In this document: positions 1 through 64,000 of the stretch, piece by piece
How positions within the stretch are numbered: position 1 is the stretch's first letter
How the letters are laid out: the number at the start of each line of letters is the position of its first letter
Assembly (NCBI RefSeq): GCF_003334335.1
Contig: NZ_QOWQ01000008.1
Origin: Escherichia coli
GTDB lineage: Bacteria; Pseudomonadota; Gammaproteobacteria; Enterobacterales; Enterobacteriaceae
Strand: one strand, 5' to 3'
Length of the DNA stretch: 64,000 bases
The notes under the pieces: generated by a model
Seen by the model: the letters and a program-made list of their open reading frames with translations, nothing else
Told to the model about the DNA's origin: nothing
The model's database searches: none
Made by a program: the position numbers and the translations under genes

Positions 1-269
<269 letters not shown>

Positions 270-282
270 TTAACCCTTAGGC

Positions 283-2409
<2,127 letters not shown>

Positions 2410-2493
2410 TTATCTTTTAGGCGTTCAATTTAAGTAGCCCAAAGCGGGCTGCTTACTGGAAGCGCCCGCCTGGTGACTAAAACTCCGAAGGGA

Positions 2494-2979
<486 letters not shown>

Positions 2980-3060
2980 TTAATTCAGGATTGTCCAAAA
3001 CTCTACGAGTTTAGTTTGACATTTAAGTTAAAACGTTTGGCCTTACTTAACGGAGAACCA

Positions 3061-3534
<474 letters not shown>

Positions 3535-3560
3535 TCAAGAAATATACAACGATCCCGCCA

Positions 3561-3848
3561 TCACCAGGCCATCTGGCTGGGGTGCTTAACCGTAAGTCTG
3601 ACGAAATCAGTATAGTCAATGAGAATGATGTCGTTCGAAATTTGACCAGTCAAACCGCGGGCAATAAGGTCTTCGTTCAGGGCATAGACCTTAATGGGGG
3701 CATTACGCAGACTTTCAAGGTAGCGGTTACCGTCAACTGCGGCAGTTACGCCATCTTGCAATAATAGCAGTTCGTCTCCTTCACTGAGCAGACGCAGCAG
3801 CGCAGCAAAATCCGTCAGCCAGGGTGAGCGATGTAATGTGTGCAGCAT
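3561..3848 (-). CDS. tusB: Sulfurtransferase complex subunit TusB
   Basis: 95-aa [37 protein letters not shown]; third gene of a tusD-tusC-tusB arrangement. Confidence 0.9.
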
Positions 3849-3855
3849 AAACGCC

Positions 3856-4214
3856 TCAAAACCTCAAAATAACATCGTAGTTGGCGAGTTCGCGGCGTAA
3901 GGCATCTGCTTCGAGCGGCGTGGCTTCGACAACAAAGGGTGTCTGCGGATCTAACCCGCGTTCGCGCAGTGAAGCCGCACAAACCCAGCACTGTTCAATG
4001 TCGTACAGACCCAACAATTTAAAAGTGGCAATGTAATCACGCGCCAGCACTGCATCGGGCTTTTGTCCTGGCAGCAGCTGAAAAACGCCATCAGCTATAA
4101 AGAAGACAGCCAGATCGTCAGTTAATGCGGAAGTTGCCAGTAAAGCATCTAAACCTTCCCGGCCTGCGGCTGTACCATGAGGTGCAGTAGAAAAAACAAA
4201 CGCAATTCGTTTCA

Positions 4215-4215
<1 letters not shown>
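3856..4215 (-). CDS. tusC: Sulfurtransferase complex subunit TusC
   Basis: 119-aa [30 protein letters not shown]; DsrEFH-like; 1-nt overlap with tusD. Confidence 0.9.
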
Positions 4216-5323
<1,108 letters not shown>

Positions 5324-5450
5324 GAAAAAAAACACTCCTTTTCAGGAGCCTGTCGTTAACTTTTCAGGGCAGGCTCATTAATGATGCGGGTAACTAAATT
5401 AATACAGCGGAGGTTCCGCTTTCCAGCACTAATTATATCCGGCCTGTAAT

Positions 5451-5480
5451 AAAAAAACCGCCGCCTGGTCAGGCGGCGGT
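5451..5480 (-). terminator. Rho-independent terminator downstream of fkpA
   Basis: Inverted repeat accgccgcctg / caggcggcggt (5457-5480) preceded on plus strand by aaaaaaa (5451-5457), i.e. stem then U-run on minus strand. Confidence 0.7.
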
Positions 5481-5489
5481 TCTTAATGC

Positions 5490-6302
5490 TTATTTTTTAG
5501 CAGAATCTGCGGCTTTCGCATCAGCTTCCGGCTTTGCATCAGCCTTCGGCGCTGGTTTCACATCCAGCAGCTCTACGTCAAACACCAGGGTAGAATTCGG
5601 TGGGATCCCCGGAACACCCGCTTTGCCGTAAGCCAGTTCTGGTGGAATAACCAGTTTGATCTTACCGCCTTTCTTGATGTTCTTCAGACCTTCTGTCCAA
5701 CCCGGGATAACACCGTCCAGACGGAAAGAAAGCGGTTCACCACGGGTGTAAGAGTTGTCGAACTCTTTACCGTCGATCAGCGTACCTTTGTAGTTCACTA
5801 CAACAGTATCGCTGTCTTTCGGTGCTTCGCCTTTACCGGCTTCTACTACCTGATAAACCAGACCAGTTGAAGAGGTTTTCACACCTTTCTCTTTGGCAAA
5901 TTTCTCGCGGTACTCTTTACCTTTTGCTTCGTTATCAGCCGCGTCTTTTTCCATCTTCGCCTGAGCAGAAGACTTCACGCGAGCTTCGAATGCTTGTAGA
6001 GTCTGTTCGATCTCTTGGTCGGAGAGTTTGCTCTTATCAGCAAATGCATCCTGAACACCAGCGATCAGCTGATCTTTATCCAGTTTGATGCCCAGTTTTT
6101 CTTGTTCTTTTAGAGAGTTTTCCATGTAACGACCCAGCGAGGCACCCAGTGCATAAGCTGATTTCTGATCGTCATTTTTGAACGCTGCTTTGCTGTCAGC
6201 AGCTGTAGCAGGTTTTGCAGCTTCAGCAGCAAAAGTGATTGGTGCATGCAGGGCAACGGCCATTGTGGTCGCCAGCAGCGTTACTTTAAACAGTGATTTC
6301 AT
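5490..6302 (-). CDS. fkpA: Periplasmic FKBP-type peptidyl-prolyl cis-trans isomerase
   Basis: 270-aa ORF with signal peptide MKSLFKVTLLATTMAVALHAPITFA and FKBP domain; Lys/Ala-rich C-terminus. Confidence 0.94.
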   Translation of the reverse strand: MKSLFKVTLLATTMAVALHAPITFAAEAAKPATAADSKAAFKNDDQKSAYALGASLGRYMENSLKEQEKLGIKLDKDQLIAGVQDAFADKSKLSDQEIEQTLQAFEARVKSSAQAKMEKDAADNEAKGKEYREKFAKEKGVKTSSTGLVYQVVEAGKGEAPKDSDTVVVNYKGTLIDGKEFDNSYTRGEPLSFRLDGVIPGWTEGLKNIKKGGKIKLVIPPELAYGKAGVPGIPPNSTLVFDVELLDVKPAPKADAKPEADAKAADSAKK

Positions 6303-6522
6303 CCATATCTCCAGGATCGGGGCATCTCACCCCAGGGTTAACTATTATCAGAAGGGTACTATAAAGCGTTGTCGAACAAATCTACATACAGACACGCCCT
6401 ATTATCATCTATTTTCAGACTCTTTTTGTTTAAATTAGTTTCGATGACCGCGAAATGAGTGCTGTCTCGGGCAGCAAAGTTAAGTAGAATCCGCGGCGAC
6501 CATTCGACAAAAGAGGTGAATC

Positions 6523-6741
6523 ATGCAGGATTTATCATTGGAAGCACGCCTGGCAGAGCTGGAGAGCCGACTGGCTTTTCAGGAAATCACCATTGAAGAA
6601 CTGAACGTCACGGTGACCGCTCATGAAATGGAGATGGCGAAACTGCGCGATCATCTGCGTCTGCTGACCGAGAAGTTAAAAGCCAGCCAGCCGTCGAACA
6701 TCGCGTCGCAGGCTGAAGAAACGCCACCGCCACATTATTGA
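6523..6741 (+). CDS. slyX: Small coiled-coil protein SlyX
   Basis: 72-aa [31 protein letters not shown]; convergent with slyD. Confidence 0.88.
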
Positions 6742-6745
6742 GGCG

Positions 6746-6776
6746 TAAAAAAAGCGGGGATTCCCCGCTTTTTTGT
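6746..6776. terminator. Bidirectional terminator between convergent slyX and slyD
   Basis: gcgggga tt ccccgc stem flanked by A-run (6747-6753) and T-run (6769-6775). Confidence 0.7.
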
Positions 6777-6789
6777 CACTTTTTCGGTA

Positions 6790-7380
6790 TTAGTGGCAAC
6801 CGCAACCGCCGTTGCCTTTACCGCCACAGCAGCCTTCGCCACCGTGTTCATGACCGTGATCGTGGCCATGACCGCCGCAGCAACCGTCGTGGTCGTGATC
6901 GTGGTGGTGATCGTGCGCGCCGTGAACGTGACCATGAGCCAGTTCTTCTTCAGTCGCTTCGCGAATCGCCACAACTTCAACGTTGAATTTCAGGTTCTGA
7001 CCGGCCAGCATGTGGTTACCATCAACCACGACGTGATCGTCTTCAACCGCAGTGATTTCAACCGGTACCGGACCCTGGTCGGTTTCAGCCAGGAAACGCA
7101 TACCTACCTGCAGTTCATCAACGCCCATAAATACGTCTTTAGGAACACGTTGCACCAGGTTTTCGTCGTACTGACCGTAAGCGTCGTTCGCGCCAACAGC
7201 GACATCAAATTTGTCGCCAACTTCATGACCTTCCAGCGCCGTTTCCAGGCCAGAGATCAGGGAACCGTGACCATGCAGGTAGTCCAGCGGCGCACTCACC
7301 GGAGACTCATCAACCAACACACCGTCTTCTGTACGTACCTGATAGGCCAGGCTGACCACCAGGTCTTTTGCTACTTTCAT
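6790..7380 (-). CDS. slyD: FKBP-type PPIase / metallochaperone SlyD
   Basis: 196-aa ORF MKVAKDLVVSLAYQVRTEDGVLVDESP with His/Cys/Gly-rich C-terminal tail (HGHVHGAHDHHHDHDHDGCCGGHGHDHGHEHGGEGCCGG). Confidence 0.95.
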   Translation of the reverse strand: MKVAKDLVVSLAYQVRTEDGVLVDESPVSAPLDYLHGHGSLISGLETALEGHEVGDKFDVAVGANDAYGQYDENLVQRVPKDVFMGVDELQVGMRFLAETDQGPVPVEITAVEDDHVVVDGNHMLAGQNLKFNVEVVAIREATEEELAHGHVHGAHDHHHDHDHDGCCGGHGHDHGHEHGGEGCCGGKGNGGCGCH

Positions 7381-7474
7381 GATATCTCCTGAGCATGGGA
7401 AGAATAGTGGCGCAGATTGTAGCGGAATTCTGCAGCCGTGTACTCACTAGCTTAAAAAAACTCGGCGCATATCG

Positions 7475-7675
7475 CTAGTCCGGATGAAAAATCCCGATCA
7501 CTTGCTCATCTTTGCGAACGTGATCGCGGGCTTCTTTGTCTGCTTCTCGCATCTGATGTCCGCACTTAACACATTCAACAATATCAATATTATTTTCGCG
7601 CCACATCGCCATTGAATCCTGCGCCTGACAGGCCGGGCATTTTGCGCCCGCAATAAAACGTTTTCGGATTGCCAT
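7475..7675 (-). CDS. yheV: Small zinc-ribbon-like protein YheV
   Basis: 66-aa ORF with two Cys pairs (CPAC ... CVKC) typical of a zinc ribbon. Confidence 0.8.
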   Translation of the reverse strand: MAIRKRFIAGAKCPACQAQDSMAMWRENNIDIVECVKCGHQMREADKEARDHVRKDEQVIGIFHPD

Positions 7676-7684
7676 CTTTACCCT

Positions 7685-9490
7685 CTACTCAAATTCATCC
7701 CAGCCGTCCAGCTGGCGTCGTTCTTGTTGCATTTCACGCTGGAAAATCTCTTCCAGTTCGCGTCGGGCTTCCCTGGCGCGAGAAATTTGTACGGTATCGG
7801 CATGCATTGGGATGAGCTCTCGCAGCATCCGCATATCCAGGCGGCGAAAATGCAGTTGCGCTCGCTGTGCCTGATGCGGATGCATGCCAAGCGTGACCAG
7901 CGTCTTGCGCCCCAGCTCTAACGCACTGGAGAATGTTTCACGGGAAAACTGCGTCACCCCTGCCTGTAATAACTCATGCGCTTCCACACGTCCGCGCGCT
8001 CGCGCAAGAATATGCAAATGCGGAAAGTGCTGTTGGCATATTTCCACCAGCTTCATGGTGTCTTCCGGCTCGTTACAGGTAATGACGATAGACTCAGCGG
8101 CCTCTGCACCCGCAGAACGTAAAAGATCGACCTGCGTGGCGTCGCCGTAATAAACTTTGTAGCCGTATTTACGCATCAGGTTAACGGCGCTGATATCCCG
8201 CTCCAGCACGGTAATGCGCATTTTATTTGCCATCAGCAAACGACCAATCACCTGACCAAAACGCCCGAAGCCCACGACAATGACCTGGGGTTTATCATCG
8301 TTGACCCACGGTTTTTCGTCTTCTTCTTCCGGTCCGTTAAACTGGCGGGATAGCCATTTATCCACCAGCTTCATCAGCAACGGCGTGGTCATCATGGAAA
8401 GCGTCACCGTCACCAGCAACAACGCCATCTGGTCGCCCTGGAATAAGCGTTGTGAAGAAGCGGTAGAAAAGAGGACAAAGGCAAACTCACCACCCTGACT
8501 CAACACGCCAGCAAACTGCATCCGCTCTGAGCTACGCACGCCATACAATCGCGCCAGCAGATACAGCACGAGAATTTTCACCGCCACCAGCACAACCACG
8601 CTTATCACTACCCACAACAGATGGGTATAAAGCACCCCGAGGTTGAGTGACATGCCGACAGAGATAAAGAACAAACCGAGCAGCAAGCCTTTGAAGGGAT
8701 CGATAGCCGTTTCCAGTTCATGGCGATATTCACTTTCCGCCAGCAGCACGCCCGCAATAAATGTACCGAGCGCCATCGACAGCCCCAGCGCATCCATAAA
8801 CAATGCGGAACCCAACACCAGCAGCAGCGTCGCGGCGGTGAACACTTCCCGCACGCCAGAAGCTGCAATAAAGCGGAATACCGGACGCAGTAAATAGCGC
8901 CCACCAATCAGCATGCCGACAAACGCCAGCACCTTCATGCCGACCTTCATCCAGTCGAAATGTTCGTCTGCCGACCCCGCCAACAACGGCACTAACGCCA
9001 GTGCTGGGATTACTGCCAGATCCTGAAACAGCAGAACCGAAAACCCGAGCTGGCCGGATTCGCTGCGATTCATCCCTTTCTCACGCATCAATTGCAACGC
9101 CATTGCAGTTGAAGACATCGCAAGGCCAATGCCACCGACCACCGCCGCCTGCCAGGCGAAATCCGTCAGCATCAATAATCCCGCCAGCAACGCCGCGCTT
9201 AACAGCACCTGTGCCGCGCCTACGCCAAAAATCGAACGCCGCAGTTGCCAAAGTTTGGAGGGATTCAACTCAAGGCCGATGATAAACATCAGGAATACCA
9301 CGCCGAGTTCCGAAAAGTGGAGGATCTCATCGACGTCGCTAATAAACCCCAGCCCCCACGGGCCAATTGCAATCCCTGCCAGCAAATATCCCAACACAGC
9401 GCCAATACCCAGCCGCGATGCCAGCGGCACCGCAGCCACCGCCGCGAAGAGAAACAGCACTCCTGCGAGTAAAAAATCGGAACCTTCCAT
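7685..9490 (-). CDS. kefB: Glutathione-regulated K+ efflux antiporter KefB
   Basis: 601-aa polytopic ORF with C-terminal KTN/Rossmann segment ([11 protein letters not shown]); overlaps kefG stop. Confidence 0.94.
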
Positions 9491-10044
9491 CAGCGGCCTC
9501 CTGGAGACAGCGGATTTGCCAGCCAGTCACCGTAGGCTCTGGCGTGGCTCGCCAGCTCCTGTGCGCTTTGCCGTCTCGCCCAGTAAATAATGATGGGACT
9601 TAACCAATGCATCCGGCACATGCCCGCCGCCAGTTCAAAGGGGCGCAGCACATCGCTCATCGGGTAGCGATTCAGCGCGTCATAACGGTAAGCACTTTCC
9701 GGCTCGCCGGTGGTAATCACGCTACGCCAGTACTTTCCCGCCAGTTGGTTTCCTCCCGGCCCGCTGGCAAAACCACGACTTAATACCCGGTCCAGCCACT
9801 CTTTCAGTAGCGCCGGGCAGCTATAGGTATAAAGAGGATGCTGAAAGACAATCACCTCGTGCTCGCGCAGTAATGCCTGCTCACGGGGGATATCAATAAA
9901 AAAATCGGGATAGTGCGCGTAAAGGTCGTGCACGGTAACATTGCTGAGCTGCGTGGCCGGTTTAAGCAGTACCCGGTTTGCCACCGAGTCCTGAGATTCC
10001 GGATGGGCATACAGCAGCAAAACTTTCGCTGGCTGAGACATCAT
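9490..10044 (-). CDS. kefG: KefB ancillary flavodoxin-like protein KefG
   Basis: 184-aa [29 protein letters not shown]; overlaps kefB start. Confidence 0.92.
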
Positions 10045-10171
10045 CCCCCTCCCGGTATGGTTTTTGTGTATAGTCGCTGTTTTGGGCTACCATTGCGCCC
10101 GGTGCGGCAGCTCGCCCATACATTACATTATCATAATGATAAGTTAACATAGTCTGAACATACGGCACCTT

Positions 10172-12085
10172 ATGATTGTTTTCTCCTCGTTACAAATTCG
10201 TCGCGGCGTGCGCGTCCTGCTGGATAATGCCACCGCCACCATCAACCCTGGGCAGAAAGTCGGCCTGGTGGGTAAAAACGGCTGTGGTAAATCTACCCTG
10301 CTGGCATTGCTGAAAAATGAAATCAGCGCCGACGGCGGCAGCTACACCTTTCCGGGAAGCTGGCAACTGGCGTGGGTGAATCAGGAAACGCCGGCGTTAC
10401 CGCAAGCGGCGCTGGAATATGTCATTGACGGCGACCGTGAATATCGTCAACTAGAAGCGCAGCTACACGACGCCAACGAACGTAACGACGGGCACGCCAT
10501 TGCGACCATTCATGGCAAGCTGGATGCTATTGACGCATGGAGTATTCGCTCCCGTGCTGCCAGCCTGCTGCACGGCCTCGGTTTCAGCAATGAACAACTG
10601 GAGCGCCCGGTAAGTGATTTTTCCGGGGGCTGGCGTATGCGTCTTAACCTTGCCCAGGCGCTGATTTGCCGTTCAGACTTGCTGCTGCTCGACGAACCGA
10701 CTAACCACCTCGATCTCGATGCCGTTATCTGGCTGGAAAAATGGCTGAAGAGCTATCAGGGCACGCTGATCCTGATCTCTCACGACCGCGACTTCCTCGA
10801 TCCGATCGTCGATAAAATTATTCATATCGAACAACAAAGCATGTTCGAGTACACCGGCAACTACAGTTCGTTTGAAGTACAGCGCGCCACCCGTCTGGCG
10901 CAGCAACAAGCGATGTACGAAAGCCAGCAGGAACGCGTAGCGCATCTGCAAAGTTATATCGACCGTTTCCGTGCCAAAGCCACCAAAGCGAAGCAGGCCC
11001 AGAGCCGCATTAAGATGCTCGAGCGTATGGAGCTAATTGCCCCCGCGCACGTCGACAACCCGTTCCGCTTTAGCTTCCGCGCGCCGGAAAGCCTGCCAAA
11101 TCCGTTACTGAAGATGGAAAAAGTCAGCGCGGGCTATGGCGATCGCATTATTCTCGACTCGATTAAACTGAACCTGGTGCCCGGCTCGCGTATTGGTCTG
11201 TTAGGCCGCAATGGCGCGGGTAAATCGACATTAATCAAACTGTTAGCCGGTGAACTTGCGCCAGTCAGCGGTGAAATTGGTCTGGCGAAAGGGATCAAAC
11301 TCGGCTACTTCGCCCAGCATCAACTTGAATACCTGCGCGCCGACGAATCACCTATTCAACATCTGGCACGTTTAGCGCCGCAGGAGCTGGAACAAAAACT
11401 GCGTGACTACCTCGGCGGCTTTGGTTTCCAGGGCGATAAAGTAACCGAAGAAACGCGCCGCTTCTCCGGTGGGGAAAAAGCCCGCCTGGTGCTGGCATTA
11501 ATTGTCTGGCAGCGGCCGAATCTGCTGCTGCTCGACGAACCGACTAACCACCTTGACCTCGACATGCGTCAGGCACTCACCGAAGCATTAATCGAGTTTG
11601 AAGGCGCGCTGGTTGTCGTTTCGCACGACCGTCATTTGCTGCGTTCCACCACTGACGATCTCTACCTGGTTCACGATCGTAAAGTCGAACCGTTCGACGG
11701 CGATCTGGAAGATTATCAACAGTGGTTGAGCGACGTACAAAAGCAGGAAAACCAGACCGACGAAGCGCCAAAAGAGAATGCGAACAGCGCCCAGGCACGT
11801 AAAGATCAGAAGCGTCGGGAAGCTGAGCTGCGTGCGCAAACCCAGCCACTGCGTAAAGAGATTGCCCGTCTGGAAAAAGAGATGGAGAAGCTGAACGCGC
11901 AACTGGCGCAGGCGGAAGAGAAACTCGGCGACAGCGAACTGTATGACCAGAGCCGTAAAGCGGAGTTGACCGCCTGCCTGCAACAGCAAGCCAGCGCCAA
12001 ATCCGGCCTGGAAGAGTGCGAAATGGCATGGCTGGAAGCCCAGGAGCAGCTTGAGCAGATGCTGCTGGAAGGCCAAAGCAACTGA
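10172..12085 (+). CDS. yheS: ABC-F family ATPase (two ABC cassettes, no TM domain)
   Basis: 637-aa ORF with two Walker A motifs (GKNGCGKST and GRNGAGKST), two LSGG signatures, charged coiled-coil C-terminus. Confidence 0.93.
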   Translation: MIVFSSLQIRRGVRVLLDNATATINPGQKVGLVGKNGCGKSTLLALLKNEISADGGSYTFPGSWQLAWVNQETPALPQAALEYVIDGDREYRQLEAQLHDANERNDGHAIATIHGKLDAIDAWSIRSRAASLLHGLGFSNEQLERPVSDFSGGWRMRLNLAQALICRSDLLLLDEPTNHLDLDAVIWLEKWLKSYQGTLILISHDRDFLDPIVDKIIHIEQQSMFEYTGNYSSFEVQRATRLAQQQAMYESQQERVAHLQSYIDRFRAKATKAKQAQSRIKMLERMELIAPAHVDNPFRFSFRAPESLPNPLLKMEKVSAGYGDRIILDSIKLNLVPGSRIGLLGRNGAGKSTLIKLLAGELAPVSGEIGLAKGIKLGYFAQHQLEYLRADESPIQHLARLAPQELEQKLRDYLGGFGFQGDKVTEETRRFSGGEKARLVLALIVWQRPNLLLLDEPTNHLDLDMRQALTEALIEFEGALVVVSHDRHLLRSTTDDLYLVHDRKVEPFDGDLEDYQQWLSDVQKQENQTDEAPKENANSAQARKDQKRREAELRAQTQPLRKEIARLEKEMEKLNAQLAQAEEKLGDSELYDQSRKAELTACLQQQASAKSGLEECEMAWLEAQEQLEQMLLEGQSN

Positions 12086-13107
12086 TGGCGCAGATAACGA
12101 CGACCGATGCCAATGAATTCAGCAGCAGTGCTGAATTCATCCCCATGCGCGGCTTTAGCAATTGTCATCTGCAAACCATGCTGCCGCGTCTGTTTCGTCG
12201 TCAGGTGAAATTCACCCCGTACTGGCAGCGGCTGGAGTTGCCCGACGGCGATTTTGTCGATCTTGCGTGGAGTGAAAACCCTGCACAGGCGCAACATAAA
12301 CCTCGTCTGGTGGTGTTTCACGGGCTGGAAGGCAGTCTCAACAGCCCTTACGCCCACGGTCTGGTTGAGGCGGCGCAAAAGCGCGGCTGGCTGGGCGTGG
12401 TGATGCATTTTCGCGGATGCAGCGGTGAACCAAACCGTATGCACCGCATTTACCATTCGGGCGAAACCGAAGACGCCAGTTGGTTTTTACGCTGGCTGCA
12501 ACGCGAATTTGGTCATGCGCCAACGGCTGCCGTCGGCTATTCGCTCGGCGGTAATATGCTGGCCTGTTTGCTGGCAAAGGAAGGCAATGATCTCCCGGTT
12601 GATGCGGCGGTGATTGTCTCTGCGCCGTTTATGCTGGAAGCCTGTAGCTATCATATGGAAAAGGGCTTTTCCCGCGTTTATCAGCGTTACTTGCTGAACC
12701 TGTTAAAAGCCAATGCCGCGCGCAAGCTGGCAGCCTACCCCGGAACGCTGCCGATTAATCTCGCGCAGTTAAAATCGGTACGTCGCATCCGTGAATTTGA
12801 CGATCTCATCACCGCCAGAATTCACGGCTACGCCGACGCTATCGACTATTATCGTCAGTGTAGCGCCATGCCGATGCTGAACCGGATCGCCAAACCGACG
12901 CTGATTATTCACGCCAAAGACGATCCGTTTATGGATCATCAGGTGATCCCGAAACCGGAAAGTCTCCCCCCGCAGGTGGAGTATCAACTGACTGAACATG
13001 GCGGTCATGTTGGCTTTATTGGCGGTACATTACTTCATCCGCAAATGTGGCTGGAGTCACGCATTCCTGACTGGTTAACAACGTATCTGGAGGCGAAATC
13101 ATGTTGA
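12085..13107 (+). CDS. yheT: Alpha/beta-hydrolase fold protein YheT
   Basis: 340-aa ORF with nucleophile-elbow-like GYSLGGN motif; start overlaps yheS stop. Confidence 0.88.
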
Positions 13108-13319
13108 TTCCGTGGCAAGACCTCTCCCCCGAAACGCTGGAAAATTTAATTGAAAGCTTTGTGTTACGTGAAGGCACCGATTATGGTGAACATGAGCGTA
13201 CACTTGAACAGAAAGTCGCCGACGTCAAACGCCAGCTACAGTGCGGAGAAGCGGTGCTGGTATGGTCGGAGCTGCACGAAACGGTCAATATTATGCCGCG
13301 CAGTCAGTTTCGCGAATAA
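13101..13319 (+). CDS. yheU: Small protein YheU (unknown function)
   Basis: 72-aa [32 protein letters not shown]; 7-nt overlap with yheT. Confidence 0.82.
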
Positions 13320-13372
13320 CCTGCAACCGTCGGCGGACGAGATAATAATGATAGCTAAGTCATGGAGTTACT

Positions 13373-14242
13373 ATGTCTGCCAAACATCCGGTCATTGCGG
13401 TAACAGGATCCAGCGGCGCGGGGACCACCACCACCAGCCTCGCGTTTCGTAAAATATTCGCGCAGTTAAATCTGCATGCAGCTGAGGTGGAAGGCGACAG
13501 TTTTCACCGTTACACCCGCCCGGAAATGGACATGGCGATCCGCAAAGCGCGCGACGCCGGGCGGCATATCAGCTACTTCGGCCCCGAGGCTAACGACTTC
13601 GGCCTGCTGGAACAAACCTTCATTGAATACGGTCAGAGCGGCAAAGGGAAATCTCGCAAATATCTGCATACCTACGACGAAGCCGTACCGTGGAATCAGG
13701 TACCGGGGACATTCACCCCCTGGCAACCTTTACCGGAACCCACTGATGTACTGTTTTATGAAGGTTTACACGGCGGCGTAGTCACGCCACAGCATAACGT
13801 TGCGCAGCATGTGGACTTACTGGTCGGCGTGGTGCCTATCGTTAACCTTGAGTGGATTCAAAAACTGATCCGCGACACCAGCGAGCGCGGGCACTCACGA
13901 GAAGCAGTGATGGACTCAGTAGTGCGTTCAATGGAAGACTATATCAACTACATCACACCGCAGTTTTCCCGCACCCATCTTAACTTCCAGCGCGTTCCCA
14001 CCGTCGACACTTCAAACCCGTTCGCGGCAAAAGGTATCCCGTCGCTCGATGAAAGCTTTGTGGTGATCCATTTTCGTAATCTGGAAGGGATCGATTTCCC
14101 CTGGCTGCTGGCGATGTTGCAAGGCTCATTCATTTCCCACATCAATACGTTAGTGGTACCGGGCGGCAAAATGGGTCTGGCAATGGAATTAATTATGCTG
14201 CCGCTGGTGCAACGATTGATGGAAGGAAAGAAAATCGAGTAA
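13373..14242 (+). CDS. prkB: Phosphoribulokinase homologue
   Basis: 289-aa ORF MSAKHPVIAVTGSSGAGTTTTS (P-loop kinase). Confidence 0.9.
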   Translation: MSAKHPVIAVTGSSGAGTTTTSLAFRKIFAQLNLHAAEVEGDSFHRYTRPEMDMAIRKARDAGRHISYFGPEANDFGLLEQTFIEYGQSGKGKSRKYLHTYDEAVPWNQVPGTFTPWQPLPEPTDVLFYEGLHGGVVTPQHNVAQHVDLLVGVVPIVNLEWIQKLIRDTSERGHSREAVMDSVVRSMEDYINYITPQFSRTHLNFQRVPTVDTSNPFAAKGIPSLDESFVVIHFRNLEGIDFPWLLAMLQGSFISHINTLVVPGGKMGLAMELIMLPLVQRLMEGKKIE

Positions 14243-14255
14243 CTCTGCTATTACG

Positions 14256-14277
14256 CCGGATAAAATACTATCCGGCT
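14256..14277. repeat. REP-like palindrome between convergent prkB and yhfA
   Basis: gccggataaaatactatccggc: perfect 8-bp inverted repeat gccggata / tatccggc. Confidence 0.45.
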
Positions 14278-14296
14278 TCACAACGGGATAGTTAAG

Positions 14297-14701
14297 TCAC
14301 GCGGCAACCACTTCATACGAGTGAGTAATATTCACCGCTTTTTCCAGCATCAACGCCACTGAACAATATTTCTCGGCAGAGAGATCAACCGCACGCGCAA
14401 CCGCTGCGTCTTTCAGGTCGCGACCGGTGACGATAAAATGCAGATTAATGTGCGTAAACAGGCGTGGTGCCTCTTCGCGGCGTTCAGAGGTCAATTTTAC
14501 TTCACAATCGACCACATCCTGACGCCCTTTTTGCAGGATCGAAACCACATCGATGGCACTGCAACCACCCGCCGCCATCAACACCATTTCCATCGGACTT
14601 GGTGCTTTATCGCCTGAGTTGCCGTCCATTAAAATCTGATGACCAGAGGCGGATTCGCCCAGAAAAGTTAACCCTTCGACCCACTTCACTCGCGCTTGCA
14701 T
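14297..14701 (-). CDS. yhfA: OsmC-family protein YhfA
   Basis: 134-aa ORF MQARVKWVEGLTFLGESASGHQILMDG; divergent from crp. Confidence 0.88.
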   Translation of the reverse strand: MQARVKWVEGLTFLGESASGHQILMDGNSGDKAPSPMEMVLMAAGGCSAIDVVSILQKGRQDVVDCEVKLTSERREEAPRLFTHINLHFIVTGRDLKDAAVARAVDLSAEKYCSVALMLEKAVNITHSYEVVAA

Positions 14702-15002
14702 TTTTGCTACTCCACTGCGTCAATTTTCCTGACAGAGTACGCGTACTAACCAAATCGCGCAACGGAAGGCGACCTGGGTCATGCTGAAGCGAGACACCAG
14801 GAGACACAAAGCGAAAGCTATGCTAAAACAGTCAGGATGCTACAGTAATACATTGATGTACTGCATGTATGCAAAGGACGTCACATTACCGTGCAGTACA
14901 GTTGATAGCCCCTTCCCAGGTAGCGGGAAGCATATTTCGGCAATCCAGAGACAGCGGCGTTATCTGGCTCTGGAGAAAGCTTATAACAGAGGATAACCGC
15001 GC

Positions 15003-15635
15003 ATGGTGCTTGGCAAACCGCAAACAGACCCGACTCTCGAATGGTTCTTGTCTCATTGCCACATTCATAAGTACCCATCCAAGAGCACGCTTATTCACCA
15101 GGGTGAAAAAGCGGAAACGCTGTACTACATCGTTAAAGGCTCTGTGGCAGTGCTGATCAAAGACGAAGAGGGTAAAGAAATGATCCTCTCCTATCTGAAT
15201 CAGGGTGATTTTATTGGCGAACTGGGCCTGTTTGAAGAGGGCCAGGAACGTAGCGCATGGGTACGTGCGAAAACCGCCTGTGAAGTGGCTGAAATTTCGT
15301 ACAAAAAATTTCGCCAATTGATTCAGGTAAACCCGGACATTCTGATGCGTTTGTCTGCACAGATGGCGCGTCGTCTGCAAGTCACTTCAGAGAAAGTGGG
15401 CAACCTGGCGTTCCTCGACGTGACGGGCCGCATTGCACAGACTCTGCTGAATCTGGCAAAACAACCAGACGCTATGACTCACCCGGACGGTATGCAAATC
15501 AAAATTACCCGTCAGGAAATTGGTCAGATTGTCGGCTGTTCTCGTGAAACCGTGGGACGCATTCTGAAGATGCTGGAAGATCAGAACCTGATCTCCGCAC
15601 ACGGTAAAACCATCGTCGTTTACGGCACTCGTTAA
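15003..15635 (+). CDS. crp: cAMP receptor protein
   Basis: 210-aa [53 protein letters not shown]...; [17 protein letters not shown]. Confidence 0.98.
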
Positions 15636-15645
15636 TCCCGTCGGA

Positions 15646-15680
15646 GTGGCGCGTTACCTGGTAGCGCGCCATTTTGTTTC
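15646..15680 (+). terminator. Putative crp terminator
   Basis: tggcgcg ... gcgcgcca stem followed by ttttgttt; lies between crp stop and yhfK start. Confidence 0.55.
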
Positions 15681-17776
15681 CCCCGATGTGGCGCAGACTG
15701 ATTTATCACCCCGATATCAACTATGCACTTCGACAAACGCTGGTGCTATGTTTGCCCGTGGCCGTTGGGTTAATGCTTGGCGAATTACGATTCGGTCTGC
15801 TCTTCTCCCTCGTTCCTGCCTGTTGCAATATTGCGGGCCTTGATACGCCTCATAAACGTTTTTTCAAACGCTTAATCATTGGTGCGTCGCTGTTTGCCAC
15901 CTGTAGCTTGCTGACACAGCTACTACTGGCAAAAGATGTTCCCCTGCCCTTTTTGCTGACCGGATTAACGCTGGTACTTGGCGTCACTGCTGAGCTGGGG
16001 CCATTGCACGCAAAATTGCTTCCTGCATCGCTGCTCGCCGCCATTTTTACCCTCAGTTTGGCGGGATACATGCCGGTCTGGGAACCGTTGCTCATCTATG
16101 CGTTGGGCACTCTCTGGTACGGATTGTTTAACTGGTTTTGGTTCTGGATCTGGCGCGAACAACCGCTGCGCGAGTCACTAAGTCTGCTGTACCGTGAACT
16201 GGCAGATTATTGTGAAGCCAAATACAGCCTGCTTACCCAGCACACCGACCCTGAAAAAGCGCTGCCGCCGCTGCTGGTGCGCCAGCAAAAAGCGGTCGAT
16301 CTAATTACCCAGTGCTATCAGCAAATGCATATGCTTTCCGCGCAAAATAATACTGACTACAAGCGGATGCTGCGTATTTTCCAGGAGGCGCTGGATTTAC
16401 AGGAACATATTTCGGTCAGTTTGCATCAGCCGGAAGAGGTGCAAAAGCTGGTCGAGCGTAGCCATGCGGAAGAAGTTATCCGCTGGAATGCGCAAACCGT
16501 CGCCGCTCGCCTGCGCGTGCTGGCTGATGACATTCTTTACCATCGCCTGCCAACGCGTTTTACGATGGAAAAGCAAATTGGCGCACTGGAAAAAATCGCC
16601 CGCCAGCATCCGGATAATCCGGTTGGGCAATTCTGCTACTGGCATTTCAGCCGCATCGCCCGCGTGCTGCGCACCCAAAAACCGCTCTATGCCCGTGACT
16701 TACTGGCCGATAAACAGCGGCGAATGCCATTACTTCCGGCGCTGAAAAGTTATCTGTCACTAAAGTCTCCGGCGCTACGCAATGCCGGACGACTCAGTGT
16801 GATGTTAAGCGTTGCCAGCCTGATGGGCACCGCGCTGCATCTGCCGAAGTCGTACTGGATCCTGATGACGGTATTGCTGGTGACACAAAATGGCTATGGC
16901 GCAACCCGTCTGAGGATTGTGAATCGCTCCGTGGGAACCGTGGTCGGGTTAATCATTGCGGGCGTGGCGCTGCACTTTAAAATTCCCGAAGGTTACACCC
17001 TGACGTTGATGCTGATTACCACCCTCGCCAGCTACCTGATATTGCGCAAAAACTACGGCTGGGCGACGGTCGGTTTTACTATTACCGCAGTGTATACCCT
17101 GCAACTATTGTGGTTGAACGGCGAGCAATACATCCTTCCGCGTCTTATCGATACCATTATTGGTTGTTTAATTGCTTTCGGCGGTACTGTCTGGCTGTGG
17201 CCGCAGTGGCAGAGCGGGTTATTGCGTAAAAACGCCCATGATGCTTTAGAAGCCTATCAGGAAGCGATTCGCTTGATTCTTAGCGAGGATCCGCAACCTA
17301 CGCCACTGGCCTGGCAGCGAATGCGGGTAAATCAGGCACATAACACTCTGTATAACTCATTGAATCAGGCGATGCAGGAACCGGCGTTTAACAGCCATTA
17401 TCTGGCAGATATGAAACTGTGGGTAACGCACAGCCAGTTTATTGTTGAGCATATTAATGCCATGACCACGCTGGCGCGGGAACACCGGGCATTGCCACCT
17501 GAACTGGCACAAGAGTATTTACAGTCTTGTGAAATCGCCATTCAGCGTTGTCAGCAGCGACTGGAGTATGACGAACCGGGTAGTTCTGGCGATGCCAATA
17601 TCATGGATGCGCCGGAGATGCAGCCGCACGAAGGCGCGGCAGGTACGCTGGAGCAGCATTTACAGCGGGTTATTGGTCATCTGAACACCATGCACACCAT
17701 TTCGTCGATGGCATGGCGTCAGCGACCGCATCACGGGATTTGGCTGAGTCGCAAGTTGCGGGATTCGAAGGCGTAA
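15674..17776 (+). CDS. yhfK: Large inner-membrane protein YhfK (unknown function)
   Basis: 700-aa ORF, hydrophobic N-terminal half and repeated hydrophobic blocks after residue ~380. Confidence 0.88.
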   Translation: MFPPMWRRLIYHPDINYALRQTLVLCLPVAVGLMLGELRFGLLFSLVPACCNIAGLDTPHKRFFKRLIIGASLFATCSLLTQLLLAKDVPLPFLLTGLTLVLGVTAELGPLHAKLLPASLLAAIFTLSLAGYMPVWEPLLIYALGTLWYGLFNWFWFWIWREQPLRESLSLLYRELADYCEAKYSLLTQHTDPEKALPPLLVRQQKAVDLITQCYQQMHMLSAQNNTDYKRMLRIFQEALDLQEHISVSLHQPEEVQKLVERSHAEEVIRWNAQTVAARLRVLADDILYHRLPTRFTMEKQIGALEKIARQHPDNPVGQFCYWHFSRIARVLRTQKPLYARDLLADKQRRMPLLPALKSYLSLKSPALRNAGRLSVMLSVASLMGTALHLPKSYWILMTVLLVTQNGYGATRLRIVNRSVGTVVGLIIAGVALHFKIPEGYTLTLMLITTLASYLILRKNYGWATVGFTITAVYTLQLLWLNGEQYILPRLIDTIIGCLIAFGGTVWLWPQWQSGLLRKNAHDALEAYQEAIRLILSEDPQPTPLAWQRMRVNQAHNTLYNSLNQAMQEPAFNSHYLADMKLWVTHSQFIVEHINAMTTLAREHRALPPELAQEYLQSCEIAIQRCQQRLEYDEPGSSGDANIMDAPEMQPHEGAAGTLEQHLQRVIGHLNTMHTISSMAWRQRPHHGIWLSRKLRDSKA

Positions 17777-17789
17777 TGCAGGCTAAACC

Positions 17790-17820
17790 ATCGGATAAGG
17801 CATTCACGCCGCATCCGACA
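17790..17820. repeat. REP (repetitive extragenic palindromic) element
   Basis: cggataaggcattcacgccgcatccg, canonical REP-like sequence between convergent yhfK and argD. Confidence 0.7.
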
Positions 17821-17842
17821 TCTTTTGCCTGATGCTTCGTAT

Positions 17843-19078
<1,236 letters not shown>

Positions 19079-19091
19079 TTACGCATAAACA

Positions 19092-19131
19092 AATGTGAAA
19101 TTATAACCACAAAATATGCATAAAAAATCAC
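19092..19131 (-). promoter_or_regulatory. Possible tandem ARG-box-like operator upstream of argD
   Basis: AT-rich segments tgtgaaattataacca and tatgcataaaaaatca loosely resemble the TGAAT-w4-ATTCA ARG box; judged by eye only. Confidence 0.3.
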
Positions 19132-19148
19132 TAAATGGCAATCAGAAA

Positions 19149-19712
19149 TCAGCGATGCAGGAAATTAGCCAGCAGTTGATGTCCTTGTTCGCTAAGAATA
19201 CTTTCTGGATGGAACTGCACACCTTCCAGATCCCACTGGCGATGGCGAATCCCCATAATCTCGCGGGTTTCGCTCCAGGCCGTCACGTCAAAGCACGCTG
19301 GTAATGAGTCAGGTTCCACCACCAGCGAATGGTAGCGTGTCACGGTAAGTGGATTTGCCAGCCCCCGAAATACGCCCTCACCGTTATGTGTAATCGGCGA
19401 GGTTTTGCCGTGCATGACCTTTGCGGCGCGCACAACTTTACCGCCAAATGCCTGCGCCATTGCCTGATGACCGAGGCAGACGCCAAGAATCGGCAAGCGC
19501 CCGGCATAGTGGCGAATAACGTCAAGGGAGATCCCGGCTTCATCTGGCGTACAGGGGCCAGGTGAGATGACAATTTTTTGTGGTTTAAGGGCGTCGATAT
19601 CCGCCAGCGTCAACGCATCGTTGCGCTTAACCAGCACATCCGCCCCCAGTTCACAAAAGTACTGGTAGAGGTTCCAGGTAAAAGAATCGTAGTTATCTAT
19701 AAGCAGGATCAT
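19149..19712 (-). CDS. pabA: Aminodeoxychorismate synthase, glutamine amidotransferase subunit
   Basis: 187-aa [26 protein letters not shown]...GVCLGHQ (class I GATase). Confidence 0.95.
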
Positions 19713-19743
19713 GGCGGCTCCGGTACAAAAGAACCGCGCTATT

Positions 19744-20346
19744 TTACTCAGATTCCCCGGCTTCGCTTACCACTTTGCTAAATATCATCTGCAGTGCGGT
19801 GAGATCCCCCATTGCCCCACTCTGATTTGCCTGATTCCAGGCCTCTTTTTCGATACCCTGCCAGCTCAGTTGATATCCGGCATGAATCGCCAGTTGCTCG
19901 AAGAAGATCCGCTGTGCCAGACCACTTCCCACCCGGAAGGGATGCAGCACGTTGATTTCACAATAGTAATGCGCCAGCCGCTCGACGAACTTCGCTTTCT
20001 CCAGGCCAACCAGATAACCTTCTTCCTCCAGATCCTGCATCAGGGCATTGCCCTCTTTTTCGATATAAGCAAAGTGGCAGAACGGCGTATCACCCTGATA
20101 AATATCAACTTCACGCAGTTGCCCTGCCCAGTCGAAAATATCCTGATACAGCTGGCGATGGATAGTTCGCAAATGCGGTAAACCGCGCACCAGCGGACCA
20201 AGCTCAATGGTCGCAGCACGCAGCGCCGTCATTTCGTAAGCGGCCTGTTCCAGCCGCTGCTGCTGGCGGATGTTCAGCCGGTTACGCATGATATCAAGGC
20301 CTGGATAAAGATACGGATCGCGCCCTTCGCCGAATTTATCGCTCAT
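19744..20346 (-). CDS. fic: Fic-domain protein (putative AMP-transferase)
   Basis: 200-aa [27 protein letters not shown]; motif region reads [12 protein letters not shown] (residues 135-146). Confidence 0.92.
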
Positions 20347-20503
20347 AGTGACTCCTCAGCTCTTCAAGGCGCGCTAAAGCCTCTGCGGCAGTAAGAGTGA
20401 CTAAAGGCATCTCGACGCCTTCAAGACGGCGACTGGCCTGAAAATTACGATTACGCTGAAGCTCCCAGAGACGGGACTTTTGCTTATCGGTGAGTTTCTT
20501 CAC
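20336..20503 (-). CDS. yhfG: Small Fic-partner protein YhfG
   Basis: Manual translation from GTG (complement cac 20501-20503): [54 protein letters not shown]; stop overlaps fic start; below the 60-aa ORF-track cutoff. Confidence 0.8.
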
Positions 20504-20607
20504 TTGATGCCTCCCTGAACGTGTCCATTTGCCACAAGTATAAGCGGCAAATCCGGGTTACGCCGGGAGAGCAGAAGCGCGGGCAAGATTGCCCGCGCGA
20601 GAAATCA

Positions 20608-21189
<582 letters not shown>

Positions 21190-21450
21190 TTAACAAACAG
21201 AGCAGAAAAAAAGCAAGTGAAGAGATTCTAAATAGCCTTCAAGAACAAGGCCATCCCTTTACCTAATTTTACGTATCTGAAATATATGTAACCTGACGAT
21301 CACTTTTTATTCCGTGATCAAAATCACCTCTTAAAATGCAATTTAGCAACCGATTGCAATAAAACATTTAAACAGATCACAAAATCACCTAAAATCGCCC
21401 GCTCGCGGCATATCCCGCTATGCCATTTTATTTTTGAACGCAGGCCAATC

Positions 21451-22632
21451 ATGACTAACAGCAATCGCATCAAGCTCACATGGATTAGCTTTCTCTCCTA
21501 CGCACTGACTGGTGCGTTGGTTATTGTCACCGGGATGGTGATGGGAAATATCGCCGATTATTTCAATCTGCCTGTTTCCAGTATGAGTAATACCTTCACC
21601 TTCCTCAACGCCGGCATTTTAATCTCTATCTTCCTCAACGCCTGGCTGATGGAAATCGTCCCGTTGAAAACGCAGTTACGTTTTGGCTTTCTCCTGATGG
21701 TGCTGGCGGTTGCCGGTTTGATGTTCAGCCACAGCCTGGCGCTGTTCTCGGCGGCGATGTTCATTCTCGGGGTGGTCAGCGGCATCACCATGTCGATTGG
21801 TACATTCCTGGTAACACAAATGTATGAAGGGCGTCAGCGCGGTTCCCGCCTGTTATTTACCGACTCCTTCTTCAGTATGGCTGGGATGATTTTCCCAATG
21901 ATCGCCGCGTTTCTACTGGCGCGCAGCATTGAGTGGTACTGGGTTTATGCCTGCATCGGGCTGGTGTATGTCGCTATTTTTATTCTGACCTTCGGCTGTG
22001 AGTTCCCGGCGCTGGGCAAACATGCGCCAAAAACGGATGCTCCGGTAGAGAAAGAAAAGTGGGGGATCGGCGTACTGTTTCTCTCTGTTGCGGCGTTGTG
22101 CTACATCCTCGGTCAGTTAGGTTTTATCTCCTGGGTGCCTGAGTATGCCAAAGGCCTGGGCATGAGCCTGAACGACGCGGGCACGCTGGTGAGTAACTTC
22201 TGGATGTCATACATGGTCGGCATGTGGGCGTTCAGCTTTATTCTTCGCTTCTTTGATTTGCAACGCATTCTGACCGTACTGGCTGGTCTGGCTGCGATTC
22301 TGATGTACGTCTTTAACACCGGAACACCAGCACATATGGCGTGGTCAATTCTCGCTCTGGGCTTCTTCTCCAGCGCGATCTATACCACCATCATCACCCT
22401 GGGTTCACAGCAGACCAAAGTACCGTCGCCAAAACTGGTTAACTTTGTCCTGACCTGCGGAACCATCGGTACTATGTTGACCTTTGTGGTTACCGGCCCG
22501 ATCGTTGAACATAGCGGTCCGCAGGCGGCACTGCTTACAGCAAACGGTCTGTACGCTGTCGTCTTTGTGATGTGCTTCCTGTTAGGTTTCGTCAGCCGTC
22601 ACCGTCAGCATAACACCCTGACCTCTCATTAA
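21451..22632 (+). CDS. tsgA: MFS-type membrane transporter TsgA
   Basis: 393-aa polytopic [31 protein letters not shown]. Confidence 0.9.
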
Positions 22633-22640
22633 TTGCTCAT

Positions 22641-22670
22641 GCCGGACGGCACTATCGTCGTCCGGCCTTT
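22641..22670 (+). terminator. Putative tsgA terminator
   Basis: gccggacg ... cgtccggc inverted repeat followed by cttttcc. Confidence 0.5.
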
Positions 22671-22792
22671 TCCTCTCTTCCCCCGCTACGTGCATCTATT
22701 TCTATAAACCCGCTCATTTTGTCTATTTTTTGCACAAACATGAAATATCAGACAATTCCGTGACTTAAGAAAATTTATACAAATCAGCAATA

Positions 22793-22808
22793 TACCCATT
22801 AAGGAGTA
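22793..22808 (+). promoter_or_regulatory. NarL/NarP 7-2-7 heptamer pair in nirB promoter
   Basis: tacccat ta aggagta matches TACYYMT-NN-AKRRGTA. Confidence 0.6.
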
Positions 22809-22821
22809 TATAAAGGTGAAT

Positions 22822-22835
22822 TTGATTTACATCAA
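22822..22835 (+). promoter_or_regulatory. FNR box of the nirB promoter
   Basis: ttgat ttac atcaa, exact match to TTGAT-N4-ATCAA, ~60 bp upstream of nirB ATG. Confidence 0.8.
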
Positions 22836-22893
22836 TAAGCGGGGTTGCTGAATCGTTAAGGTAGGCGGTAATAGAAAAGAAATCGAGGCAAAA

Positions 22894-25437
22894 ATGAGCA
22901 AAGTCAGACTCGCAATTATCGGTAACGGTATGGTCGGCCATCGCTTTATCGAAGATCTTCTTGATAAATCTGATGCGGCCAACTTTGATATTACCGTTTT
23001 CTGTGAAGAACCGCGCATCGCTTATGACCGCGTACACCTCTCGTCTTACTTCTCTCACCACACCGCCGAAGAGCTGTCGCTGGTGCGCGAAGGCTTCTAC
23101 GAGAAACACGGCATCAAAGTTCTGGTCGGCGAACGCGCTATCACCATCAACCGTCAGGAGAAGGTGATTCACTCCAGCGCCGGACGTACCGTTTTTTATG
23201 ACAAGCTGATCATGGCAACCGGTTCCTACCCGTGGATCCCGCCAATCAAAGGTTCTGATACTCAGGACTGCTTTGTCTATCGCACTATTGAAGACCTCAA
23301 CGCCATTGAATCCTGCGCCCGTCGCAGCAAACGCGGTGCCGTTGTTGGTGGCGGCCTGTTAGGTCTGGAAGCCGCAGGCGCGCTGAAAAACTTAGGTATT
23401 GAAACCCACGTTATCGAATTTGCCCCTATGCTGATGGCAGAACAGCTTGATCAGATGGGCGGCGAGCAGCTGCGTCGCAAAATCGAAAGTATGGGCGTGC
23501 GCGTTCACACCAGCAAAAACACCCTTGAGATTGTGCAGGAAGGTGTTGAAGCGCGTAAAACCATGCGTTTTGCCGACGGCAGCGAACTGGAAGTCGACTT
23601 TATCGTCTTCTCTACCGGTATCCGTCCGCGCGATAAGCTGGCAACCCAGTGTGGTCTGGACGTTGCTCCGCGTGGGGGTATTGTCATTAATGATTCCTGC
23701 CAGACTTCCGATCCGGATATCTACGCCATCGGTGAATGCGCAAGCTGGAACAACCGTGTATTTGGTCTGGTAGCACCTGGCTACAAAATGGCGCAGGTCG
23801 CCGTTGACCATATTCTCGGTAGCGAAAACGCCTTTGAAGGTGCTGACCTTAGCGCCAAGCTGAAACTGCTGGGCGTAGACGTAGGCGGTATTGGTGATGC
23901 GCACGGTCGCACGCCTGGCGCACGTAGCTACGTTTACCTCGACGAAAGTAAAGAGATCTACAAACGCCTGATTGTCAGCGAAGACAACAAAACCCTGCTC
24001 GGTGCGGTACTGGTGGGCGATACCAGCGACTACGGTAACCTGCTGCAACTGGTGCTGAACGCTATCGAACTGCCGGAAAACCCGGATTCCCTGATCCTGC
24101 CAGCACACTCGGGTAGCGGCAAGCCGTCTATCGGTGTTGATAAACTGCCGGACAGCGCGCAAATCTGCTCCTGCTTCGACGTCACCAAAGGTGATCTGAT
24201 TGCTGCCATCAACAAAGGCTGCCACACAGTTGCGGCGCTGAAAGCTGAAACCAAAGCGGGTACTGGCTGCGGTGGCTGTATCCCGCTGGTCACTCAGGTA
24301 CTGAACGCGGAACTGGCGAAACAGGGCATCGAAGTTAACAACAACCTGTGCGAACACTTTGCTTATTCGCGTCAGGAACTGTTCCATTTGATCCGCGTTG
24401 AAGGCATTAAAACCTTCGAAGAACTGCTGGCGAAACACGGCAAAGGCTACGGTTGTGAAGTTTGTAAACCAACCGTCGGTTCGCTGCTGGCCTCCTGCTG
24501 GAACGAATACATTCTGAAGCCGGAACATACTCCGCTGCAGGATTCTAACGACAACTTCCTCGCTAACATCCAGAAAGACGGCACCTACTCGGTGATCCCG
24601 CGTTCTCCGGGCGGTGAAATCACCCCGGAAGGGCTGATGGCGGTAGGTCGTATCGCGCGTGAATTTAATCTCTACACCAAGATCACTGGCTCCCAGCGTC
24701 TGGCGATGTTTGGCGCACAGAAAGACGATCTGCCGGAGATCTGGCGTCAGCTGATTGAAGCCGGCTTCGAAACCGGTCATGCCTATGCGAAAGCACTGCG
24801 TATGGCGAAAACCTGCGTGGGTAGCACCTGGTGCCGCTACGGCGTTGGCGACAGCGTCGGCCTCGGCGTGGAACTGGAAAACCGCTACAAAGGCATCCGT
24901 ACGCCGCACAAAATGAAGTTCGGTGTCTCCGGCTGTACCCGTGAATGTTCAGAAGCTCAGGGTAAAGACGTGGGTATTATCGCCACTGAAAAAGGCTGGA
25001 ACCTGTATGTTTGCGGTAACGGCGGCATGAAACCGCGTCATGCGGATCTGCTGGCGGCGGATATCGATCGCGAAACGCTGATCAAATATCTCGACCGCTT
25101 CATGATGTTCTACATCCGTACTGCCGACAAACTGACGCGTACCGCACCGTGGTTAGAAAACCTCGAAGGCGGCATCGATTACCTGAAAGCAGTGATCATT
25201 GACGACAAACTGGGGCTGAACGCACATCTGGAAGAAGAGATGGCGCGCCTGCGTGAAGCGGTACTGTGTGAGTGGACTGAAACGGTCAATACGCCGTCTG
25301 CGCAGACTCGCTTCAAACACTTCATCAACAGCGACAAGCGTGACCCGAACGTGCAGATGGTGCCAGAGCGCGAACAGCACCGTCCGGCAACGCCGTATGA
25401 ACGTATCCCAGTAACTCTGGTGGAGGACAACGCATGA
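22894..25437 (+). CDS. nirB: NADH-dependent nitrite reductase large subunit
   Basis: 847-aa ORF MSKVRLAIIGNGMVGHRFIEDLL; FAD/NAD Rossmann motifs, siroheme/Fe-S Cys clusters. Confidence 0.97.
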   Translation: MSKVRLAIIGNGMVGHRFIEDLLDKSDAANFDITVFCEEPRIAYDRVHLSSYFSHHTAEELSLVREGFYEKHGIKVLVGERAITINRQEKVIHSSAGRTVFYDKLIMATGSYPWIPPIKGSDTQDCFVYRTIEDLNAIESCARRSKRGAVVGGGLLGLEAAGALKNLGIETHVIEFAPMLMAEQLDQMGGEQLRRKIESMGVRVHTSKNTLEIVQEGVEARKTMRFADGSELEVDFIVFSTGIRPRDKLATQCGLDVAPRGGIVINDSCQTSDPDIYAIGECASWNNRVFGLVAPGYKMAQVAVDHILGSENAFEGADLSAKLKLLGVDVGGIGDAHGRTPGARSYVYLDESKEIYKRLIVSEDNKTLLGAVLVGDTSDYGNLLQLVLNAIELPENPDSLILPAHSGSGKPSIGVDKLPDSAQICSCFDVTKGDLIAAINKGCHTVAALKAETKAGTGCGGCIPLVTQVLNAELAKQGIEVNNNLCEHFAYSRQELFHLIRVEGIKTFEELLAKHGKGYGCEVCKPTVGSLLASCWNEYILKPEHTPLQDSNDNFLANIQKDGTYSVIPRSPGGEITPEGLMAVGRIAREFNLYTKITGSQRLAMFGAQKDDLPEIWRQLIEAGFETGHAYAKALRMAKTCVGSTWCRYGVGDSVGLGVELENRYKGIRTPHKMKFGVSGCTRECSEAQGKDVGIIATEKGWNLYVCGNGGMKPRHADLLAADIDRETLIKYLDRFMMFYIRTADKLTRTAPWLENLEGGIDYLKAVIIDDKLGLNAHLEEEMARLREAVLCEWTETVNTPSAQTRFKHFINSDKRDPNVQMVPEREQHRPATPYERIPVTLVEDNA

Positions 25438-25760
25438 GCCAGTGGAAAGACATCTGCAAAATCGATGACATCCTGCCTGAAACCGGCGTCTGCGCGCTGT
25501 TAGGTGACGAGCAGGTCGCGATTTTCCGCCCGTATCACAGCGATCAGGTGTTTGCGATCAGCAACATCGACCCGTTCTTCGAGTCCAGCGTGCTGTCACG
25601 CGGACTGATTGCGGAACACCAGGGCGAGCTGTGGGTCGCCAGCCCGCTGAAAAAACAGCGTTTTCGCTTAAGCGACGGCTTGTGCATGGAAGACGAACAG
25701 TTTTCCGTCAAACATTACGAAGCGCGAGTGAAAGACGGCGTGGTGCAGCTGCGCGGTTAA
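25434..25760 (+). CDS. nirD: Nitrite reductase small subunit
   Basis: 108-aa Rieske-like ORF MSQWKDICKIDDILPETGVCALLGDEQVAIFRP; overlaps nirB stop. Confidence 0.95.
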   Translation: MSQWKDICKIDDILPETGVCALLGDEQVAIFRPYHSDQVFAISNIDPFFESSVLSRGLIAEHQGELWVASPLKKQRFRLSDGLCMEDEQFSVKHYEARVKDGVVQLRG

Positions 25761-25767
25761 TGTTTTA

Positions 25768-25795
25768 ACGGGAGGCGCAATGCCTCCCCTTTTTG
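25768..25795 (+). terminator. Stem-loop with U-tract between nirD and nirC
   Basis: gggagg cgcaatg cctccc followed by ctttttg. Confidence 0.45.
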
Positions 25796-25885
25796 CATGG
25801 TCCTGTAATAATCTTCGGTATATTGCAGGACATTTTTTAAACTTTTTGTTTTATTTTTTGTTTTTATTTTTTAAAGGATAATCAA

Positions 25886-26692
25886 ATGTTTACAGACACT
25901 ATTAATAAGTGTGCGGCTAACGCTGCGCGCATTGCACGCCTGTCGGCAAATAACCCGCTCGGCTTTTGGGTCAGCTCCGCCATGGCGGGCGCGTATGTGG
26001 GTCTTGGGATCATCCTGATTTTCACGCTCGGTAATTTGCTCGATCCATCCGTACGCCCTTTGGTGATGGGCGCGACCTTTGGTATCGCCTTAACGCTGGT
26101 GATTATCGCCGGTTCTGAACTGTTCACCGGACACACCATGTTCCTCACCTTTGGGGTAAAAGCGGGCAGCATCAGCCACGGGCAAATGTGGGCAATCCTG
26201 CCGCAAACCTGGCTGGGTAACCTGGTCGGTTCCGTCTTCGTTGCCATGCTCTATAGCTGGGGCGGCGGTAGCCTGCTGCCGGTAGATACCAGCATCGTTC
26301 ACTCCGTCGCGCTGGCTAAAACCACTGCACCGGCAATGGTACTCTTCTTCAAAGGTGCATTGTGTAACTGGCTGGTTTGCCTGGCAATCTGGATGGCGCT
26401 GCGCACTGAAGGGGCGGCGAAATTTATCGCTATCTGGTGGTGTCTGCTGGCATTTATCGCGTCCGGCTACGAGCACTCTATCGCTAACATGACGCTGTTC
26501 GCGCTCTCCTGGTTCGGCAACCACAGCGAAGCCTACACGCTGGCGGGTATTGGTCATAACCTGCTGTGGGTGACGCTGGGTAATACTTTATCAGGTGCCG
26601 TATTCATGGGATTGGGTTATTGGTATGCTACGCCGAAAGCGAATCGTCCGGTTGCGGACAAATTTAATCAAACTGAAACGGCTGCCGGTTAA
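25886..26692 (+). CDS. nirC: Nitrite transporter (formate/nitrite transporter family)
   Basis: 268-aa membrane ORF MFTDTINKCAANAARIARLSANNPLGFWVSSAMAG. Confidence 0.94.
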   Translation: MFTDTINKCAANAARIARLSANNPLGFWVSSAMAGAYVGLGIILIFTLGNLLDPSVRPLVMGATFGIALTLVIIAGSELFTGHTMFLTFGVKAGSISHGQMWAILPQTWLGNLVGSVFVAMLYSWGGGSLLPVDTSIVHSVALAKTTAPAMVLFFKGALCNWLVCLAIWMALRTEGAAKFIAIWWCLLAFIASGYEHSIANMTLFALSWFGNHSEAYTLAGIGHNLLWVTLGNTLSGAVFMGLGYWYATPKANRPVADKFNQTETAAG

Positions 26693-26710
26693 TTACTAAG
26701 GGGTTTTTAC

Positions 26711-50855: not shown

Positions 50856-51634
50856 CAGTACGCCTTCCCAAGCGCCAGCCCCAGCGCGATGGCAAAGTCT
50901 CCACCTGGCGGCGGTAGCGGCGGCTGACGAACAGAAACGGCCTCCCAGGGATCAAATCCGCCTTCGCCACATATCGCGACGCTTTCGGGATCAACGGATA
51001 ACGCTGCCGCCAGCTCCTTCGCGCTAGTCATCCCCACCGCCAGTTTGCGCCCCCAGCTATAGCGCGTCGCCCACAGCCACTGTTCGTTATCACGCCAGGC
51101 CAGACATTGCTGATGAGAAGGTAAAAAAGGCAGGAATCGCTGTAATGCACTGGCATCCGGGGTGATCGCGCTCACATGAACACGCAACCTTTCTGCCAGA
51201 GTAAGCAGCGTTGCCAGCTCTTTGCTTTGCGCGGCAGTCACGTTATAGGCGGGACTGAGTGAGTCTTCGCTGTAATCGAAGCGCAGGGAGTCCGGATCCA
51301 TATCCAGCTCGCGGGCCATCGTCCCTGACAGCCAGGCCGTTTGCTCCCGCTCACCAAGGGACATCGACGGGCGCGGAAATGACCGCTGTAATGTGCGACT
51401 GGCGGGAAACGCCAACATAATGTGATGACGCTGCGGCAGTTCGCGACTCCACGGTAACAACGTTTTAGCCAGCTGCTGCGCATCAACAATCCGCCCATCT
51501 TTGATAATGTCGTTCTCCAGCGGCAAGCGCCACCAGCGTTGCAAAAAGCATTCTTTTGCGCCCCGCACGATCGCAACCGCTACCGCTTCTTGCTGTTGTA
51601 AATGCAAACCAATTTGCCAGATCTTAAATGCCAT
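50855..51634 (-). CDS. hofM: Hof system component HofM (PilM-like)
   Basis: ATG (complement cat 51632-51634) gives MAFKIWQIGLHLQQQEAVAVAIV (259 aa). Confidence 0.82.
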   Translation of the reverse strand: MAFKIWQIGLHLQQQEAVAVAIVRGAKECFLQRWWRLPLENDIIKDGRIVDAQQLAKTLLPWSRELPQRHHIMLAFPASRTLQRSFPRPSMSLGEREQTAWLSGTMARELDMDPDSLRFDYSEDSLSPAYNVTAAQSKELATLLTLAERLRVHVSAITPDASALQRFLPFLPSHQQCLAWRDNEQWLWATRYSWGRKLAVGMTSAKELAAALSVDPESVAICGEGGFDPWEAVSVRQPPLPPPGGDFAIALGLALGKAY

Positions 51635-51753
51635 TGTGATGATCTCCTTATCACCCGTCACTCTGACGGGTATATCAATGCGTCTGGCTTGCCTTTATAC
51701 TACCGCGCGTTTGTTTATAAACTGCCCAAATGAAACTAAATGGGAAATTTCCA

Positions 51754-54306
51754 GTGAAGTTCGTAAAGTATTTTTTGATCCTTGCAGTCTGTTGCATTCT
51801 GCTGGGAGCAGGCTCGATTTATGGCCTATACCGCTACATCGAGCCACAACTGCCGGATGTGGCGACATTAAAAGATGTTCGCCTGCAAATTCCGATGCAG
51901 ATTTACAGCGCCGATGGCGAGCTGATTGCTCAATACGGTGAGAAACGTCGTATTCCGGTTACGTTGGATCAAATCCCACCGGAGATGGTGAAAGCCTTTA
52001 TCGCGACAGAAGACAGCCGCTTCTACGAGCATCACGGCGTTGACCCGGTGGGGATCTTCCGTGCAGCAAGCGTGGCGCTGTTCTCCGGTCACGCGTCACA
52101 AGGGGCAAGTACCATTACCCAGCAGCTGGCGAGAAACTTCTTCCTCAGTCCAGAACGCACGCTGATGCGTAAGATTAAGGAAGTCTTCCTCGCGATTCGC
52201 ATTGAACAGCTGCTGACGAAAGACGAGATCCTCGAGCTTTATCTGAACAAGATTTACCTTGGTTACCGCGCCTATGGTGTCGGTGCTGCGGCACAAGTCT
52301 ATTTCGGAAAAACGGTCGACCAACTGACGCTGAACGAAATGGCGGTGATAGCCGGGCTGCCGAAAGCGCCTTCCACCTTCAACCCGCTCTACTCGATGGA
52401 TCGTGCCGTCGCGCGGCGTAACGTCGTGCTGTCGCGGATGCTGGATGAAGGGTATATCACCCAACAACAGTTCGATCAGACACGCACTGAGGCGATTAAC
52501 GCTAACTATCACGCGCCGGAGATTGCTTTCTCTGCGCCGTACCTGAGCGAAATGGTGCGCCAGGAGATGTATAACCGTTATGGCGAAAGTGCCTATGAAG
52601 ACGGTTATCGCATTTACACCACCATCACCCGCAAAGTGCAGCAGGCCGCGCAGCAGGCGGTACGTAATAACGTGCTGGACTACGACATGCGCCACGGCTA
52701 TCGCGGCCCGGCAAATGTGCTGTGGAAAGTGGGCGAGTCGGCGTGGGATAACAACAAGATTACCGATACGCTGAAGGCGCTGCCAACCTATGGTCCGCTG
52801 CTGCCTGCCGCAGTCACCAGCGCCAATCCTCAGCAAGCGACGGCGATGCTGGCGGACGGGTCGACCGTCGCATTGAGTATGGAAGGCGTTCGCTGGGCGC
52901 GTCCTTACCGTTCGGATACTCAGCAAGGACCGACGCCGCGTAAAGTGACCGATGTTCTGCAAACGGGTCAGCAAATCTGGGTTCGTCAGGTTGGCGATGC
53001 ATGGTGGCTGGCACAAGTGCCGGAAGTGAACTCGGCGCTGGTGTCGATCAATCCGCAAAACGGTGCCGTTATGGCGCTGGTCGGTGGCTTTGATTTCAAT
53101 CAGAGCAAGTTTAACCGCGCCACCCAGGCACTGCGTCAGGTGGGTTCCAACATCAAACCGTTCCTCTACACCGCGGCGATGGATAAAGGTCTGACGCTGG
53201 CAAGTATGTTGAACGATGTGCCAATTTCTCGCTGGGATGCAAGTGCCGGTTCTGACTGGCAGCCGAAGAACTCACCACCGCAGTATGCTGGTCCAATTCG
53301 CTTACGTCAGGGGCTGGGTCAGTCGAAAAACGTGGTGATGGTACGCGCAATGCGGGCGATGGGCGTCGACTACGCTGCAGAATATCTGCAACGCTTCGGC
53401 TTCCCGGCACAAAACATTGTCCACACCGAATCGCTGGCGCTGGGTTCAGCGTCCTTCACCCCAATGCAGGTGGCGCGCGGCTACGCGGTCATGGCGAACG
53501 GCGGCTTCCTGGTGGACCCGTGGTTTATCAGCAAAATTGAAAACGATCAGGGCGGCGTGATTTTCGAAGCGAAACCGAAAGTAGCCTGCCCGGAATGCGA
53601 TATTCCGGTGATTTACGGTGATACGCAGAAATCGAACGTGCTGGAAAATAACGATGTTGAAGATGTCGCTATCTCCCGCGAGCAGCAGAATGTTTCTGTA
53701 CCAATGCCGCAGCTGGAGCAGGCAAATCAGGCGTTAGTGGCGAAGACTGGCGCGCAGGAGTACGCACCGCACGTCATCAACACTCCGCTGGCATTCCTGA
53801 TTAAGAGTGCTTTGAACACCAATATCTTTGGTGAGCCAGGCTGGCAGGGTACTGGCTGGCGTGCAGGTCGTGATTTGCAGCGTCGCGATATCGGCGGGAA
53901 AACCGGGACCACTAACAGTTCGAAAGATGCGTGGTTCTCGGGTTACGGTCCGGGCGTTGTGACCTCGGTCTGGATTGGCTTTGATGATCACCGTCGTAAT
54001 CTCGGTCATACAACGGCTTCCGGAGCGATTAAAGATCAGATCTCAGGTTACGAAGGCGGTGCCAAGAGTGCCCAGCCTGCATGGGACGCTTATATGAAAG
54101 CCGTTCTTGAAGGTGTGCCGGAGCAGCCGCTGACGCCGCCACCGGGTATTGTGACGGTGAATATCGATCGCAGCACCGGGCAGTTAGCTAATGGTGGCAA
54201 CAGCCGCGAAGAGTATTTCATCGAAGGTACGCAGCCGACACAACAGGCAGTGCACGAGGTGGGAACGACCATTATCGATAATGGCGAGGCACAGGAATTG
54301 TTCTGA
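51754..54306 (+). CDS. mrcA: Penicillin-binding protein 1A (bifunctional glycosyltransferase/transpeptidase)
   Basis: GTG at 51754 gives (V)KFVKYFLILAVCCILLGAGSIYG (850 aa); transglycosylase motifs (EDSRFYEHHGVD) and transpeptidase SxxK/KTG. Confidence 0.95.
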   Translation: MKFVKYFLILAVCCILLGAGSIYGLYRYIEPQLPDVATLKDVRLQIPMQIYSADGELIAQYGEKRRIPVTLDQIPPEMVKAFIATEDSRFYEHHGVDPVGIFRAASVALFSGHASQGASTITQQLARNFFLSPERTLMRKIKEVFLAIRIEQLLTKDEILELYLNKIYLGYRAYGVGAAAQVYFGKTVDQLTLNEMAVIAGLPKAPSTFNPLYSMDRAVARRNVVLSRMLDEGYITQQQFDQTRTEAINANYHAPEIAFSAPYLSEMVRQEMYNRYGESAYEDGYRIYTTITRKVQQAAQQAVRNNVLDYDMRHGYRGPANVLWKVGESAWDNNKITDTLKALPTYGPLLPAAVTSANPQQATAMLADGSTVALSMEGVRWARPYRSDTQQGPTPRKVTDVLQTGQQIWVRQVGDAWWLAQVPEVNSALVSINPQNGAVMALVGGFDFNQSKFNRATQALRQVGSNIKPFLYTAAMDKGLTLASMLNDVPISRWDASAGSDWQPKNSPPQYAGPIRLRQGLGQSKNVVMVRAMRAMGVDYAAEYLQRFGFPAQNIVHTESLALGSASFTPMQVARGYAVMANGGFLVDPWFISKIENDQGGVIFEAKPKVACPECDIPVIYGDTQKSNVLENNDVEDVAISREQQNVSVPMPQLEQANQALVAKTGAQEYAPHVINTPLAFLIKSALNTNIFGEPGWQGTGWRAGRDLQRRDIGGKTGTTNSSKDAWFSGYGPGVVTSVWIGFDDHRRNLGHTTASGAIKDQISGYEGGAKSAQPAWDAYMKAVLEGVPEQPLTPPPGIVTVNIDRSTGQLANGGNSREEYFIEGTQPTQQAVHEVGTTIIDNGEAQELF

Positions 54307-54308
54307 TT

Positions 54309-54335
54309 AAAAAGGCGCTTCGGCGCCTTTTCAGT
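54309..54335 (+). terminator. Rho-independent terminator of mrcA
   Basis: aaggcgc ttcg gcgcctt followed by ttcagttt, immediately after mrcA stop. Confidence 0.7.
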
Positions 54336-54360
54336 TTGCTGACAAAGTGCACTTGTTTAT

Positions 54361-54390
54361 GCCGGATACGGCGTGAACGCGTTATCCGGC
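54361..54390. repeat. REP element between mrcA and nudE
   Basis: gccggatacggcgtgaacgcgttatccggc; a second gcctgat...atcaggc palindrome lies at ~54434-54459. Confidence 0.65.
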
Positions 54391-54471
54391 TAACAAAATC
54401 GTGAAAACTCAATAAATTGCAGAAACCCCATAAGCCTGATAAACATTGTGCATCAGGCAAACTTCACGCAT

Positions 54472-55032
54472 TTACACTCGCCCCTGCCCTTTCAACCATT
54501 CGCGCACGAGGAACAGCGCACTGACATTGCGCGCTTCATTGAAGTCAGGGTCTTCCAGCAAATCCATCATATGCGCCAGCGGCCAGCGCACCTGTGGTAG
54601 CGGCTCTGGCTCATCGCCTTCCAGTGATTCCGGGTAGAGATCTTGCGCTACCACGATATTCATTTTGCTGGAAAAGTAAGACGGTGCCATGCTGAGCTTC
54701 TTCAAAAAAGTCAGATCGTTCGCTCCAAATCCAACCTCTTCTTTTAGCTCGCGGTTAGCGGCTTCGTAGACGCTTTCACCCGGATCAATTAATCCTTTCG
54801 AAAAACCTAATTCGTAGGATTCAGTTCCCACTGCGTATTCGCGGATCAGGATCAGGTGATCGTCCACAATCGGCACAATCATCACTGCTTCCCGGTTGGT
54901 TGGACGCATTCGTTCATAAACACGCCGCACGCCATTGCTGAACTCCAGATCCACGCTCTCGACGGTAAACAGTCGGGAACGGGCTACAGTTTCAACATTC
55001 AGAATGGTGGGTTTTTGTAATGATTTGCTCAT
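54472..55032 (-). CDS. nudE: Nudix hydrolase (ADP-sugar diphosphatase)
   Basis: 186-aa ORF with Nudix box (GLIDPGESVYEAANRELKEEVG). Confidence 0.93.
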   Translation of the reverse strand: MSKSLQKPTILNVETVARSRLFTVESVDLEFSNGVRRVYERMRPTNREAVMIVPIVDDHLILIREYAVGTESYELGFSKGLIDPGESVYEAANRELKEEVGFGANDLTFLKKLSMAPSYFSSKMNIVVAQDLYPESLEGDEPEPLPQVRWPLAHMMDLLEDPDFNEARNVSALFLVREWLKGQGRV

Positions 55033-55351
55033 CGTGGGATCTATGCTGTGAAATCAGCGGTTATTGTGCGATATCGGACACGCTTTCGGCAATGTGAATT
55101 GCATGTTATTTACATTTATGTAACTTAATAAATAATCGTCCTCAAATCAAATTAAAAGTCAATAGGTTGAAATAACTCCAGGAATTTGCTGATATTCCGC
55201 CTTCAGAGGGTTTGCTATGATCAGCGGTTACTGTGATGTGCTTAATGATGCTCAAGTTAAACTCCACGCTTGCCGATAGCCAACCGCAGAATCATGTATT
55301 GTGTCCGGTGCGACTGACCACGCCTGACAGACTAAGTAAGATGGGGAAAGC

Positions 55352-57487
55352 ATGAGCACCATTGTGATTTTTTTAGCTGCTTTGCTGGCCTGCTCACTAC
55401 TTGCGGGATGGCTGATAAAAGTGCGATCCAGACGGCGTCAGCTGCCTTGGACCAACGCCTTCGCGGATGCGCAAACGCGTAAACTCACACCTGAAGAACG
55501 TAGCGCCGTTGAAAATTATCTTGAGAGCCTGACGCAGGTATTACAGGTGCCTGGCCCAACGGGAGCCAGCGCGGCACCGATCTCTCTGGCGCTGAATGCC
55601 GAAAGCAACAACGTCATGATGCTGACACACGCTATCACGCGTTACGGCATCTCTACCGACGATCCGAATAAATGGCGTTACTACCTCGATTCGGTAGAAG
55701 TCCACCTGCCCCCTTTCTGGGAACAGTACATCAACGATGAGAATACCGTTGAACTGATTCATACCGATTCGCTGCCGCTGGTTATTTCACTCAACGGTCA
55801 TACGCTGCAGGAGTACATGCAGGAAACTCGCAGCTATGCCTTGCAACCTGTTCCGTCAACGCAGGCGTCGATTCGCGGGGAAGAGAGTGAGCAAATCGAG
55901 CTACTCAATATTCGCAAAGAAACGCATGAAGAATATGCGCTGAGTCGTCCGCGCGGGCTGCGTGAAGCGTTGCTGATCGTCGCCTCCTTCCTGATGTTCT
56001 TTTTCTGCCTGATTACCCCGGATGTATTTGTTCCGTGGCTGGCAGGCGGCGCGTTACTGCTGCTGGGCGCAGGTCTGTGGGGGCTATTCGCGCCCCCGGC
56101 AAAATCCTCCCTGCGGGAAATTCATTGTCTGCGCGGTACACCCCGTCGTTGGGGATTGTTTGGCGAAAACGATCAGGAACAGATCAACAATATTTCACTC
56201 GGTATTATCGACCTGGTCTATCCCGCACACTGGCAGCCATACATTGCTCAGGATCTCGGTCAACAAACCGATATCGATATCTATCTCGACCGCCATGTAG
56301 TGCGTCAGGGACGATATCTTTCGCTGCATGATGAAGTAAAAAACTTTCCGTTACAGCACTGGCTGCGCAGTACGATTATCGCTGCGGGCTCGCTGCTGGT
56401 GCTGTTTATGCTGTTATTCTGGATCCCGCTGGATATGCCGCTGAAATTCACTCTCTCATGGATGAAAGGCGCGCAGACCATTGAAGCCACCAGCGTAAAA
56501 CAACTGGCTGACGCTGGCGTGCGGGTAGGCGATACATTGCGTATTAGCGGTACGGGAATGTGTAATATTCGAACTTCCGGAACCTGGAGCGCGAAAACCA
56601 ATTCACCTTTTTTACCGTTTGACTGCTCGCAGATCATCTGGAACGACGCCCGCTCATTGCCATTACCAGAATCTGAACTGGTCAACAAAGCGACGGCATT
56701 GACTGAAGCAGTTAATCGCCAGCTGCACCCTAAACCGGAAGATGAATCTCGCGTCAGTGCCTCATTACGTTCAGCAATTCAAAAATCCGGCATGGTATTG
56801 CTTGATGATTTTGGCGACATTGTACTGAAGACAGCGGATTTATGTTCTGCCAAAGATGACTGTGTGCGACTGAAAAATGCGCTGGTCAATCTCGGCAACA
56901 GTAAAGACTGGGACGCGCTGGTAAAACGCGCCAACGCCGGGAAGCTCGATGGCGTGAATGTGTTATTACGCCCGGTGAGTGCGGAATCGCTGGATAACCT
57001 GGTGGCAACCTCCACCGCGCCGTTTATCACGCATGAAACGGCGCGAGCGGCACAATCACTAAACAGTCCGGCCCCCGGCGGATTCCTGATTGTCAGCGAC
57101 GAAGGCAGCGATTTTGTTGATCAGCCCTGGCCTTCGGCATCACTTTACGACTACCCGCCGCAAGAACAGTGGAACGCTTTCCAGAAACTGGCACAAATGC
57201 TGATGCATACGCCGTTTAACGCCGAGGGTATCGTCACAAAAATCTTCACTGACGCCAATGGTACGCAGCATATTGGCCTTCATCCGATCCCGGATCGTTC
57301 CGGCCTGTGGCGCTATCTCAGCACCACATTGCTGCTACTGACGATGCTGGGTAGCGCCATTTACAATGGCGTACAGGCCTGGCGTCGTTACCAGCGTCAT
57401 CGCACTCGCATGATGGAGATTCAGGCCTATTATGAAAGCTGCCTGAACCCGCAACTGATCACCCCTTCAGAAAGCCTTATCGAATAA
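55352..57487 (+). CDS. igaA: Inner-membrane regulator of the Rcs phosphorelay (IgaA)
   Basis: 711-aa ORF MSTIVIFLAALLACSLLAGWLIKVRSRRRQLPWTNAFADAQTRKL. Confidence 0.92.
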   Translation: MSTIVIFLAALLACSLLAGWLIKVRSRRRQLPWTNAFADAQTRKLTPEERSAVENYLESLTQVLQVPGPTGASAAPISLALNAESNNVMMLTHAITRYGISTDDPNKWRYYLDSVEVHLPPFWEQYINDENTVELIHTDSLPLVISLNGHTLQEYMQETRSYALQPVPSTQASIRGEESEQIELLNIRKETHEEYALSRPRGLREALLIVASFLMFFFCLITPDVFVPWLAGGALLLLGAGLWGLFAPPAKSSLREIHCLRGTPRRWGLFGENDQEQINNISLGIIDLVYPAHWQPYIAQDLGQQTDIDIYLDRHVVRQGRYLSLHDEVKNFPLQHWLRSTIIAAGSLLVLFMLLFWIPLDMPLKFTLSWMKGAQTIEATSVKQLADAGVRVGDTLRISGTGMCNIRTSGTWSAKTNSPFLPFDCSQIIWNDARSLPLPESELVNKATALTEAVNRQLHPKPEDESRVSASLRSAIQKSGMVLLDDFGDIVLKTADLCSAKDDCVRLKNALVNLGNSKDWDALVKRANAGKLDGVNVLLRPVSAESLDNLVATSTAPFITHETARAAQSLNSPAPGGFLIVSDEGSDFVDQPWPSASLYDYPPQEQWNAFQKLAQMLMHTPFNAEGIVTKIFTDANGTQHIGLHPIPDRSGLWRYLSTTLLLLTMLGSAIYNGVQAWRRYQRHRTRMMEIQAYYESCLNPQLITPSESLIE

Positions 57488-57551
57488 CACGTTTGCGCGG
57501 CAGGTTATGCTACCCTGTCGCGCAAATTGCTTCACTCTGGAGATTTCCCTC

Positions 57552-58220
57552 ATGCATATCAACATTGCCTGGCAGGACGTAGATACCGTTCTGCTGGATA
57601 TGGACGGCACGTTGCTCGACCTCGCCTTCGATAACTATTTCTGGCAAAAGCTGGTGCCTGAAACATGGGGCGCGAAAAACGGGGTTACGCCACAGGAAGC
57701 GATGGAATATATGCGCCAGCAATATCACGACGTACAGCATACGCTAAACTGGTACTGTCTTGATTACTGGAGTGAGCAACTGGGTCTGGATATCTGTGCG
57801 ATGACCACCGAGATGGGACCGCGTGCCGTACTGCGTGAAGATACCATTCCGTTTCTTGAGGCACTGAAAGCCAGCGGTAAGCAGCGAATTTTGCTCACCA
57901 ATGCGCATCCGCACAACCTGGCGGTAAAACTTGAGCATACCGGTCTGGACGCACACCTTGATTTATTACTTTCCACCCACACATTTGGTTATCCGAAAGA
58001 GGATCAGCGGTTATGGCATGCGGTGGCCGAAGCTACGGGTCTGAAAGCTGAAAGAACGCTGTTTATTGATGACAGCGAAGCGATTCTCGATGCTGCCGCG
58101 CAATTTGGTATTCGTTACTGCCTCGGCGTGACTAATCCTGATTCCGGGATTGCCGAGAAACAGTATCAACGCCATCCGTCACTGAATGACTACCGCCGCC
58201 TGATCCCCTCGCTAATGTGA
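57552..58220 (+). CDS. yrfG: HAD-family phosphatase YrfG
   Basis: ATG at 57552 gives MHINIAWQDVDTVLLDMDGTLLDL (HAD motif I), 222 aa. Confidence 0.88.
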   Translation: MHINIAWQDVDTVLLDMDGTLLDLAFDNYFWQKLVPETWGAKNGVTPQEAMEYMRQQYHDVQHTLNWYCLDYWSEQLGLDICAMTTEMGPRAVLREDTIPFLEALKASGKQRILLTNAHPHNLAVKLEHTGLDAHLDLLLSTHTFGYPKEDQRLWHAVAEATGLKAERTLFIDDSEAILDAAAQFGIRYCLGVTNPDSGIAEKQYQRHPSLNDYRRLIPSLM

Positions 58221-58230
58221 AGGAGACGCC

Positions 58231-58632
58231 ATGAAAGAGAAACCTGCTGTTGAGGTTCGACTGGATAAATGGCTATGGGCTGCCCGTTTTTATAAAACCC
58301 GCGCGCTGGCCCGTGAAATGATTGAAGGCGGTAAGGTGCATTACAACGGGCAGCGCAGCAAGCCGAGCAAAATCGTCGAGCTGAATGCCACGCTCACTCT
58401 GCGCCAGGGAAATGACGAACGCACGGTGATTGTAAAGGCGATTACTGAACAGCGTCGCCCCGCCAGCGAGGCAGCCTTGCTGTATGAAGAGACTGCGGAA
58501 AGTGTAGAGAAACGCGAAAAAATGGCGCTGGCACGTAAACTTAATGCCTTAACCATGCCGCACCCGGACCGACGCCCGGACAAAAAAGAGCGCCGCGACC
58601 TGTTACGATTTAAACACGGCGACAGTGAATAA
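58231..58632 (+). CDS. hslR: Ribosome-associated heat-shock protein Hsp15 (S4-like RNA-binding)
   Basis: 133-aa ORF MKEKPAVEVRLDKWLWAARFYKTRALAREMIEGGKVHYNGQRSKPSKIV. Confidence 0.93.
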   Translation: MKEKPAVEVRLDKWLWAARFYKTRALAREMIEGGKVHYNGQRSKPSKIVELNATLTLRQGNDERTVIVKAITEQRRPASEAALLYEETAESVEKREKMALARKLNALTMPHPDRRPDKKERRDLLRFKHGDSE

Positions 58633-58656
58633 CTGTCACCTGCAAGAGAGATGATT

Positions 58657-59535
58657 ATGCCGCAACATGACCAATTACATCGCTATCTGTTTGAAAACTT
58701 TGCCGTGCGCGGCGAACTGGTAACCGTTTCGGAAACCCTGCAACAGATCCTTGAGAACCACGATTATCCGCAGCCCGTTAAAAACGTGCTGGCAGAACTG
58801 CTGGTTGCGACCAGCCTGTTAACCGCTACGCTGAAGTTTGATGGTGATATCACCGTACAGCTGCAGGGCGACGGTCCGATGAATCTGGCGGTTATTAACG
58901 GTAACAATAACCAGCAGATGCGCGGTGTGGCGCGCGTGCAGGGCGAAATTCCAGAAAATGCCGACCTGAAAACGCTGGTCGGCAATGGTTACGTGGTGAT
59001 CACCATTACCCCGAGCGAAGGCGAACGCTATCAGGGCGTAGTTGGTCTGGAAGGTGATACCCTGGCGGCCTGCCTGGAAGATTACTTTATGCGTTCTGAA
59101 CAGCTGCCGACGCGCCTGTTTATTCGCACCGGCGACGTAGACGGCAAACCGGCTGCAGGCGGTATGTTGTTGCAGGTAATGCCTGCGCAAAATGCCCAGC
59201 AGGACGACTTTGACCACCTGGCGACGCTAACCGAAACCATCAAAACCGAAGAACTGCTGACCTTACCGGCAAACGAAGTGTTGTGGCGTTTGTATCACGA
59301 AGAAGAGGTGACGGTTTACGATCCGCAGGATGTGGAGTTCAAATGCACCTGCTCGCGTGAACGTTGCGCCGATGCGCTGAAAACGCTGCCTGATGAAGAA
59401 GTTGATAGCATCCTGGCGGAAGATGGCGAAATTGACATGCATTGTGATTACTGCGGTAACCACTATCTGTTCAATGCGATGGATATTGCTGAAATCCGCA
59501 ACAACGCGTCTCCGGCAGATCCGCAAGTTCATTAA
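58657..59535 (+). CDS. hslO: Redox-regulated chaperone Hsp33
   Basis: ATG at 58657 gives [22 protein letters not shown]; C-terminal zinc-binding CxC...CxxC (CTCSRERC ... CDYCGNHY). Confidence 0.93.
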
Positions 59536-59597
59536 TGAGTATGTCCGGCAGAGAGGGCTCTGCCGGATTTTACGACTAATACACCTGATGCGCTTTG

Positions 59598-61322
59598 TCA
59601 CTCATTCAGATTCACATTCAGCCTTTCACCATCCACTACAAGATCGCGCCACGCTTTAGGCTTCGTTCCCAGTTTTCCATCCTTCGCAGCTGTGAGTAAT
59701 TTTTCTTTCGTTATTTCGTTCGGAAGTAAACTCATATCAAGCGCGTCCCATTCTTTTCTGTCTGAGTCAAAGCCATAGACAATGACTCTGTCATCATTAA
59801 AAGCAAACAGGATCCGCTCCGCCTGACCATCACTATTCAGATCTTGCTCGACCAGGACGCAGGCGTCTTTTTCAATACAGGTCATCACGTTATAGCGATC
59901 CTGGATTAAGGCCGACCAGAATGTCGCATCAGGTTTAACAGAACCAGGGGCAATTAACACATTATCGGCTAATACTTTTTCCGATACCTGTTGCTGAAGA
60001 TGTTGCTCTCCATCTAACGCCATCAGCAGATCCCGCGCGCGTTTCGGGTCTTTCATAAACCCGGCATCGCTTTTCAGCGACTCAAGCGCAGCACGTCCAT
60101 AGCGACCGCTCTGCTCGAGCATGTAGATAGTTACCTGGTCTGACGTGTTTTTGCCGCTCTGATAACGCGCCATATGGCTGTTCACGCTAATGCGCATACT
60201 GTCCAGCACCGGCGAATTAAGAAGCACCAGTATCACCAACACCAATAACGAAACCGCAAGGTTCACTTTGCCCTGAAGAACAACGGGATTTTGCCCTTTA
60301 CGCCAGACGATGCTGACAAAATACCCCAGCGACCACACCAGTAACACCAGCACCGCCAGCACGCCCTGCAAGCGGTCGACAGTCCAGCCGTACTGAGCGA
60401 CCCGCAGCCATAACGCCCAGGCGGCGACGAACACATACAGCGGAGCAACCAGCAAAGCGGTTTTAATCAGGCAACGCAACGGCCCTGTCCAGGGAAGTGA
60501 CGCTTTTTGCGGATCGCGGACAATAGCCATTAAGATCAATTGCAAAAAGGCCAGCGTCAACAGCAACCCGGCGGCGGAGATGTGGCGAGAAATCGCGCTC
60601 AGGCCCGTAAACGGCAGGGTGATGATAAACATCAGGGTTAGCAATGATACTAACGGCAGCAACCCCGTGGCGATTAACGTGAACAACTTTTGAATAGAGT
60701 CGATTAAACGTGACTGTGTTCGCGCGAGGATCACCGCCAGCGCGGTAACCAGACCTAACGTGAGATAAATAAACCAGTCGGTTGCAAAAAAGAGCGTATT
60801 GAAAAACGTGATGCCAACAAGTTTAAACAACTCACTCCACAGTAAAAGCACCAGCCACGTCAAGCCATTGGCGAGAAAAATCACCAGTAATATAAGTACG
60901 TTATGCCATACTGACTGGTAAAAATAGCGATAGCGGCTACTGTCATTGCGGATGCGAAGGCTTTGTTGTATCCACGGTAGCAACAACATTGCCATCAACA
61001 GCAGATAGCAACCAAAATCCCAAAGCGCCTTTTCAGCTCTCCAGGGGTTCATGCCATCAGTTTGCCACTTCAGCCAGCCGCTCATCCCCAGCGTGGCAAT
61101 AAACACTAGCGCCAGCCATCCCCAAAGGCGCTTCTGTTTAAAAGAGATCACGGAGAAGAGTAAAACGGATGAAAACGCGACGGTCGCAGGCACGCCATAA
61201 ACAATCCAACTGTGATTTTTTCCGGAAAGCCAGGCGATCAGCAGGTAGCAAACCAGACCCTGAAGTAATCCGGTAGCAATCATCCCCCAGCGTGTTGCGG
61301 GTGAAAGTTCAACGTTATCCAT
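59598..61322 (-). CDS. yhgE: Large polytopic membrane protein YhgE (unknown function)
   Basis: 574-aa ORF, many hydrophobic segments then soluble C-terminal domain. Confidence 0.85.
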
Positions 61323-61565
61323 GTTGGTTATCCAGAATCAAAAGGTGGGTTAATTATCGCATCCGGGCAGTAGTATTTTGCTTTTTTCAGAAAATAATCA
61401 AAAAAAGTTAGCGTGGTGAATCGATACTTTACCGGTTGAATTTGCATCAATTTCATTCAGGAATGCGATTCCACTCACAATATTCCCGCCATATAAACCA
61501 AGATTTAACCTTTTGAGAACATTTTCCACACCTAAAATGCTATTTCTGCGATAATAGCAACCGTT

Positions 61566-61583
61566 TCGTGACAGGAATCACGG
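61566..61583 (+). promoter_or_regulatory. Candidate CRP-like palindrome in pckA upstream region
   Basis: tcGTGAcaggaaTCACgg: GTGA-N7-TCAC dyad ~120 bp upstream of pckA ATG. Confidence 0.4.
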
Positions 61584-61700
61584 AGTTTTTTGTCAAATAT
61601 GAATTTCTCCAGATACGTAAATCTATGAGCCTTGTCGCGGTTAACACCCCCAAAAAGACTTTACTATTCAGGCAATACATATTGGCTAAGGAGCAGTGAA

Positions 61701-64000: not shown

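What the first reader, a model, noticed from the sequence alone, without database searches (positions are those of the whole stretch)
2425..2496. rpsG ends at TAA giving 156-aa S7; the K-12-type 23-residue extension is present but untranslated
The S7 frame stops at plus-strand tta 2494-2496. Reading on in frame gives SLRSFSHQAGASSKQPALGYLN then a stop at 2425-2427, which is the C-terminal extension I recall for K-12 S7 (179 aa), where the first stop is a sense codon. This chromosome therefore has the short allele found in B-type and most other strains.
Basis: partly seen in the sequence, partly recalled or inferred. Interest (0 to 1): 0.3.

Follow-up and report, generated by a model that had tools for sequence, protein, structure and literature searches.

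The report
Ordinary short S7 ribosomal-protein allele
The ribosomal protein S7 gene here ends at the normal stop codon that about 93% of E. coli genomes carry; the longer S7 of K-12 laboratory strains comes from a one-base mutation of that stop, which has long been documented, so the finding is correct but ordinary.

Summary
rpsG (window 2494-2964, minus strand) encodes a 156-aa S7 that ends in TAA at 2496-2494. Reading on in frame gives SLRSFSHQAGASSKQPALGYLN and then TGA at 2427-2425.

- **Comparison with references.** K-12 MG1655 (NC_000913.3) differs from the window at one base in the 3218 nt from rpsL to fusA. That base is window 2495, which makes TAA into TTA (Leu157) and gives the annotated 179-aa S7. 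E. coli B REL606 has the same 156-aa gene as the window.
- **Frequency.** Of 5426 complete E. coli genomes, 5063 carry the TAA 61-mer and 348 the TTA 61-mer. All 60 TTA genomes listed look like K-12 laboratory derivatives by name or size.
- **Which state is ancestral.** TAA is ancestral. The early K-12 stock WG1 and the related strain NCM3722 have it, a non-Escherichia enterobacterial outgroup has it, and 120 of 120 sampled bacterial species stop straight after the C-terminal Trp.
- **The post-stop stretch.** It evolves as non-coding spacer. It has mostly non-synonymous changes and indels, while all 16 changes in rpsG are synonymous.

This is published (Browning et al. 2023). Evolved MG1655 lines repeatedly re-truncate the gene. 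One refinement: the long allele marks the EMG2/MG1655 branch of K-12, not K-12 as a whole. The finding is already known and of low interest.

The parts
2494..2964 (-). rpsG coding sequence with its stop: 30S ribosomal protein S7 (uS7), 156 aa, the short ancestral allele
   Evidence: ORF, translation. The protein is identical to REL606 S7, annotated WP_001138043.1; the same accession is annotated in NCM3722 and WG1. Pfam PF00177 is on record for the identical product.
2494..2496 (-). Stop codon TAA at codon 157. The middle base, window 2495, is the only difference from K-12 MG1655, which has TTA = Leu157.
   Evidence: The TAA 61-mer is exact in 5063 of 5426 genomes and the TTA 61-mer in 348.
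2428..2493 (-). 22 in-frame sense codons after the stop (SLRSFSHQAGASSKQPALGYLN). Untranslated spacer here; residues 158-179 of S7 in K-12 MG1655.
   Evidence: Non-coding substitution pattern against the outgroup: 10 nt differences spread 4/4/2 over the codon positions, 6 non-synonymous against 1 synonymous codon, followed by indels.
2425..2427 (-). TGA, the stop codon used by the K-12 long allele. It has no termination role here.
   Evidence: MG1655 rpsG is annotated to end at this position.
2398..2493 (-). 96-nt rpsG-fusA intercistronic spacer. It contains a predicted hairpin at about 2442-2471 and the fusA Shine-Dalgarno GAGG at 2404-2407.
   Evidence: Sequence; folds. The 163-nt query that contains the spacer was 100% identical in 36 of 40 evenly sampled E. 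coli genomes. The spacer has the same length in 10 of 10 loci that encode the identical S7.
283..2397 (-). fusA (elongation factor G), the next cistron of the str operon. Its ATG is at 2397-2395.
   Evidence: annotation of the collinear MG1655 region.

Best explanation
This is the ancestral, wild-type 3' end of rpsG. Translation of S7 stops at UAA straight after the conserved C-terminal ...AHYRW, giving a 156-aa protein with a calculated mass of 17,473 Da without Met1. The 96 nt that follow are the non-coding spacer before fusA. The '23-residue extension' is not a silenced coding segment. It is spacer that happens to be stop-free in the S7 frame for 22 codons. It became coding only in one laboratory branch of K-12 (EMG2/MG1655/W3110/C600/DH5alpha and others), through a single A-to-T change in the mRNA sense (UAA to UUA, Leu157). 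That change moves termination to a UGA 69 nt downstream and gives a 179-aa protein (19,888 Da without Met1). Shown here: the sequence, the single-base difference, the allele frequencies, the direction of the change and the non-coding evolution of the spacer. Taken from the literature, not tested here: the K-12 extension is said to cause increased degradation of S7, and S7 becomes SsrA-tagged, linked to the weak UGA termination of the K-12 RF2 Thr246 variant.
For: - **Sequence and frame:**
- **MG1655 differs from the window at one base** (window 2495) in the 3218 nt from rpsL to fusA, and its rpsG is annotated as 540 nt.
- **REL606 rpsG** is 471 nt and its protein is identical to the window's.
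- **Allele counts:** TAA 5063 and TTA 348 of 5426 genomes. Every alignment covers at least 80% of the 61-mer and so spans the central codon. All 60 listed TTA genomes look like K-12 laboratory strains by name or size.
- **Independent lineage marker:** a synonymous pabA SNP specific to MG1655 is exact in 343 genomes, nearly the same number.
- **Direction of change:** WG1 and NCM3722 (K-12 lineage) carry TAA and differ from MG1655 at only 2 of 64,000 positions. Three outgroup loci with an identical S7 protein have TAA. 120 of 120 bacterial species with KAFAHYRW have a stop as the next codon.
- **No coding constraint after the stop:** rpsG has 16 differences from the outgroup, all synonymous and at third positions. 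The first 20 post-stop codons have 10 differences spread 4/4/2 over the codon positions, 6 non-synonymous against 1 synonymous, and then indels change the frame.
- **Literature:** Browning et al. 2023 (PMC9997739) report the rpsG extension and prfB Thr246 in EMG2, MG1655 and W3110. PMC5691611 reports that evolved MG1655 lines acquire rpsG L157* (TTA to TGA) or a 1-bp deletion, read there as correcting a defective extension found only in K-12-derived strains.
Against: Nothing contradicts it. Four limits apply. Only 60 of the 348 TTA genomes were listed by name. 15 genomes match neither 61-mer exactly, and their codon 157 was not resolved; none is the exact TGA variant. No expression or mass data exist for this particular strain. 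The species of the outgroup assemblies was not determined.
Confidence: 0.97

Rival explanations
1. The post-stop frame is translated at a low but functional level by read-through of UAA, so wild strains make a minor long S7 isoform, and the open frame is kept for that purpose.
For: The frame is open for 22 codons and invariant across E. coli. Read-through peptides have been seen by mass spectrometry at the K-12 rpsG TGA (PMC11126739), so termination in this region is not absolute.
Against: An open frame of 22 codons arises in 44% of shuffles. Against the outgroup, the segment shows no third-position bias (4/4/2), 6 non-synonymous against 1 synonymous codon, and indels that change the frame and remove the TGA. 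Its invariance within E. coli matches the flanking genes: 0-1 SNP in 3.2 kb. From general knowledge, UAA followed by U is an efficient termination context. All 120 sampled species stop straight after Trp.
Confidence: 0.01
2. The window comes from a K-12 strain that lacks the extension, either a WG1/NCM3722-type stock or a laboratory revertant, not from an unrelated strain with the short allele.
For: The window is collinear with MG1655 3471118-3535117 with only 12 SNPs in 64 kb. WG1 and NCM3722 are identical to the window over the first 25 kb.
Against: Over the full 64 kb the window differs from WG1 and NCM3722 at 10 positions where those two agree with MG1655. Many non-K-12 phylogroup-A-like strains, including E. 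coli C derivatives and pig and cattle isolates, are also identical over the first 25 kb. Revertants seen in evolved lines use TGA or a 1-bp deletion, not TAA.
Confidence: 0.02
3. The A at window 2495 (mRNA sense) is a sequencing or assembly error in a genome that really has TTA.
For: None specific.
Against: The same base is present in 5063 independent complete genomes. The window also lacks the linked pabA marker of the K-12 laboratory lineage.
Confidence: 0.003

Closest known systems
E. coli B / wild-type rpsG allele (S7 'B form', 156 aa; RefSeq WP_001138043.1)
   Same: The protein is identical to that of REL606, and WG1 and NCM3722 are annotated with the same accession. It has the same TAA stop, the same 96-nt spacer, and identical DNA across rpsG and the spacer.
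   Different: Nothing in rpsG or the spacer. REL606 differs only in rpsL codon 43 (AAA to ACA).
E. coli K-12 MG1655 rpsG (b3341, NP_417800.1; S7 'K form', 179 aa)
   Same: Residues 1-156 are identical. The downstream DNA that encodes residues 158-179 and the TGA is identical.
   Different: Codon 157 is TTA (Leu) in K-12 and TAA (stop) here, one base at window 2495. K-12 terminates at UGA 27 nt before the fusA ATG instead of UAA 96 nt before it. The literature links the K-12 form to SsrA tagging and increased degradation of S7 (PMC9997739; PMC5691611).
rpsG truncations arising in laboratory-evolved MG1655 (L157* TTA to TGA; 1-bp deletion at nt 460 of 540)
   Same: They restore a short S7 that ends at or near residue 156 (PMC5691611).
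   Different: They are secondary mutations on the K-12 allele and use TGA or a frameshift. The window has the original TAA. No complete genome in the collection carries the exact TGA variant.

Membership tests
Ribosomal protein uS7 (Pfam PF00177 Ribosomal_S7) | The protein matches the S7 family profile and sits in the str operon between rpsL and fusA | tested here: met
   PF00177 is on record for the identical 156-aa product. The neighbours are S12 (PF00164) upstream and EF-G downstream. The region is collinear with the annotated MG1655 rpsL-rpsG-fusA-tufA.
Short (ancestral, B-type) rpsG allele | A stop codon straight after Trp156, giving a 156-aa product | tested here: met
   TAA at 2496-2494. 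Identical to REL606 rpsG.
Short (ancestral, B-type) rpsG allele | It is the majority and ancestral state in E. coli and its relatives | tested here: met
   5063 of 5426 genomes. Also present in WG1 and NCM3722, in outgroup loci L133, L137 and L138, and as a stop after Trp in 120 of 120 other bacterial species.
Long (K-12 EMG2/MG1655-type) rpsG allele | TTA (Leu) at codon 157, so that the ORF runs to the TGA and gives 179 aa | tested here: not met
   The window has TAA. The only difference from MG1655 in 3218 nt is this base.
Programmed stop-codon read-through gene | The post-stop frame is under coding constraint: synonymous bias and a frame kept intact across relatives | tested here: not met
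   Differences fall 4/4/2 over the codon positions, with 6 non-synonymous against 1 synonymous codon. Indels shift the frame in the outgroup.

The most novel reading that the evidence does not exclude
The position of the S7 stop codon may matter for fusA expression. The 96-nt spacer folds into a conserved hairpin. With flanking sequence, ViennaRNA predicts a 9-bp long-range helix between the last codons of rpsG (AGGCGUUCG) and the spacer segment UGAACGCCU, which contains the K-12 UGA. It also predicts that the fusA Shine-Dalgarno is paired. If these structures mediate the reported rpsG-to-fusA translational coupling, then ribosomes in K-12 that read 69 nt further, through the hairpin and into that helix, would change the S7:EF-G coupling. 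The K-12 mutation would then be a regulatory lesion as well as a protein-tail lesion.
Probability: 0.08. Interest if true: 0.3.

Novelty: already known. Interest (0 to 1): 0.05.

Why it matters
It matters little as a discovery. The difference between the K and B forms of S7 is a classic strain polymorphism (my recollection, not checked here: it was used in the 1960s-70s to map ribosomal protein genes). Its molecular basis and its restriction to one K-12 branch are published. There are three practical points:

- Annotation pipelines and mass-spectrometry databases built on the K-12 reference will assign the wrong S7 length and mass to nearly all other E. coli (calculated 17,473 against 19,888 Da).
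- 351 PDB entries carry the 178/179-aa K-12 sequence for S7.
- The allele is a handy one-base marker for the EMG2/MG1655 laboratory lineage.

Tried and rejected
- **Rfam.** A scan of window 2200-3700 at E-value up to 1 found no family for the spacer or the rpsL-rpsG leader.
- **Terminator and promoter scan.** Nothing in the spacer. The only terminator-like hit lies inside rpsG and is within the number expected from shuffles. The str promoter-like site at 3538-3510 is outside the finding.
- **Genome-contig scan.** The pattern for KAFAHYRW was too general. The 120 returned loci span all Bacteria and include no close enteric outgroup. I reused them for stop-codon statistics.
- **Outgroups.** They came instead from the look-up of encoding contigs with the exact S7 protein. 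The outgroup species could not be named with the tools; it may be Salmonella.
- **Papers.** Schaub & Hayes 2011 (PMC3031961) is not held, so its content is cited only through Browning et al. 2023. The main text of the LS5218 genome paper has no rpsG passage.
- **TGA variant.** A 61-mer with TGA at codon 157 matched no genome exactly.
- **Source strain.** No genome in the collection is identical over window 29000-53999. The closest are E. coli C-like strains and assorted environmental and animal isolates.
- **A WG1/NCM3722 origin** for the window was considered and rejected.

Full report
**Observation.** On the minus strand the S7 reading frame runs from ATG at 2964 to TGG (Trp156) at 2499-2497, followed by TAA at 2496-2494. 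Reading on in frame gives 22 sense codons, SLRSFSHQAGASSKQPALGYLN (2493-2428), and then TGA at 2427-2425. fusA starts at ATG 2397-2395, so the rpsG-fusA spacer is 96 nt (2398-2493). Every coordinate in the finding is correct.

- In NC_000913.3 (K-12 MG1655), rpsG is annotated as 540 nt and 179 aa.
- In E. coli B REL606 it is 471 nt and 156 aa.
- Over the 3218 nt from upstream of rpsL to the end of fusA, the window differs from MG1655 at one base, window 2495. In the mRNA sense this is TAA here and TTA (Leu157) in K-12.
- Over the same stretch the window differs from REL606 at one base in rpsL codon 43, AAA to ACA.
- The K-12 protein is the window's protein plus L-SLRSFSHQAGASSKQPALGYLN.

**How common each allele is.** I searched a 61-mer centred on the codon against 5426 complete E. 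coli genomes. Every genome gave one alignment covering at least 80% of the query, so every alignment spans the central codon.
- The TAA version is exact in 5063 genomes (93.3%).
- The TTA version is exact in 348 genomes (6.4%).
- 15 genomes have some other mismatch.
- A TGA version is exact in none.
- All 60 TTA genomes listed look like K-12 laboratory strains by name or size: MG1655 derivatives, C600, J53, DH5alpha, DH1, RR1, HMS174, HST04 and ER strains.
- As an independent lineage marker I used a synonymous pabA SNP at window 19263 (R150 CGC here, CGA in MG1655). The MG1655 allele is exact in 343 genomes. This is almost the same number, as expected if both alleles are private to the same laboratory clade.

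**Direction of the change.** TAA is ancestral, on three grounds.
1. Within K-12 itself, WG1 (annotated as from Palo Alto) and NCM3722 carry the 471-nt gene. Across the whole 64 kb they differ from MG1655 at only two positions, the rpsG codon and the pabA SNP. Browning, Hobman and Busby 2023 (PMC9997739) report exactly this. EMG2, MG1655 and W3110 share the rpsG extension and prfB Thr246, while WG1, NCM3722 and LS5218 form a distinct lineage.
2. Three loci from a non-Escherichia enterobacterial outgroup encode an identical S7 protein. Their rpsG differs at 15-16 synonymous sites and their tusC product is 118 aa. They also have TAA.
3. In 120 of 120 bacterial species drawn from a GTDB-wide scan for KAFAHYRW, the next codon is a stop: 72 TAA, 40 TAG and 8 TGA.

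**Is the 'extension' a silenced coding segment or just spacer?** It is spacer.
- An open stretch of 22 codons is expected by chance. It occurs in 44% of shuffles of the same 66 nt, and 43% of the 120 unrelated loci have at least 22 open codons after the stop.
- Between the window and the outgroup, rpsG has 16 differences, all at third positions and all synonymous.
- The first 20 post-stop codons have 10 differences spread 4/4/2 over the codon positions, with 6 non-synonymous and 1 synonymous codon. Indels then shift the frame and remove the TGA.
- In the outgroup the 96-nt spacer has no in-frame stop at all.

So nothing selects for the peptide. In K-12 a random piece of spacer became a protein tail.

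**Consequences (from the literature, not tested here).**
- Browning et al. summarise earlier work, citing Schaub & Hayes 2011 and others. RF2 Thr246 terminates poorly at UGA, and S7 becomes tagged with the SsrA peptide by trans-translation.
- PMC5691611 found that MG1655 evolved under stress repeatedly acquires rpsG L157* (TTA to TGA) or a 1-bp deletion at nt 460. The authors read this as correcting a defective 23-aa extension found only in K-12-derived strains that increases degradation of the protein.
- Read-through peptides at the K-12 rpsG TGA have also been detected (PMC11126739).
- The calculated average masses without Met1 are 17,473.0 Da for the short form and 19,887.7 Da for the K-12 form.

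**Origin of the window.** It is collinear with MG1655 3471118-3535117 with 12 SNPs. It is not a K-12 stock. WG1 and NCM3722 agree with MG1655, not with the window, at 10 of those 12 positions. The first 25 kb are identical to many strains, including E. coli C derivatives and livestock isolates. No genome in the collection is identical over 29000-53999. The window therefore comes from a close relative of K-12, probably phylogroup A (an inference from the low SNP count; phylogroup was not determined here), that carries the normal allele.

**Other checks.**
- No Rfam family matches the region, and there is no terminator-like site in the spacer.
- The spacer folds into a hairpin (about 2442-2471). 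The fold energy has a z-score of -2.2 against shuffles.
- The outgroup keeps this hairpin through four one-sided, pair-preserving changes, with no broken pairs and no compensatory pairs. With two lineages this is weak evidence.
- With flanking sequence, ViennaRNA predicts a 9-bp helix between the rpsG 3' end and UGAACGCCU in the spacer. It also predicts pairing of the fusA Shine-Dalgarno with fusA codons 2-3.
- A review states that fusA translation is coupled to rpsG (PMC10931766).
- Whether these structures underlie that coupling, and whether the K-12 mutation disturbs it, is untested speculation.

**Verdict.** This is a well-documented single-nucleotide polymorphism, so it is already known and of low interest.

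Noticed in passing
window 19263 (pabA codon 150): A synonymous SNP, CGC here and in WG1 and NCM3722, CGA in MG1655. Apart from the rpsG codon it is the only difference between MG1655 and WG1/NCM3722 in this 64 kb. The MG1655 allele is exact in 343 of 5426 genomes, nearly the same count as the rpsG TTA allele, so it is a second marker of the EMG2/MG1655 laboratory lineage.
   Followed up: partly
window 2442-2471 and 2398-2519 (rpsG 3' end, spacer, fusA start), minus strand: A predicted spacer hairpin is kept in an enterobacterial outgroup through four one-sided, pair-preserving changes. ViennaRNA also predicts a 9-bp long-range helix, AGGCGUUCG (about 2519-2511) with UGAACGCCU (2427-2419, which includes the K-12 UGA), and pairing of the fusA Shine-Dalgarno (2404-2408) with fusA codons 2-3. 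These could relate to the reported rpsG-fusA translational coupling. They are predictions only, with no covariation.
   Followed up: partly
L133, L137, L138 positions 1972-2067 (outgroup rpsG-fusA spacer): In the outgroup the 96-nt spacer has no in-frame stop, so the frame after the S7 TAA runs directly into fusA in frame. A stop-loss mutation there would fuse S7 to EF-G instead of adding 23 residues.
   Followed up: no
window 3308 (rpsL codon 43): The window has AAA (Lys), as MG1655 does. REL606 has ACA (Thr), its only difference from the window in the 3218 nt from rpsL to fusA. From memory, this may be the streptomycin-resistance substitution of REL606.
   Followed up: no
PDB sequence search (not a window coordinate): 351 PDB entries deposit S7 with the K-12 178/179-aa sequence, and only a handful with 156 aa. 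Whether the ribosomes used were K-12, or the reference sequence was simply assigned, was not checked.
   Followed up: no
E. coli genome collection (match to window 2398-2560): One of the 5426 rpsG matches lies on a record labelled as a plasmid instead of a chromosome. This is probably a replicon-labelling oddity.
   Followed up: no

Follow-up and report, generated by a model that had tools for sequence, protein, structure and literature searches.

In the window, by which we mean the whole 64,000-nucleotide stretch of Escherichia coli DNA that was analysed, positions 7475 to 7675 hold a minus-strand open reading frame of 66 codons that is closed by a TAG stop at 7477-7475 and has, in the open reading frame list, the product MAIRKRFIAGAKCPACQAQDSMAMWRENNIDIVECVKCGHQMREADKEARDHVRKDEQVIGIFHPD. 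This frame is the already known and annotated E. coli gene yheV, and the coordinates, name, length of 66 residues and slyD and kefB neighbours that the initial annotation gave for it all agree with the open reading frame list and the existing annotation. The features of the locus are as follows.

7475..7675, minus strand: yheV coding sequence (open reading frame list; RefSeq yheV, WP_001007730; TIGR02443; DUF2387)
6790..7380, minus strand: slyD, the downstream neighbour of yheV
7685..9490, minus strand: kefB, directly upstream of yheV and in the same transcription unit in E. coli (open reading frames and annotation)
9490..10044, minus strand: kefG, upstream of kefB and in the same transcription unit in E. 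coli (open reading frames and annotation)
10172..12085, plus strand: yheS, encoding an ABC-F ATPase (NCBIfam PRK10636, 1407 bits)
7681..7686, minus strand: Shine-Dalgarno-like AGAGGG, located 5 nt before the ATG of yheV and sharing nucleotides with the stop codon of kefB
7381..7474, minus strand: yheV-slyD intergenic region of 94 nt, with a U-run and without a convincing intrinsic terminator

On the minus strand the genes run in the order kefG, kefB, yheV, slyD, with slyX, fkpA and yheS around them, and the minus-strand sequence leaves a gap of 9 nt between the TAG stop of kefB (7687-7685) and the ATG of yheV (7675-7673). The operon has been cited as kefGB-yheV, repressed by ArcA (PMC3798270), and the YheV protein has been quantified in an E. 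coli proteome (PMC7157525). The other papers that mention yheV list it among the results of screens (MazF regulon, Keio curli, lux brightness and sigma SELEX), and a literature search under the gene, locus-tag and family names found no functional study of it.

YheV scores 107.4 bits against NCBIfam TIGR02443 (cut-off 49.45), spanning profile positions 2-59 of 59, and matches Pfam DUF2387 (PF09526) with an E-value of 3.1e-19. All 5426 complete E. coli genomes contain a 501-bp region that includes yheV. Because of this universal presence, the two family matches and the invariant cysteines described below, the frame at 7475..7675 is more than a chance open reading frame.

The spacer between yheV and slyD contains no stable hairpin that we could find (RNA fold z-score of 0.36 against shuffles), and a terminator scan of 7381..7474 returned no match on the minus strand, so transcriptional read-through from yheV into slyD is possible. 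We further note a sigma-70-like site inside yheV in antisense orientation (TTAACA-16-TATTAT, 10/12 matches, window positions 7566-7593, plus strand), which is probably due to chance, since the regional count of such sites equals the shuffle expectation. An Rfam scan of 6300-10300 yielded solely a sub-threshold match to the Salmonella sRNA STnc40 at the slyX/slyD terminator (6747-6810, minus strand; 28.5 bits against a gathering score of 45). This match coincides with a terminator-like hairpin with a 12-bp stem between slyX and slyD (6748-6774, plus strand).

Conservation and predicted fold of the YheV family

YheV is the name-giving member of its family (TIGR02443; DUF2387, PF09526), with which it shares its size, the four cysteines and the RFIAGA motif. 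The family comprises more than 6600 members in a profile search of 90%-identity clusters and 296 clusters in a search of 1.84 billion representative proteins; the best 150 of these 296 representative matches are 44-130 aa long and are without fusions. Named sources include Enterobacterales, Vibrionales, Alteromonadales and unclassified Gammaproteobacteria metagenome-assembled genomes (MAGs), and an annotated member is present in Acinetobacter. In the explanation we favour, the family is confined to Gammaproteobacteria, and YheV, at 66 aa, is typical of these small stand-alone proteins of about 60-100 aa. A 385-bp contig in a Desulfobulbus alkaliphilus assembly (L032) carries a yheV that is 75% identical to that of E. 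coli and resembles Erwinia and Pantoea copies; it is probably a contaminating contig and not a deltaproteobacterial member.

Within the protein, two parts can be told apart.

7544..7669, minus strand: zinc-ribbon core, residues 3-44, with R-F-I-A-G-A (residues 6-11) and the knuckles CPAC (7639-7628) and CVKC (7573-7562)
7478..7543, minus strand: charged tail, residues 45-66, probably flexible (AF2 pLDDT 55-70)

The two cysteine pairs reported earlier, CPAC and CVKC, are indeed present, at C13/C16 (codons 7639-7637 and 7630-7628, minus strand) and C35/C38 (codons 7573-7571 and 7564-7562, minus strand), with 18 residues between them. In an alignment of 99 diverse homologues these four cysteines are the only invariant positions, while R6, F7, I8, A9, G10, A11, P14 and D20 are kept in at least 90% of the sequences. 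The tail ends in a conserved hydrophobic motif, Q-V-I-G-I-F-H-P-D, and a C-terminal motif of the type [VI]-x-[VIFL]-[FIVL]-x-P recurs across clades (for example VIGIFKPE, VQFFPNPKLKKK and VRILDP). Many non-enteric clades carry in addition a mid-tail E-L-x-T-R-V-N motif.

The AF2 model of YheV has a pLDDT of 89-95 over residues 1-44 and of 55-70 in the tail, with strands at residues 5-7, 22-27, 30-35 and 41-43. The predicted antiparallel beta-sheet carries the two zinc knuckles at its ends. The earlier reading of YheV as zinc-ribbon-like thus gains support from the invariant cysteines and from the ribbon predicted for residues 1-44, and we infer that the protein binds zinc. Neither sequence nor profile searches found a YheV homologue or chain in the PDB. 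The closest solved folds to the model are the ribbons of Elf1, TFIIS and Rpb9, which match with weak scores, and the weak matches also include eIF2-beta, L44e and S27e.

Among bacterial and phage proteins, Lar-like restriction alleviation proteins and ECs_2282-type CxxC proteins are small, like YheV, and of the two-knuckle zinc-binding type predicted for it. The likeness is marginal (PF14354, E 0.0012; PHROG 6422, E 0.002; NF047912, 20.6 bits), with all scores under the family thresholds, and YheV differs in being encoded by a chromosomal core gene and not by mobile-element cargo. A phage or defence origin of yheV was rejected, as PHROG and PADLOC give only weak, generic zinc-ribbon matches.

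Gene contexts of yheV across lineages

Gene contexts were compared in two sets of loci, one of 80 loci from GTDB species genomes (best matches, and thereby enteric-biased) and one of 120 loci taken from metagenomes in scan order with a back-translated FIAGAxCPxC pattern, to both of which targeted look-ups of distant YheV members were added. In total, 210 loci contained a YheV open reading frame, and these fall into 30 YheV clusters at 60% identity. The recurrent neighbours are the following.

kefB upstream of yheV, same strand: 64 loci, 2 clusters, Enterobacterales only
prlC (oligopeptidase A) upstream of yheV, same strand: 41 loci, 12 clusters
yheS beside yheV, divergent: 38 loci, 2 clusters
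aroE upstream of yheV, same strand and mostly overlapping: 18 loci, 7 clusters
hexapeptide-repeat gene beside yheV, divergent: 14 loci, 2 clusters

Of the 120 metagenome loci 99 were informative, and the gene upstream of yheV was prlC in 36, aroE in 16, yheS in 14, the hexapeptide-repeat gene in 13 and kefB in 11. The broadest context of yheV is a position directly behind prlC on the same strand (12/30 clusters). The identity of this PrlC is supported by a score of 960 bits against PRK10911. The two genes overlap in 22 of the 41 loci, by exactly 4 nt in 19 of these, and the 4-nt overlap is also found in the databases' own gene calls. We also observe the composite orders aroE-prlC-yheV, hexapep-prlC-yheV and aroE-hexapep-yheV. 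These orders suggest an ancestral block consisting of tsaC, a gene for a protein of about 300 aa, aroE, the hexapeptide-repeat gene, prlC and yheV.

Several further features of these neighbourhoods deserve mention. In several Pseudomonas-like loci the order is prlC-yheV-prlC2, where prlC2 encodes a divergent M3 peptidase paralogue that is 28-38% identical to PrlC and 668-690 aa long where complete (L104:2080-4152, minus; L134:1106-3115, minus; L138:734-2749, plus; L206:1636-3642, minus; L216:1-684, minus). The prlC gene of E. coli K-12 is some 165 kb away from yheV, and after a 7-nt gap it is followed by rsmJ (L217:6381-9183, corresponding to 3642380-3645182), which encodes the 16S rRNA m2G1516 methyltransferase; this slot holds yheV in most other Gammaproteobacteria. 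A gene that we call unkA, for a protein of about 200-220 aa, is convergent with yheV and ends within a few nucleotides of the yheV 3' end or overlaps it. It recurs in many non-enteric loci, among them L092:5204-5863 (minus) and L095:5217-5837 (minus), whose copies are 24.6% identical to each other (E 1.7e-8), and it is also present in L099, L105, L125, L128, L140, L155, L177, L187, L188, L191, L194, L195, L205 and L207. UnkA has no match in Pfam or NCBIfam and thus offers no functional clue. In Vibrionales/Alteromonadales-type loci a gene for a WD40 beta-propeller protein of about 330 aa lies between slyX and fkpA (L086:577-1575, minus; equivalents in L100, L117, L120, L168, L183, L196 and L200); the E. 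coli slyX-fkpA interval lacks this WD40 gene and has no gene at that position.

Candidate roles of YheV

Taken together, the conserved surface motif, the tail motif and the gene contexts lead us to favour a protein-binding adaptor or regulator that acts in protein turnover or translation. YheV would be a small, expressed, cytoplasmic C4 zinc-ribbon protein, in which a rigid ribbon of about 44 residues would present the near-invariant R-F-I-A-G-A-x-C-P-x-C surface and a flexible charged tail would end in a short hydrophobic strand-like motif, an architecture that would suit a protein-binding adaptor or regulator and not a basic nucleic-acid binder. In E. coli, yheV rides the 3' end of the kefGB transcript with its own Shine-Dalgarno sequence, a linkage that is new to enterobacteria. 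Across Gammaproteobacteria it is typically a translationally coupled last gene behind prlC, and in the branch of Vibrionales, Alteromonadales and Enterobacterales its neighbours are yheS and a group of chaperone genes (slyX, fkpA and slyD); we rank this second association after the one with prlC. We tentatively propose, as the most likely role of YheV, that it takes part in protein turnover in the cytosol or in quality control of translation, PrlC being the foremost candidate for a partner; a role in potassium efflux is unlikely. We infer both the protein-binding mode and the identity of the partner from gene context and architecture only.

The narrower version of this proposal, in which YheV is a dedicated zinc-ribbon regulator, adaptor or substrate-delivery partner of the M3 oligopeptidase PrlC/OpdA that is conserved across Gammaproteobacteria and was displaced in enterobacteria to the kefGB-slyD locus, is possible but rather unlikely. 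A fusion of PrlC, (GGGGS)6 and YheV from locus L082 was modelled with AF2 (monomer weights), using an alignment of 76 rows (11 paired, 22 PrlC-only and 43 YheV-only) and with pLDDT and DSSP but no PAE as output. No docking signal between YheV and PrlC appeared in this fusion, which, with 11 paired rows and no PAE, is a weak test. PrlC itself is modelled with pLDDT mostly above 90 (pTM 0.80), the YheV ribbon with 71-85 and the YheV tail with 30-35, so that YheV fares no better than alone: its tail stays unordered and its ribbon gains nothing. This modelling result lowers confidence in a stable PrlC-YheV complex. In addition, lineages without an adjacent prlC keep yheV in place beside aroE or the hexapeptide-repeat gene, and the prlC-yheV linkage could therefore reflect inherited synteny and not functional coupling. 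An apparent literature link between 'oligopeptidase A' and 'zinc ribbon' was discarded, as it came from a single co-occurrence paper that is irrelevant here.

Alternatively, YheV could be a small zinc-ribbon accessory of translation that has the ABC-F ATPase YheS, or else the ribosome, as its partner, which we consider unlikely. In 38 Vibrionales/Alteromonadales-type loci yheS and yheV lie directly side by side in divergent orientation, with about 50-190 nt between them, and in Enterobacterales they are separated only by kefGB. In one distant lineage (L093) the two genes are co-directional and share 4 nt, and this yheS scores 797 bits against PRK10636, with other ABC-F paralogues at 412 or less. 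The nearby genes tsaC, slyD and fkpA also fit a translation accessory, as does the fact that many small zinc ribbons belong to the ribosome or the translation machinery, with eIF2-beta, L44e and S27e standing among the weak matches. However, linkage to yheS occurs in only three of the 30 clusters and may represent a single ancestral juxtaposition, and a divergent orientation is weaker evidence than co-transcription. Moreover, a YheV chain is absent from the solved ribosome and YheS structures in the PDB, and no paper is common to the YheS literature found and the literature that mentions yheV.

That YheV is a zinc ribbon which binds nucleic acids or regulates transcription, for instance by attaching to RNA polymerase in the manner of TFIIS, Rpb9 or Elf1, appears similarly improbable. 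Nucleic-acid binding or a regulatory function had been suggested in the initial annotation on account of the two Cys pairs and basic flanks. The description of the flanks as basic holds for the N-terminus, where residues 1-12 carry a charge of +4, but not for the tail, since the ribbon and residues 45-66 each carry -2 and the whole protein has a net charge of 0 and a pI of 6.81. YheV thus lacks the net-positive, basic character of nucleic-acid-binding small zinc proteins. Its relatives are similar, with a median pI of 7.0 among 188 unique members, only 23% of which exceed 8, and with frankly acidic tails in many of them, which leaves the suggested nucleic-acid binding unsupported. The likeness to RNA-polymerase-associated ribbons is weak and generic. 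Compared with the C-terminal ribbons of TFIIS, Rpb9 and RPC10 and with that of Elf1, YheV lacks the acidic hairpin loop of TFIIS, is bacterial with no known association with RNA polymerase, and has an RFIAGA motif and a flexible tail of its own.

It is quite unlikely that YheV acts without a specific partner, either as a small metal-buffering or storage protein or as a generic 'rider' gene at operon ends. The gene does follow four unrelated upstream genes (prlC, aroE, yheS and kefB), and among the 67 co-directional upstream genes in the metagenome loci the distance to yheV is at most 30 nt in 54 cases, with an overlap in 36. This combination of varied upstream genes and tight gaps suggests that the upstream gene, whichever it is, supplies the expression of yheV. 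The strong conservation of the non-cysteine R-F-I-A-G-A surface motif and of the C-terminal motif, however, argues for a specific macromolecular contact and not for bare metal chelation.

Zinc-thiolate centres can react with electrophiles and oxidants, and co-transcription with kefGB across a 9-nt gap, in an order kept in every Enterobacterales locus with its upstream flank recovered, would accord with YheV as a subunit that assists or regulates the glutathione-gated K+ efflux system KefGB, possibly a zinc-thiolate electrophile sensor. We regard this as very improbable and rejected it, as kefB is upstream in only 2/30 clusters, all of them in Enterobacterales, and in 11 of the 99 informative metagenomic loci, with no kefGB nearby in other lineages; such lineage-specific linkage makes a role in K+ efflux unlikely. 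The known ancillary subunits of KefB and KefC, KefG and KefF, resemble YheV in that their genes share an operon with the K+ efflux gene in E. coli, but they are flavodoxin-like proteins of about 180 residues whose sequence and fold show no relationship to YheV, and the yheV-kefB linkage is not conserved outside Enterobacterales.

What is new here is the context evidence, which speaks against Kef and hints at PrlC and YheS. yheV belongs to the core genes of E. coli that still await characterisation, and the practical gain is that experiments can be redirected: the kefB neighbourhood, to which the E. coli sequence by itself would direct attention, is a lineage-specific accident, and the family-wide neighbours, namely oligopeptidase A, YheS and the PPIase chaperones, point to proteostasis or translation. 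If true, a partnership of YheV with PrlC would add a new, small accessory factor to the degradation of peptides in the cytosol. Confirmation of a partner would overturn no current concept and would assign a function to a family of thousands of proteins.

Follow-up and report, generated by a model that had tools for sequence, protein, structure and literature searches.

Background

The system closest to the locus analysed here is YheS of Escherichia coli itself, for which an action on the ribosome is on record. Murina et al. reported in 2019 that EQ2-YheS inhibits translation, together with the toxicity of the EQ2 form (PMC6723617), and Chadani in 2024 described that YheS frees SecM-arrested ribosomes in the purified PURE system (PMC11162784). 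Arrest release was demonstrated with added or over-expressed YheS, and it is lost upon deletion of the linker, deletion of the C-terminal tail, or the E456Q or EQ2 changes (PMC11162784). It depends on ATP hydrolysis (PMC11162784; also PMC13249984). The complex of YheS-EQ2 with the 70S ribosome has been solved twice (PDB 9nlh, bioRxiv 10.1101/2023.06.15.543498; PDB 9vvi, PMC13249984), and in both structures the protein binds in the E site and the P-site tRNA has its CCA end displaced. One of these studies combines a 2.8 A structure with mutagenesis (PMC13249984), while a 70S initiation-complex structure and smFRET come from separate work (10.1101/2023.06.15.543498, 10.1101/2023.06.11.543863).

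Results and discussion

Identity and class of yheS

The window, that is, the whole stretch of 64,000 nucleotides of E. coli DNA that was analysed, contains on the + strand an intact open reading frame with its ATG at 10172 and its TGA at 12083-12085, which comprises 637 codons plus the stop (10172..12085). These are the boundaries found in RefSeq and also those at which the initial annotation had placed yheS. Over its 637 aa, the product matches YheS of E. coli K-12 MG1655 (UniProt P63389, 637 aa) and of many other strains with 100% identity, and the locus is present in every one of the complete E. coli genomes compared (5426 of 5426). PDB chains 9vvi_W and 9nlh_H equal the window protein except for the engineered EQ2 changes (E175Q/E456Q) and a tag, and all 57 residues named in two YheS papers, either as contacts to ATP, rRNA, uL1, uS7 or tRNA or as functionally critical, are present at their published positions. 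Nothing in this assignment is new as a discovery: publications already cover the gene and its fold, the complex with the ribosome and one biochemical activity. The initial annotation had proposed ribosome binding and cryo-EM of an EQ2 variant on the 70S ribosome as experiments to be done; both had been published, with YheS in the E site, and its statement that a specific ribosomal role was not established is out of date in view of the release of SecM arrest (PMC11162784).

The YheS equivalog model of NCBIfam (PRK10636) scored 1407.2 bits against a cut-off of 917 and covered residues 1-636 of the 637, and the protein did not reach the equivalog cut-offs of EttA (337/599), Uup (361/900) or the YbiT-type PRK15064 (364/762). 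In structural comparisons, the top match of the AF2 model was 9nlh_H (E=1.5e-77), followed by ribosome-bound ABCF1, PoxtA, YbiT, VmlR, Uup and EttA, all NBDs of membrane transporters ranking lower. Two cassettes, the lack of a transmembrane segment or a permease, a linker of the ABC_tran_Xtn family and identity to chains bound in the E site place the protein among the ABC-F proteins, and the PRK10636 score, together with a C-terminal coiled coil of at least 80 residues past NBD2, places it in the YheS subfamily. These results indicate, with little room for doubt, that yheS encodes an ABC-F ATPase (one of four in E. coli), a soluble ribosome-binding translation factor that acts by the E-site/PtIM mechanism and is not the subunit of a transporter, a class that the initial annotation had already recognised.

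More than 11,000 identical entries are labelled "ABC transporter ATP-binding protein" in RefSeq/PGAP, a product name that misleads in the case of a ribosome factor. If taken literally, it would assign YheS to a membrane ABC transporter as its ATPase subunit, and all that speaks for this is the database name itself and the generic ABC_tran domains. No transmembrane segment was found in YheS, whose best 19-residue Kyte-Doolittle window reaches just 1.22, and its two NBDs are fused via an ABCF linker. Genes for a permease or a binding protein are lacking within +/-10 kb of yheS; the neighbouring kefG and kefB belong to a CPA2 K+ efflux system and lie on the opposite strand. YheS has, moreover, been solved bound to the ribosome. 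A role in transport, to which we give a practically negligible probability, is refuted in practice and was rejected.

It could also be asked whether YheS is an antibiotic-resistance (ARE) ABC-F that guards the ribosome from drugs acting at the peptidyl-transferase centre (PTC) or the tunnel. The fold and the E-site/PtIM logic are common to YheS and the ARE-ABCFs, several of them cannot do without a C-terminal extension either, and the generic NCBIfam model for "ribosomal protection-like ABC-F" proteins was passed (431.7 bits vs a cut-off of 380). However, every specific ARE model remained far under its cut-off (Sal 314/725, OptrA 311/1450, Msr 264/680, Vga 261/725, CplR 249/780, Lsa 217/750), and YheS works while the tunnel holds a nascent chain, something that the long-PtIM AREs are unable to do (PMC13249984). 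The susceptibility of a deletion strain to antibiotics, which had also been suggested as an experiment, was already on record: the single yheS deletion shows almost no growth phenotype and minimal change in erythromycin sensitivity (PMC11162784). A resistance function was therefore rejected as very improbable.

Domain organisation

Pfam ABC_tran matched twice, at residues 17-178 and 328-459, which bears out the two nucleotide-binding cassettes described initially. NBD1 (residues 1-229; 10172..10858, + strand) carries the Walker A motif GKNGCGKS (34-41), Q71, the ABC signature FSGG (150-153), the Walker B motif LLLLDE (170-175) ending at E175, and the H-switch SHD at 202, with H204. Within NBD1, the Arm subdomain comprises residues 90-121 (nt 10439-10534, + strand; limits from PMC13249984), and it touches uL1 and H76 of the L1 stalk (PMC13249984). 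NBD2 (residues 313-526; 11108..11749, + strand) repeats this set with GRNGAGKS (345-352), Q382, FSGG (431-434), LLLLDE (451-456) ending at E456, and SHD at 483, with H485; its residues Q408, R411, D412 and G421 contact the P-tRNA at its elbow (PMC13249984).

The linker that had been noted between the cassettes, the PtIM (10859..11107, + strand), corresponds to Pfam ABC_tran_Xtn (PF12848; residues 217-299, E=1.7e-29) and is modelled as two helices (231-267 and 270-285). Its contacts to rRNA and tRNA have been reported, the tip meeting PTC-proximal rRNA and the CCA end (PMC13249984). In the direct homologue search, all of the 120 matches listed were at least 83% identical to YheS and nearly all at least 92%; since such close relatives are useless for conservation, a set of 81 homologues with overall identities of 34-55% was drawn from a representative library. 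The tip of the PtIM (residues 258-285) was the best-conserved stretch of the protein in this set (69% mean identity), with Q275 and S278 invariant in the 81 homologues and F266, A270, Q277, R279 and K281 kept in at least 96% of them.

The C-terminal extension

The last 111 residues (527-637; 11750..12082, + strand) consist of a variable, partly basic connector (527 to about 538), a first helix (539-585, nt 11786-11926), a turn with conserved L585, D587 and Y591, and a second helix (593-636, nt 11948-12079). The initial annotation had described a tail rich in K, E, Q, A and R that forms a coiled coil, and composition, heptads and models all agree with it: these five residues make up 59.5% of the tail vs 32.7% of the remaining protein, charged residues account for 35% of it, and regular heptads are conserved across the 81 diverse homologues, whose tails measure 83-129 residues. 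AlphaFold models show two long helices with pLDDT of 92-98 (97.3 for the hairpin model). Pfam ABC_tran_CTD (PF16326) matches at 560-622, and a profile of the tail matches the C-terminal domain of Uup (2lw1, E=5.6e-4). As judged from the models and these matches, the predicted fold of the tail is an antiparallel coiled-coil hairpin with homology to the C-terminal domain of Uup.

The resemblance to Uup brings in a further possibility, namely that the tail makes YheS a DNA-binding protein engaged in DNA transactions, as was first proposed for Uup in transposon excision. The profile match just mentioned is in line with it, as is the binding of DNA in vitro by the Uup C-terminal domain, according to Carlier 2012 as cited in PMC6723617. 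Nevertheless, the tail is needed in a purified, DNA-independent translation assay that starts from mRNA (PMC11162784), and even for Uup, Murina et al. question whether binding DNA is the main role (PMC6723617). The same authors point out that the YheS tail resembles the tRNA-binding arm of ValRS (PMC6723617), and a weak Pfam match to Val_tRNA-synt_C was found at 561-586 (E=0.036). A role in DNA transactions thus seemed most unlikely and was rejected.

For YheS as a ribosome factor, deletion of the tail abolishes function in SecM release in the PURE system (PMC11162784), and the tail is invisible in both cryo-EM maps (9nlh, bioRxiv 10.1101/2023.06.15.543498; 9vvi, PMC13249984). A flexible hairpin that is essential in vitro may serve as an extra arm binding nucleic acid or the 30S subunit, which would aid recruitment or the choice of client.

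The yheS-yheT-yheU unit and the upstream region

Downstream of yheS, the overlapping unit that had been noted initially was found. The stop codon of yheS and the start codon of yheT overlap by 1 nt (TGATG, position 12085), and 7 nt are shared by yheT and yheU (ATGTTGA, 13101-13107). yheT (12085..13107, + strand) encodes a 340-aa alpha/beta-hydrolase (NCBIfam PRK10985, 647 bits; Pfam Abhydrolase_1, E=2e-41), for which sequence comparison at E<=1e-5 gave no relative of solved structure, and yheU (13101..13319, + strand) encodes a 72-aa UPF0270 protein (NCBIfam PRK04966; Pfam UPF0270, E=1.2e-35), related to PA3463 (PDB 1y0n, E=5.5e-9). This arrangement, with overlapping stop and start directly 3' of yheS, is found in the window as in E. 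coli at large. It was absent beside YheS-subfamily homologues in all 6 informative contigs (41-56% identity), in a sample composed of E. coli and distant homologues; a seventh contig, that of a 79%-identity representative, measures 2.5 kb and is too short to judge adjacency.

The divergent intergenic region between kefG and yheS has 127 bp (10045..10171). No convincing Shine-Dalgarno sequence precedes the ATG of yheS (ACGGCACCTTATG), and the promoter scan of the region gave only a minus-strand site, TTCAGA-17-TATGAT. A leader or attenuator 5' of yheS of the ARE-ABCF type was considered and rejected: the 127 bp plus first codons fold like shuffled sequences (z=-0.11), no structured leader or leader peptide such as those regulating ARE-ABCF genes was found in the region, and Rfam gave no match in the whole window. 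The region also contains a perfect palindrome, TTATCAT-A-ATGATAA (10128-10142). It fits the three-hexamer NATWAT description of Fur sites and is the sole such run in the 64 kb, but it does not rank among the top ten fits to the 19-bp Fur consensus, and it is equally readable as two overlapping divergent -10 boxes.

Action on the ribosome and clients

The published structures and assays, together with some steps of our own, suggest the following course. Closed YheS, with two ATP clamped between NBD1 and NBD2, occupies a vacant ribosomal E site, the Arm gripping uL1/H76 of the L1 stalk and NBD2 meeting the P-tRNA at its elbow. The PtIM points to the PTC, anchored on 23S helices 74, 75, 80 and 93, and takes the place of acceptor-stem nucleotides 71-74, which moves the stem 5-12 A and shifts A76 by about 2 A; up to this point the steps are published. 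The ordered contacts of the SecM chain with the exit tunnel are then lost and the arrest geometry at Ala164/Pro166 is loosened, which has been observed and published, the shift being the presumable cause. Hydrolysis of ATP, for which E175 and E456 are needed (the EQ2 form traps the complex and blocks puromycin), would finally open the NBD dimer and YheS would leave, allowing peptide-bond formation to restart, a step that is published in part and otherwise our proposal.

SecM is the sole client of YheS demonstrated so far, and it is probably neither the ancestral client nor the only one. It is possible, at a little under an even chance, that SecM release is a side activity, and that the true job of YheS lies in other elongation stalls or PTC distortions, or in assembly or quality control of the 50S subunit, under a stress that induces the poorly expressed yheSTU genes (expression of yheS is reportedly low; PMC11162784). 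The yheS deletion has no effect on SecM arrest in vivo and leaves growth unaffected or nearly so (PMC11162784). The YheS subfamily is reportedly older and much wider than SecM, and the authors hold that YheS is not specialised for SecM, because some linker mutations raise its activity (PMC11162784). The near-invariant tip of the PtIM in homologues that are 34-55% identical and whose gene neighbourhoods differ widely points in the same direction, as do the aggravation by over-expressed YheS of the cold-sensitive defect in 50S assembly that a bipA deletion brings about (PMC6723617) and the preference of EQ2-YheS for elongator over initiator tRNA complexes (bioRxiv work). On the other hand, no other client has turned up: TnaC, SpeFL, ApdP and an artificial arrest peptide are not released by YheS, so that its client range may be narrow, and loss of yheS hardly alters the proteome (PMC11162784).

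A more far-reaching version, which we regard as a long shot, would have a client other than SecM selected by the C-terminal hairpin via mRNA, tRNA or the 30S platform, in the manner of the ValRS and SerRS arms, with the coupled YheT (esterase-type) and YheU acting in the same rescue pathway in enterobacteria, for instance on the ester bond of stalled or dropped-off peptidyl-tRNA.

Comparison with known systems

As an E-site factor that moves the P-tRNA, YheS can be compared with several known systems. EttA (YjjK), the founding bacterial ABC-F translation factor, is like YheS in its two NBDs, Arm, PtIM, binding to the E site and trapping by EQ2, and the two proteins are about 28-30% identical with structures that superpose. 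However, in EttA the PtIM is short and stabilises the P-tRNA instead of displacing it, a tail of 18 residues stands where YheS has its coiled-coil domain, and the factor works at the first peptide bond as well as on N-terminal sequences that are acidic. Uup is the only other E. coli ABCF with a coiled-coil C-terminal domain of about 100 residues (ABC_tran_CTD), which, like the YheS tail, is invisible on the ribosome. Unlike YheS, it aids polyproline synthesis as a backup of EF-P; it suppresses the bipA deletion, which YheS aggravates, and it promotes catalytic geometry, which YheS disrupts.

The ARE-ABCFs (VmlR, MsrE, LsaA, VgaA, PoxtA, OptrA) share with YheS the binding to the E site and the PtIM-driven displacement of the P-tRNA's acceptor end, and in some of them the C-terminal extension is essential, as it is in YheS. 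Their PtIMs are longer and reach the drug site, and they act on initiation-like complexes without a nascent chain, whereas YheS requires ATP hydrolysis and works on a ribosome in elongation whose tunnel holds a peptide.

YheS represents the bacterial subfamily nearest to the eukaryotic ABCFs (ABCF1/ABC50, Arb1, Gcn20-type; PMC6723617), and its best non-self matches by sequence were human ABCF1 (9.5e-97) and yeast Arb1 (1.1e-93), which occupied ranks 2-3 and 19 by fold. The eukaryotic proteins differ from it in having N-terminal extensions, in lacking a C-terminal hairpin of the YheS type and in their clients.

The outcome of YheS action, a restart of elongation at a peptide-dependent stall, is also reached by EF-P and by pulling through the translocon. 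EF-P acts from the E site as YheS does, but it stabilises the P-tRNA and is not an ATPase, and Sec acts on the nascent chain, pulling it from outside the tunnel. Unlike both, YheS moves the tRNA and so draws the chain back from the side of the PTC.

Identity and fold of YheS

The plus strand carries at positions 10172-12085 one ORF of 637 codons that runs unbroken to its TGA stop. Its product scores 1407 bits with the NCBIfam equivalog PRK10636 (cut-off 917), is identical to the deposited chains 9vvi_W and 9nlh_H, and carries at the stated positions all 57 of the 57 residues named in the YheS papers; judged from sequence, its identity as YheS is not in doubt. E. coli K-12 MG1655 and a number of further strains match a 3.4-kb query across the gene at 100% identity; all complete E. 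coli genomes (5426/5426) contain the locus, 5424 of them with at least 80% of the query. Megablast of positions 10000-13400 against E. coli genomes hit two places in the median genome, so some part of this region has another short, nearly identical match at a different chromosomal site.

The two ABC cassettes (Pfam ABC_tran, residues 17-178 and 328-459) each contain the complete motif set, namely Walker A (residues 34 and 345), FSGG (150 and 431), LLLLDE (ending at E175 and E456) and SHD (202 and 483). The ABCF-specific linker (ABC_tran_Xtn, E=1.7e-29) covers residues 217-299 and a C-terminal domain (ABC_tran_CTD) residues 560-622. No membrane segment was found in the protein, the top 19-residue hydrophobicity window being 1.22, nor any transporter partner gene within 10 kb on either side. 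The best structural match of the AF2 model was 9nlh_H (E=1.5e-77), followed by human ABCF1, PoxtA, YbiT, VmlR, Uup and EttA, and transporter NBDs ranked much lower than ABCFs. The initial annotation, which described a tandem ABC protein with no membrane domain and a coiled-coil tail, is confirmed in every detail, and its choice of ABC-F over a transporter is upheld by the linker, the PRK10636 score and the ribosome structures. A function as a transporter subunit is refuted by the absent transmembrane segment, the absent partner gene and those same structures.

The EttA, Uup and YbiT-type models scored far under their cut-offs. It is unlikely that YheS is a resistance factor of the ARE type, since all specific antibiotic-resistance ABCF models also scored far under theirs, and a single yheS deletion, the susceptibility check that had been proposed, is already in the literature and barely changes erythromycin sensitivity (PMC11162784). 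RefSeq/PGAP (WP_000634798.1) and most database entries still name it "ABC transporter ATP-binding protein", although YheS is a ribosome factor whose complexes with the ribosome have been solved; one cluster holds 11,109 identical member sequences.

The yheS-yheT-yheU unit and its surroundings

The overlaps reported for this unit were recovered, with RefSeq boundaries equal to those seen in the window: one base belongs to both the stop codon of yheS and the start codon of yheT (TGATG, 12085), and 7 nt belong to both yheT and yheU (ATGTTGA, 13101-13107). The yheT product is of the alpha/beta-hydrolase type (Abhydrolase_1, E=2e-41), and the sequence search gave no solved relative for it; YheU is a UPF0270 protein related to PA3463/1y0n. 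Ousalem et al. (10.1101/2023.06.11.543863) stated that the three genes share a transcript and are frequently neighbours in other organisms. Among the 120 homologues listed by one search, all were close relatives (at least 83% identity, nearly all at least 92%). Seven contigs with more distant homologues were examined. One, with a representative of 79% identity, did not extend far enough to be informative; in the six informative ones, whose homologues are 41-56% identical, neither a hydrolase nor a UPF0270 gene adjoins the ABCF gene (0/6). The linkage is thus real in E. coli but is probably not a trait of the whole subfamily.

The neighbourhoods of these distant homologues are unrelated (globin, TPR protein, glycosyltransferases, HemB/polyphosphate kinase, macro-domain/NADAR), and one contig (L006) has a second ABCF gene 2.5 kb upstream on the opposite strand. 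One ENA metagenome contig has an 891-aa "protein" that matches YheS at 100% identity and runs on into alpha/beta-hydrolase domains (corresponding to 10172-13107). This apparent YheS-YheT fusion is most probably an artefact, caused by a frameshift or by gene calling where the two genes overlap at TGATG. In two proteins of ca. 1,300 aa, a YheS-like ABCF (38% identity) forms the C-terminal ca. 510 residues behind an N-terminal extension of ca. 770 residues.

No structured leader or attenuator was found upstream of yheS, and no Rfam family in the 64-kb window. In the kefG/yheS intergenic region (10126-10143) lies a perfect 7-1-7 palindrome, TTATCAT-A-ATGATAA, which can be read as three consecutive NATWAT hexamers (CATTAT CATAAT GATAAG), the sole such run in the window. 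By its hexamers it resembles a Fur box, but it matches the 19-bp Fur consensus poorly, and it may be no more than two divergent -10 boxes, of kefGB and yheSTU, that overlap.

Further away, rpsG (minus strand) ends with TAA after W156 (2494-2496), with an in-frame continuation of 22 residues; the record labelled K-12 MG1655 has TTA (Leu) there (T at 2495 versus A in that record), and PGAP marks its rpsG as "incomplete". This TTA is the K-12-specific read-through codon behind the 179-residue S7. Since only three differences from that record were found in 25.4 kb (2495, 5450, 19263), one of them the rpsG TAA, the window is K-12-like, yet carries the short S7 allele.

Function on the ribosome

The initial annotation stated that no specific ribosomal role was established; this could fairly have been said some years earlier but is now out of date, because SecM release and structures of the ATPase-dead EQ2 variant (E175Q/E456Q) on the 70S have been published; the proposed checks of ribosome association and cryo-EM of EQ2 have already been done. 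The gene, the fold, the ribosome complex and one biochemical activity are already known. In the PURE system, YheS is the only one of the four E. coli ABCFs that releases SecM arrest, even arrest already formed; stalling by TnaC, SpeFL, ApdP or an artificial arrest peptide is not relieved. YheS activity is abolished by deletion of the linker helix or the C-terminal extension, by E456Q or by EQ2, and EQ2 blocks puromycin (PMC11162784). Release has also been shown in a reporter with over-expressed YheS. In a strain lacking bipA, YheS over-expression worsens the defect at 18 C (PMC6723617).

Structures 9vvi (SecM-arrested 70S) and 9nlh (70S initiation complex) contain YheS-EQ2. At 2.8 A, YheS sits in the E site through contacts of the Arm (residues 90-121) with uL1/H76, and the tip of the interdomain linker (258-285) is anchored on 23S helices 74, 75, 80 and 93; the acceptor stem is shifted by 5-12 A and A76 by about 2 A, SecM density is lost upstream of Arg163, and PTC geometry remains non-productive until YheS departs (PMC13249984). 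E-site binding, P-tRNA displacement and the need for both catalytic glutamates, linker and tail have been shown. Retraction of the nascent chain would be the cause of release, and ATP hydrolysis may serve mainly for dissociation.

Across 81 homologues, conservation in the subfamily is highest at the contact residues near the PTC: Q275 and S278 are invariant, and F266, A270, Q277, R279 and K281 are kept in at least 96%. Arm and uS7 contacts are variable. That the same mechanism serves a client other than SecM is a serious alternative: release of SecM is seen in vitro and upon over-expression, whereas a yheS deletion leaves SecM arrest, growth and the proteome unchanged, the gene is poorly expressed, and its authors' own argument is that YheS predates SecM (PMC11162784). 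The near-invariance of the linker tip in homologues from unrelated genomic contexts also fits an older, more general client. The residual interest of YheS lies in the natural client, the partner of the tail and the meaning of the coupling to yheT and yheU.

The C-terminal tail

In residues 527-637, K, E, Q, A and R make up 59.5% (32.7% in the remaining protein) and charged residues 35%. The tail consists of unbroken heptads whose a/d positions are hydrophobic in 70-100% of the 81 representatives, whose identity to the query is only 34-55%; the conserved hydrophobic positions form two sets (560, 564, 567, 571, 574, 578, 581, 585 and 599, 602, 609, 613, 616, 620, 623, 627), and a turn (L585, D587, Y591) as well as E568, E617 and W620 are also conserved. 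AlphaFold models place two long helices at 539-585 and 593-636 (pLDDT 92-98), predicted to pack as an antiparallel hairpin. The coiled coil had already been predicted by Murina et al. (PMC6723617), and the tail is invisible in both cryo-EM maps.

A DNA-binding role, as in early proposals for Uup, is unlikely, since the tail is required in an mRNA-programmed purified translation assay (PMC11162784). We suggest that this flexible coiled coil could be an additional RNA- or 30S-binding arm. In a profile search, its top non-self match was the C-terminal domain of Uup as solved by NMR (2lw1, E=5.6e-4), and its resemblance to the tRNA-binding arm of ValRS, noted by Murina et al. (PMC6723617), reappears in our Pfam scan as the same weak match (Val_tRNA-synt_C, E=0.036).

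Follow-up and report, generated by a model that had tools for sequence, protein, structure and literature searches.

yhfK, a core gene behind the crp terminator of Escherichia coli, encodes a two-module membrane protein of the FUSC/ALMT superfamily

The crp-yhfK locus and the yhfK start codon

We analysed a 64,000-nt stretch of Escherichia coli DNA, hereafter the window, in which the genes around yhfK run in the order prkB, yhfA (minus strand), crp, yhfK, argD, pabA and fic, the last three all on the minus strand (Table 1). In the window and in 80/80 related loci, yhfK is flanked by crp upstream and by the convergent argD, and no gene for a membrane-fusion-protein partner lies beside it. An earlier reading made from the letters alone (the sequence-only reading) had named the gene adjoining crp as yhfK, which is borne out by the RefSeq annotation and the neighbours. 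Positions 15500-17900 were matched at an identity of at least 95% in 5426/5426 complete E. coli genomes, where the gene is annotated as 'yhfK: YccS/YhfK family putative transporter'; since it is present in all of them, it is no chance ORF. yhfK is a core E. coli gene that has been annotated before and whose family is already named. The order of crp, terminator and yhfK is conserved in all 80 of the Enterobacteriaceae loci examined and is the same in Tatumella and Plesiomonas, whereas the homologue in Vibrio sinus (28% identity) is sited elsewhere, away from crp. The crp-yhfK linkage is therefore a feature of the Enterobacterales.

The longest mechanical ORF spans 15674-17776 on the plus strand, with 700 codons from a TTG that opens 38 nt past the crp stop codon (15633-15635), and the sequence-only reading had taken the extent, the 700 residues and the 38-bp spacing of this ORF for those of the gene. 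The ORF is present and the spacing holds for the TTG, but comparison of related sequences indicates that the 700-aa start is probably wrong and that yhfK begins at the ATG at 15686, which lies 50 nt beyond crp and 14 nt beyond the stem of the terminator hairpin and gives a protein of 696 aa. YhfK orthologues at 82%, 57% (Tatumella) and 40% (Plesiomonas) identity share the first residues MWRRLIYHP or their equivalent, and the NCBIfam profile match starts right behind the methionine of this ATG. An in-frame start upstream of the ATG is absent from 26/81 related loci; in the remaining loci it is found 6 to 51 nt away, mostly as a TTG within the terminator T-tract. The TTG at 15674 was rejected as the start on the basis of the RefSeq call, the orthologue N-termini and these variable or absent upstream starts. 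The overlap with the terminator hairpin claimed earlier needs amending, since this TTG lies in the U-tract (15672-15679) and outside the hairpin stem. The older, TTG-started annotation was also used by Adams et al., 2021 (PMC7815308), and because of it the 3′ end of the crp terminator was called 'internal' to yhfK (by 3 nt). The correction of the start codon is an addition made by the present analysis.

Table 1. Features of the crp-yhfK region in window coordinates
Feature	Position	Strand	Remarks
crp CDS	15003..15635	+	210 aa; upstream gene, putative supplier of the transcript
crp intrinsic terminator	15645..15679	+	GC-rich hairpin followed by U-tract
yhfK leader	15672..15685	+	short, pyrimidine-rich, without Shine-Dalgarno sequence; between hairpin and ATG
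TTG of the sequence-only reading and older annotation	15674..15676	+	inside the terminator U-tract; not conserved as a start
yhfK CDS	15686..17776	+	696 aa plus stop; RefSeq/PGAP, WP_001295162.1
N-terminal membrane module	15686..16159	+	residues 1-158, six predicted helices; degenerate copy
C-rich, G-poor stretch early in yhfK	15780..15884	+	C/G up to 2.0; ends at the Rho position
First cytosolic helical domain	16160..16720	+	residues 159-345 (predicted); conserved motif D237-x-x-E240-H241
C-terminal membrane module	16769..17209	+	residues 362-508 (predicted); Pfam FUSC_2 / ALMT pore domain
W391 codon	16856-16858	+	aligned with GmALMT12 W90
R410 codon	16913-16915	+	aligned with GmALMT12 K109
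R414 codon	16925-16927	+	aligned with GmALMT12 R113
R486 codon	17141-17143	+	aligned with GmALMT12 R198
Second cytosolic helical domain	17210..17773	+	residues 509-696 (predicted)

The crp terminator and the transcription of yhfK

The crp-yhfK spacer carries an intrinsic (Rho-independent) terminator, as seen from its hairpin, its U-tract, covariation and an RNA 3′ end. In the window, 15647-15657 pairs with 15661-15671 around a CUG loop, A-U and G-U pairs lengthen the stem to 15645/15673, and the U-tract UUUUGUUU follows directly 3′ of the stem; the fold has a dG of -30.1 kcal/mol and a z of -3.25. The hairpin was surveyed in 77 distinct crp-yhfK spacers of Enterobacteriaceae, and 43 spacers (43 genera or species) were aligned for covariation. 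A GC-rich hairpin and a T-tract were found in 77/77 spacers, though the stem sequence varies by genus. Within the 43-spacer alignment, 96.9% of cells showed standard pairing and 11/13 pairs had compensatory double changes; none of 500 shuffles equalled the observed pairing and covariation values, and slid registers left only 31-58% of cells paired. A search of Rfam with 14600-18000 and two long-spacer loci returned nothing at or near threshold.

In most spacers the hairpin begins 5-8 nt past the crp stop codon, and the yhfK ATG lies 5-16 nt beyond the last paired base. With the ATG so near to the hairpin, a promoter cannot fit between terminator and ATG in 75/77 distinct spacers; in Plesiomonas the spacer is longer (102 nt) and ~50 nt separate the two. 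Over the 18 nt that precede the ATG, pyrimidines average 80% and G 13% (75 distinct spacers), and the Shine-Dalgarno tetramers AGGA, GGAG, GAGG, AAGG and GGGG were found at -17 to -4 in 0/81 loci. The joint conservation of terminator, Shine-Dalgarno-less leader and yhfK across the Enterobacterales is newly described here.

Published transcript data were placed on the window by an offset of 3471117 (MG1655 coordinate = window + 3471117), which was confirmed at the start codon of crp. In Term-seq, a 3′ end at 3486794 (Adams et al., eLife 2021, PMC7815308) falls at window 15677, within the U-tract, and is scored 8.1 as an intrinsic terminator. DirectRNA-seq over 800 nt on each side of this position counted 754 upstream and 399 downstream (53%) without bicyclomycin, but 580 upstream and 725 downstream (125%) with the inhibitor, from which a Rho score of 2.36 results (PMC7815308). 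The same study places the peak of a Rho termination region at 3487001 (window 15884; Rho score 3.06, p = 5e-32), where the counts were 675/217 in the untreated and 587/578 in the bicyclomycin-treated samples, and a lacZ transcriptional fusion from crp through the yhfK end was up 1.6-1.8-fold in rhoR66S (PMC7815308). The base composition of the 100 nt upstream of 15884 suits Rho loading. These data show that RNA passes the crp terminator and that much of it is then removed by Rho early in yhfK, the pattern expected for a poorly translated ORF. The DirectRNA-seq counts fit both read-through and a promoter inside crp, and do not distinguish the origin of the transcript; the rise of the fusion in rhoR66S is, moreover, a small one.

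Co-expression by read-through had been raised as a possibility in the sequence-only reading, and it gains support from the missing room for a promoter in 75/77 spacers together with the published Term-seq, DirectRNA-seq and Rho data. We lean towards read-through from crp as the main route of yhfK expression. Since terminator and Shine-Dalgarno-less leader have been kept along with yhfK, read-through is the most economical account, supported though unproven, and from the closeness of the gene to the terminator we infer that it is probably the sole possible source of yhfK transcription. RNA polymerase reading through the crp terminator would give low yhfK expression, and the resulting transcript, entering yhfK through a leader devoid of a Shine-Dalgarno sequence, would mostly be cut off by Rho in the first ~200 nt of the gene. 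Deletions of crp, insertions into it and edits of its terminator are likely to alter yhfK expression, which is a caveat for studies of crp mutants.

We consider it unlikely that yhfK has its own promoter in the 3′ part of crp, possibly a CRP-dependent one, and that its position reflects compact packing only. The downstream counts of 53% without Rho inhibition are high for a strong terminator and favour such a promoter, as does the long Plesiomonas spacer. A secondary citation also names yhfK as CRP-regulated: a paper of 2007 credits Zheng et al., 2004 with having verified this regulation. CRP regulation of yhfK would be a natural outcome if the gene shared the autoregulated promoter of crp. 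The CRP-site scan (at most three mismatches) gave 195 matches in the window, fewer than the 216 expected; the matches within crp had 2-3 mismatches each and were no better than chance. None was convincing as a site for a yhfK promoter, and the sole standout was the site already known from the crp leader (14870-14885). A crude scan for consensus promoters and terminators found no sigma-70-like site on the plus strand in 14700-18100, a negative to which we give little weight, because the same scan missed the crp promoter and the obvious crp terminator. Moreover, a promoter inside crp would sit upstream of the hairpin, and therefore read-through would still be needed.

It is highly improbable, though conceivable, that the crp stop codon, hairpin, U-tract, leader and early Rho site form a tuned attenuator coupling a glutamate/2-oxoglutarate channel to crp. 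The yhfK level would then be coupled to both transcription and translation of crp, and a ribosome on the crp stop codon could mask the base of the hairpin and increase read-through. Alpha-ketoacids reportedly control cAMP synthesis (Doucette 2011; You 2013), so that a channel of this kind next to crp would tie carbon/nitrogen status and cAMP-CRP signalling into a feedback loop. We know of no regulatory signal that modulates crp-yhfK read-through.

Protein architecture, candidate pore residues and proposed function

YhfK almost certainly belongs to the FUSC / YccS-YhfK family. It scored 926.5 bits against the NCBIfam profile TIGR01667 (YccS/YhfK family; cut-off 467.8), with a match from end to end that places residues 16-679 on profile positions 1-700 of 701. 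The YccS equivalog TIGR01666 was rejected (165.1 bits against a cut-off of 470.75), and YhfK is a paralogue of E. coli YccS. Pfam FUSC-like covers residues 67-334 and FUSC_2 (PF13515) residues 381-502 (E 8.2e-22), while FUSC (PF04632; residues 379-644, E 5e-6) and ArAE_1 match weakly. The sequence-only reading had suggested profile searches for fusaric-acid-resistance or aromatic-acid-exporter domains, and the relation was recovered as FUSC-like, FUSC_2, FUSC and TIGR01667. PF13515 corresponds to the TM2-TM6 pore-forming core of ALMTs (PMC10490231). Membership of the plant ALMT family proper was rejected, the Pfam ALMT match (PF11744) being marginal (E 0.0073, 15.7 bits, residues 393-522 only); YhfK is related to this family and not a member of it.

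The AlphaFold2 model of YhfK (pLDDT 89.2, pTM 0.88) places six membrane helices in residues 9-155 and six more in 362-503, each set followed by a helical domain (159-330 and 509-695, respectively); a crude hydropathy scan under-called the helices and was replaced by the secondary structure of this model. The predicted architecture is thus (6 TM + soluble) x 2, each module comprising six membrane helices and then a cytosolic bundle of about six helices, and the pTM suggests confident domain packing. The two membrane blocks around a soluble region that had been read from the sequence are retained, but the second soluble domain, at the C-terminus, had been missed. When profiles of the two halves, built on 52 diverse homologues, were compared with each other, residues 6-337 aligned on 359-690 with 94.4% probability (E 8.9e-8). 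YhfK is therefore an internal duplication, and the database also holds single-module proteins of 320-445 aa that match its C half only. Conservation within the family peaks in the C-terminal membrane module (36% mean identity versus 20-27% elsewhere). Taken together, the product of yhfK is an inner-membrane member of the FUSC/ALMT superfamily with two homologous fused modules.

The fold points in the same direction. The top eight Foldseek matches in the PDB, the sole ones at probability 1.00, were chains of ALMT1, ALMT9 and ALMT12, and the family sequence profile searched against all PDB chains matched ALMT12 (E 6e-10) and ALMT9 (E 2.5e-9); this search found no solved structure of a bacterial relative among the PDB chains. 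Matches in AFDB50 were uncharacterised FUSC/YccS proteins only and shared the whole two-module fold, AlphaFold models with this fold (TM-score 0.8-0.9) coming from Proteobacteria and Bacteroidota. ALMTs are homodimeric channels in which two membrane domains enclose one pore. In GmALMT12 the gate is W90, an intramembrane basic ring consists of K109, R113 and R158, and the pore entrance is ringed by R187 and R198 (PMC10490231). HMMER alignments equate W90, K109, R113 and R198 with YhfK W391, R410, R414 and R486, respectively. Among 52 family members of 17-82% identity, R414 and R486 are present in 52/52, W391 in 51/52, and position 410 is R or K in 48/52.

The N-terminal module does not contain the full set of ALMT pore residues: in the hhalign alignment of the modules, the Trp gate and the TM6 Arg are replaced by L39 opposite W391 and P134 opposite R486, and R58 and R62, which align with R410 and R414, are conserved among close orthologues only. 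With its N-terminal pore positions degenerate, the two halves of YhfK are not equivalent. We regard it as likely that YhfK is an ALMT-like pseudo-dimer; owing to the degenerate and poorly conserved N-terminal module, its pore may differ from that of the ALMTs. The FUSC-ALMT relationship is already on record, and the named candidate pore residues and the description as a fused, asymmetric dimer are our additions. These additions are modest and concern an ordinary known gene, with existing knowledge not overturned. The ALMT-like placement makes the function of a core gene that all complete E. coli genomes carry experimentally approachable.

The explanation that we favour overall, with some reservation, is that YhfK acts as a pseudo-dimeric channel, built from a single chain, for the efflux of carboxylate anions, and that it is expressed by read-through from crp. 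Of the underlying points, the family assignment, the duplication, the link to the ALMT fold and the conservation of pore residues, gene order and terminator are demonstrated, as are the 3′ ends and the dependence on Rho in the published data. By analogy with the ALMTs, the two membrane modules would come together around a single asymmetric pore, lined chiefly by R410, R414 and R486, the invariant basic residues of the C-terminal module, and with W391 as the putative gate. We infer a channel rather than a carrier mechanism, through which small carboxylate anions would leave the cytoplasm down their electrochemical gradient. The likeliest substrates would be C4-C5 dicarboxylates, e.g. glutamate, 2-oxoglutarate or malate, and analogy with relatives suggests a dicarboxylate or glutamate only tentatively. 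Amplification of yhfK reportedly raises L-glutamate export in Pantoea and E. coli according to an Ajinomoto patent (Hara, Izui, Ito), which would fit a C5 dicarboxylate substrate.

The phenotypes reported for YhfK are weak and scattered. The protein is strongly reduced in UPEC growing in urine or inside bladder cells, yhfK shows a fitness defect under moderate iron restriction in Salmonella Tn-seq, and overexpression of YhfK lowers the trimethoprim MIC two-fold. Most matches to 'yhfK' in the literature were set aside, as they concern an unrelated Gram-positive YhfK that is NAD-binding or epimerase-like. The literature searched contained no transport assay for YhfK and no tested function for any member of its YccS/YhfK subfamily. 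The sequence-only reading had assigned no function, which agrees with the lack of a tested substrate in this literature but overlooked the family-level label of putative transporter.

AaeB, with AaeA, exports p-hydroxybenzoate, and FusC-type proteins (PF04632; TC 2.A.85) confer fusaric acid resistance; both count as efflux pumps, for aromatic or fusaric acids, and not as channels. YhfK could by extension be an AaeB/FusC-type carrier, driven by the proton motive force, for aromatic or other hydrophobic carboxylic acids, which we think improbable, albeit not negligibly so. It shares with these bacterial FUSC/PET proteins the two-module architecture of ~650-700 aa and a Pfam FUSC match on residues 379-644, to which the weak ArAE_1 match may be added, and the trimethoprim shift on overexpression is a small drug-related phenotype. 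However, the FUSC match is weak (E 5e-6), YhfK has crp and argD as its neighbours instead of an adjacent membrane-fusion partner, and nothing points to aromatic acids as substrates. The trimethoprim effect is greater sensitivity, not resistance, and the sole relatives resolved both functionally and structurally are channels for small organic anions. That YhfK serves chiefly as a sensor or regulator, anchored in the membrane and acting through two PhoU-like cytosolic bundles, with transport secondary or absent, is barely credible, as the strongest conservation falls in the membrane pore module.

Comparison with known systems

As a transcription unit, yhfK resembles Rho-limited genes with a poorly translated start, e.g. 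mdtJI (Adams et al., 2021, PMC7815308), in having an RNA 3′ end at the start of the ORF, a Rho termination region inside it and a reporter that rises in a rho mutant. It differs from genes of the mdtJI type in that its 'leader' would be a whole upstream gene, crp, with its intrinsic terminator.

As a protein, YhfK is closest to the YccS/YhfK family (TIGR01667; PET/FUSC), which includes YccS; it matches this family over its full length and has the same two-module fold. The plant ALMTs (AtALMT1, AtALMT9, GmALMT12/QUAC1) are homodimers, whereas in YhfK a single chain combines two non-identical modules, the N-terminal one lacking the Trp and the TM6 Arg. Nothing in YhfK points to the regulation by aluminium or GABA that is associated with ALMTs.

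According to a recent preprint, a single-module FUSC protein of M. tuberculosis, Rv2571c (AKGC), mediates efflux of 2-oxoglutarate; it is predicted to form an ALMT-like homodimer, and R149 in TM6 was essential in deep mutational scanning. Like YhfK, Rv2571c is a bacterial protein that has a FUSC domain and is predicted to adopt an ALMT-like fold, and its R149 corresponds to YhfK R486, a likeness drawn without direct sequence comparison of the two. Rv2571c has 355 aa, is a predicted homodimer and lacks the TM3 arginine, whereas YhfK would be a fused pseudo-dimer that retains both arginines in its C-terminal module.

Divergence and dispensability of yhfK

The crp gene (15003-15635) and the adjoining yhfK gene (15686-17776) evolve at very different rates. 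Across the related Enterobacteriaceae crp-yhfK loci compared with the window (L002-L081), CRP is 98.6-100% identical, whereas the identity of YhfK in the same genomes falls to 77-88%. Among the complete E. coli genomes matched by the yhfK region is that of strain TUM2805 (H1; NZ_CP128950.1, 395078-398816), in which yhfK is split by insertion of an ISVsa5 (IS4-like) transposase; thus, loss of yhfK can be tolerated without lethality.

Sequences flanking crp and yhfK

The crp-yhfK spacer is 187 and 195 nt long in Cedecea and Buttiauxella, respectively, compared with 45-62 nt in the other loci. An Rfam search of the inserts in these two spacers returned no family matches. In the convergent spacer between yhfK and argD, the Rfam model of the REP-derived RNA naRNA4 aligned with window positions 17789-17849 at 22.4 bits, below the threshold of 59.5. 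Transposon insertions within 'argD_yhfK' were listed as top hit for reduced c-di-GMP in a FRET-To-Sort screen, without confirmation by Sanger sequencing (2026, PMC13031359).

Features of the crp-yhfK-argD region and related loci
Feature	Location	Description
CRP-box-like TGCAAAGGACGTCACA in crp leader	window 14870-14885	2 mismatches; best such match near crp
Cedecea insert between crp terminator and yhfK ATG	L072 3811-4000	extra, ~130 nt, highly structured
Buttiauxella insert between crp terminator and yhfK ATG	L079 3803-4000	extra, ~130 nt, highly structured
REP-like palindrome CGGATAAGGCATTCACGCCGCATCCG in yhfK-argD convergent spacer	within spacer at window 17777-17842	stable fold

Correspondence with known elements and names

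In the literature, yhfK also denotes an unrelated protein of Gram-positive bacteria, described as NAD-binding or as a 'sugar epimerase'; this second usage is sometimes carried over to Enterobacter annotations. Therefore, text searches and automated annotations conflate the two proteins. Upstream of crp, the CRP-box-like sequence in the leader probably represents the known autoregulatory CRP site of this gene.

Follow-up and report, generated by a model that had tools for sequence, protein, structure and literature searches.

The window, a 64,000-nucleotide stretch of contig NZ_QOWQ01000008.1 from Escherichia coli, carries on its minus strand the genes ppiA (20608-21180), yhfG (20336..20503), fic (19744..20346), pabA (19149-19712) and argD (17843-19063), with ppiA lying upstream of yhfG, pabA downstream of fic and argD downstream of pabA. 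The fic gene, which carries this name in RefSeq as well, encodes a class I FIC-domain protein of 200 residues followed by a stop codon (here EcFicT), and yhfG encodes a 55-residue homolog of the FicA-type antitoxins (EcFicA) that starts with GTG. The yhfG stop codon is located 11 nt inside fic, the two genes sharing the stretch ATGAGCGATAA (20336..20346, minus strand), and this 11-nt overlap implies translational coupling; the original prediction, made from the raw sequence, that fic is intact and overlapped by its partner yhfG was borne out by the 200-residue reading frame and the position of this stop codon. An Rfam scan of the whole window found no RNA elements.

E. coli Fic is the founding member and namesake of the FIC family, and the original prediction had missed that the gene in the window is this textbook E. 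coli fic. An 851-bp piece across the locus was 100% identical to E. coli chromosomes annotated with fic, yhfG and pabA in RefSeq, and a match to the locus was present in every one of the 5426 complete E. coli genomes that were searched, covering 80% or more of it in 5423 of them, with a chromosomal placement in 5428 of 5429 places. At the protein level, Fic was identical to chain A of PDB entries 5JFZ and 5JFF, barring R27H and a cloning change at residue 2, and YhfG matched chain B of the same entries. Fic also scored 430.3 bits against the NCBIfam equivalog NF007672 (cutoff 181) over residues 1-200 of 200, YhfG scored 126.9 bits against NF007573 (cutoff 77), and the Pfam Fic/DOC domain PF02661 was identified at residues 58-152 of Fic (E 1.5e-13). 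Matches of Fic to the VbhT-type model NF045983 (138.4 bits, cutoff 800) and the NmFic-type model NF046029 (65.9 bits, cutoff 230) were far below the NCBIfam cutoffs. Based on the 100% chromosome match, the match to 5JFF/5JFZ and the NCBIfam equivalogs of both proteins, this locus is almost certainly the E. coli fic-yhfG operon encoding EcFicT and EcFicA; with like certainty, judging from published assays (PMC5033356, PMC7479194), its Fic protein is incompetent for AMPylation.

The arrangement is that of the class I (FicT/FicA) Fic systems, as a separate small protein with the motif [S/T]xxxE[G/N] is encoded upstream of Fic in the same operon. In YhfG this inhibition motif reads SRRLEG and covers residues 24-29 (20417..20434, minus strand). 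That the two proteins bind each other is indicated by their matches to the two chains of 5JFF/5JFZ, and the crystal structure has a salt bridge between YhfG Glu28 and Fic Arg146 (PMC5033356).

The FIC signature motif of EcFicT is found at residues 135-146 (19909..19944, minus strand). The canonical signature of an AMPylation-competent Fic protein is HxFx(D/E)GNGRxxR, which includes the acidic Mg2+ ligand, the Asn and both Arg residues, and the EcFicT motif fails it at three positions: the acid, usually D/E, is replaced by Val139 (19930-19932), the Asn by Ser141 (19924-19926) and the first arginine, R1, by Leu143 (19918-19920). The His (H135, 19942-19944), the Phe, both Gly residues and the last Arg (R146, 19909-19911) are retained. 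Minus-strand translation of the segment agreed with the original prediction on each of these points, both for the residues described as substituted and for those described as kept, and its coordinates and residue numbers were all right. EcFicT could be aligned without gaps to the CHARACTERISED AMPylases of solved structure, Fic-1 and VbhT, and opposite its motif these alignments placed the canonical sequences HPFREGNGRAQR of Pseudomonas Fic-1 (8WT0) and HPFREGNGRTLR of VbhT (3ZCB/3SHG), which made the three EcFicT substitutions evident. EcFicT has thus lost the acid that binds Mg2+, to V139, and the first arginine, a phosphate ligand, to L143. This degeneracy of the motif is the documented explanation for the difference in behaviour between EcFicT and its AMPylating relatives. 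A sequencing or translation error was considered and rejected, as the same motif is present in 5JFF/5JFZ, at all the Escherichia loci (VSL at three of the four, and ASL, that is V139A, in E. whittamii) and in thousands of genomes. The earlier reading of the raw sequence had picked out a real and functionally meaningful deviation of the active site.

This deviation had been reported before, its structural characterisation dating from 2016, and finding it again adds nothing new. The complex of EcFicT and EcFicA was solved, and its degenerate motif discussed, by Stanger, Harms, Dehio & Schirmer (PLoS One 2016, PMC5033356). In that study auto- and target-adenylylation by EcFicT were undetected, also when the inhibitory Glu motif of the antitoxin had been mutated, the original negative assays being those of Harms et al. 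(2015, Cell Reports) as cited in PMC5033356. The same study rated the change of R1 to Leu as the 'most relevant', together with the hydrophobic residue that replaces the Mg2+-binding acid, and took the Asn-to-Ser change, found in about half of the close homologues, to be probably neutral for the loop. It further reported that the motif changes co-vary with E36A, F67Y and Y71F to give a hydrophobic groove in the structure, that the EcFicT group has 43 subgroup-specific positions, and that its close homologues occur in Enterobacteriaceae only, at syntenic loci and by vertical inheritance; a new substrate for EcFicT was judged likely (PMC5033356). In the work of Lu et al. (2020, PMC7479194) Fic-1 alone among Fic proteins modified its cognate GyrB, and EcFic (b3361), which was included in the GyrB/ParE AMPylation assays, was absent from the active proteins, those acting on ParE among them. 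These negative assays (PMC5033356, PMC7479194) had thus already provided support for the statement of the original prediction that AMP transfer may be weak or altered. In the full-text papers searched, the newest from June 2026, we found none that assigns an activity to EcFicT, and neither toxicity nor activity of the protein is reported there; fic knock-outs grow like wild type (PMC5033356), and in June 2026 the mechanism of EcFicT was still called elusive (PMC13327609).

To place the motif in its family we compared it with near and distant relatives. The canonical motif was absent from the nearest relatives, 120 clusters at the 90% identity level that were 79% or more identical: position 5 of the motif was L, I, V or F, position 7 was S or N (Cys once), and position 9 was L, M or I. 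An exhaustive HMMER search extended this to more distant relatives, each representing a cluster at 50% identity; 119 of these representatives had a complete motif, which was canonical (E/D, N, R) in 112, so that the EcFicT motif is not a chance deviation. The remaining seven distant representatives were mostly fragments from the enterobacterial clade. In the 73 full-length (200-aa) orthologues, residue 143 was hydrophobic in 65 and Arg in eight. Those with a hydrophobic residue had A36 (61/65) and Y67 (65/65), and those with Arg143 had E36 (8/8) and F67 (8/8), showing that the loss of Arg143 is coupled with E36A and F67Y. The 65 degenerate-motif orthologues shared 75 invariant positions, including N132, H135, P136, F137, R138, G140, G142, Q145 and R146 as well as T40, Y67, F71 and Y83. 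His135, Asn132, Gly140 and Gly142 (the Gly-Gly anion nest) and Arg146 were invariant in all 73. In YhfG, Ser24 was kept in 79 of 79 orthologues and Glu28 in 78 of 79.

With each GTDB species represented by one genome, a scan gave 80 loci, all of them with the gene order ppiA-yhfG-fic and, wherever the sequence sufficed, with pabA and argD next; the exception was locus L064, where neither pabA nor argD was found in ~3 kb of downstream sequence. The fic reading frames of the 80 species were intact (196-202 aa), 78 of the 80 loci had the same 11-nt yhfG-fic overlap, and the [S/T]xxxE[G/N] motif of YhfG was intact in 75 of 80, the commonest form being SRRLEG (63). Pairwise comparison with the window genes by the Nei-Gojobori method gave median dN/dS values of 0.093 for fic and 0.115 for yhfG, next to 0.070 for pabA, 0.053 for argD and 0.028 for ppiA, all of which are rough values since dS was saturated (~1.3-1.6). 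Purifying selection on both fic and yhfG is nevertheless clear, and its strength is close to that on pabA. These values (~0.09 for fic and 0.12 for yhfG) and the invariance of Fic H135 and R146 and of YhfG S24 lend support to the retained function that the original prediction had suggested. There were individual disruptions, e.g., an ISEc10 insertion within fic in one E. coli strain, and a nonsense codon in yhfG of the E. albertii type strain, in which fic is intact; the latter hints that free Fic is tolerated.

The module did not show the patchy, horizontal distribution of mobile type II toxin-antitoxin systems, its locus being syntenic in 80 of 80 species and present in all 5426 E. coli genomes. 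PADLOC matched Fic to the phage-defence candidate PDC-S04 (HMM PDLC04838, 250 bits, E 3.9e-75); the PDC families of PADLOC are candidates only, and the context here is a fixed housekeeping neighbourhood. This strict synteny speaks against a mobile toxin-antitoxin or defence island, the PADLOC match being to a candidate Fic family. EcFicT/EcFicA is a class I Fic module of the toxin-antitoxin type that has turned into a vertically inherited core operon of the Enterobacteriaceae, located between ppiA and pabA.

The order of the motif changes was examined on a tree of the neighbouring gene products (ArgD and PpiA proteins, aligned with MAFFT, with Edaphovirga as the outgroup), the crown of which was poorly resolved. 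Edaphovirga was the only one of the 80 species loci to have a fully canonical motif (HPFRDGNGRAQR, DNR). On the deepest branches (Shimwellia, two further Enterobacteriaceae and Franconibacter) the acid alone is lost, and nearly all members of the crown are without Arg143 as well as the acid. This suggests that the acid went before R1, whose loss was accompanied by E36A and F67Y; as Cedecea (L065, L069), which retains Arg143, was placed inside the poorly resolved crown, a single event or a clean order of losses is not established.

With regard to expression, a fic promoter fragment has been described as 'strictly' dependent on E-sigma-38 (RpoS) (PMC3089606). The primers of that study map without mismatch at 20433-20451 and 20692-20709, and these positions of the fragment (20433..20709, minus strand) place the fic promoter either within the last part of ppiA or between ppiA and yhfG. 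Scanning the ppiA-yhfG spacer upstream of yhfG for the sigma-70 consensus gave no hit, in agreement with the published sigma-38 dependence. The hexamer TATACT at 20537-20542 on the minus strand is a plausible candidate for the -10 element, judging from the letters of the spacer. The gene adjoins pabA, a co-location that prompted the idea of a role in PABA/folate, and Komano et al. (1991) reportedly linked fic to PABA/folate synthesis; a full-text search found no accessible support for such a link.

Our preferred explanation, to which we assign a probability of roughly 0.55, is that EcFicT, encoded by a vertically inherited core fic-yhfG operon and incompetent for AMPylation, is still catalytic and acts on a new substrate. 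EcFicT would then be a neofunctionalised enzyme and not a relic, with catalysis still carried out by His135. Its substrate would contain phosphate but differ from ATP, and would bind in a pocket that may have been remodelled to be more hydrophobic. Access to this site would be gated by the salt bridge between YhfG Glu28 and Arg146, and the protein would be expressed mainly in stationary phase, via sigma-38. This is essentially the proposal made in PMC5033356. Judging from the wild-type growth of the knock-outs and from the strain with the ISEc10 insertion, the function is dispensable in the laboratory. Against the new-substrate explanation, the literature is without a substrate, product or target for EcFicT, the mechanism having been called elusive as late as June 2026 (PMC13327609); the conservation of His135 and Arg146 might serve folding or the binding of YhfG and not catalysis; and E36A and F67Y could merely fill the space of a lost Arg143-Glu36 salt bridge.

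A rival explanation is a pseudoenzyme, i.e., an EcFicT that is non-catalytic and kept for binding or regulation, for instance through flap docking, with YhfG as its chaperone or competitor. Such a protein would account for the failure to find an activity since the first description of the gene in the early 1980s, for the loss of the two main phosphate and metal ligands and for the lack of a phenotype in the fic knock-out, and fic-1 (G55R) has a gain-of-function phenotype, with residue 55 located far from the active site (PMC5033356). However, we consider it unlikely that catalysis has been given up altogether: all 73 orthologues have kept His135, and with it the Gly-Gly nest, Arg146 and Asn132; the catalytic His is outside the PFxx(N/S)G fold core described for the FIC domains of Bartonella effectors (PMC8401265); and YhfG has retained its inhibitory Glu, which indicates that the active site is still worth blocking or completing.

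An alternative that gives this Glu a part in catalysis is that the EcFicT-YhfG complex could be a dedicated deAMPylase, or a related de-modifying hydrolase, that uses Fic His135 and YhfG Glu28. It might strip AMP from proteins like GyrB or ParE that a foreign canonical FicT toxin, or some other AMPylator, had modified, and EcFicT would be a natural separation-of-function variant in which only the forward (AMPylating) reaction has been lost. By analogy with the class I complex Fic-1-AntF (8WT0), which was itself found in 2026 to be a deAMPylase of AMP-GyrB (PMC13327609), this is conceivable, though we regard it as quite unlikely. In that complex the Fic-1 changes E139A and R143A each abolish AMPylation and leave the deAMPylase in place, and only Fic-1 H135A and AntF E28G cause a loss of deAMPylation (PMC13327609). 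EcFicT, which aligns with Fic-1 without gaps at 39% identity and shares its numbering, naturally has V139 and L143 with H135 and R146 intact, and both residues reported as essential for deAMPylation in PMC13327609, Fic H135 and YhfG E28, are present. Two published observations can be combined here: the deAMPylation of a homologous class I complex does not depend on the residues that are missing from EcFicT. The conservation of YhfG S24 (79/79) and E28 (78/79), with no AMPylation remaining to be inhibited, also fits a deAMPylase; that Glu28 has persisted in ~65 species in which it has no activity to block at least agrees with a catalytic role of this residue, and the conserved 11-nt overlap would suit an obligate complex.

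Other features of the Fic-1 complex argue against a deAMPylase. Its deAMPylation was ascribed to an acidic patch made up of Fic-1 E29, E36 and E139 with AntF E28 (PMC13327609), and EcFicT has Q29, A36 and V139 at these sites, so that only the Glu of the partner is kept; the E29/E36/E139 patch is thus absent from EcFicT, although Fic-1 E139A taken alone kept the activity (PMC13327609). The reaction also requires a divalent metal (PMC13327609), and EcFicT is without the acidic ligand of the motif. In addition, no cognate AMPylase is encoded at the fic locus, and the abundance of subgroup-specific residues on flap and surface points to another target (PMC5033356). Our literature search found no paper proposing or testing an eraser role for EcFicT. 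If it were true, the Enterobacteriaceae would possess a core complex, expressed under sigma-S, that removes AMP or a similar nucleotide modification from targets like GyrB or ParE, which could protect the cell against FicT toxins arriving by plasmids or secretion systems, and the founding Fic protein would gain a function after ~40 years.

We think it very improbable that EcFicT is a residual or conditional AMPylase that transfers AMP or another NMP under untried conditions (e.g., high temperature in the presence of cAMP, another metal, or release from YhfG) or to an untried target. Conservation extends to the adenine pocket and to the Asn before the motif, and the anion nest could still accommodate a diphosphate (PMC5033356); and as Fic-1 R146A still AMPylates (PMC13327609), single motif residues are not always essential. 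However, in Fic-1, the closest homologue to have been characterised, E139A and R143A each abolish AMPylation (PMC13327609), and EcFicT is without both residues; moreover, the assays of two laboratories were negative (PMC5033356, PMC7479194), and the clash that Y67 would have with Arg143 (PMC5033356) indicates that the EcFicT site has been rebuilt around the loss. Finally, while decaying toxin genes typically have degenerate catalytic motifs and one strain has an IS insertion in fic, we give next to no credence to a relic on its way to a pseudogene or to a sequencing artefact, as pseudogenisation is ruled out by a dN/dS of ~0.09, which shows that fic is not decaying, and by the intact, full-length and syntenic reading frames of 80 species, and identical sequence occurs in the crystal structures and thousands of genomes.

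Among known systems, the closest counterpart of the window's Fic and YhfG is the K-12 Fic/YhfG pair (5JFF, 5JFZ), which is the same protein and operon, with an identical motif, partner and overlap. The window represents an E. coli lineage other than K-12 and matches strain 300709 at 100% identity, and, the cloning change at residue 2 aside, its protein differs from the crystallised K-12 construct in having Arg where the latter has His at residue 27. More diverged is Pseudomonas bijieensis Fic-1/AntF (8WT0; PMC13327609), also a class I system with a small upstream inhibitor, in which the 39% identity to EcFicT extends over 196 residues. H135, positions 139 and 143, and R146 have the same numbers in Fic-1 and EcFicT, and AntF has S24 and E28, as does YhfG. 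However, Fic-1 has the canonical HPFREGNGRAQR motif and is a toxic protein that AMPylates GyrB at Tyr111, and deAMPylase activity has been proven for its complex; where Fic-1 has E29 and E36, EcFicT has Q29 and A36, in addition to V139, S141 and L143 in the motif.

The fold and the toxin-antitoxin architecture are also common to EcFicT and to VbhT/VbhA of Bartonella schoenbuchensis, YeFicT and PaFicT, the match to VbhT having a structural rmsd of 1.36 A (PMC5033356) and a PDB sequence match with an E-value of 6e-33. These three toxins have the canonical motif, AMPylate gyrase and topoisomerase IV and are mobile, whereas EcFicT is chromosomal, syntenic and vertically inherited. In the class II proteins FICD/HYPE and EfFic, which are both AMPylases and deAMPylases, the inhibitory Glu is needed for deAMPylation (PMC13327609), and YhfG keeps the equivalent Glu. 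Class II proteins have their inhibitory helix in the same chain and a canonical motif, while the inhibitor of EcFicT is the separate YhfG; metal binding by the acid of the motif is considered important in class II, and EcFicT has a Val at this position. For a change of chemistry the counterparts are AnkX, a phosphocholination enzyme, and Doc, a kinase. In AnkX, R1, a residue that EcFicT is without, still binds a phosphate of CDP-choline (PMC5033356); by their description in PMC5033356, AnkX and Doc provide a precedent for a motif change that goes with a change of substrate, and not with a loss of function.

Two loci carry an interrupted gene. In E. coli MS 21-1 (NZ_CP146670.1; L081:218–3236) an insertion of the IS21-family element ISEc10, with its istA and istB genes, splits fic and leaves yhfG intact. 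Coverage of the locus falls below 80% in only 3 of 5426 complete genomes, MS 21-1 among them; fic is therefore dispensable yet rarely lost. In Escherichia albertii NBRC 107761 (contig NZ_BBMY01000054.1) it is yhfG that is interrupted, codon 13 reading TGA in place of TGG (W13*; L004:2880–2882), and the downstream fic is an intact ORF of 200 residues with the VSL motif (V139, S141 and L143). Provided that this stop codon is genuine and does not stem from faulty assembly, the strain tolerates Fic in the absence of a functional "antitoxin", as would be expected of a non-toxic protein.

The inhibition motif of YhfG (SRRLEG, residues 24–29) also varied among relatives. In the three Trabulsiella loci (L038, L045 and L080) it reads SRRLER, Gly29 being replaced by Arg, and in Edaphovirga (L079), the sole species with a fully canonical Fic motif, it reads STALDG, with Asp in place of the inhibitory Glu28. 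The loci of Cedecea colo and Enterobacter sp. R1 (L065 and L069) keep Arg143 together with Glu36 and Phe67 (motif HPFRIGSGRAQR), and our neighbour-joining tree of the neighbouring ArgD and PpiA proteins placed both within the poorly resolved crown group, nearly all members of which lack Arg143; either the tree is wrong at this point, or Arg143 was lost repeatedly, or a loss was reversed. The Dryocola locus (L064), which is not among the 75 loci of the tree, has the same motif state. A further locus, L001 (NZ_JAATUR010000004.1), is labelled Escherichia coli SCPM-O-B-8794 and shares 92.8% nucleotide identity with the window over 6.4 kb (dS ~0.3–0.4), a divergence on par with that of E. whittamii (92.3%) and E. 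albertii (91.8%); it probably represents a cryptic Escherichia lineage, not E. coli proper.

Between the ppiA stop codon, which it follows closely, and the fic promoter region downstream lies a perfect GC-rich hairpin, GCGCGGGC-AATCTT-GCCCGCGC (20577–20598, minus strand). The hairpin lacks a T-run, and a terminator scan did not call it; it could be the ppiA terminator or a REP-like element. No family reached its gathering score in an Rfam scan of the window (1–64000).

The Fic protein (19744–20346, minus strand) is a strong match to the PADLOC phage-defence candidate family PDC-S04 (PDLC04838, 250 bits), although the matching gene is located in a fixed housekeeping neighbourhood. Three related predicted proteins are in-frame YhfG-Fic fusions: P0001 (252 residues) arose by a one-base deletion immediately ahead of the yhfG/fic overlap (…EELRVTMSDKF…), P0005 (233 residues) by an internal deletion, and in P0122 (200 residues; motif HPFFVGSGRAQR) an N-terminal part resembling YhfG (…FQASSRLD…) is linked to Fic at about residue 35. 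In architecture the three look like class II Fic proteins, but the majority derive from read-level assemblies and could be errors.

Follow-up and report, generated by a model that had tools for sequence, protein, structure and literature searches.

The yhfG-fic gene pair in the window (the whole stretch of Escherichia coli DNA analysed, 64,000 nt) is EcFicA/EcFicT itself, not merely a look-alike, and we regard this identification, taken together with the gating of Fic by YhfG, as highly probable. YhfG carries a canonical inhibition motif that is nearly invariant among its homologues. Fic has a degenerate catalytic loop, and E. coli Fic most likely no longer AMPylates with ATP. The module, its complex, the inhibitory motif and the degenerate active site are already known, having been published between 2009 and 2016 with structures in the PDB. 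As a discovery, the pair is of no importance; Fic is the founding member of the FIC family, and the question of its substrate and target is four decades old. The residual interest of Fic is historical and biochemical, and the cause of the filamentation linked to it is likewise part of that interest. The near-invariant lock, the lost ATP residues, the purifying selection and the fixed link to pabA described below sharpen this old question and open no new one.

The yhfG-fic gene pair and its neighbours

Both open reading frames are found on the minus strand at the coordinates given by an earlier sequence-only reading, which also had the GTG start and the 55-aa length of YhfG right. The features of the pair and of the gene that follows it are:

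20336..20503, minus strand: yhfG (ecficA), an ORF with a GTG start, 55 aa; class I Fic antitoxin, or inhibitory-helix protein
19744..20346, minus strand: fic (ecficT), an ORF of 200 aa; class I FIC-domain protein, wild-type allele (G55)
20336..20346, minus strand: overlap of yhfG and fic, ATGAGCGATAA, 11 nt
20356..20352, minus strand: fic Shine-Dalgarno sequence AGGAG, 5 nt ahead of the fic ATG and within yhfG
20515..20510, minus strand: yhfG Shine-Dalgarno sequence GGGAGG, 6 nt ahead of the GTG
19713..19743, minus strand: fic-pabA spacer, 31 nt, carrying the pabA Shine-Dalgarno sequence GGAG
19149..19712, minus strand: pabA, aminodeoxychorismate synthase component 2 (NCBIfam PRK08007, 423.6 bits)

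In the raw sequence, the ATG of fic falls within the final codons of yhfG; the end of yhfG does share the start region of fic, as had been proposed, over the 11 nt of ATGAGCGATAA. The same reading placed fic 32 bp from pabA on the same strand, of which the strand is correct and the distance measures 31 nt. It also described the pair as lying downstream of pabA, and this has to be reversed, as yhfG-fic is upstream of pabA in the direction of transcription. ppiA (PRK10903) lies upstream of yhfG, and argD lies beyond pabA. An ORF antisense to fic (19711..20181, plus strand, 156 aa) was disregarded as a mechanical call without supporting evidence.

Next to argD, the window also contains a yhfK-like ORF of 700 aa for a FUSC-family membrane protein (15674..17776, plus strand, listed start TTG), and the gene corresponding to it at homologous loci has a Pfam FUSC match.

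Identification as EcFicA and EcFicT

YhfG matched Pfam PF10832 (YhfG; DUF2559) as a full-length family member (residues 2-55, E=5.4e-24) and NCBIfam PRK10204 with 126.9 bits against a cutoff of 77. Fic matched Pfam PF02661 (Fic/DOC) over residues 58-152 (E=1.5e-13), which places it among the FIC-domain proteins, and the NCBIfam equivalog PRK10347 ("putative adenosine monophosphate-protein transferase Fic") with 430 bits against a cutoff of 181. Among proteins of solved structure, YhfG is identical to 5jff_B, and Fic matched 5jfz_A/5jff_A with E about 1e-134, so that the window holds the same gene pair as EcFicT/EcFicA of E. coli K-12 (5JFF, 5JFZ). Several E. coli chromosomes match a 2.15-kb stretch of the locus at 100% identity, and every complete E. 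coli genome compared (5426 of 5426) contains it, its genes being annotated as fic, "YhfG family protein", pabA and ppiA.

Fic residue 27 (window 20266..20268, minus strand) is R27 in the window and H27 in the crystallised K-12 EcFicT; the other Fic differences from the 5JFF/5JFZ chains are engineered positions of the crystal constructs, and the window carries wild-type G55 and E28. R27/H27 is a natural polymorphism in helix 1, close to the interface with YhfG, and H27 is also present in database E. coli proteins such as P0004 and P0037.

A prediction of 2009 already counted Fic/Doc-YhfG among toxin-antitoxin systems (PMC2701414), and the pair was named ecficA/ecficT and characterised as a class I Fic module by Stanger, Harms, Dehio and Schirmer in 2016 (PMC5033356). 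The sequence-only description of a coupled, toxin/antitoxin-like Fic module is correct and matches these accounts (PMC2701414, PMC5033356). As in other class I FicTA modules, the inhibitory helix sits on a small protein of its own, whose gene directly precedes fic in the same operon. YhfG is small and basic as described, with a pI of 10.1 and 12 K+R versus 8 D+E residues, and its helical character is borne out by the crystal structure (PMC5033356).

A canonical inhibition motif in YhfG

The sequence-only reading saw no clean (S/T)xxxE(G/N) motif in YhfG, which is mistaken. A regular-expression scan found exactly one [ST]xxxE[GN] match, SRRLEG, at residues 24-29:

20417..20434, minus strand: codons for S24-R-R-L-E28-G29 (SRRLEG), the (S/T)xxxE(G/N) inhibition motif of YhfG

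Such a motif occurred in 3.8% of shuffled YhfG sequences. Among 120 YhfG homologues, 104 have SRRLEG and 9 more differ by single changes at x positions. Conservation across the 96 full-length homologues is 0.99 for S24, 0.99 for E28 and 0.96 for G29. TLTAAEA, which had been offered as the closest motif, falls in the variable part after the loop. An alignment of YhfG with the small upstream partners encoded beside three distant canonical Fic genes on unrelated contigs left R17, S24, E28 and G29 as the only invariant columns.

Direct phmmer comparison of YhfG with the PDB matched YhfG itself only, and AntF and VbhA came within reach only with a profile that included the distant FicA proteins. 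This profile found AntF (8wt0_B) with E=3.4e-13, AntF ASLRLEG aligning with the YhfG motif. Its match to VbhA was weak (E=0.22) but in exact register, ASRRLEG versus ASQRLEG.

These alignments agree with the published description of EcFicA, which "contains a canonical [S/T]xxxE[G/N] inhibition motif" (PMC5033356). YhfG and Fic form a stable 1:1 complex with a Tm of 63 degrees C and an interface of 1641 A2, in which S24 and E28 of YhfG bond to Fic R146, E28-R146 being a salt bridge in 5JFF, and YhfG R25 bonds to Fic T40 (PMC5033356). The contact between the partner's glutamate and R2 of the FIC motif that marks class I FicTA modules is thus present in the published structure (PMC5033356), and the mode of regulation, which had been called not obvious from sequence, can be read from a canonical motif whose S24 and E28 touch R146 in the crystal. 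Three checks had been suggested along with that reading, and their counterparts are in print (PMC5033356). Co-expression yields the stable 1:1 complex, and the structure places the YhfG glutamate at the active site. Uncoupling, in the form of the E28G change in YhfG, lowers the Tm of the complex by 10 degrees C and did not unmask AMP transfer. The 5JFZ_B chain carries this E28G change, a designed replacement of the inhibitory glutamate.

In the complex, YhfG wraps Fic through a large hydrophobic interface, and its helix 1 puts S24xxxE28G29 in the active site, where S24 and E28 grip R146, which is the second of the two FIC-motif arginines. In the canonical relatives VbhA/VbhT and AntF/Fic-1, the same lock stops productive ATP binding, and therefore blocks AMPylation of gyrase and topoisomerase IV.

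Three named systems were compared with YhfG-Fic. Fic-1/AntF of Pseudomonas bijieensis 2P24 (8WT0; PMC13327609) is likewise a class I Fic protein with a small upstream partner, and its numbering is the same as in E. coli (S24 and E28 in the partner, H135 and R146 in Fic). Apart from 5JFF/5JFZ, Fic-1 is the closest solved relative of EcFicT (170.9 bits, E=2.2e-49, residues 1-196). Fic-1 has a canonical HPFREGNGRAQR loop and AMPylates GyrB, and its complex with AntF is a deAMPylase (PMC13327609), whereas E. coli Fic differs from Fic-1 in having V139, S141, L143, A36 and Q29. VbhT/VbhA of Bartonella schoenbuchensis (3SHG, 3ZC7) is the prototype class I FicTA module, and VbhT matched Fic with E about 6e-33. 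VbhA has three helices and YhfG two, with an 8-residue deletion (PMC5033356). Unlike EcFicT, VbhT is encoded on a plasmid, bears a signal domain for type IV secretion and has been proven to AMPylate gyrase and topoisomerase IV. For Doc/Phd of phage P1, a sequence match to YhfG-Fic was not seen. Doc is an EF-Tu kinase with a different loop, and Phd is an unrelated antitoxin with a DNA-binding domain. In Doc/Phd, too, a toxin with the FIC fold is neutralised by a small helical protein whose gene lies upstream, as remarked in PMC5033356.

Promoter, hairpin and probable read-through into pabA

Two elements were located in the ppiA-yhfG spacer:

20537..20542, minus strand: TATACT, the -10 element of the sigma-S fic promoter, within the conserved block TTTGCYGCTTATACTTGTGG
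20577..20598, minus strand: GC-rich hairpin GCGCGGGC-AATCTT-GCCCGCGC, after the ppiA stop codon, read from the sequence

TATACT is tabulated as the -10 of the rpoS-dependent fic promoter, citing Utsumi 1993 (PMC5650638). When the window was compared with the homologous stretches of L003, L009, L010 and L011, the 20-nt block TTTGCYGCTTATACTTGTGG (window 20523..20555, minus strand) was found to be kept across five genera. The surrounding ppiA-yhfG spacer has diverged, except for this block and the GC-rich hairpin, in which the stem is conserved and the loops vary. A generic sigma-70 scan did not call the fic promoter, which was found instead through cross-genus conservation. TTTGCYGCTTATACTTGTGG runs about 8 nt upstream and 6 nt downstream of TATACT, a length that suggests an extra constraint, such as an extended -10 or a discriminator.

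The hairpin is a probable terminator, and would part ppiA from a yhfG-fic-pabA unit; an intrinsic-terminator scan did not call it, its T-run being weak. The same kind of scan found no terminator-like element in the fic-pabA spacer, and an Rfam search of 18900..21500 (E<=1) gave no match and no sign of a known RNA element. Because the spacing is short and a terminator-like element is absent between fic and pabA, transcription is likely to read through from fic into pabA. Co-transcription of fic and pabA was reportedly described by Tran et al. in 1990. YhfG and Fic are made from one transcript, behind a conserved sigma-S-type promoter, with pabA 31 nt further on.

Synteny, selection and origin of the module

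Leclercia, Salmonella, Klebsiella and Citrobacter share with E. coli the gene order tsgA-like MFS, ppiA, yhfG, fic, pabA, argD, and the 11-nt overlap is identical letter for letter in all four. The fic-pabA spacer measures 31-32 nt and is largely conserved across the five genera. In pairwise comparisons of E. coli with the four other genera, in which synonymous sites are near saturation, dN/dS was 0.05-0.10 for yhfG, 0.05-0.08 for fic and 0.05-0.08 for pabA. The values for yhfG and fic lie in the range of pabA, indicating that both genes are maintained by strong purifying selection.

Each of the three distant canonical FicT genes (37-45% identity, loop HPFREGNGRxxR) is preceded by a small gene that overlaps or abuts it and encodes SxxxEG; at locus L006 the overlap is 11 nt, in the same register as that of yhfG/fic. 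This shared partner indicates that the two-gene overlap is ancestral to class I FicTA modules. The neighbours of these loci are unrelated (HigB/HTH, QueH and AbiEii). Judging from these comparisons, it is specifically in the enterobacterial clade that the module became fixed beside pabA and the ATP site decayed, a conclusion also reached from synteny in PMC5033356. We infer that the module was domesticated in the E. coli clade, where it became part of the core genome as an operon that is inherited vertically and has a fixed place between ppiA and pabA.

Degenerate catalytic loop of Fic

The truly unusual feature of the pair, which the sequence-only reading missed, is the catalytic loop of Fic:

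19909..19944, minus strand: degenerate FIC signature loop from H135 to R146, the canonical form being HxFx[D/E]GNGRxxR

This loop fails the strict HxFx(D/E)GNGRxxR pattern, as D/E, N and R1 are replaced by V139, S141 and L143. In all 120 homologues of at least 79% identity, positions 139 and 143 (the latter that of R1) are hydrophobic and position 141 is S or N, and the canonical AMPylator signature is absent from every one of these 120 close homologues. A more distant set was made up of the best 150 representatives of 50%-identity clusters, 122 of which had a recognisable loop; that loop was fully canonical in 112 of them, and 7 of the 10 exceptions are close relatives or fragments of E. coli Fic.

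Column by column, 113 close and 112 canonical Fic sequences differ by clade-specific switches, E36 to A, F67 to Y, Y71 to F and D55 to G, at positions not used to select the two groups. Both groups retain H135, R138, R146 and, near the N-terminus, D10-P-Y12. This comparison is an independent reproduction of the "specificity-determining positions" in PMC5033356, whose authors propose a new substrate for the enlarged hydrophobic pocket of Fic.

As to G55 (window 20182..20184, minus strand), this residue is invariant in the 113 E. coli-type homologues. At position 55 of the 112 canonical FicT representatives, aspartate is found in 89, and glycine is not among the four commonest residues. The G55R change of the fic-1 allele, which causes filamentation, the sole reported phenotype (PMC5033356), hence hits a clade-specific position.

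In evolutionary terms, the Fic loop would have lost its Mg2+- and ATP-phosphate-binding residues (E139 to V/L/I, N141 to S and R143 to L/M/I, together with E36 to A as a coupled change) and kept the catalytic H135 and R146. With these residues gone, Fic would most likely be without ATP-dependent AMPylation.

Possible functions of the complex

A conventional type II toxin-antitoxin switch, in which free Fic AMPylates gyrase and topoisomerase IV and arrests growth, and labile YhfG is degraded to release Fic, would share its architecture, overlap and inhibitory motif with proven FicTA modules. The filamentation caused by fic-1 (G55R) fits this reading (PMC5033356), and so do two reviews that list EcFicT as growth-inhibiting or as a gyrase/topoisomerase IV AMPylase (PMC10886550, PMC8097203). 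The activity claims of these reviews, however, conflict with PMC5033356, and probably reflect confusion with YeFicT or PaFicT. The primary authors found neither auto- nor target-adenylylation by EcFicT, even with the inhibition motif mutated (E28G), and knock-outs are as viable as the wild type (PMC5033356). The loop lacks E/D139, N141 and R143, the binders of Mg2+ and of the ATP phosphates, and YhfG has no DNA-binding domain for autoregulation. In contrast to mobile toxin-antitoxin loci, yhfG-fic belongs to the core genome, keeps its synteny and is passed on vertically (also noted in PMC5033356), and the mobility and patchy distribution that are typical of type II systems, if not strictly defining, are not seen for it. 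The transcript data cited in PMC4963847 do not show an antitoxin-degradation signature for fic-yhfG. We consider such a switch very unlikely.

By analogy with Fic-1-AntF, the complex might instead be an active de-modifying hydrolase (deAMPylase-like) with YhfG E28 as a catalytic residue. The deAMPylase activity of Fic-1-AntF depends on AntF E28 (PMC13327609); E28, S24, H135 and R146 are near-invariant in the E. coli clade though the AMP-transfer residues are lost, and the YhfG-Fic complex is very stable (PMC5033356). The acidic cleft of Fic-1-AntF, however, uses E29, E36 and E139 of Fic-1, where E. coli Fic has Q29, A36 and V139, so that the two complexes are unlikely to share their metal- and charge-dependent chemistry, and no E. 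coli AMPylated substrate needing deAMPylation is known. This makes a deAMPylase-like complex highly improbable. An anti-phage defence module of the abortive-infection type is scarcely credible: Fic matches the PADLOC candidate family PDC-S04 (E=3.9e-75) and the distant FicTA locus L008 sits by an AbiEii gene, but the match is at domain-family level to a candidate, untested system, YhfG has no PADLOC match, the E. coli module is universal (5426/5426) in a fixed housekeeping context (ppiA, pabA, argD) and not in a variable island, and the degenerate catalytic loop of Fic also counts against it.

We favour a reading in which Fic is probably still an enzyme that acts on a different phosphate-containing substrate and a different target, with YhfG keeping it gated. 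It would remain a gated enzyme because the general base H135, the glycines of the anion-binding loop, R146 and the clade-specific pocket are invariant, and because the lock residues of YhfG are under the same constraint. On these patterns of conservation, a Fic that is still catalytic on a different substrate seems more likely than a pseudoenzyme. A more specific form of this reading, which we offer tentatively and hold to be rather unlikely, is that YhfG-Fic is no longer a toxin-antitoxin switch but a permanently assembled, two-subunit stationary-phase enzyme with a chemistry new to FIC proteins, possibly linked to p-aminobenzoate/folate through pabA. That chemistry could involve a non-ATP donor in the pocket formed by A36/Y67/F71/V139, or de-modification using YhfG E28.

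Fused and artefactual fic reading frames

Two apparent intermediates between the close and the distant Fic homologues were rejected. P0122 (68% identity) is a YhfG-Fic deletion fusion found on one short contig only, and P0129 (48% identity) comes from a contig, L002, that looks C-to-T converted and has no intact ORF; its apparent divergence is for this reason taken as an artefact. L002 (Logan SRR18107612) is almost devoid of intact ORFs, and its PabA-like ORF shows A to V, P to L/F and T to M changes; the contig resembles a genome assembly built from a library of bisulfite type, or from one deaminated in some other way.

In the 2.7-kb Logan ERR4228981 contig (L001), a single 200-aa ORF (1011..1613) lies between the ppiA and pabA homologues; in it, Fic from about residue 45 onwards continues in frame from the first ~35 residues of YhfG. 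Its motif has decayed to SSRLDI, and its loop is HPFFVGSGRAQR, with R1 kept. Two readings of L001 are conceivable: a deletion fusion that arose naturally and imitates the N-terminal inhibitory helix of class II Fic proteins, or a locus in decay. E. coli-type YhfG-Fic fusions also occur in Logan assemblies as P0001 (252 aa, 15 member sequences), which fits a 1-nt frameshift near the end of yhfG (…ELRVTMSDK…), and P0005 (233 aa), which fits an internal deletion. Both are probably assembly errors or pseudogenes, and they show how easily the overlap yields one ORF.

Follow-up and report, generated by a model that had tools for sequence, protein, structure and literature searches.

Organization of the yhgE/pckA locus

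We analyzed a 64,000-nt stretch of E. coli DNA (the window), in which the gene order is yrfG-hslR-hslO-yhgE<>pckA-envZ. The genes yhgE and pckA are divergent and are separated by a spacer of 378 bp (61323-61700) with a GC content of 34-41%, compared with ~50% in the flanking genes. A previous sequence-only reading of this DNA had described a 574-residue YhgE with many transmembrane segments, encoded divergently from pckA across a gap of ~380 bp with AT-rich stretches, and all of this was borne out (~11 transmembrane segments are predicted). The genes and the nearest flanking element are as follows.

59598-61322, minus strand: yhgE (b3402), an ORF of 574 aa with a DUF4153 domain (annotation and Pfam)
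61701-63323, plus strand: pckA coding sequence, phosphoenolpyruvate carboxykinase (ATP), 540 aa, with its ATG at 61701 (MRVNNG...)
59544-59567, no strand assigned: perfect inverted repeat, TCCGGCAGAG/CTCTGCCGGA, with arms of 10 bp and a loop of 4 nt, between the convergent genes hslO and yhgE (62-bp spacer)

Judging from its position, the inverted repeat is probably a bidirectional terminator. The enzyme encoded by pckA catalyzes the committed step when C4 acids are used for gluconeogenesis, and regulation of the gene by cAMP-CRP, Cra and CsrA is well known from textbooks.

The YhgE protein and its predicted promoter

The product of yhgE carries the name YhgE or 'DUF4153 domain-containing protein' in 5,426 of 5,426 complete E. 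coli genomes. It is a member of Pfam DUF4153 (PF13687) by a significant match over the full length of the model (E=2.6e-31; residues 52-415 align with model positions 3-372 of 373), and ~2,000 clusters at 50% identity share its length and architecture. The protein is predicted to have a cytoplasmic N-terminus, the transmembrane helices mentioned above and a C-terminal domain (~160-200 aa) in the periplasm. This last domain (~160 aa) is not covered by the Pfam model; it contains a pair of conserved cysteines (C482 and C488) and a DLNxDGxxE loop. The DUF4153 family is without an assigned function, we found no solved structural relative of YhgE or DUF4153, and nothing in the present analysis hints at a function for YhgE, an uncharacterised DUF4153 membrane protein. 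The dN/dS ratio of yhgE is 0.17-0.22, against 0.01-0.02 for both pckA and hslO. It is a fast-evolving, dispensable and weakly constrained gene that has been lost repeatedly.

A candidate promoter for yhgE lies close to its start codon.

61353-61361, minus strand: extended -10 element of the predicted yhgE promoter, TGcGATAAT on the minus strand (from sequence)

Transcription from this element would start at ~61346, corresponding to position 3,532,463 of U00096.3, and give a leader of ~24 nt; we found no experimentally mapped yhgE start site in the literature. The pattern TGnGAnnAT is kept in this position in Escherichia, Citrobacter, Salmonella and Pseudocitrobacter and, as a variant, in Enterobacter, Lelliottia and K. 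georgiana; three other Kluyvera loci lack it. Across loci, the bases around the predicted extended -10 motif, in the ~90 bp proximal to yhgE, are not conserved.

The pckA promoter and leader

On the other side of the spacer, pckA has a promoter (P1, pckp) and a leader with several conserved blocks.

61505-61527, plus strand: conserved block, TTAACCTTTTGAGAACATTTTCC, -57 to -35 of P1
61547-61555, plus strand: extended -10 element of P1, TGcGATAAT, with a start at ~61562, -139 from the ATG
61611-61645, plus strand: very conserved leader block, GATACGTAAATCTATGAGCCTTGTCGCGGTTAAC
61688-61693, plus strand: pckA Shine-Dalgarno sequence, AAGGAG, within the invariant TTGGCTAAGGAG

The position of pckp follows from a sequencing read at +17, which lies 156 nt from pckp (Mendoza-Vargas 2009). 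The pckA leader region corresponds to 3,532,679-3,532,818 of U00096.3. The sequence CTGC(C/G)ATAAT at P1 is conserved across loci. The block at 61505-61527 could be a region contacted by alpha-CTD (UP-like) or a poor -35 region.

CRP and Cra boxes in the spacer

Three predicted operators for global carbon regulators lie in the spacer.

61415-61430, plus strand: Cra (FruR) box, GGTGAATCGATACTTT (consensus match and conservation)
61464-61479, plus strand: CRP box 1, TGCGATTCCACTCACA, 16 bp, TGCGA-N6-TCACA (ChIP-seq/MEME, SELEX and PWM)
61567-61582, plus strand: CRP box 2, CGTGACAGGAATCACG (PWM, SELEX table and conservation)

Box 2 corresponds to a dyad that had been described from the sequence as GTGA-N7-TCAC at 61566-61583 and likened to a CRP site. 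The dyad is real, but its spacing had been misread: GTGA (61568-61571) and TCAC (61578-61581) are separated by the 6 nt CAGGAA, so that the element reads cGTGA-N6-TCACg, with the canonical CRP spacing, at 61567-61582. In this form (CGTGA-CAGGAA-TCACG) it belongs to the 16-bp CRP motif TGTGA-N6-TCACA, including G4 and C13.

A count of sites with at most 2 mismatches to TGTGAN6TCACA gave 31 in the window against 25.7 expected, which looks like chance. We replaced this count with a more discriminating PWM, a log-odds matrix built from 105 ChIP-seq CRP sites and scored at 63,985 window positions, and the chance-level impression was reversed. Box 2 scored 12.87 bits and ranked 3 of 63,985, close to the median of ChIP-bound sites and above 48% of the training sites, and only 0.7% of spacer shuffles reached its score. 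From this rank and the shuffles, the dyad stands well above chance. Box 1, which the sequence-only reading had overlooked, scored 12.13 bits (rank 4 in the window).

The likeness of box 2 to a CRP site also agrees with published work. A genomic-SELEX table lists both boxes for the spacer 'yhgE< >pck', with box 2 entered as CGTGATTCCTGTCACG, its reverse complement (Shimada 2011). CRP occupies the yhgE/pck spacer in vivo, as shown by ChIP-seq in ETEC, where CRP sites cluster at ~-40.5 and -92.5. Box 1 is the site named for the yhgE/pck peak, as it is for the SELEX region and by PWM scanning; the ETEC ChIP-seq/MEME analysis named box 1 only, not box 2. A pck-lacZ fusion has lower activity in a crp mutant. 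Our literature search found no site-resolution CRP binding data for the yhgE/pckA spacer, and the ChIP-exo supplements do not contain pck.

Box 1 has its center at -90.5 relative to the pckA start, which makes it a class-I site by position. This site thus combines the CRP motif, a class-I position and conservation with in vivo occupancy reported at the level of the region. As in other class-I promoters with CRP near -92.5, pckA has an extended -10 element, no good -35 element and CRP-dependent lacZ expression; the arrangement is a textbook one that is already in databases, with nothing unusual about it.

The position of box 2 is different. Its center (61574.5) is at +13.5 from pckp (61562), in the transcribed leader, and so coincides with none of the positions compatible with activation (approximately -41.5, -61.5, -71.5, -82.5 and -92.5). 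From this place within initially transcribed DNA, box 2 could not serve as a classical activator of P1. A CRP box at +13.5 in a CRP-activated promoter is unusual. Box 2 resembles the CRP sites located across or downstream of a transcription start ('repressor CRP' positions) in being a good CRP-type sequence at such a place (Shimada 2011). Unlike the genes at those sites, however, pckA is overall activated rather than repressed by CRP, and the spacer of box 2 is itself conserved like functional sequence.

The Cra box is centered at -139.5 from the pckA start. It matches gcTGAAtCGaTTCAgc at 11 of 16 positions with the core TGAATCGAT intact, as in a Cra operator, and is conserved in most genera. 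The bare Cra 12-mer occurs 3 times in the window against 3.14 expected, which is not above chance, so the weight of this assignment rests on conservation and the literature, in which pck is a known Cra target in vitro. ChIP-exo in vivo was negative for pck.

Conservation with and without yhgE

The Cra box, box 1, the block at -57 to -35, the extended -10 element, box 2 and the leader form a module that is conserved in comparisons covering 17 to 47 enterobacterial loci. Of 35 genome loci, 31 retain box 2 with a score of at least 8.5 bits (mostly 12-16); of 16 metagenome loci, 14 retain it with at least 9.9 bits. Its half-sites are a perfect CRP consensus in loci L044, L045, L046 and L050. The distance between the two CRP boxes is always 102-103 bp.

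We compared the two boxes across the 31 loci that bear the dyad. In box 1, TCACA is invariant and the spacer is free to vary (column entropy of 0.598 bits in the spacer and 0.108 bits in the half-sites). In box 2 the spacer, CAGGA(G/A), is unusually conserved, with an entropy of 0.325 bits compared to 0.313 bits in the half-sites. Conservation of the spacer on a par with the half-sites suggests that something besides CRP also constrains these bases. Judged from its sequence and conservation, box 2 is a genuine-looking, evolutionarily maintained CRP-type box.

At least seven loci (L044, L045, L047, L048, L050, L052 and L058) have no yhgE, with hslO directly adjoining pckA, and the same is probably true of L046. 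Box 1 is present in all of the yhgE-less loci and box 2 in all but L047, at the same spacing. The Cra box is kept in the yhgE-less loci L047 and L052, and also in L055, where the upstream flank is too short to place yhgE. The elements of a bidirectional pair would depend on the presence of both genes; here the module is kept where yhgE is missing.

A probable control region for pckA

Taken together, the most probable explanation, and one that we hold with some confidence, is that the spacer is a control region for pckA only and that yhgE is a separate neighbor with its own promoter. P1 would be an extended -10 promoter that starts transcription at ~61562 and gives a 139-nt leader. cAMP-CRP would activate P1 from box 1 at its class-I position, with the Cra box further upstream, and box 1 is presumably the site that CRP occupies in vivo. 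Box 2 would most likely act as a secondary operator through which cAMP-CRP modulates or limits transcription of pckA, and the box 2 transcript, a hairpin with GGA in its loop, may add a role at the RNA level. The yhgE gene would be driven by its own short promoter (the predicted extended -10 element at 61353-61361), outside the pckA module.

The pckA promoter and leader have already been studied, and the dyad is a published CRP box of pckA rather than of yhgE. Modest further interest attaches only to the maintenance of a good CRP box with a conserved GGA spacer inside the leader and to the very conserved leader blocks.

A possible RNA role for the dyad

A rather unlikely but still tenable alternative is that the dyad functions mainly as RNA, with its likeness to a CRP site being secondary. 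It would then be a stem-loop near the 5' end of the pckA transcript, GUGAC-AGGA-GUCAC with GGA in the loop, that could serve as a CsrA binding site, as a hairpin that stabilizes the mRNA, or as both. In the transcript the dyad starts at +6, and the hairpin has a predicted energy of -7 to -10 kcal/mol in most lineages. The AGGA loop is conserved far beyond what is expected of a CRP spacer. Pairing is kept through a series of changes in Citrobacter, from GUGAC/GUCAC through GUGAC/GUCGC (a U·G wobble) to GCGAC/GUCGC, the last being the C. gillenii variant, in which the CRP box is weakened, and in loci L047 and L028 CAGGAG is kept while the CRP half-sites are lost. In the opposite direction, L044, L045, L046, L050 and Atlantibacter have lost GGA but retain perfect CRP half-sites, and the minimum-energy fold in Atlantibacter differs from the hairpin.

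CsrA is known to lower expression of pckA: a pckA'-'lacZ fusion goes up when csrA is mutated. The preferred target of CsrA is GGA within a hairpin loop. We found no report of direct CsrA-pckA binding. GGA is indeed placed in a short hairpin loop, as GUGAC-AGGA-GUCAC in most genera and as CGUGA-CAGGAA-UCACG in E. coli. With its short 5' stem, its AGGA loop and its increase in csrA mutants, pckA is like the GGA hairpins that CsrA binds (SELEX consensus RUACARGGAUGU). It differs from them in the spacing and retention of GGA. The distance to the GGA of the Shine-Dalgarno sequence is ~115 nt, whereas a CsrA dimer bridges 10-63 nt; the only nearer one is an E. coli-specific GGAG immediately 3' of the stem. 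In addition, the GGA of the hairpin is lost in several lineages (L040, L044, L045, L046 and L050).

Covariation in the bases flanking the hairpin was no better than in a permutation control (39 vs 38.3 paired cells), core covariation was weak, and the leader as a whole folds no better than shuffled sequences (z = -0.24). A search of 59400-61900 against Rfam, with E up to 10, returned no family. The 5' half of the dyad (61566-61575) can also base-pair with the leader segment 61631-61640. RNAalifold found this long-range helix 93.7% paired with almost no covariation, and the local dyad hairpin 79% paired with few compensatory cells. Because covariation is near nil in the long-range helix and the flanks and compensatory cells are few in the hairpin, the structure of the leader RNA is only putative. 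We prefer a DNA operator as the main role of box 2.

An unlikely variant combines both roles. Positions +6 to +21 of pckA may be dual-coded, as a DNA operator for cAMP-CRP and as an RNA hairpin for CsrA or for pairing with 61631-61640. If this were the case, two global carbon regulators, CRP and CsrA, would converge on one sequence, and with rising cAMP-CRP, box 2 and the site at -90.5 could together render transcription of pckA self-limiting or biphasic. Lineages would then keep one of the two functions: L044, L045, L046, L050 and Atlantibacter have the dyad but no GGA, and L047 and L028 have CAGGAG but no dyad.

A candidate second pckA promoter

Closer to the pckA start codon is a candidate for a second promoter, P2.

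61662-61667, plus strand: candidate -10 element of P2, TACTAT, with a start at ~61675, -26 from the ATG

It is doubtful, but conceivable, that the dyad is an upstream CRP activator site of P2 and that the conserved 'leader' blocks are promoter or operator DNA of P2. A 454 read maps at -26, and TACTAT was marked as its -10 box (Mendoza-Vargas 2009). The pattern TAnnAT is kept in 47 of 47 loci, with invariant T, A, A and T columns, and the leader is conserved as DNA would be, including at would-be third codon positions and with almost no indels. However, P2 rests on that single sequencing read, lacks a good -35 element and was missed by the consensus promoter scan. The dyad center would be at -100.5 from the P2 start, ~3 bp off the class-I positions -92.5 and -103.5.

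Proposed coregulation of yhgE and pckA

The sequence-only reading had proposed that yhgE and pckA share a control region and may be coordinately controlled. Under this proposal one CRP-bound region would drive both genes divergently, with cAMP-CRP co-regulating them, a reading that we likewise regard as doubtful. The arrangement itself would allow it: the spacer between the divergent genes measures 378 bp, it is bound by CRP both in vitro and in vivo, and there are cases of one CRP site serving divergent promoters (Shimada 2011). In having CRP bound between two genes, yhgE/pckA resembles araBAD-araC and gltA-sdhCDAB, divergent pairs that use one CRP site (Shimada 2011).

The comparison with these pairs fails in other respects. 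Boxes 1 and 2 are centered at ~-125.5 and ~-228.5 from the predicted yhgE start, neither class I nor class II positions, and, seen from yhgE, the dyad lies beyond the pckA promoter. The DNA next to yhgE lacks conservation, and the module outlasts the loss of yhgE. In the genomic-SELEX work the target given is pck, not yhgE (Shimada 2011); yhgE is unreported as a CRP target, and we found no literature that names yhgE and pckA together.

Expression data point the same way. In a single microarray study of another strain, glucose-grown O157, yhgE went down 3.33-fold at the transition to stationary phase and clustered with growth-related genes. For pck, the literature reports activation by CRP and Cra. 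With the module kept in the absence of yhgE, and yhgE falling 3.3-fold upon glucose exhaustion, the proposal of coordinate control is unsupported. Because the Cra box is at ~-76.5 from the predicted yhgE start in E. coli, some cross-talk is possible. The preferred explanation remains that the module serves pckA and that yhgE is expressed from its own promoter.

Other features of the leader

By far the least probable reading, a terminator or attenuator formed by a hairpin and T-run at 61563-61592 in the pckA leader, was suggested by a scan that reported 9 pairs followed by TTTTTTG. The stem contains just 3 G-C pairs, and the scan returned 5 sites of this kind where chance predicts 3.3. The T-run is specific to Escherichia and Salmonella (TATTC in Citrobacter and AATTC in Pseudocitrobacter), and Term-seq has no 3' end in the pck leader and only one, 151 nt inside the ORF. 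On conservation and Term-seq an intrinsic terminator or attenuator is largely refuted, and we rejected it.

We also considered two upstream ORFs in the leader, one of 9 codons from the ATG at 61597 and one of 24 codons from the ATG at 61624, which ends 2 nt before the pckA ATG. We rejected both as coding sequences. The ATG at 61624 has no Shine-Dalgarno sequence ahead of it, the frames and lengths of the uORFs are not conserved (Citrobacter has a 1-nt indel), and their third positions are conserved.

Two CRP boxes in the yhgE-pckA spacer

The order hslO, yhgE, pckA is annotated in 5,426 complete E. coli genomes (yhgE as 'DUF4153 domain-containing protein'); the 2.5 kb around the yhgE-pckA spacer are present in all 5,426 and 100% identical to many of them. 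The ORF list, the annotation and the start codon bear out the gene-level description of yhgE and pckA given in the sequence-only reading. The spacer has a GC content of 34-41% versus approximately 50% in the flanking genes and is thus AT-rich. Its principal features, with centres relative to the documented pckA start (P1, or pckp), are as follows.

59598-61322, minus strand: yhgE, 574 aa (ORF list)
61323-61700: yhgE-pckA spacer, 378 bp
61361 to 61353, yhgE strand: TGnGAnnAT motif, aTGcGATAAT in E. coli
61415-61430: Cra box, GGTGAATCGATACTTT, centre -139.5
61464-61479: box 1, a CRP-like site, TGCGATTCCACTCACA, centre -90.5
61547-61555: extended -10 of P1, TGcGATAAT, with no recognisable -35
61562: P1 start
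61567-61582: the dyad (box 2), centre +13.5, within the transcribed leader and upstream of nothing
61611-61645: 35-nt leader block, GATACGTAAATCTATGAGCCTTGTCGCGGTTAAC, almost invariant in Enterobacteriaceae
61662-61667: promoter-like hexamer TACTAT (TACAAT in most genera, TAGAAT in Kluyvera)
61701: true pckA start, ATG (MRVNNG...; reading frame from ORF list and sequence)

The dyad had been described as GTGA-N7-TCAC; it exists, but reading it base by base (GTGA at 61568-71, CAGGAA, TCAC at 61578-81) corrects the spacer by one base to 6 nt, which is canonical for CRP. A crude test, counting matches to the consensus with up to two mismatches, was chance-like over the 64 kb (31 matches, 25.7 expected). 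A symmetrised log-odds matrix was then built on 105 sites from the ETEC H10407 ChIP-seq table, with the two sites that lie within the window excluded. The first and second ranks went to known CRP targets, which validates the matrix: a site at 51161-51176 (GGTGATCGCGCTCACA, 14.56 bits), identical to that given for the ETEC CRP ChIP-seq peak within hofM, and the ppiA/tsgA box at 21313-21328 (CGTGATCAAAATCACC, 14.34 bits), listed by both SELEX and ChIP-seq. The dyad ranked third of 63,985 positions with 12.87 bits, about the median of ChIP-bound sites, and only 0.7% of shuffled spacers reached its score. Box 1, which had gone unremarked in the sequence-only reading, ranked fourth (12.13 bits).

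The resemblance of the dyad to a CRP site is also on record, as it is already published as a predicted CRP box. The genomic-SELEX table for the spacer 'yhgE< >pck' lists two CRP boxes 100 bp apart, TGCGATTCCACTCACA and CGTGATTCCTGTCACG, the latter being the reverse complement of the dyad; pck, not yhgE, was named as the new CRP target, and pck-promoter activity was lower in a crp mutant (Shimada 2011). Box 1 was also predicted by weight matrix (AGGAATGCGATTCCACTCACAATA; Mendoza-Vargas 2009), and the site TGTGAGTGGAATCGCA of the high-confidence ETEC ChIP-seq CRP peak 'yhgE/pck' is the reverse complement of 61464-61479. The position of box 1 is near the class-I peak at about -92.5 noted in the ETEC study. 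P1 itself is placed at 61562, 139 nt 5' of the ATG, because a read at +17 is tabulated 156 nt downstream of pckp (Mendoza-Vargas 2009). Published work has long held pck to be an in vitro Cra target; ChIP-exo missed it in vivo, and expression data favour its activation by Cra and CRP. CRP control of pckA is thus established, and what lies between the two genes is the known promoter and leader of pckA. The label yhgE/pck is also carried by a weak GalR ChIP-chip peak (binding score 4.6; PMC5110547), whose inferred site, ATGATATCGTTTACA, lies within pckA at 61762-61776 (codons 21-26).

Conservation of the spacer

A YhgE-alignment scan of species-representative genomes returned 42 Enterobacteriaceae loci, nearly all with the order hslO, yhgE, pckA. 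Across 17 genera the spacer alignment conserves the Cra box core, box 1, a block from -57 to -35, CTGC(C/G)ATAAT, the dyad, the 35-nt leader block and TTGGCTAAGGAGCAGTGA 5' of the ATG. By matrix score, box 1 reaches 11-14 bits at orthologous positions in most taxa. In 31 of 35 loci the dyad scores at least 8.5 bits, and usually 12-16, its distance to box 1 being 102-103 bp in every case.

The approximately 90 bp adjoining yhgE could not be aligned across these genera, except for TGnGAnnAT. This motif is positionally kept in Escherichia, Citrobacter, Salmonella and Pseudocitrobacter, takes a variant form in Enterobacter, Lelliottia and Kluyvera georgiana, and is missing from three other Kluyvera loci. 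We predict that it is yhgE's own extended -10 promoter, which would start near 61346 and give a 24-nt leader.

The proposed coordinate control of yhgE and pckA

The sequence-only reading had proposed that the two genes, which share the region containing the dyad, may be coordinately controlled. Scanning metagenomes for the invariant Shine-Dalgarno/start pattern yielded 16 further loci. In at least seven (L044, L045, L047, L048, L050, L052 and L058), and probably in L046, yhgE is absent and hslO lies directly 5' of pckA. Box 1 is present in every one of these, and the dyad in every one except L047, with unchanged spacing; the Cra box is kept directly 3' of the hslO terminator in L047, L052 and L055 (the flank of L055 is too short to judge yhgE). 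The module is therefore pckA's, independent of yhgE. Box 1 and the dyad lie at about -125.5 and -228.5 from the predicted yhgE start, distances ill-fitting for control, and in glucose-grown O157 passing into stationary phase yhgE drops 3.33-fold and clusters with growth-related genes. Coordinate control thus has no support and faces contrary comparative evidence. For E. coli this falls short of a formal refutation, because the yhgE start is a prediction and the Cra box lies about -76.5 from it.

Role of the dyad

In 31 sequences, column entropy in box 1 was 0.108 bits for the half-sites and 0.598 for the spacer, the expected behaviour of a CRP site. In the same sequences the dyad gave 0.313 and 0.325 bits; its spacer, CAGGA(G/A), is constrained like its half-sites, so these bases are also under some influence other than CRP. 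Read as RNA, the dyad forms a 5'-proximal hairpin that folds at -7 to -10 kcal/mol; its sequence is GUGAC-AGGA-GUCAC in most genera and CGUGA-CAGGAA-UCACG in E. coli. It resembles a CsrA site: such sites characteristically present GGA in the loop of a hairpin, a pckA'-'lacZ fusion is reported to be up in a csrA mutant, and one pair passes from U-A through U·G to C-G in a Citrobacter series. The RNA reading fares poorly when tested, however: covariation is small in the core and nil in the flanks (39 versus 38.3 paired cells), and RNAalifold favours a nearly invariant long-range helix of 61566-75 with 61631-40 (93.7% paired). The whole pckA leader folded no better than shuffles, and the leader region had no match in Rfam.

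The two elements also part company: L044, L045, L046, L050 and Atlantibacter lack GGA but have CRP half-sites that are perfect or nearly so (14-16 bits), and L047 and L028 keep CAGGAG with one or both half-sites lost. We consider the dyad most likely to be a genuine secondary CRP operator for pckA; its CAGGAG core may have an additional RNA-level or other role. We infer that this operator, at +13.5, would limit or modulate the CRP-activated promoter.

A scan also flagged the hairpin and a following TTTTTT as a terminator. We reject this reading because the T-run is not conserved and Term-seq has no 3' end in the leader; the one pck 3' end lies 151 nt into the ORF (window ~61852) and was not flagged as Rho-dependent (Adams 2021).

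The pckA leader and a candidate second promoter

Conservation of the leader is at the DNA level, and indels are very rare in it. T1, A2, A5 and T6 of TAnnAT were kept in 47 of 47 loci. A lone 454 read begins at -26, 7-8 nt downstream of TACTAT, which its authors marked as a -10 box (Mendoza-Vargas 2009). A second pckA promoter (P2) starting at -26 is possible, a lead and not a finding; the dyad would be centred at -100.5 relative to it. The 61611-61645 block and TAnnAT could represent P2 with an operator, or an RNA element pairing with the dyad.

Two overlapping small ORFs in the E. coli leader are probably not coding, as neither frame is preserved in Citrobacter, Salmonella or Enterobacter.

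61597-61627: ORF 1, ATG 61597, 9 codons, ending in ATGA (61624-27)
61624-61698: ORF 2, ATG 61624, 24 codons, TGA 61696-98, 2 nt before the pckA ATG

The YhgE protein and its 3' flank

Pfam DUF4153 spans YhgE residues 52-415, and NCBIfam has no model for the protein. The family comprises 2,043 clusters at 50% identity (E<=0.001), most full length. An AlphaFold model built with 63 homologues was confident (pLDDT 93.8), with about 11 transmembrane helices, and resembled none of the solved structures. By the positive-inside rule, the model would have a cytoplasmic N-terminus and a periplasmic C-terminal domain of approximately 200 aa. This placement fits a nearly invariant cysteine pair (C482 and C488) and a DLNxDGxxE loop, which we take to be reminiscent of calcium-binding DxNxDG loops. 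Both lie in a part of the domain outside the DUF4153 model.

~59610-59960, minus strand: YhgE C-terminal domain, residues ~455-570

YhgE evolves about ten times faster than the flanking genes, and several lineages have lost it. Its identity to the Salmonella counterpart is 57% (PckA and HslO, 93-94%), and within Escherichia its dN/dS is 0.17-0.22 versus 0.01-0.02 for its neighbours. In Evo3A, an evolved population of MG1655 that tolerates ampicillin, the yhgE start codon is mutated (M1L; window 61320-61322) alongside a cyaA nonsense mutation (PMC7394356), a curious pairing with a cAMP gene in a single population.

The 62-bp spacer between the convergent hslO and yhgE holds a perfect inverted repeat that is probably a bidirectional terminator, and shows weak peaks in genomic SELEX with two minor sigma factors.

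59544-59567: 10-bp inverted repeat with a 4-nt loop

Term-seq also lists, antisense to yhgE, a 3' end sensitive to bicyclomycin (U00096.3 3530894, window ~59777; Adams 2021), which is probably read-through from hslO. In the clinical E. coli AF58 (L001, NZ_OZ547038.1), IS1414 (IS256-like) is inserted between hslO and yhgE at 1670-2878.
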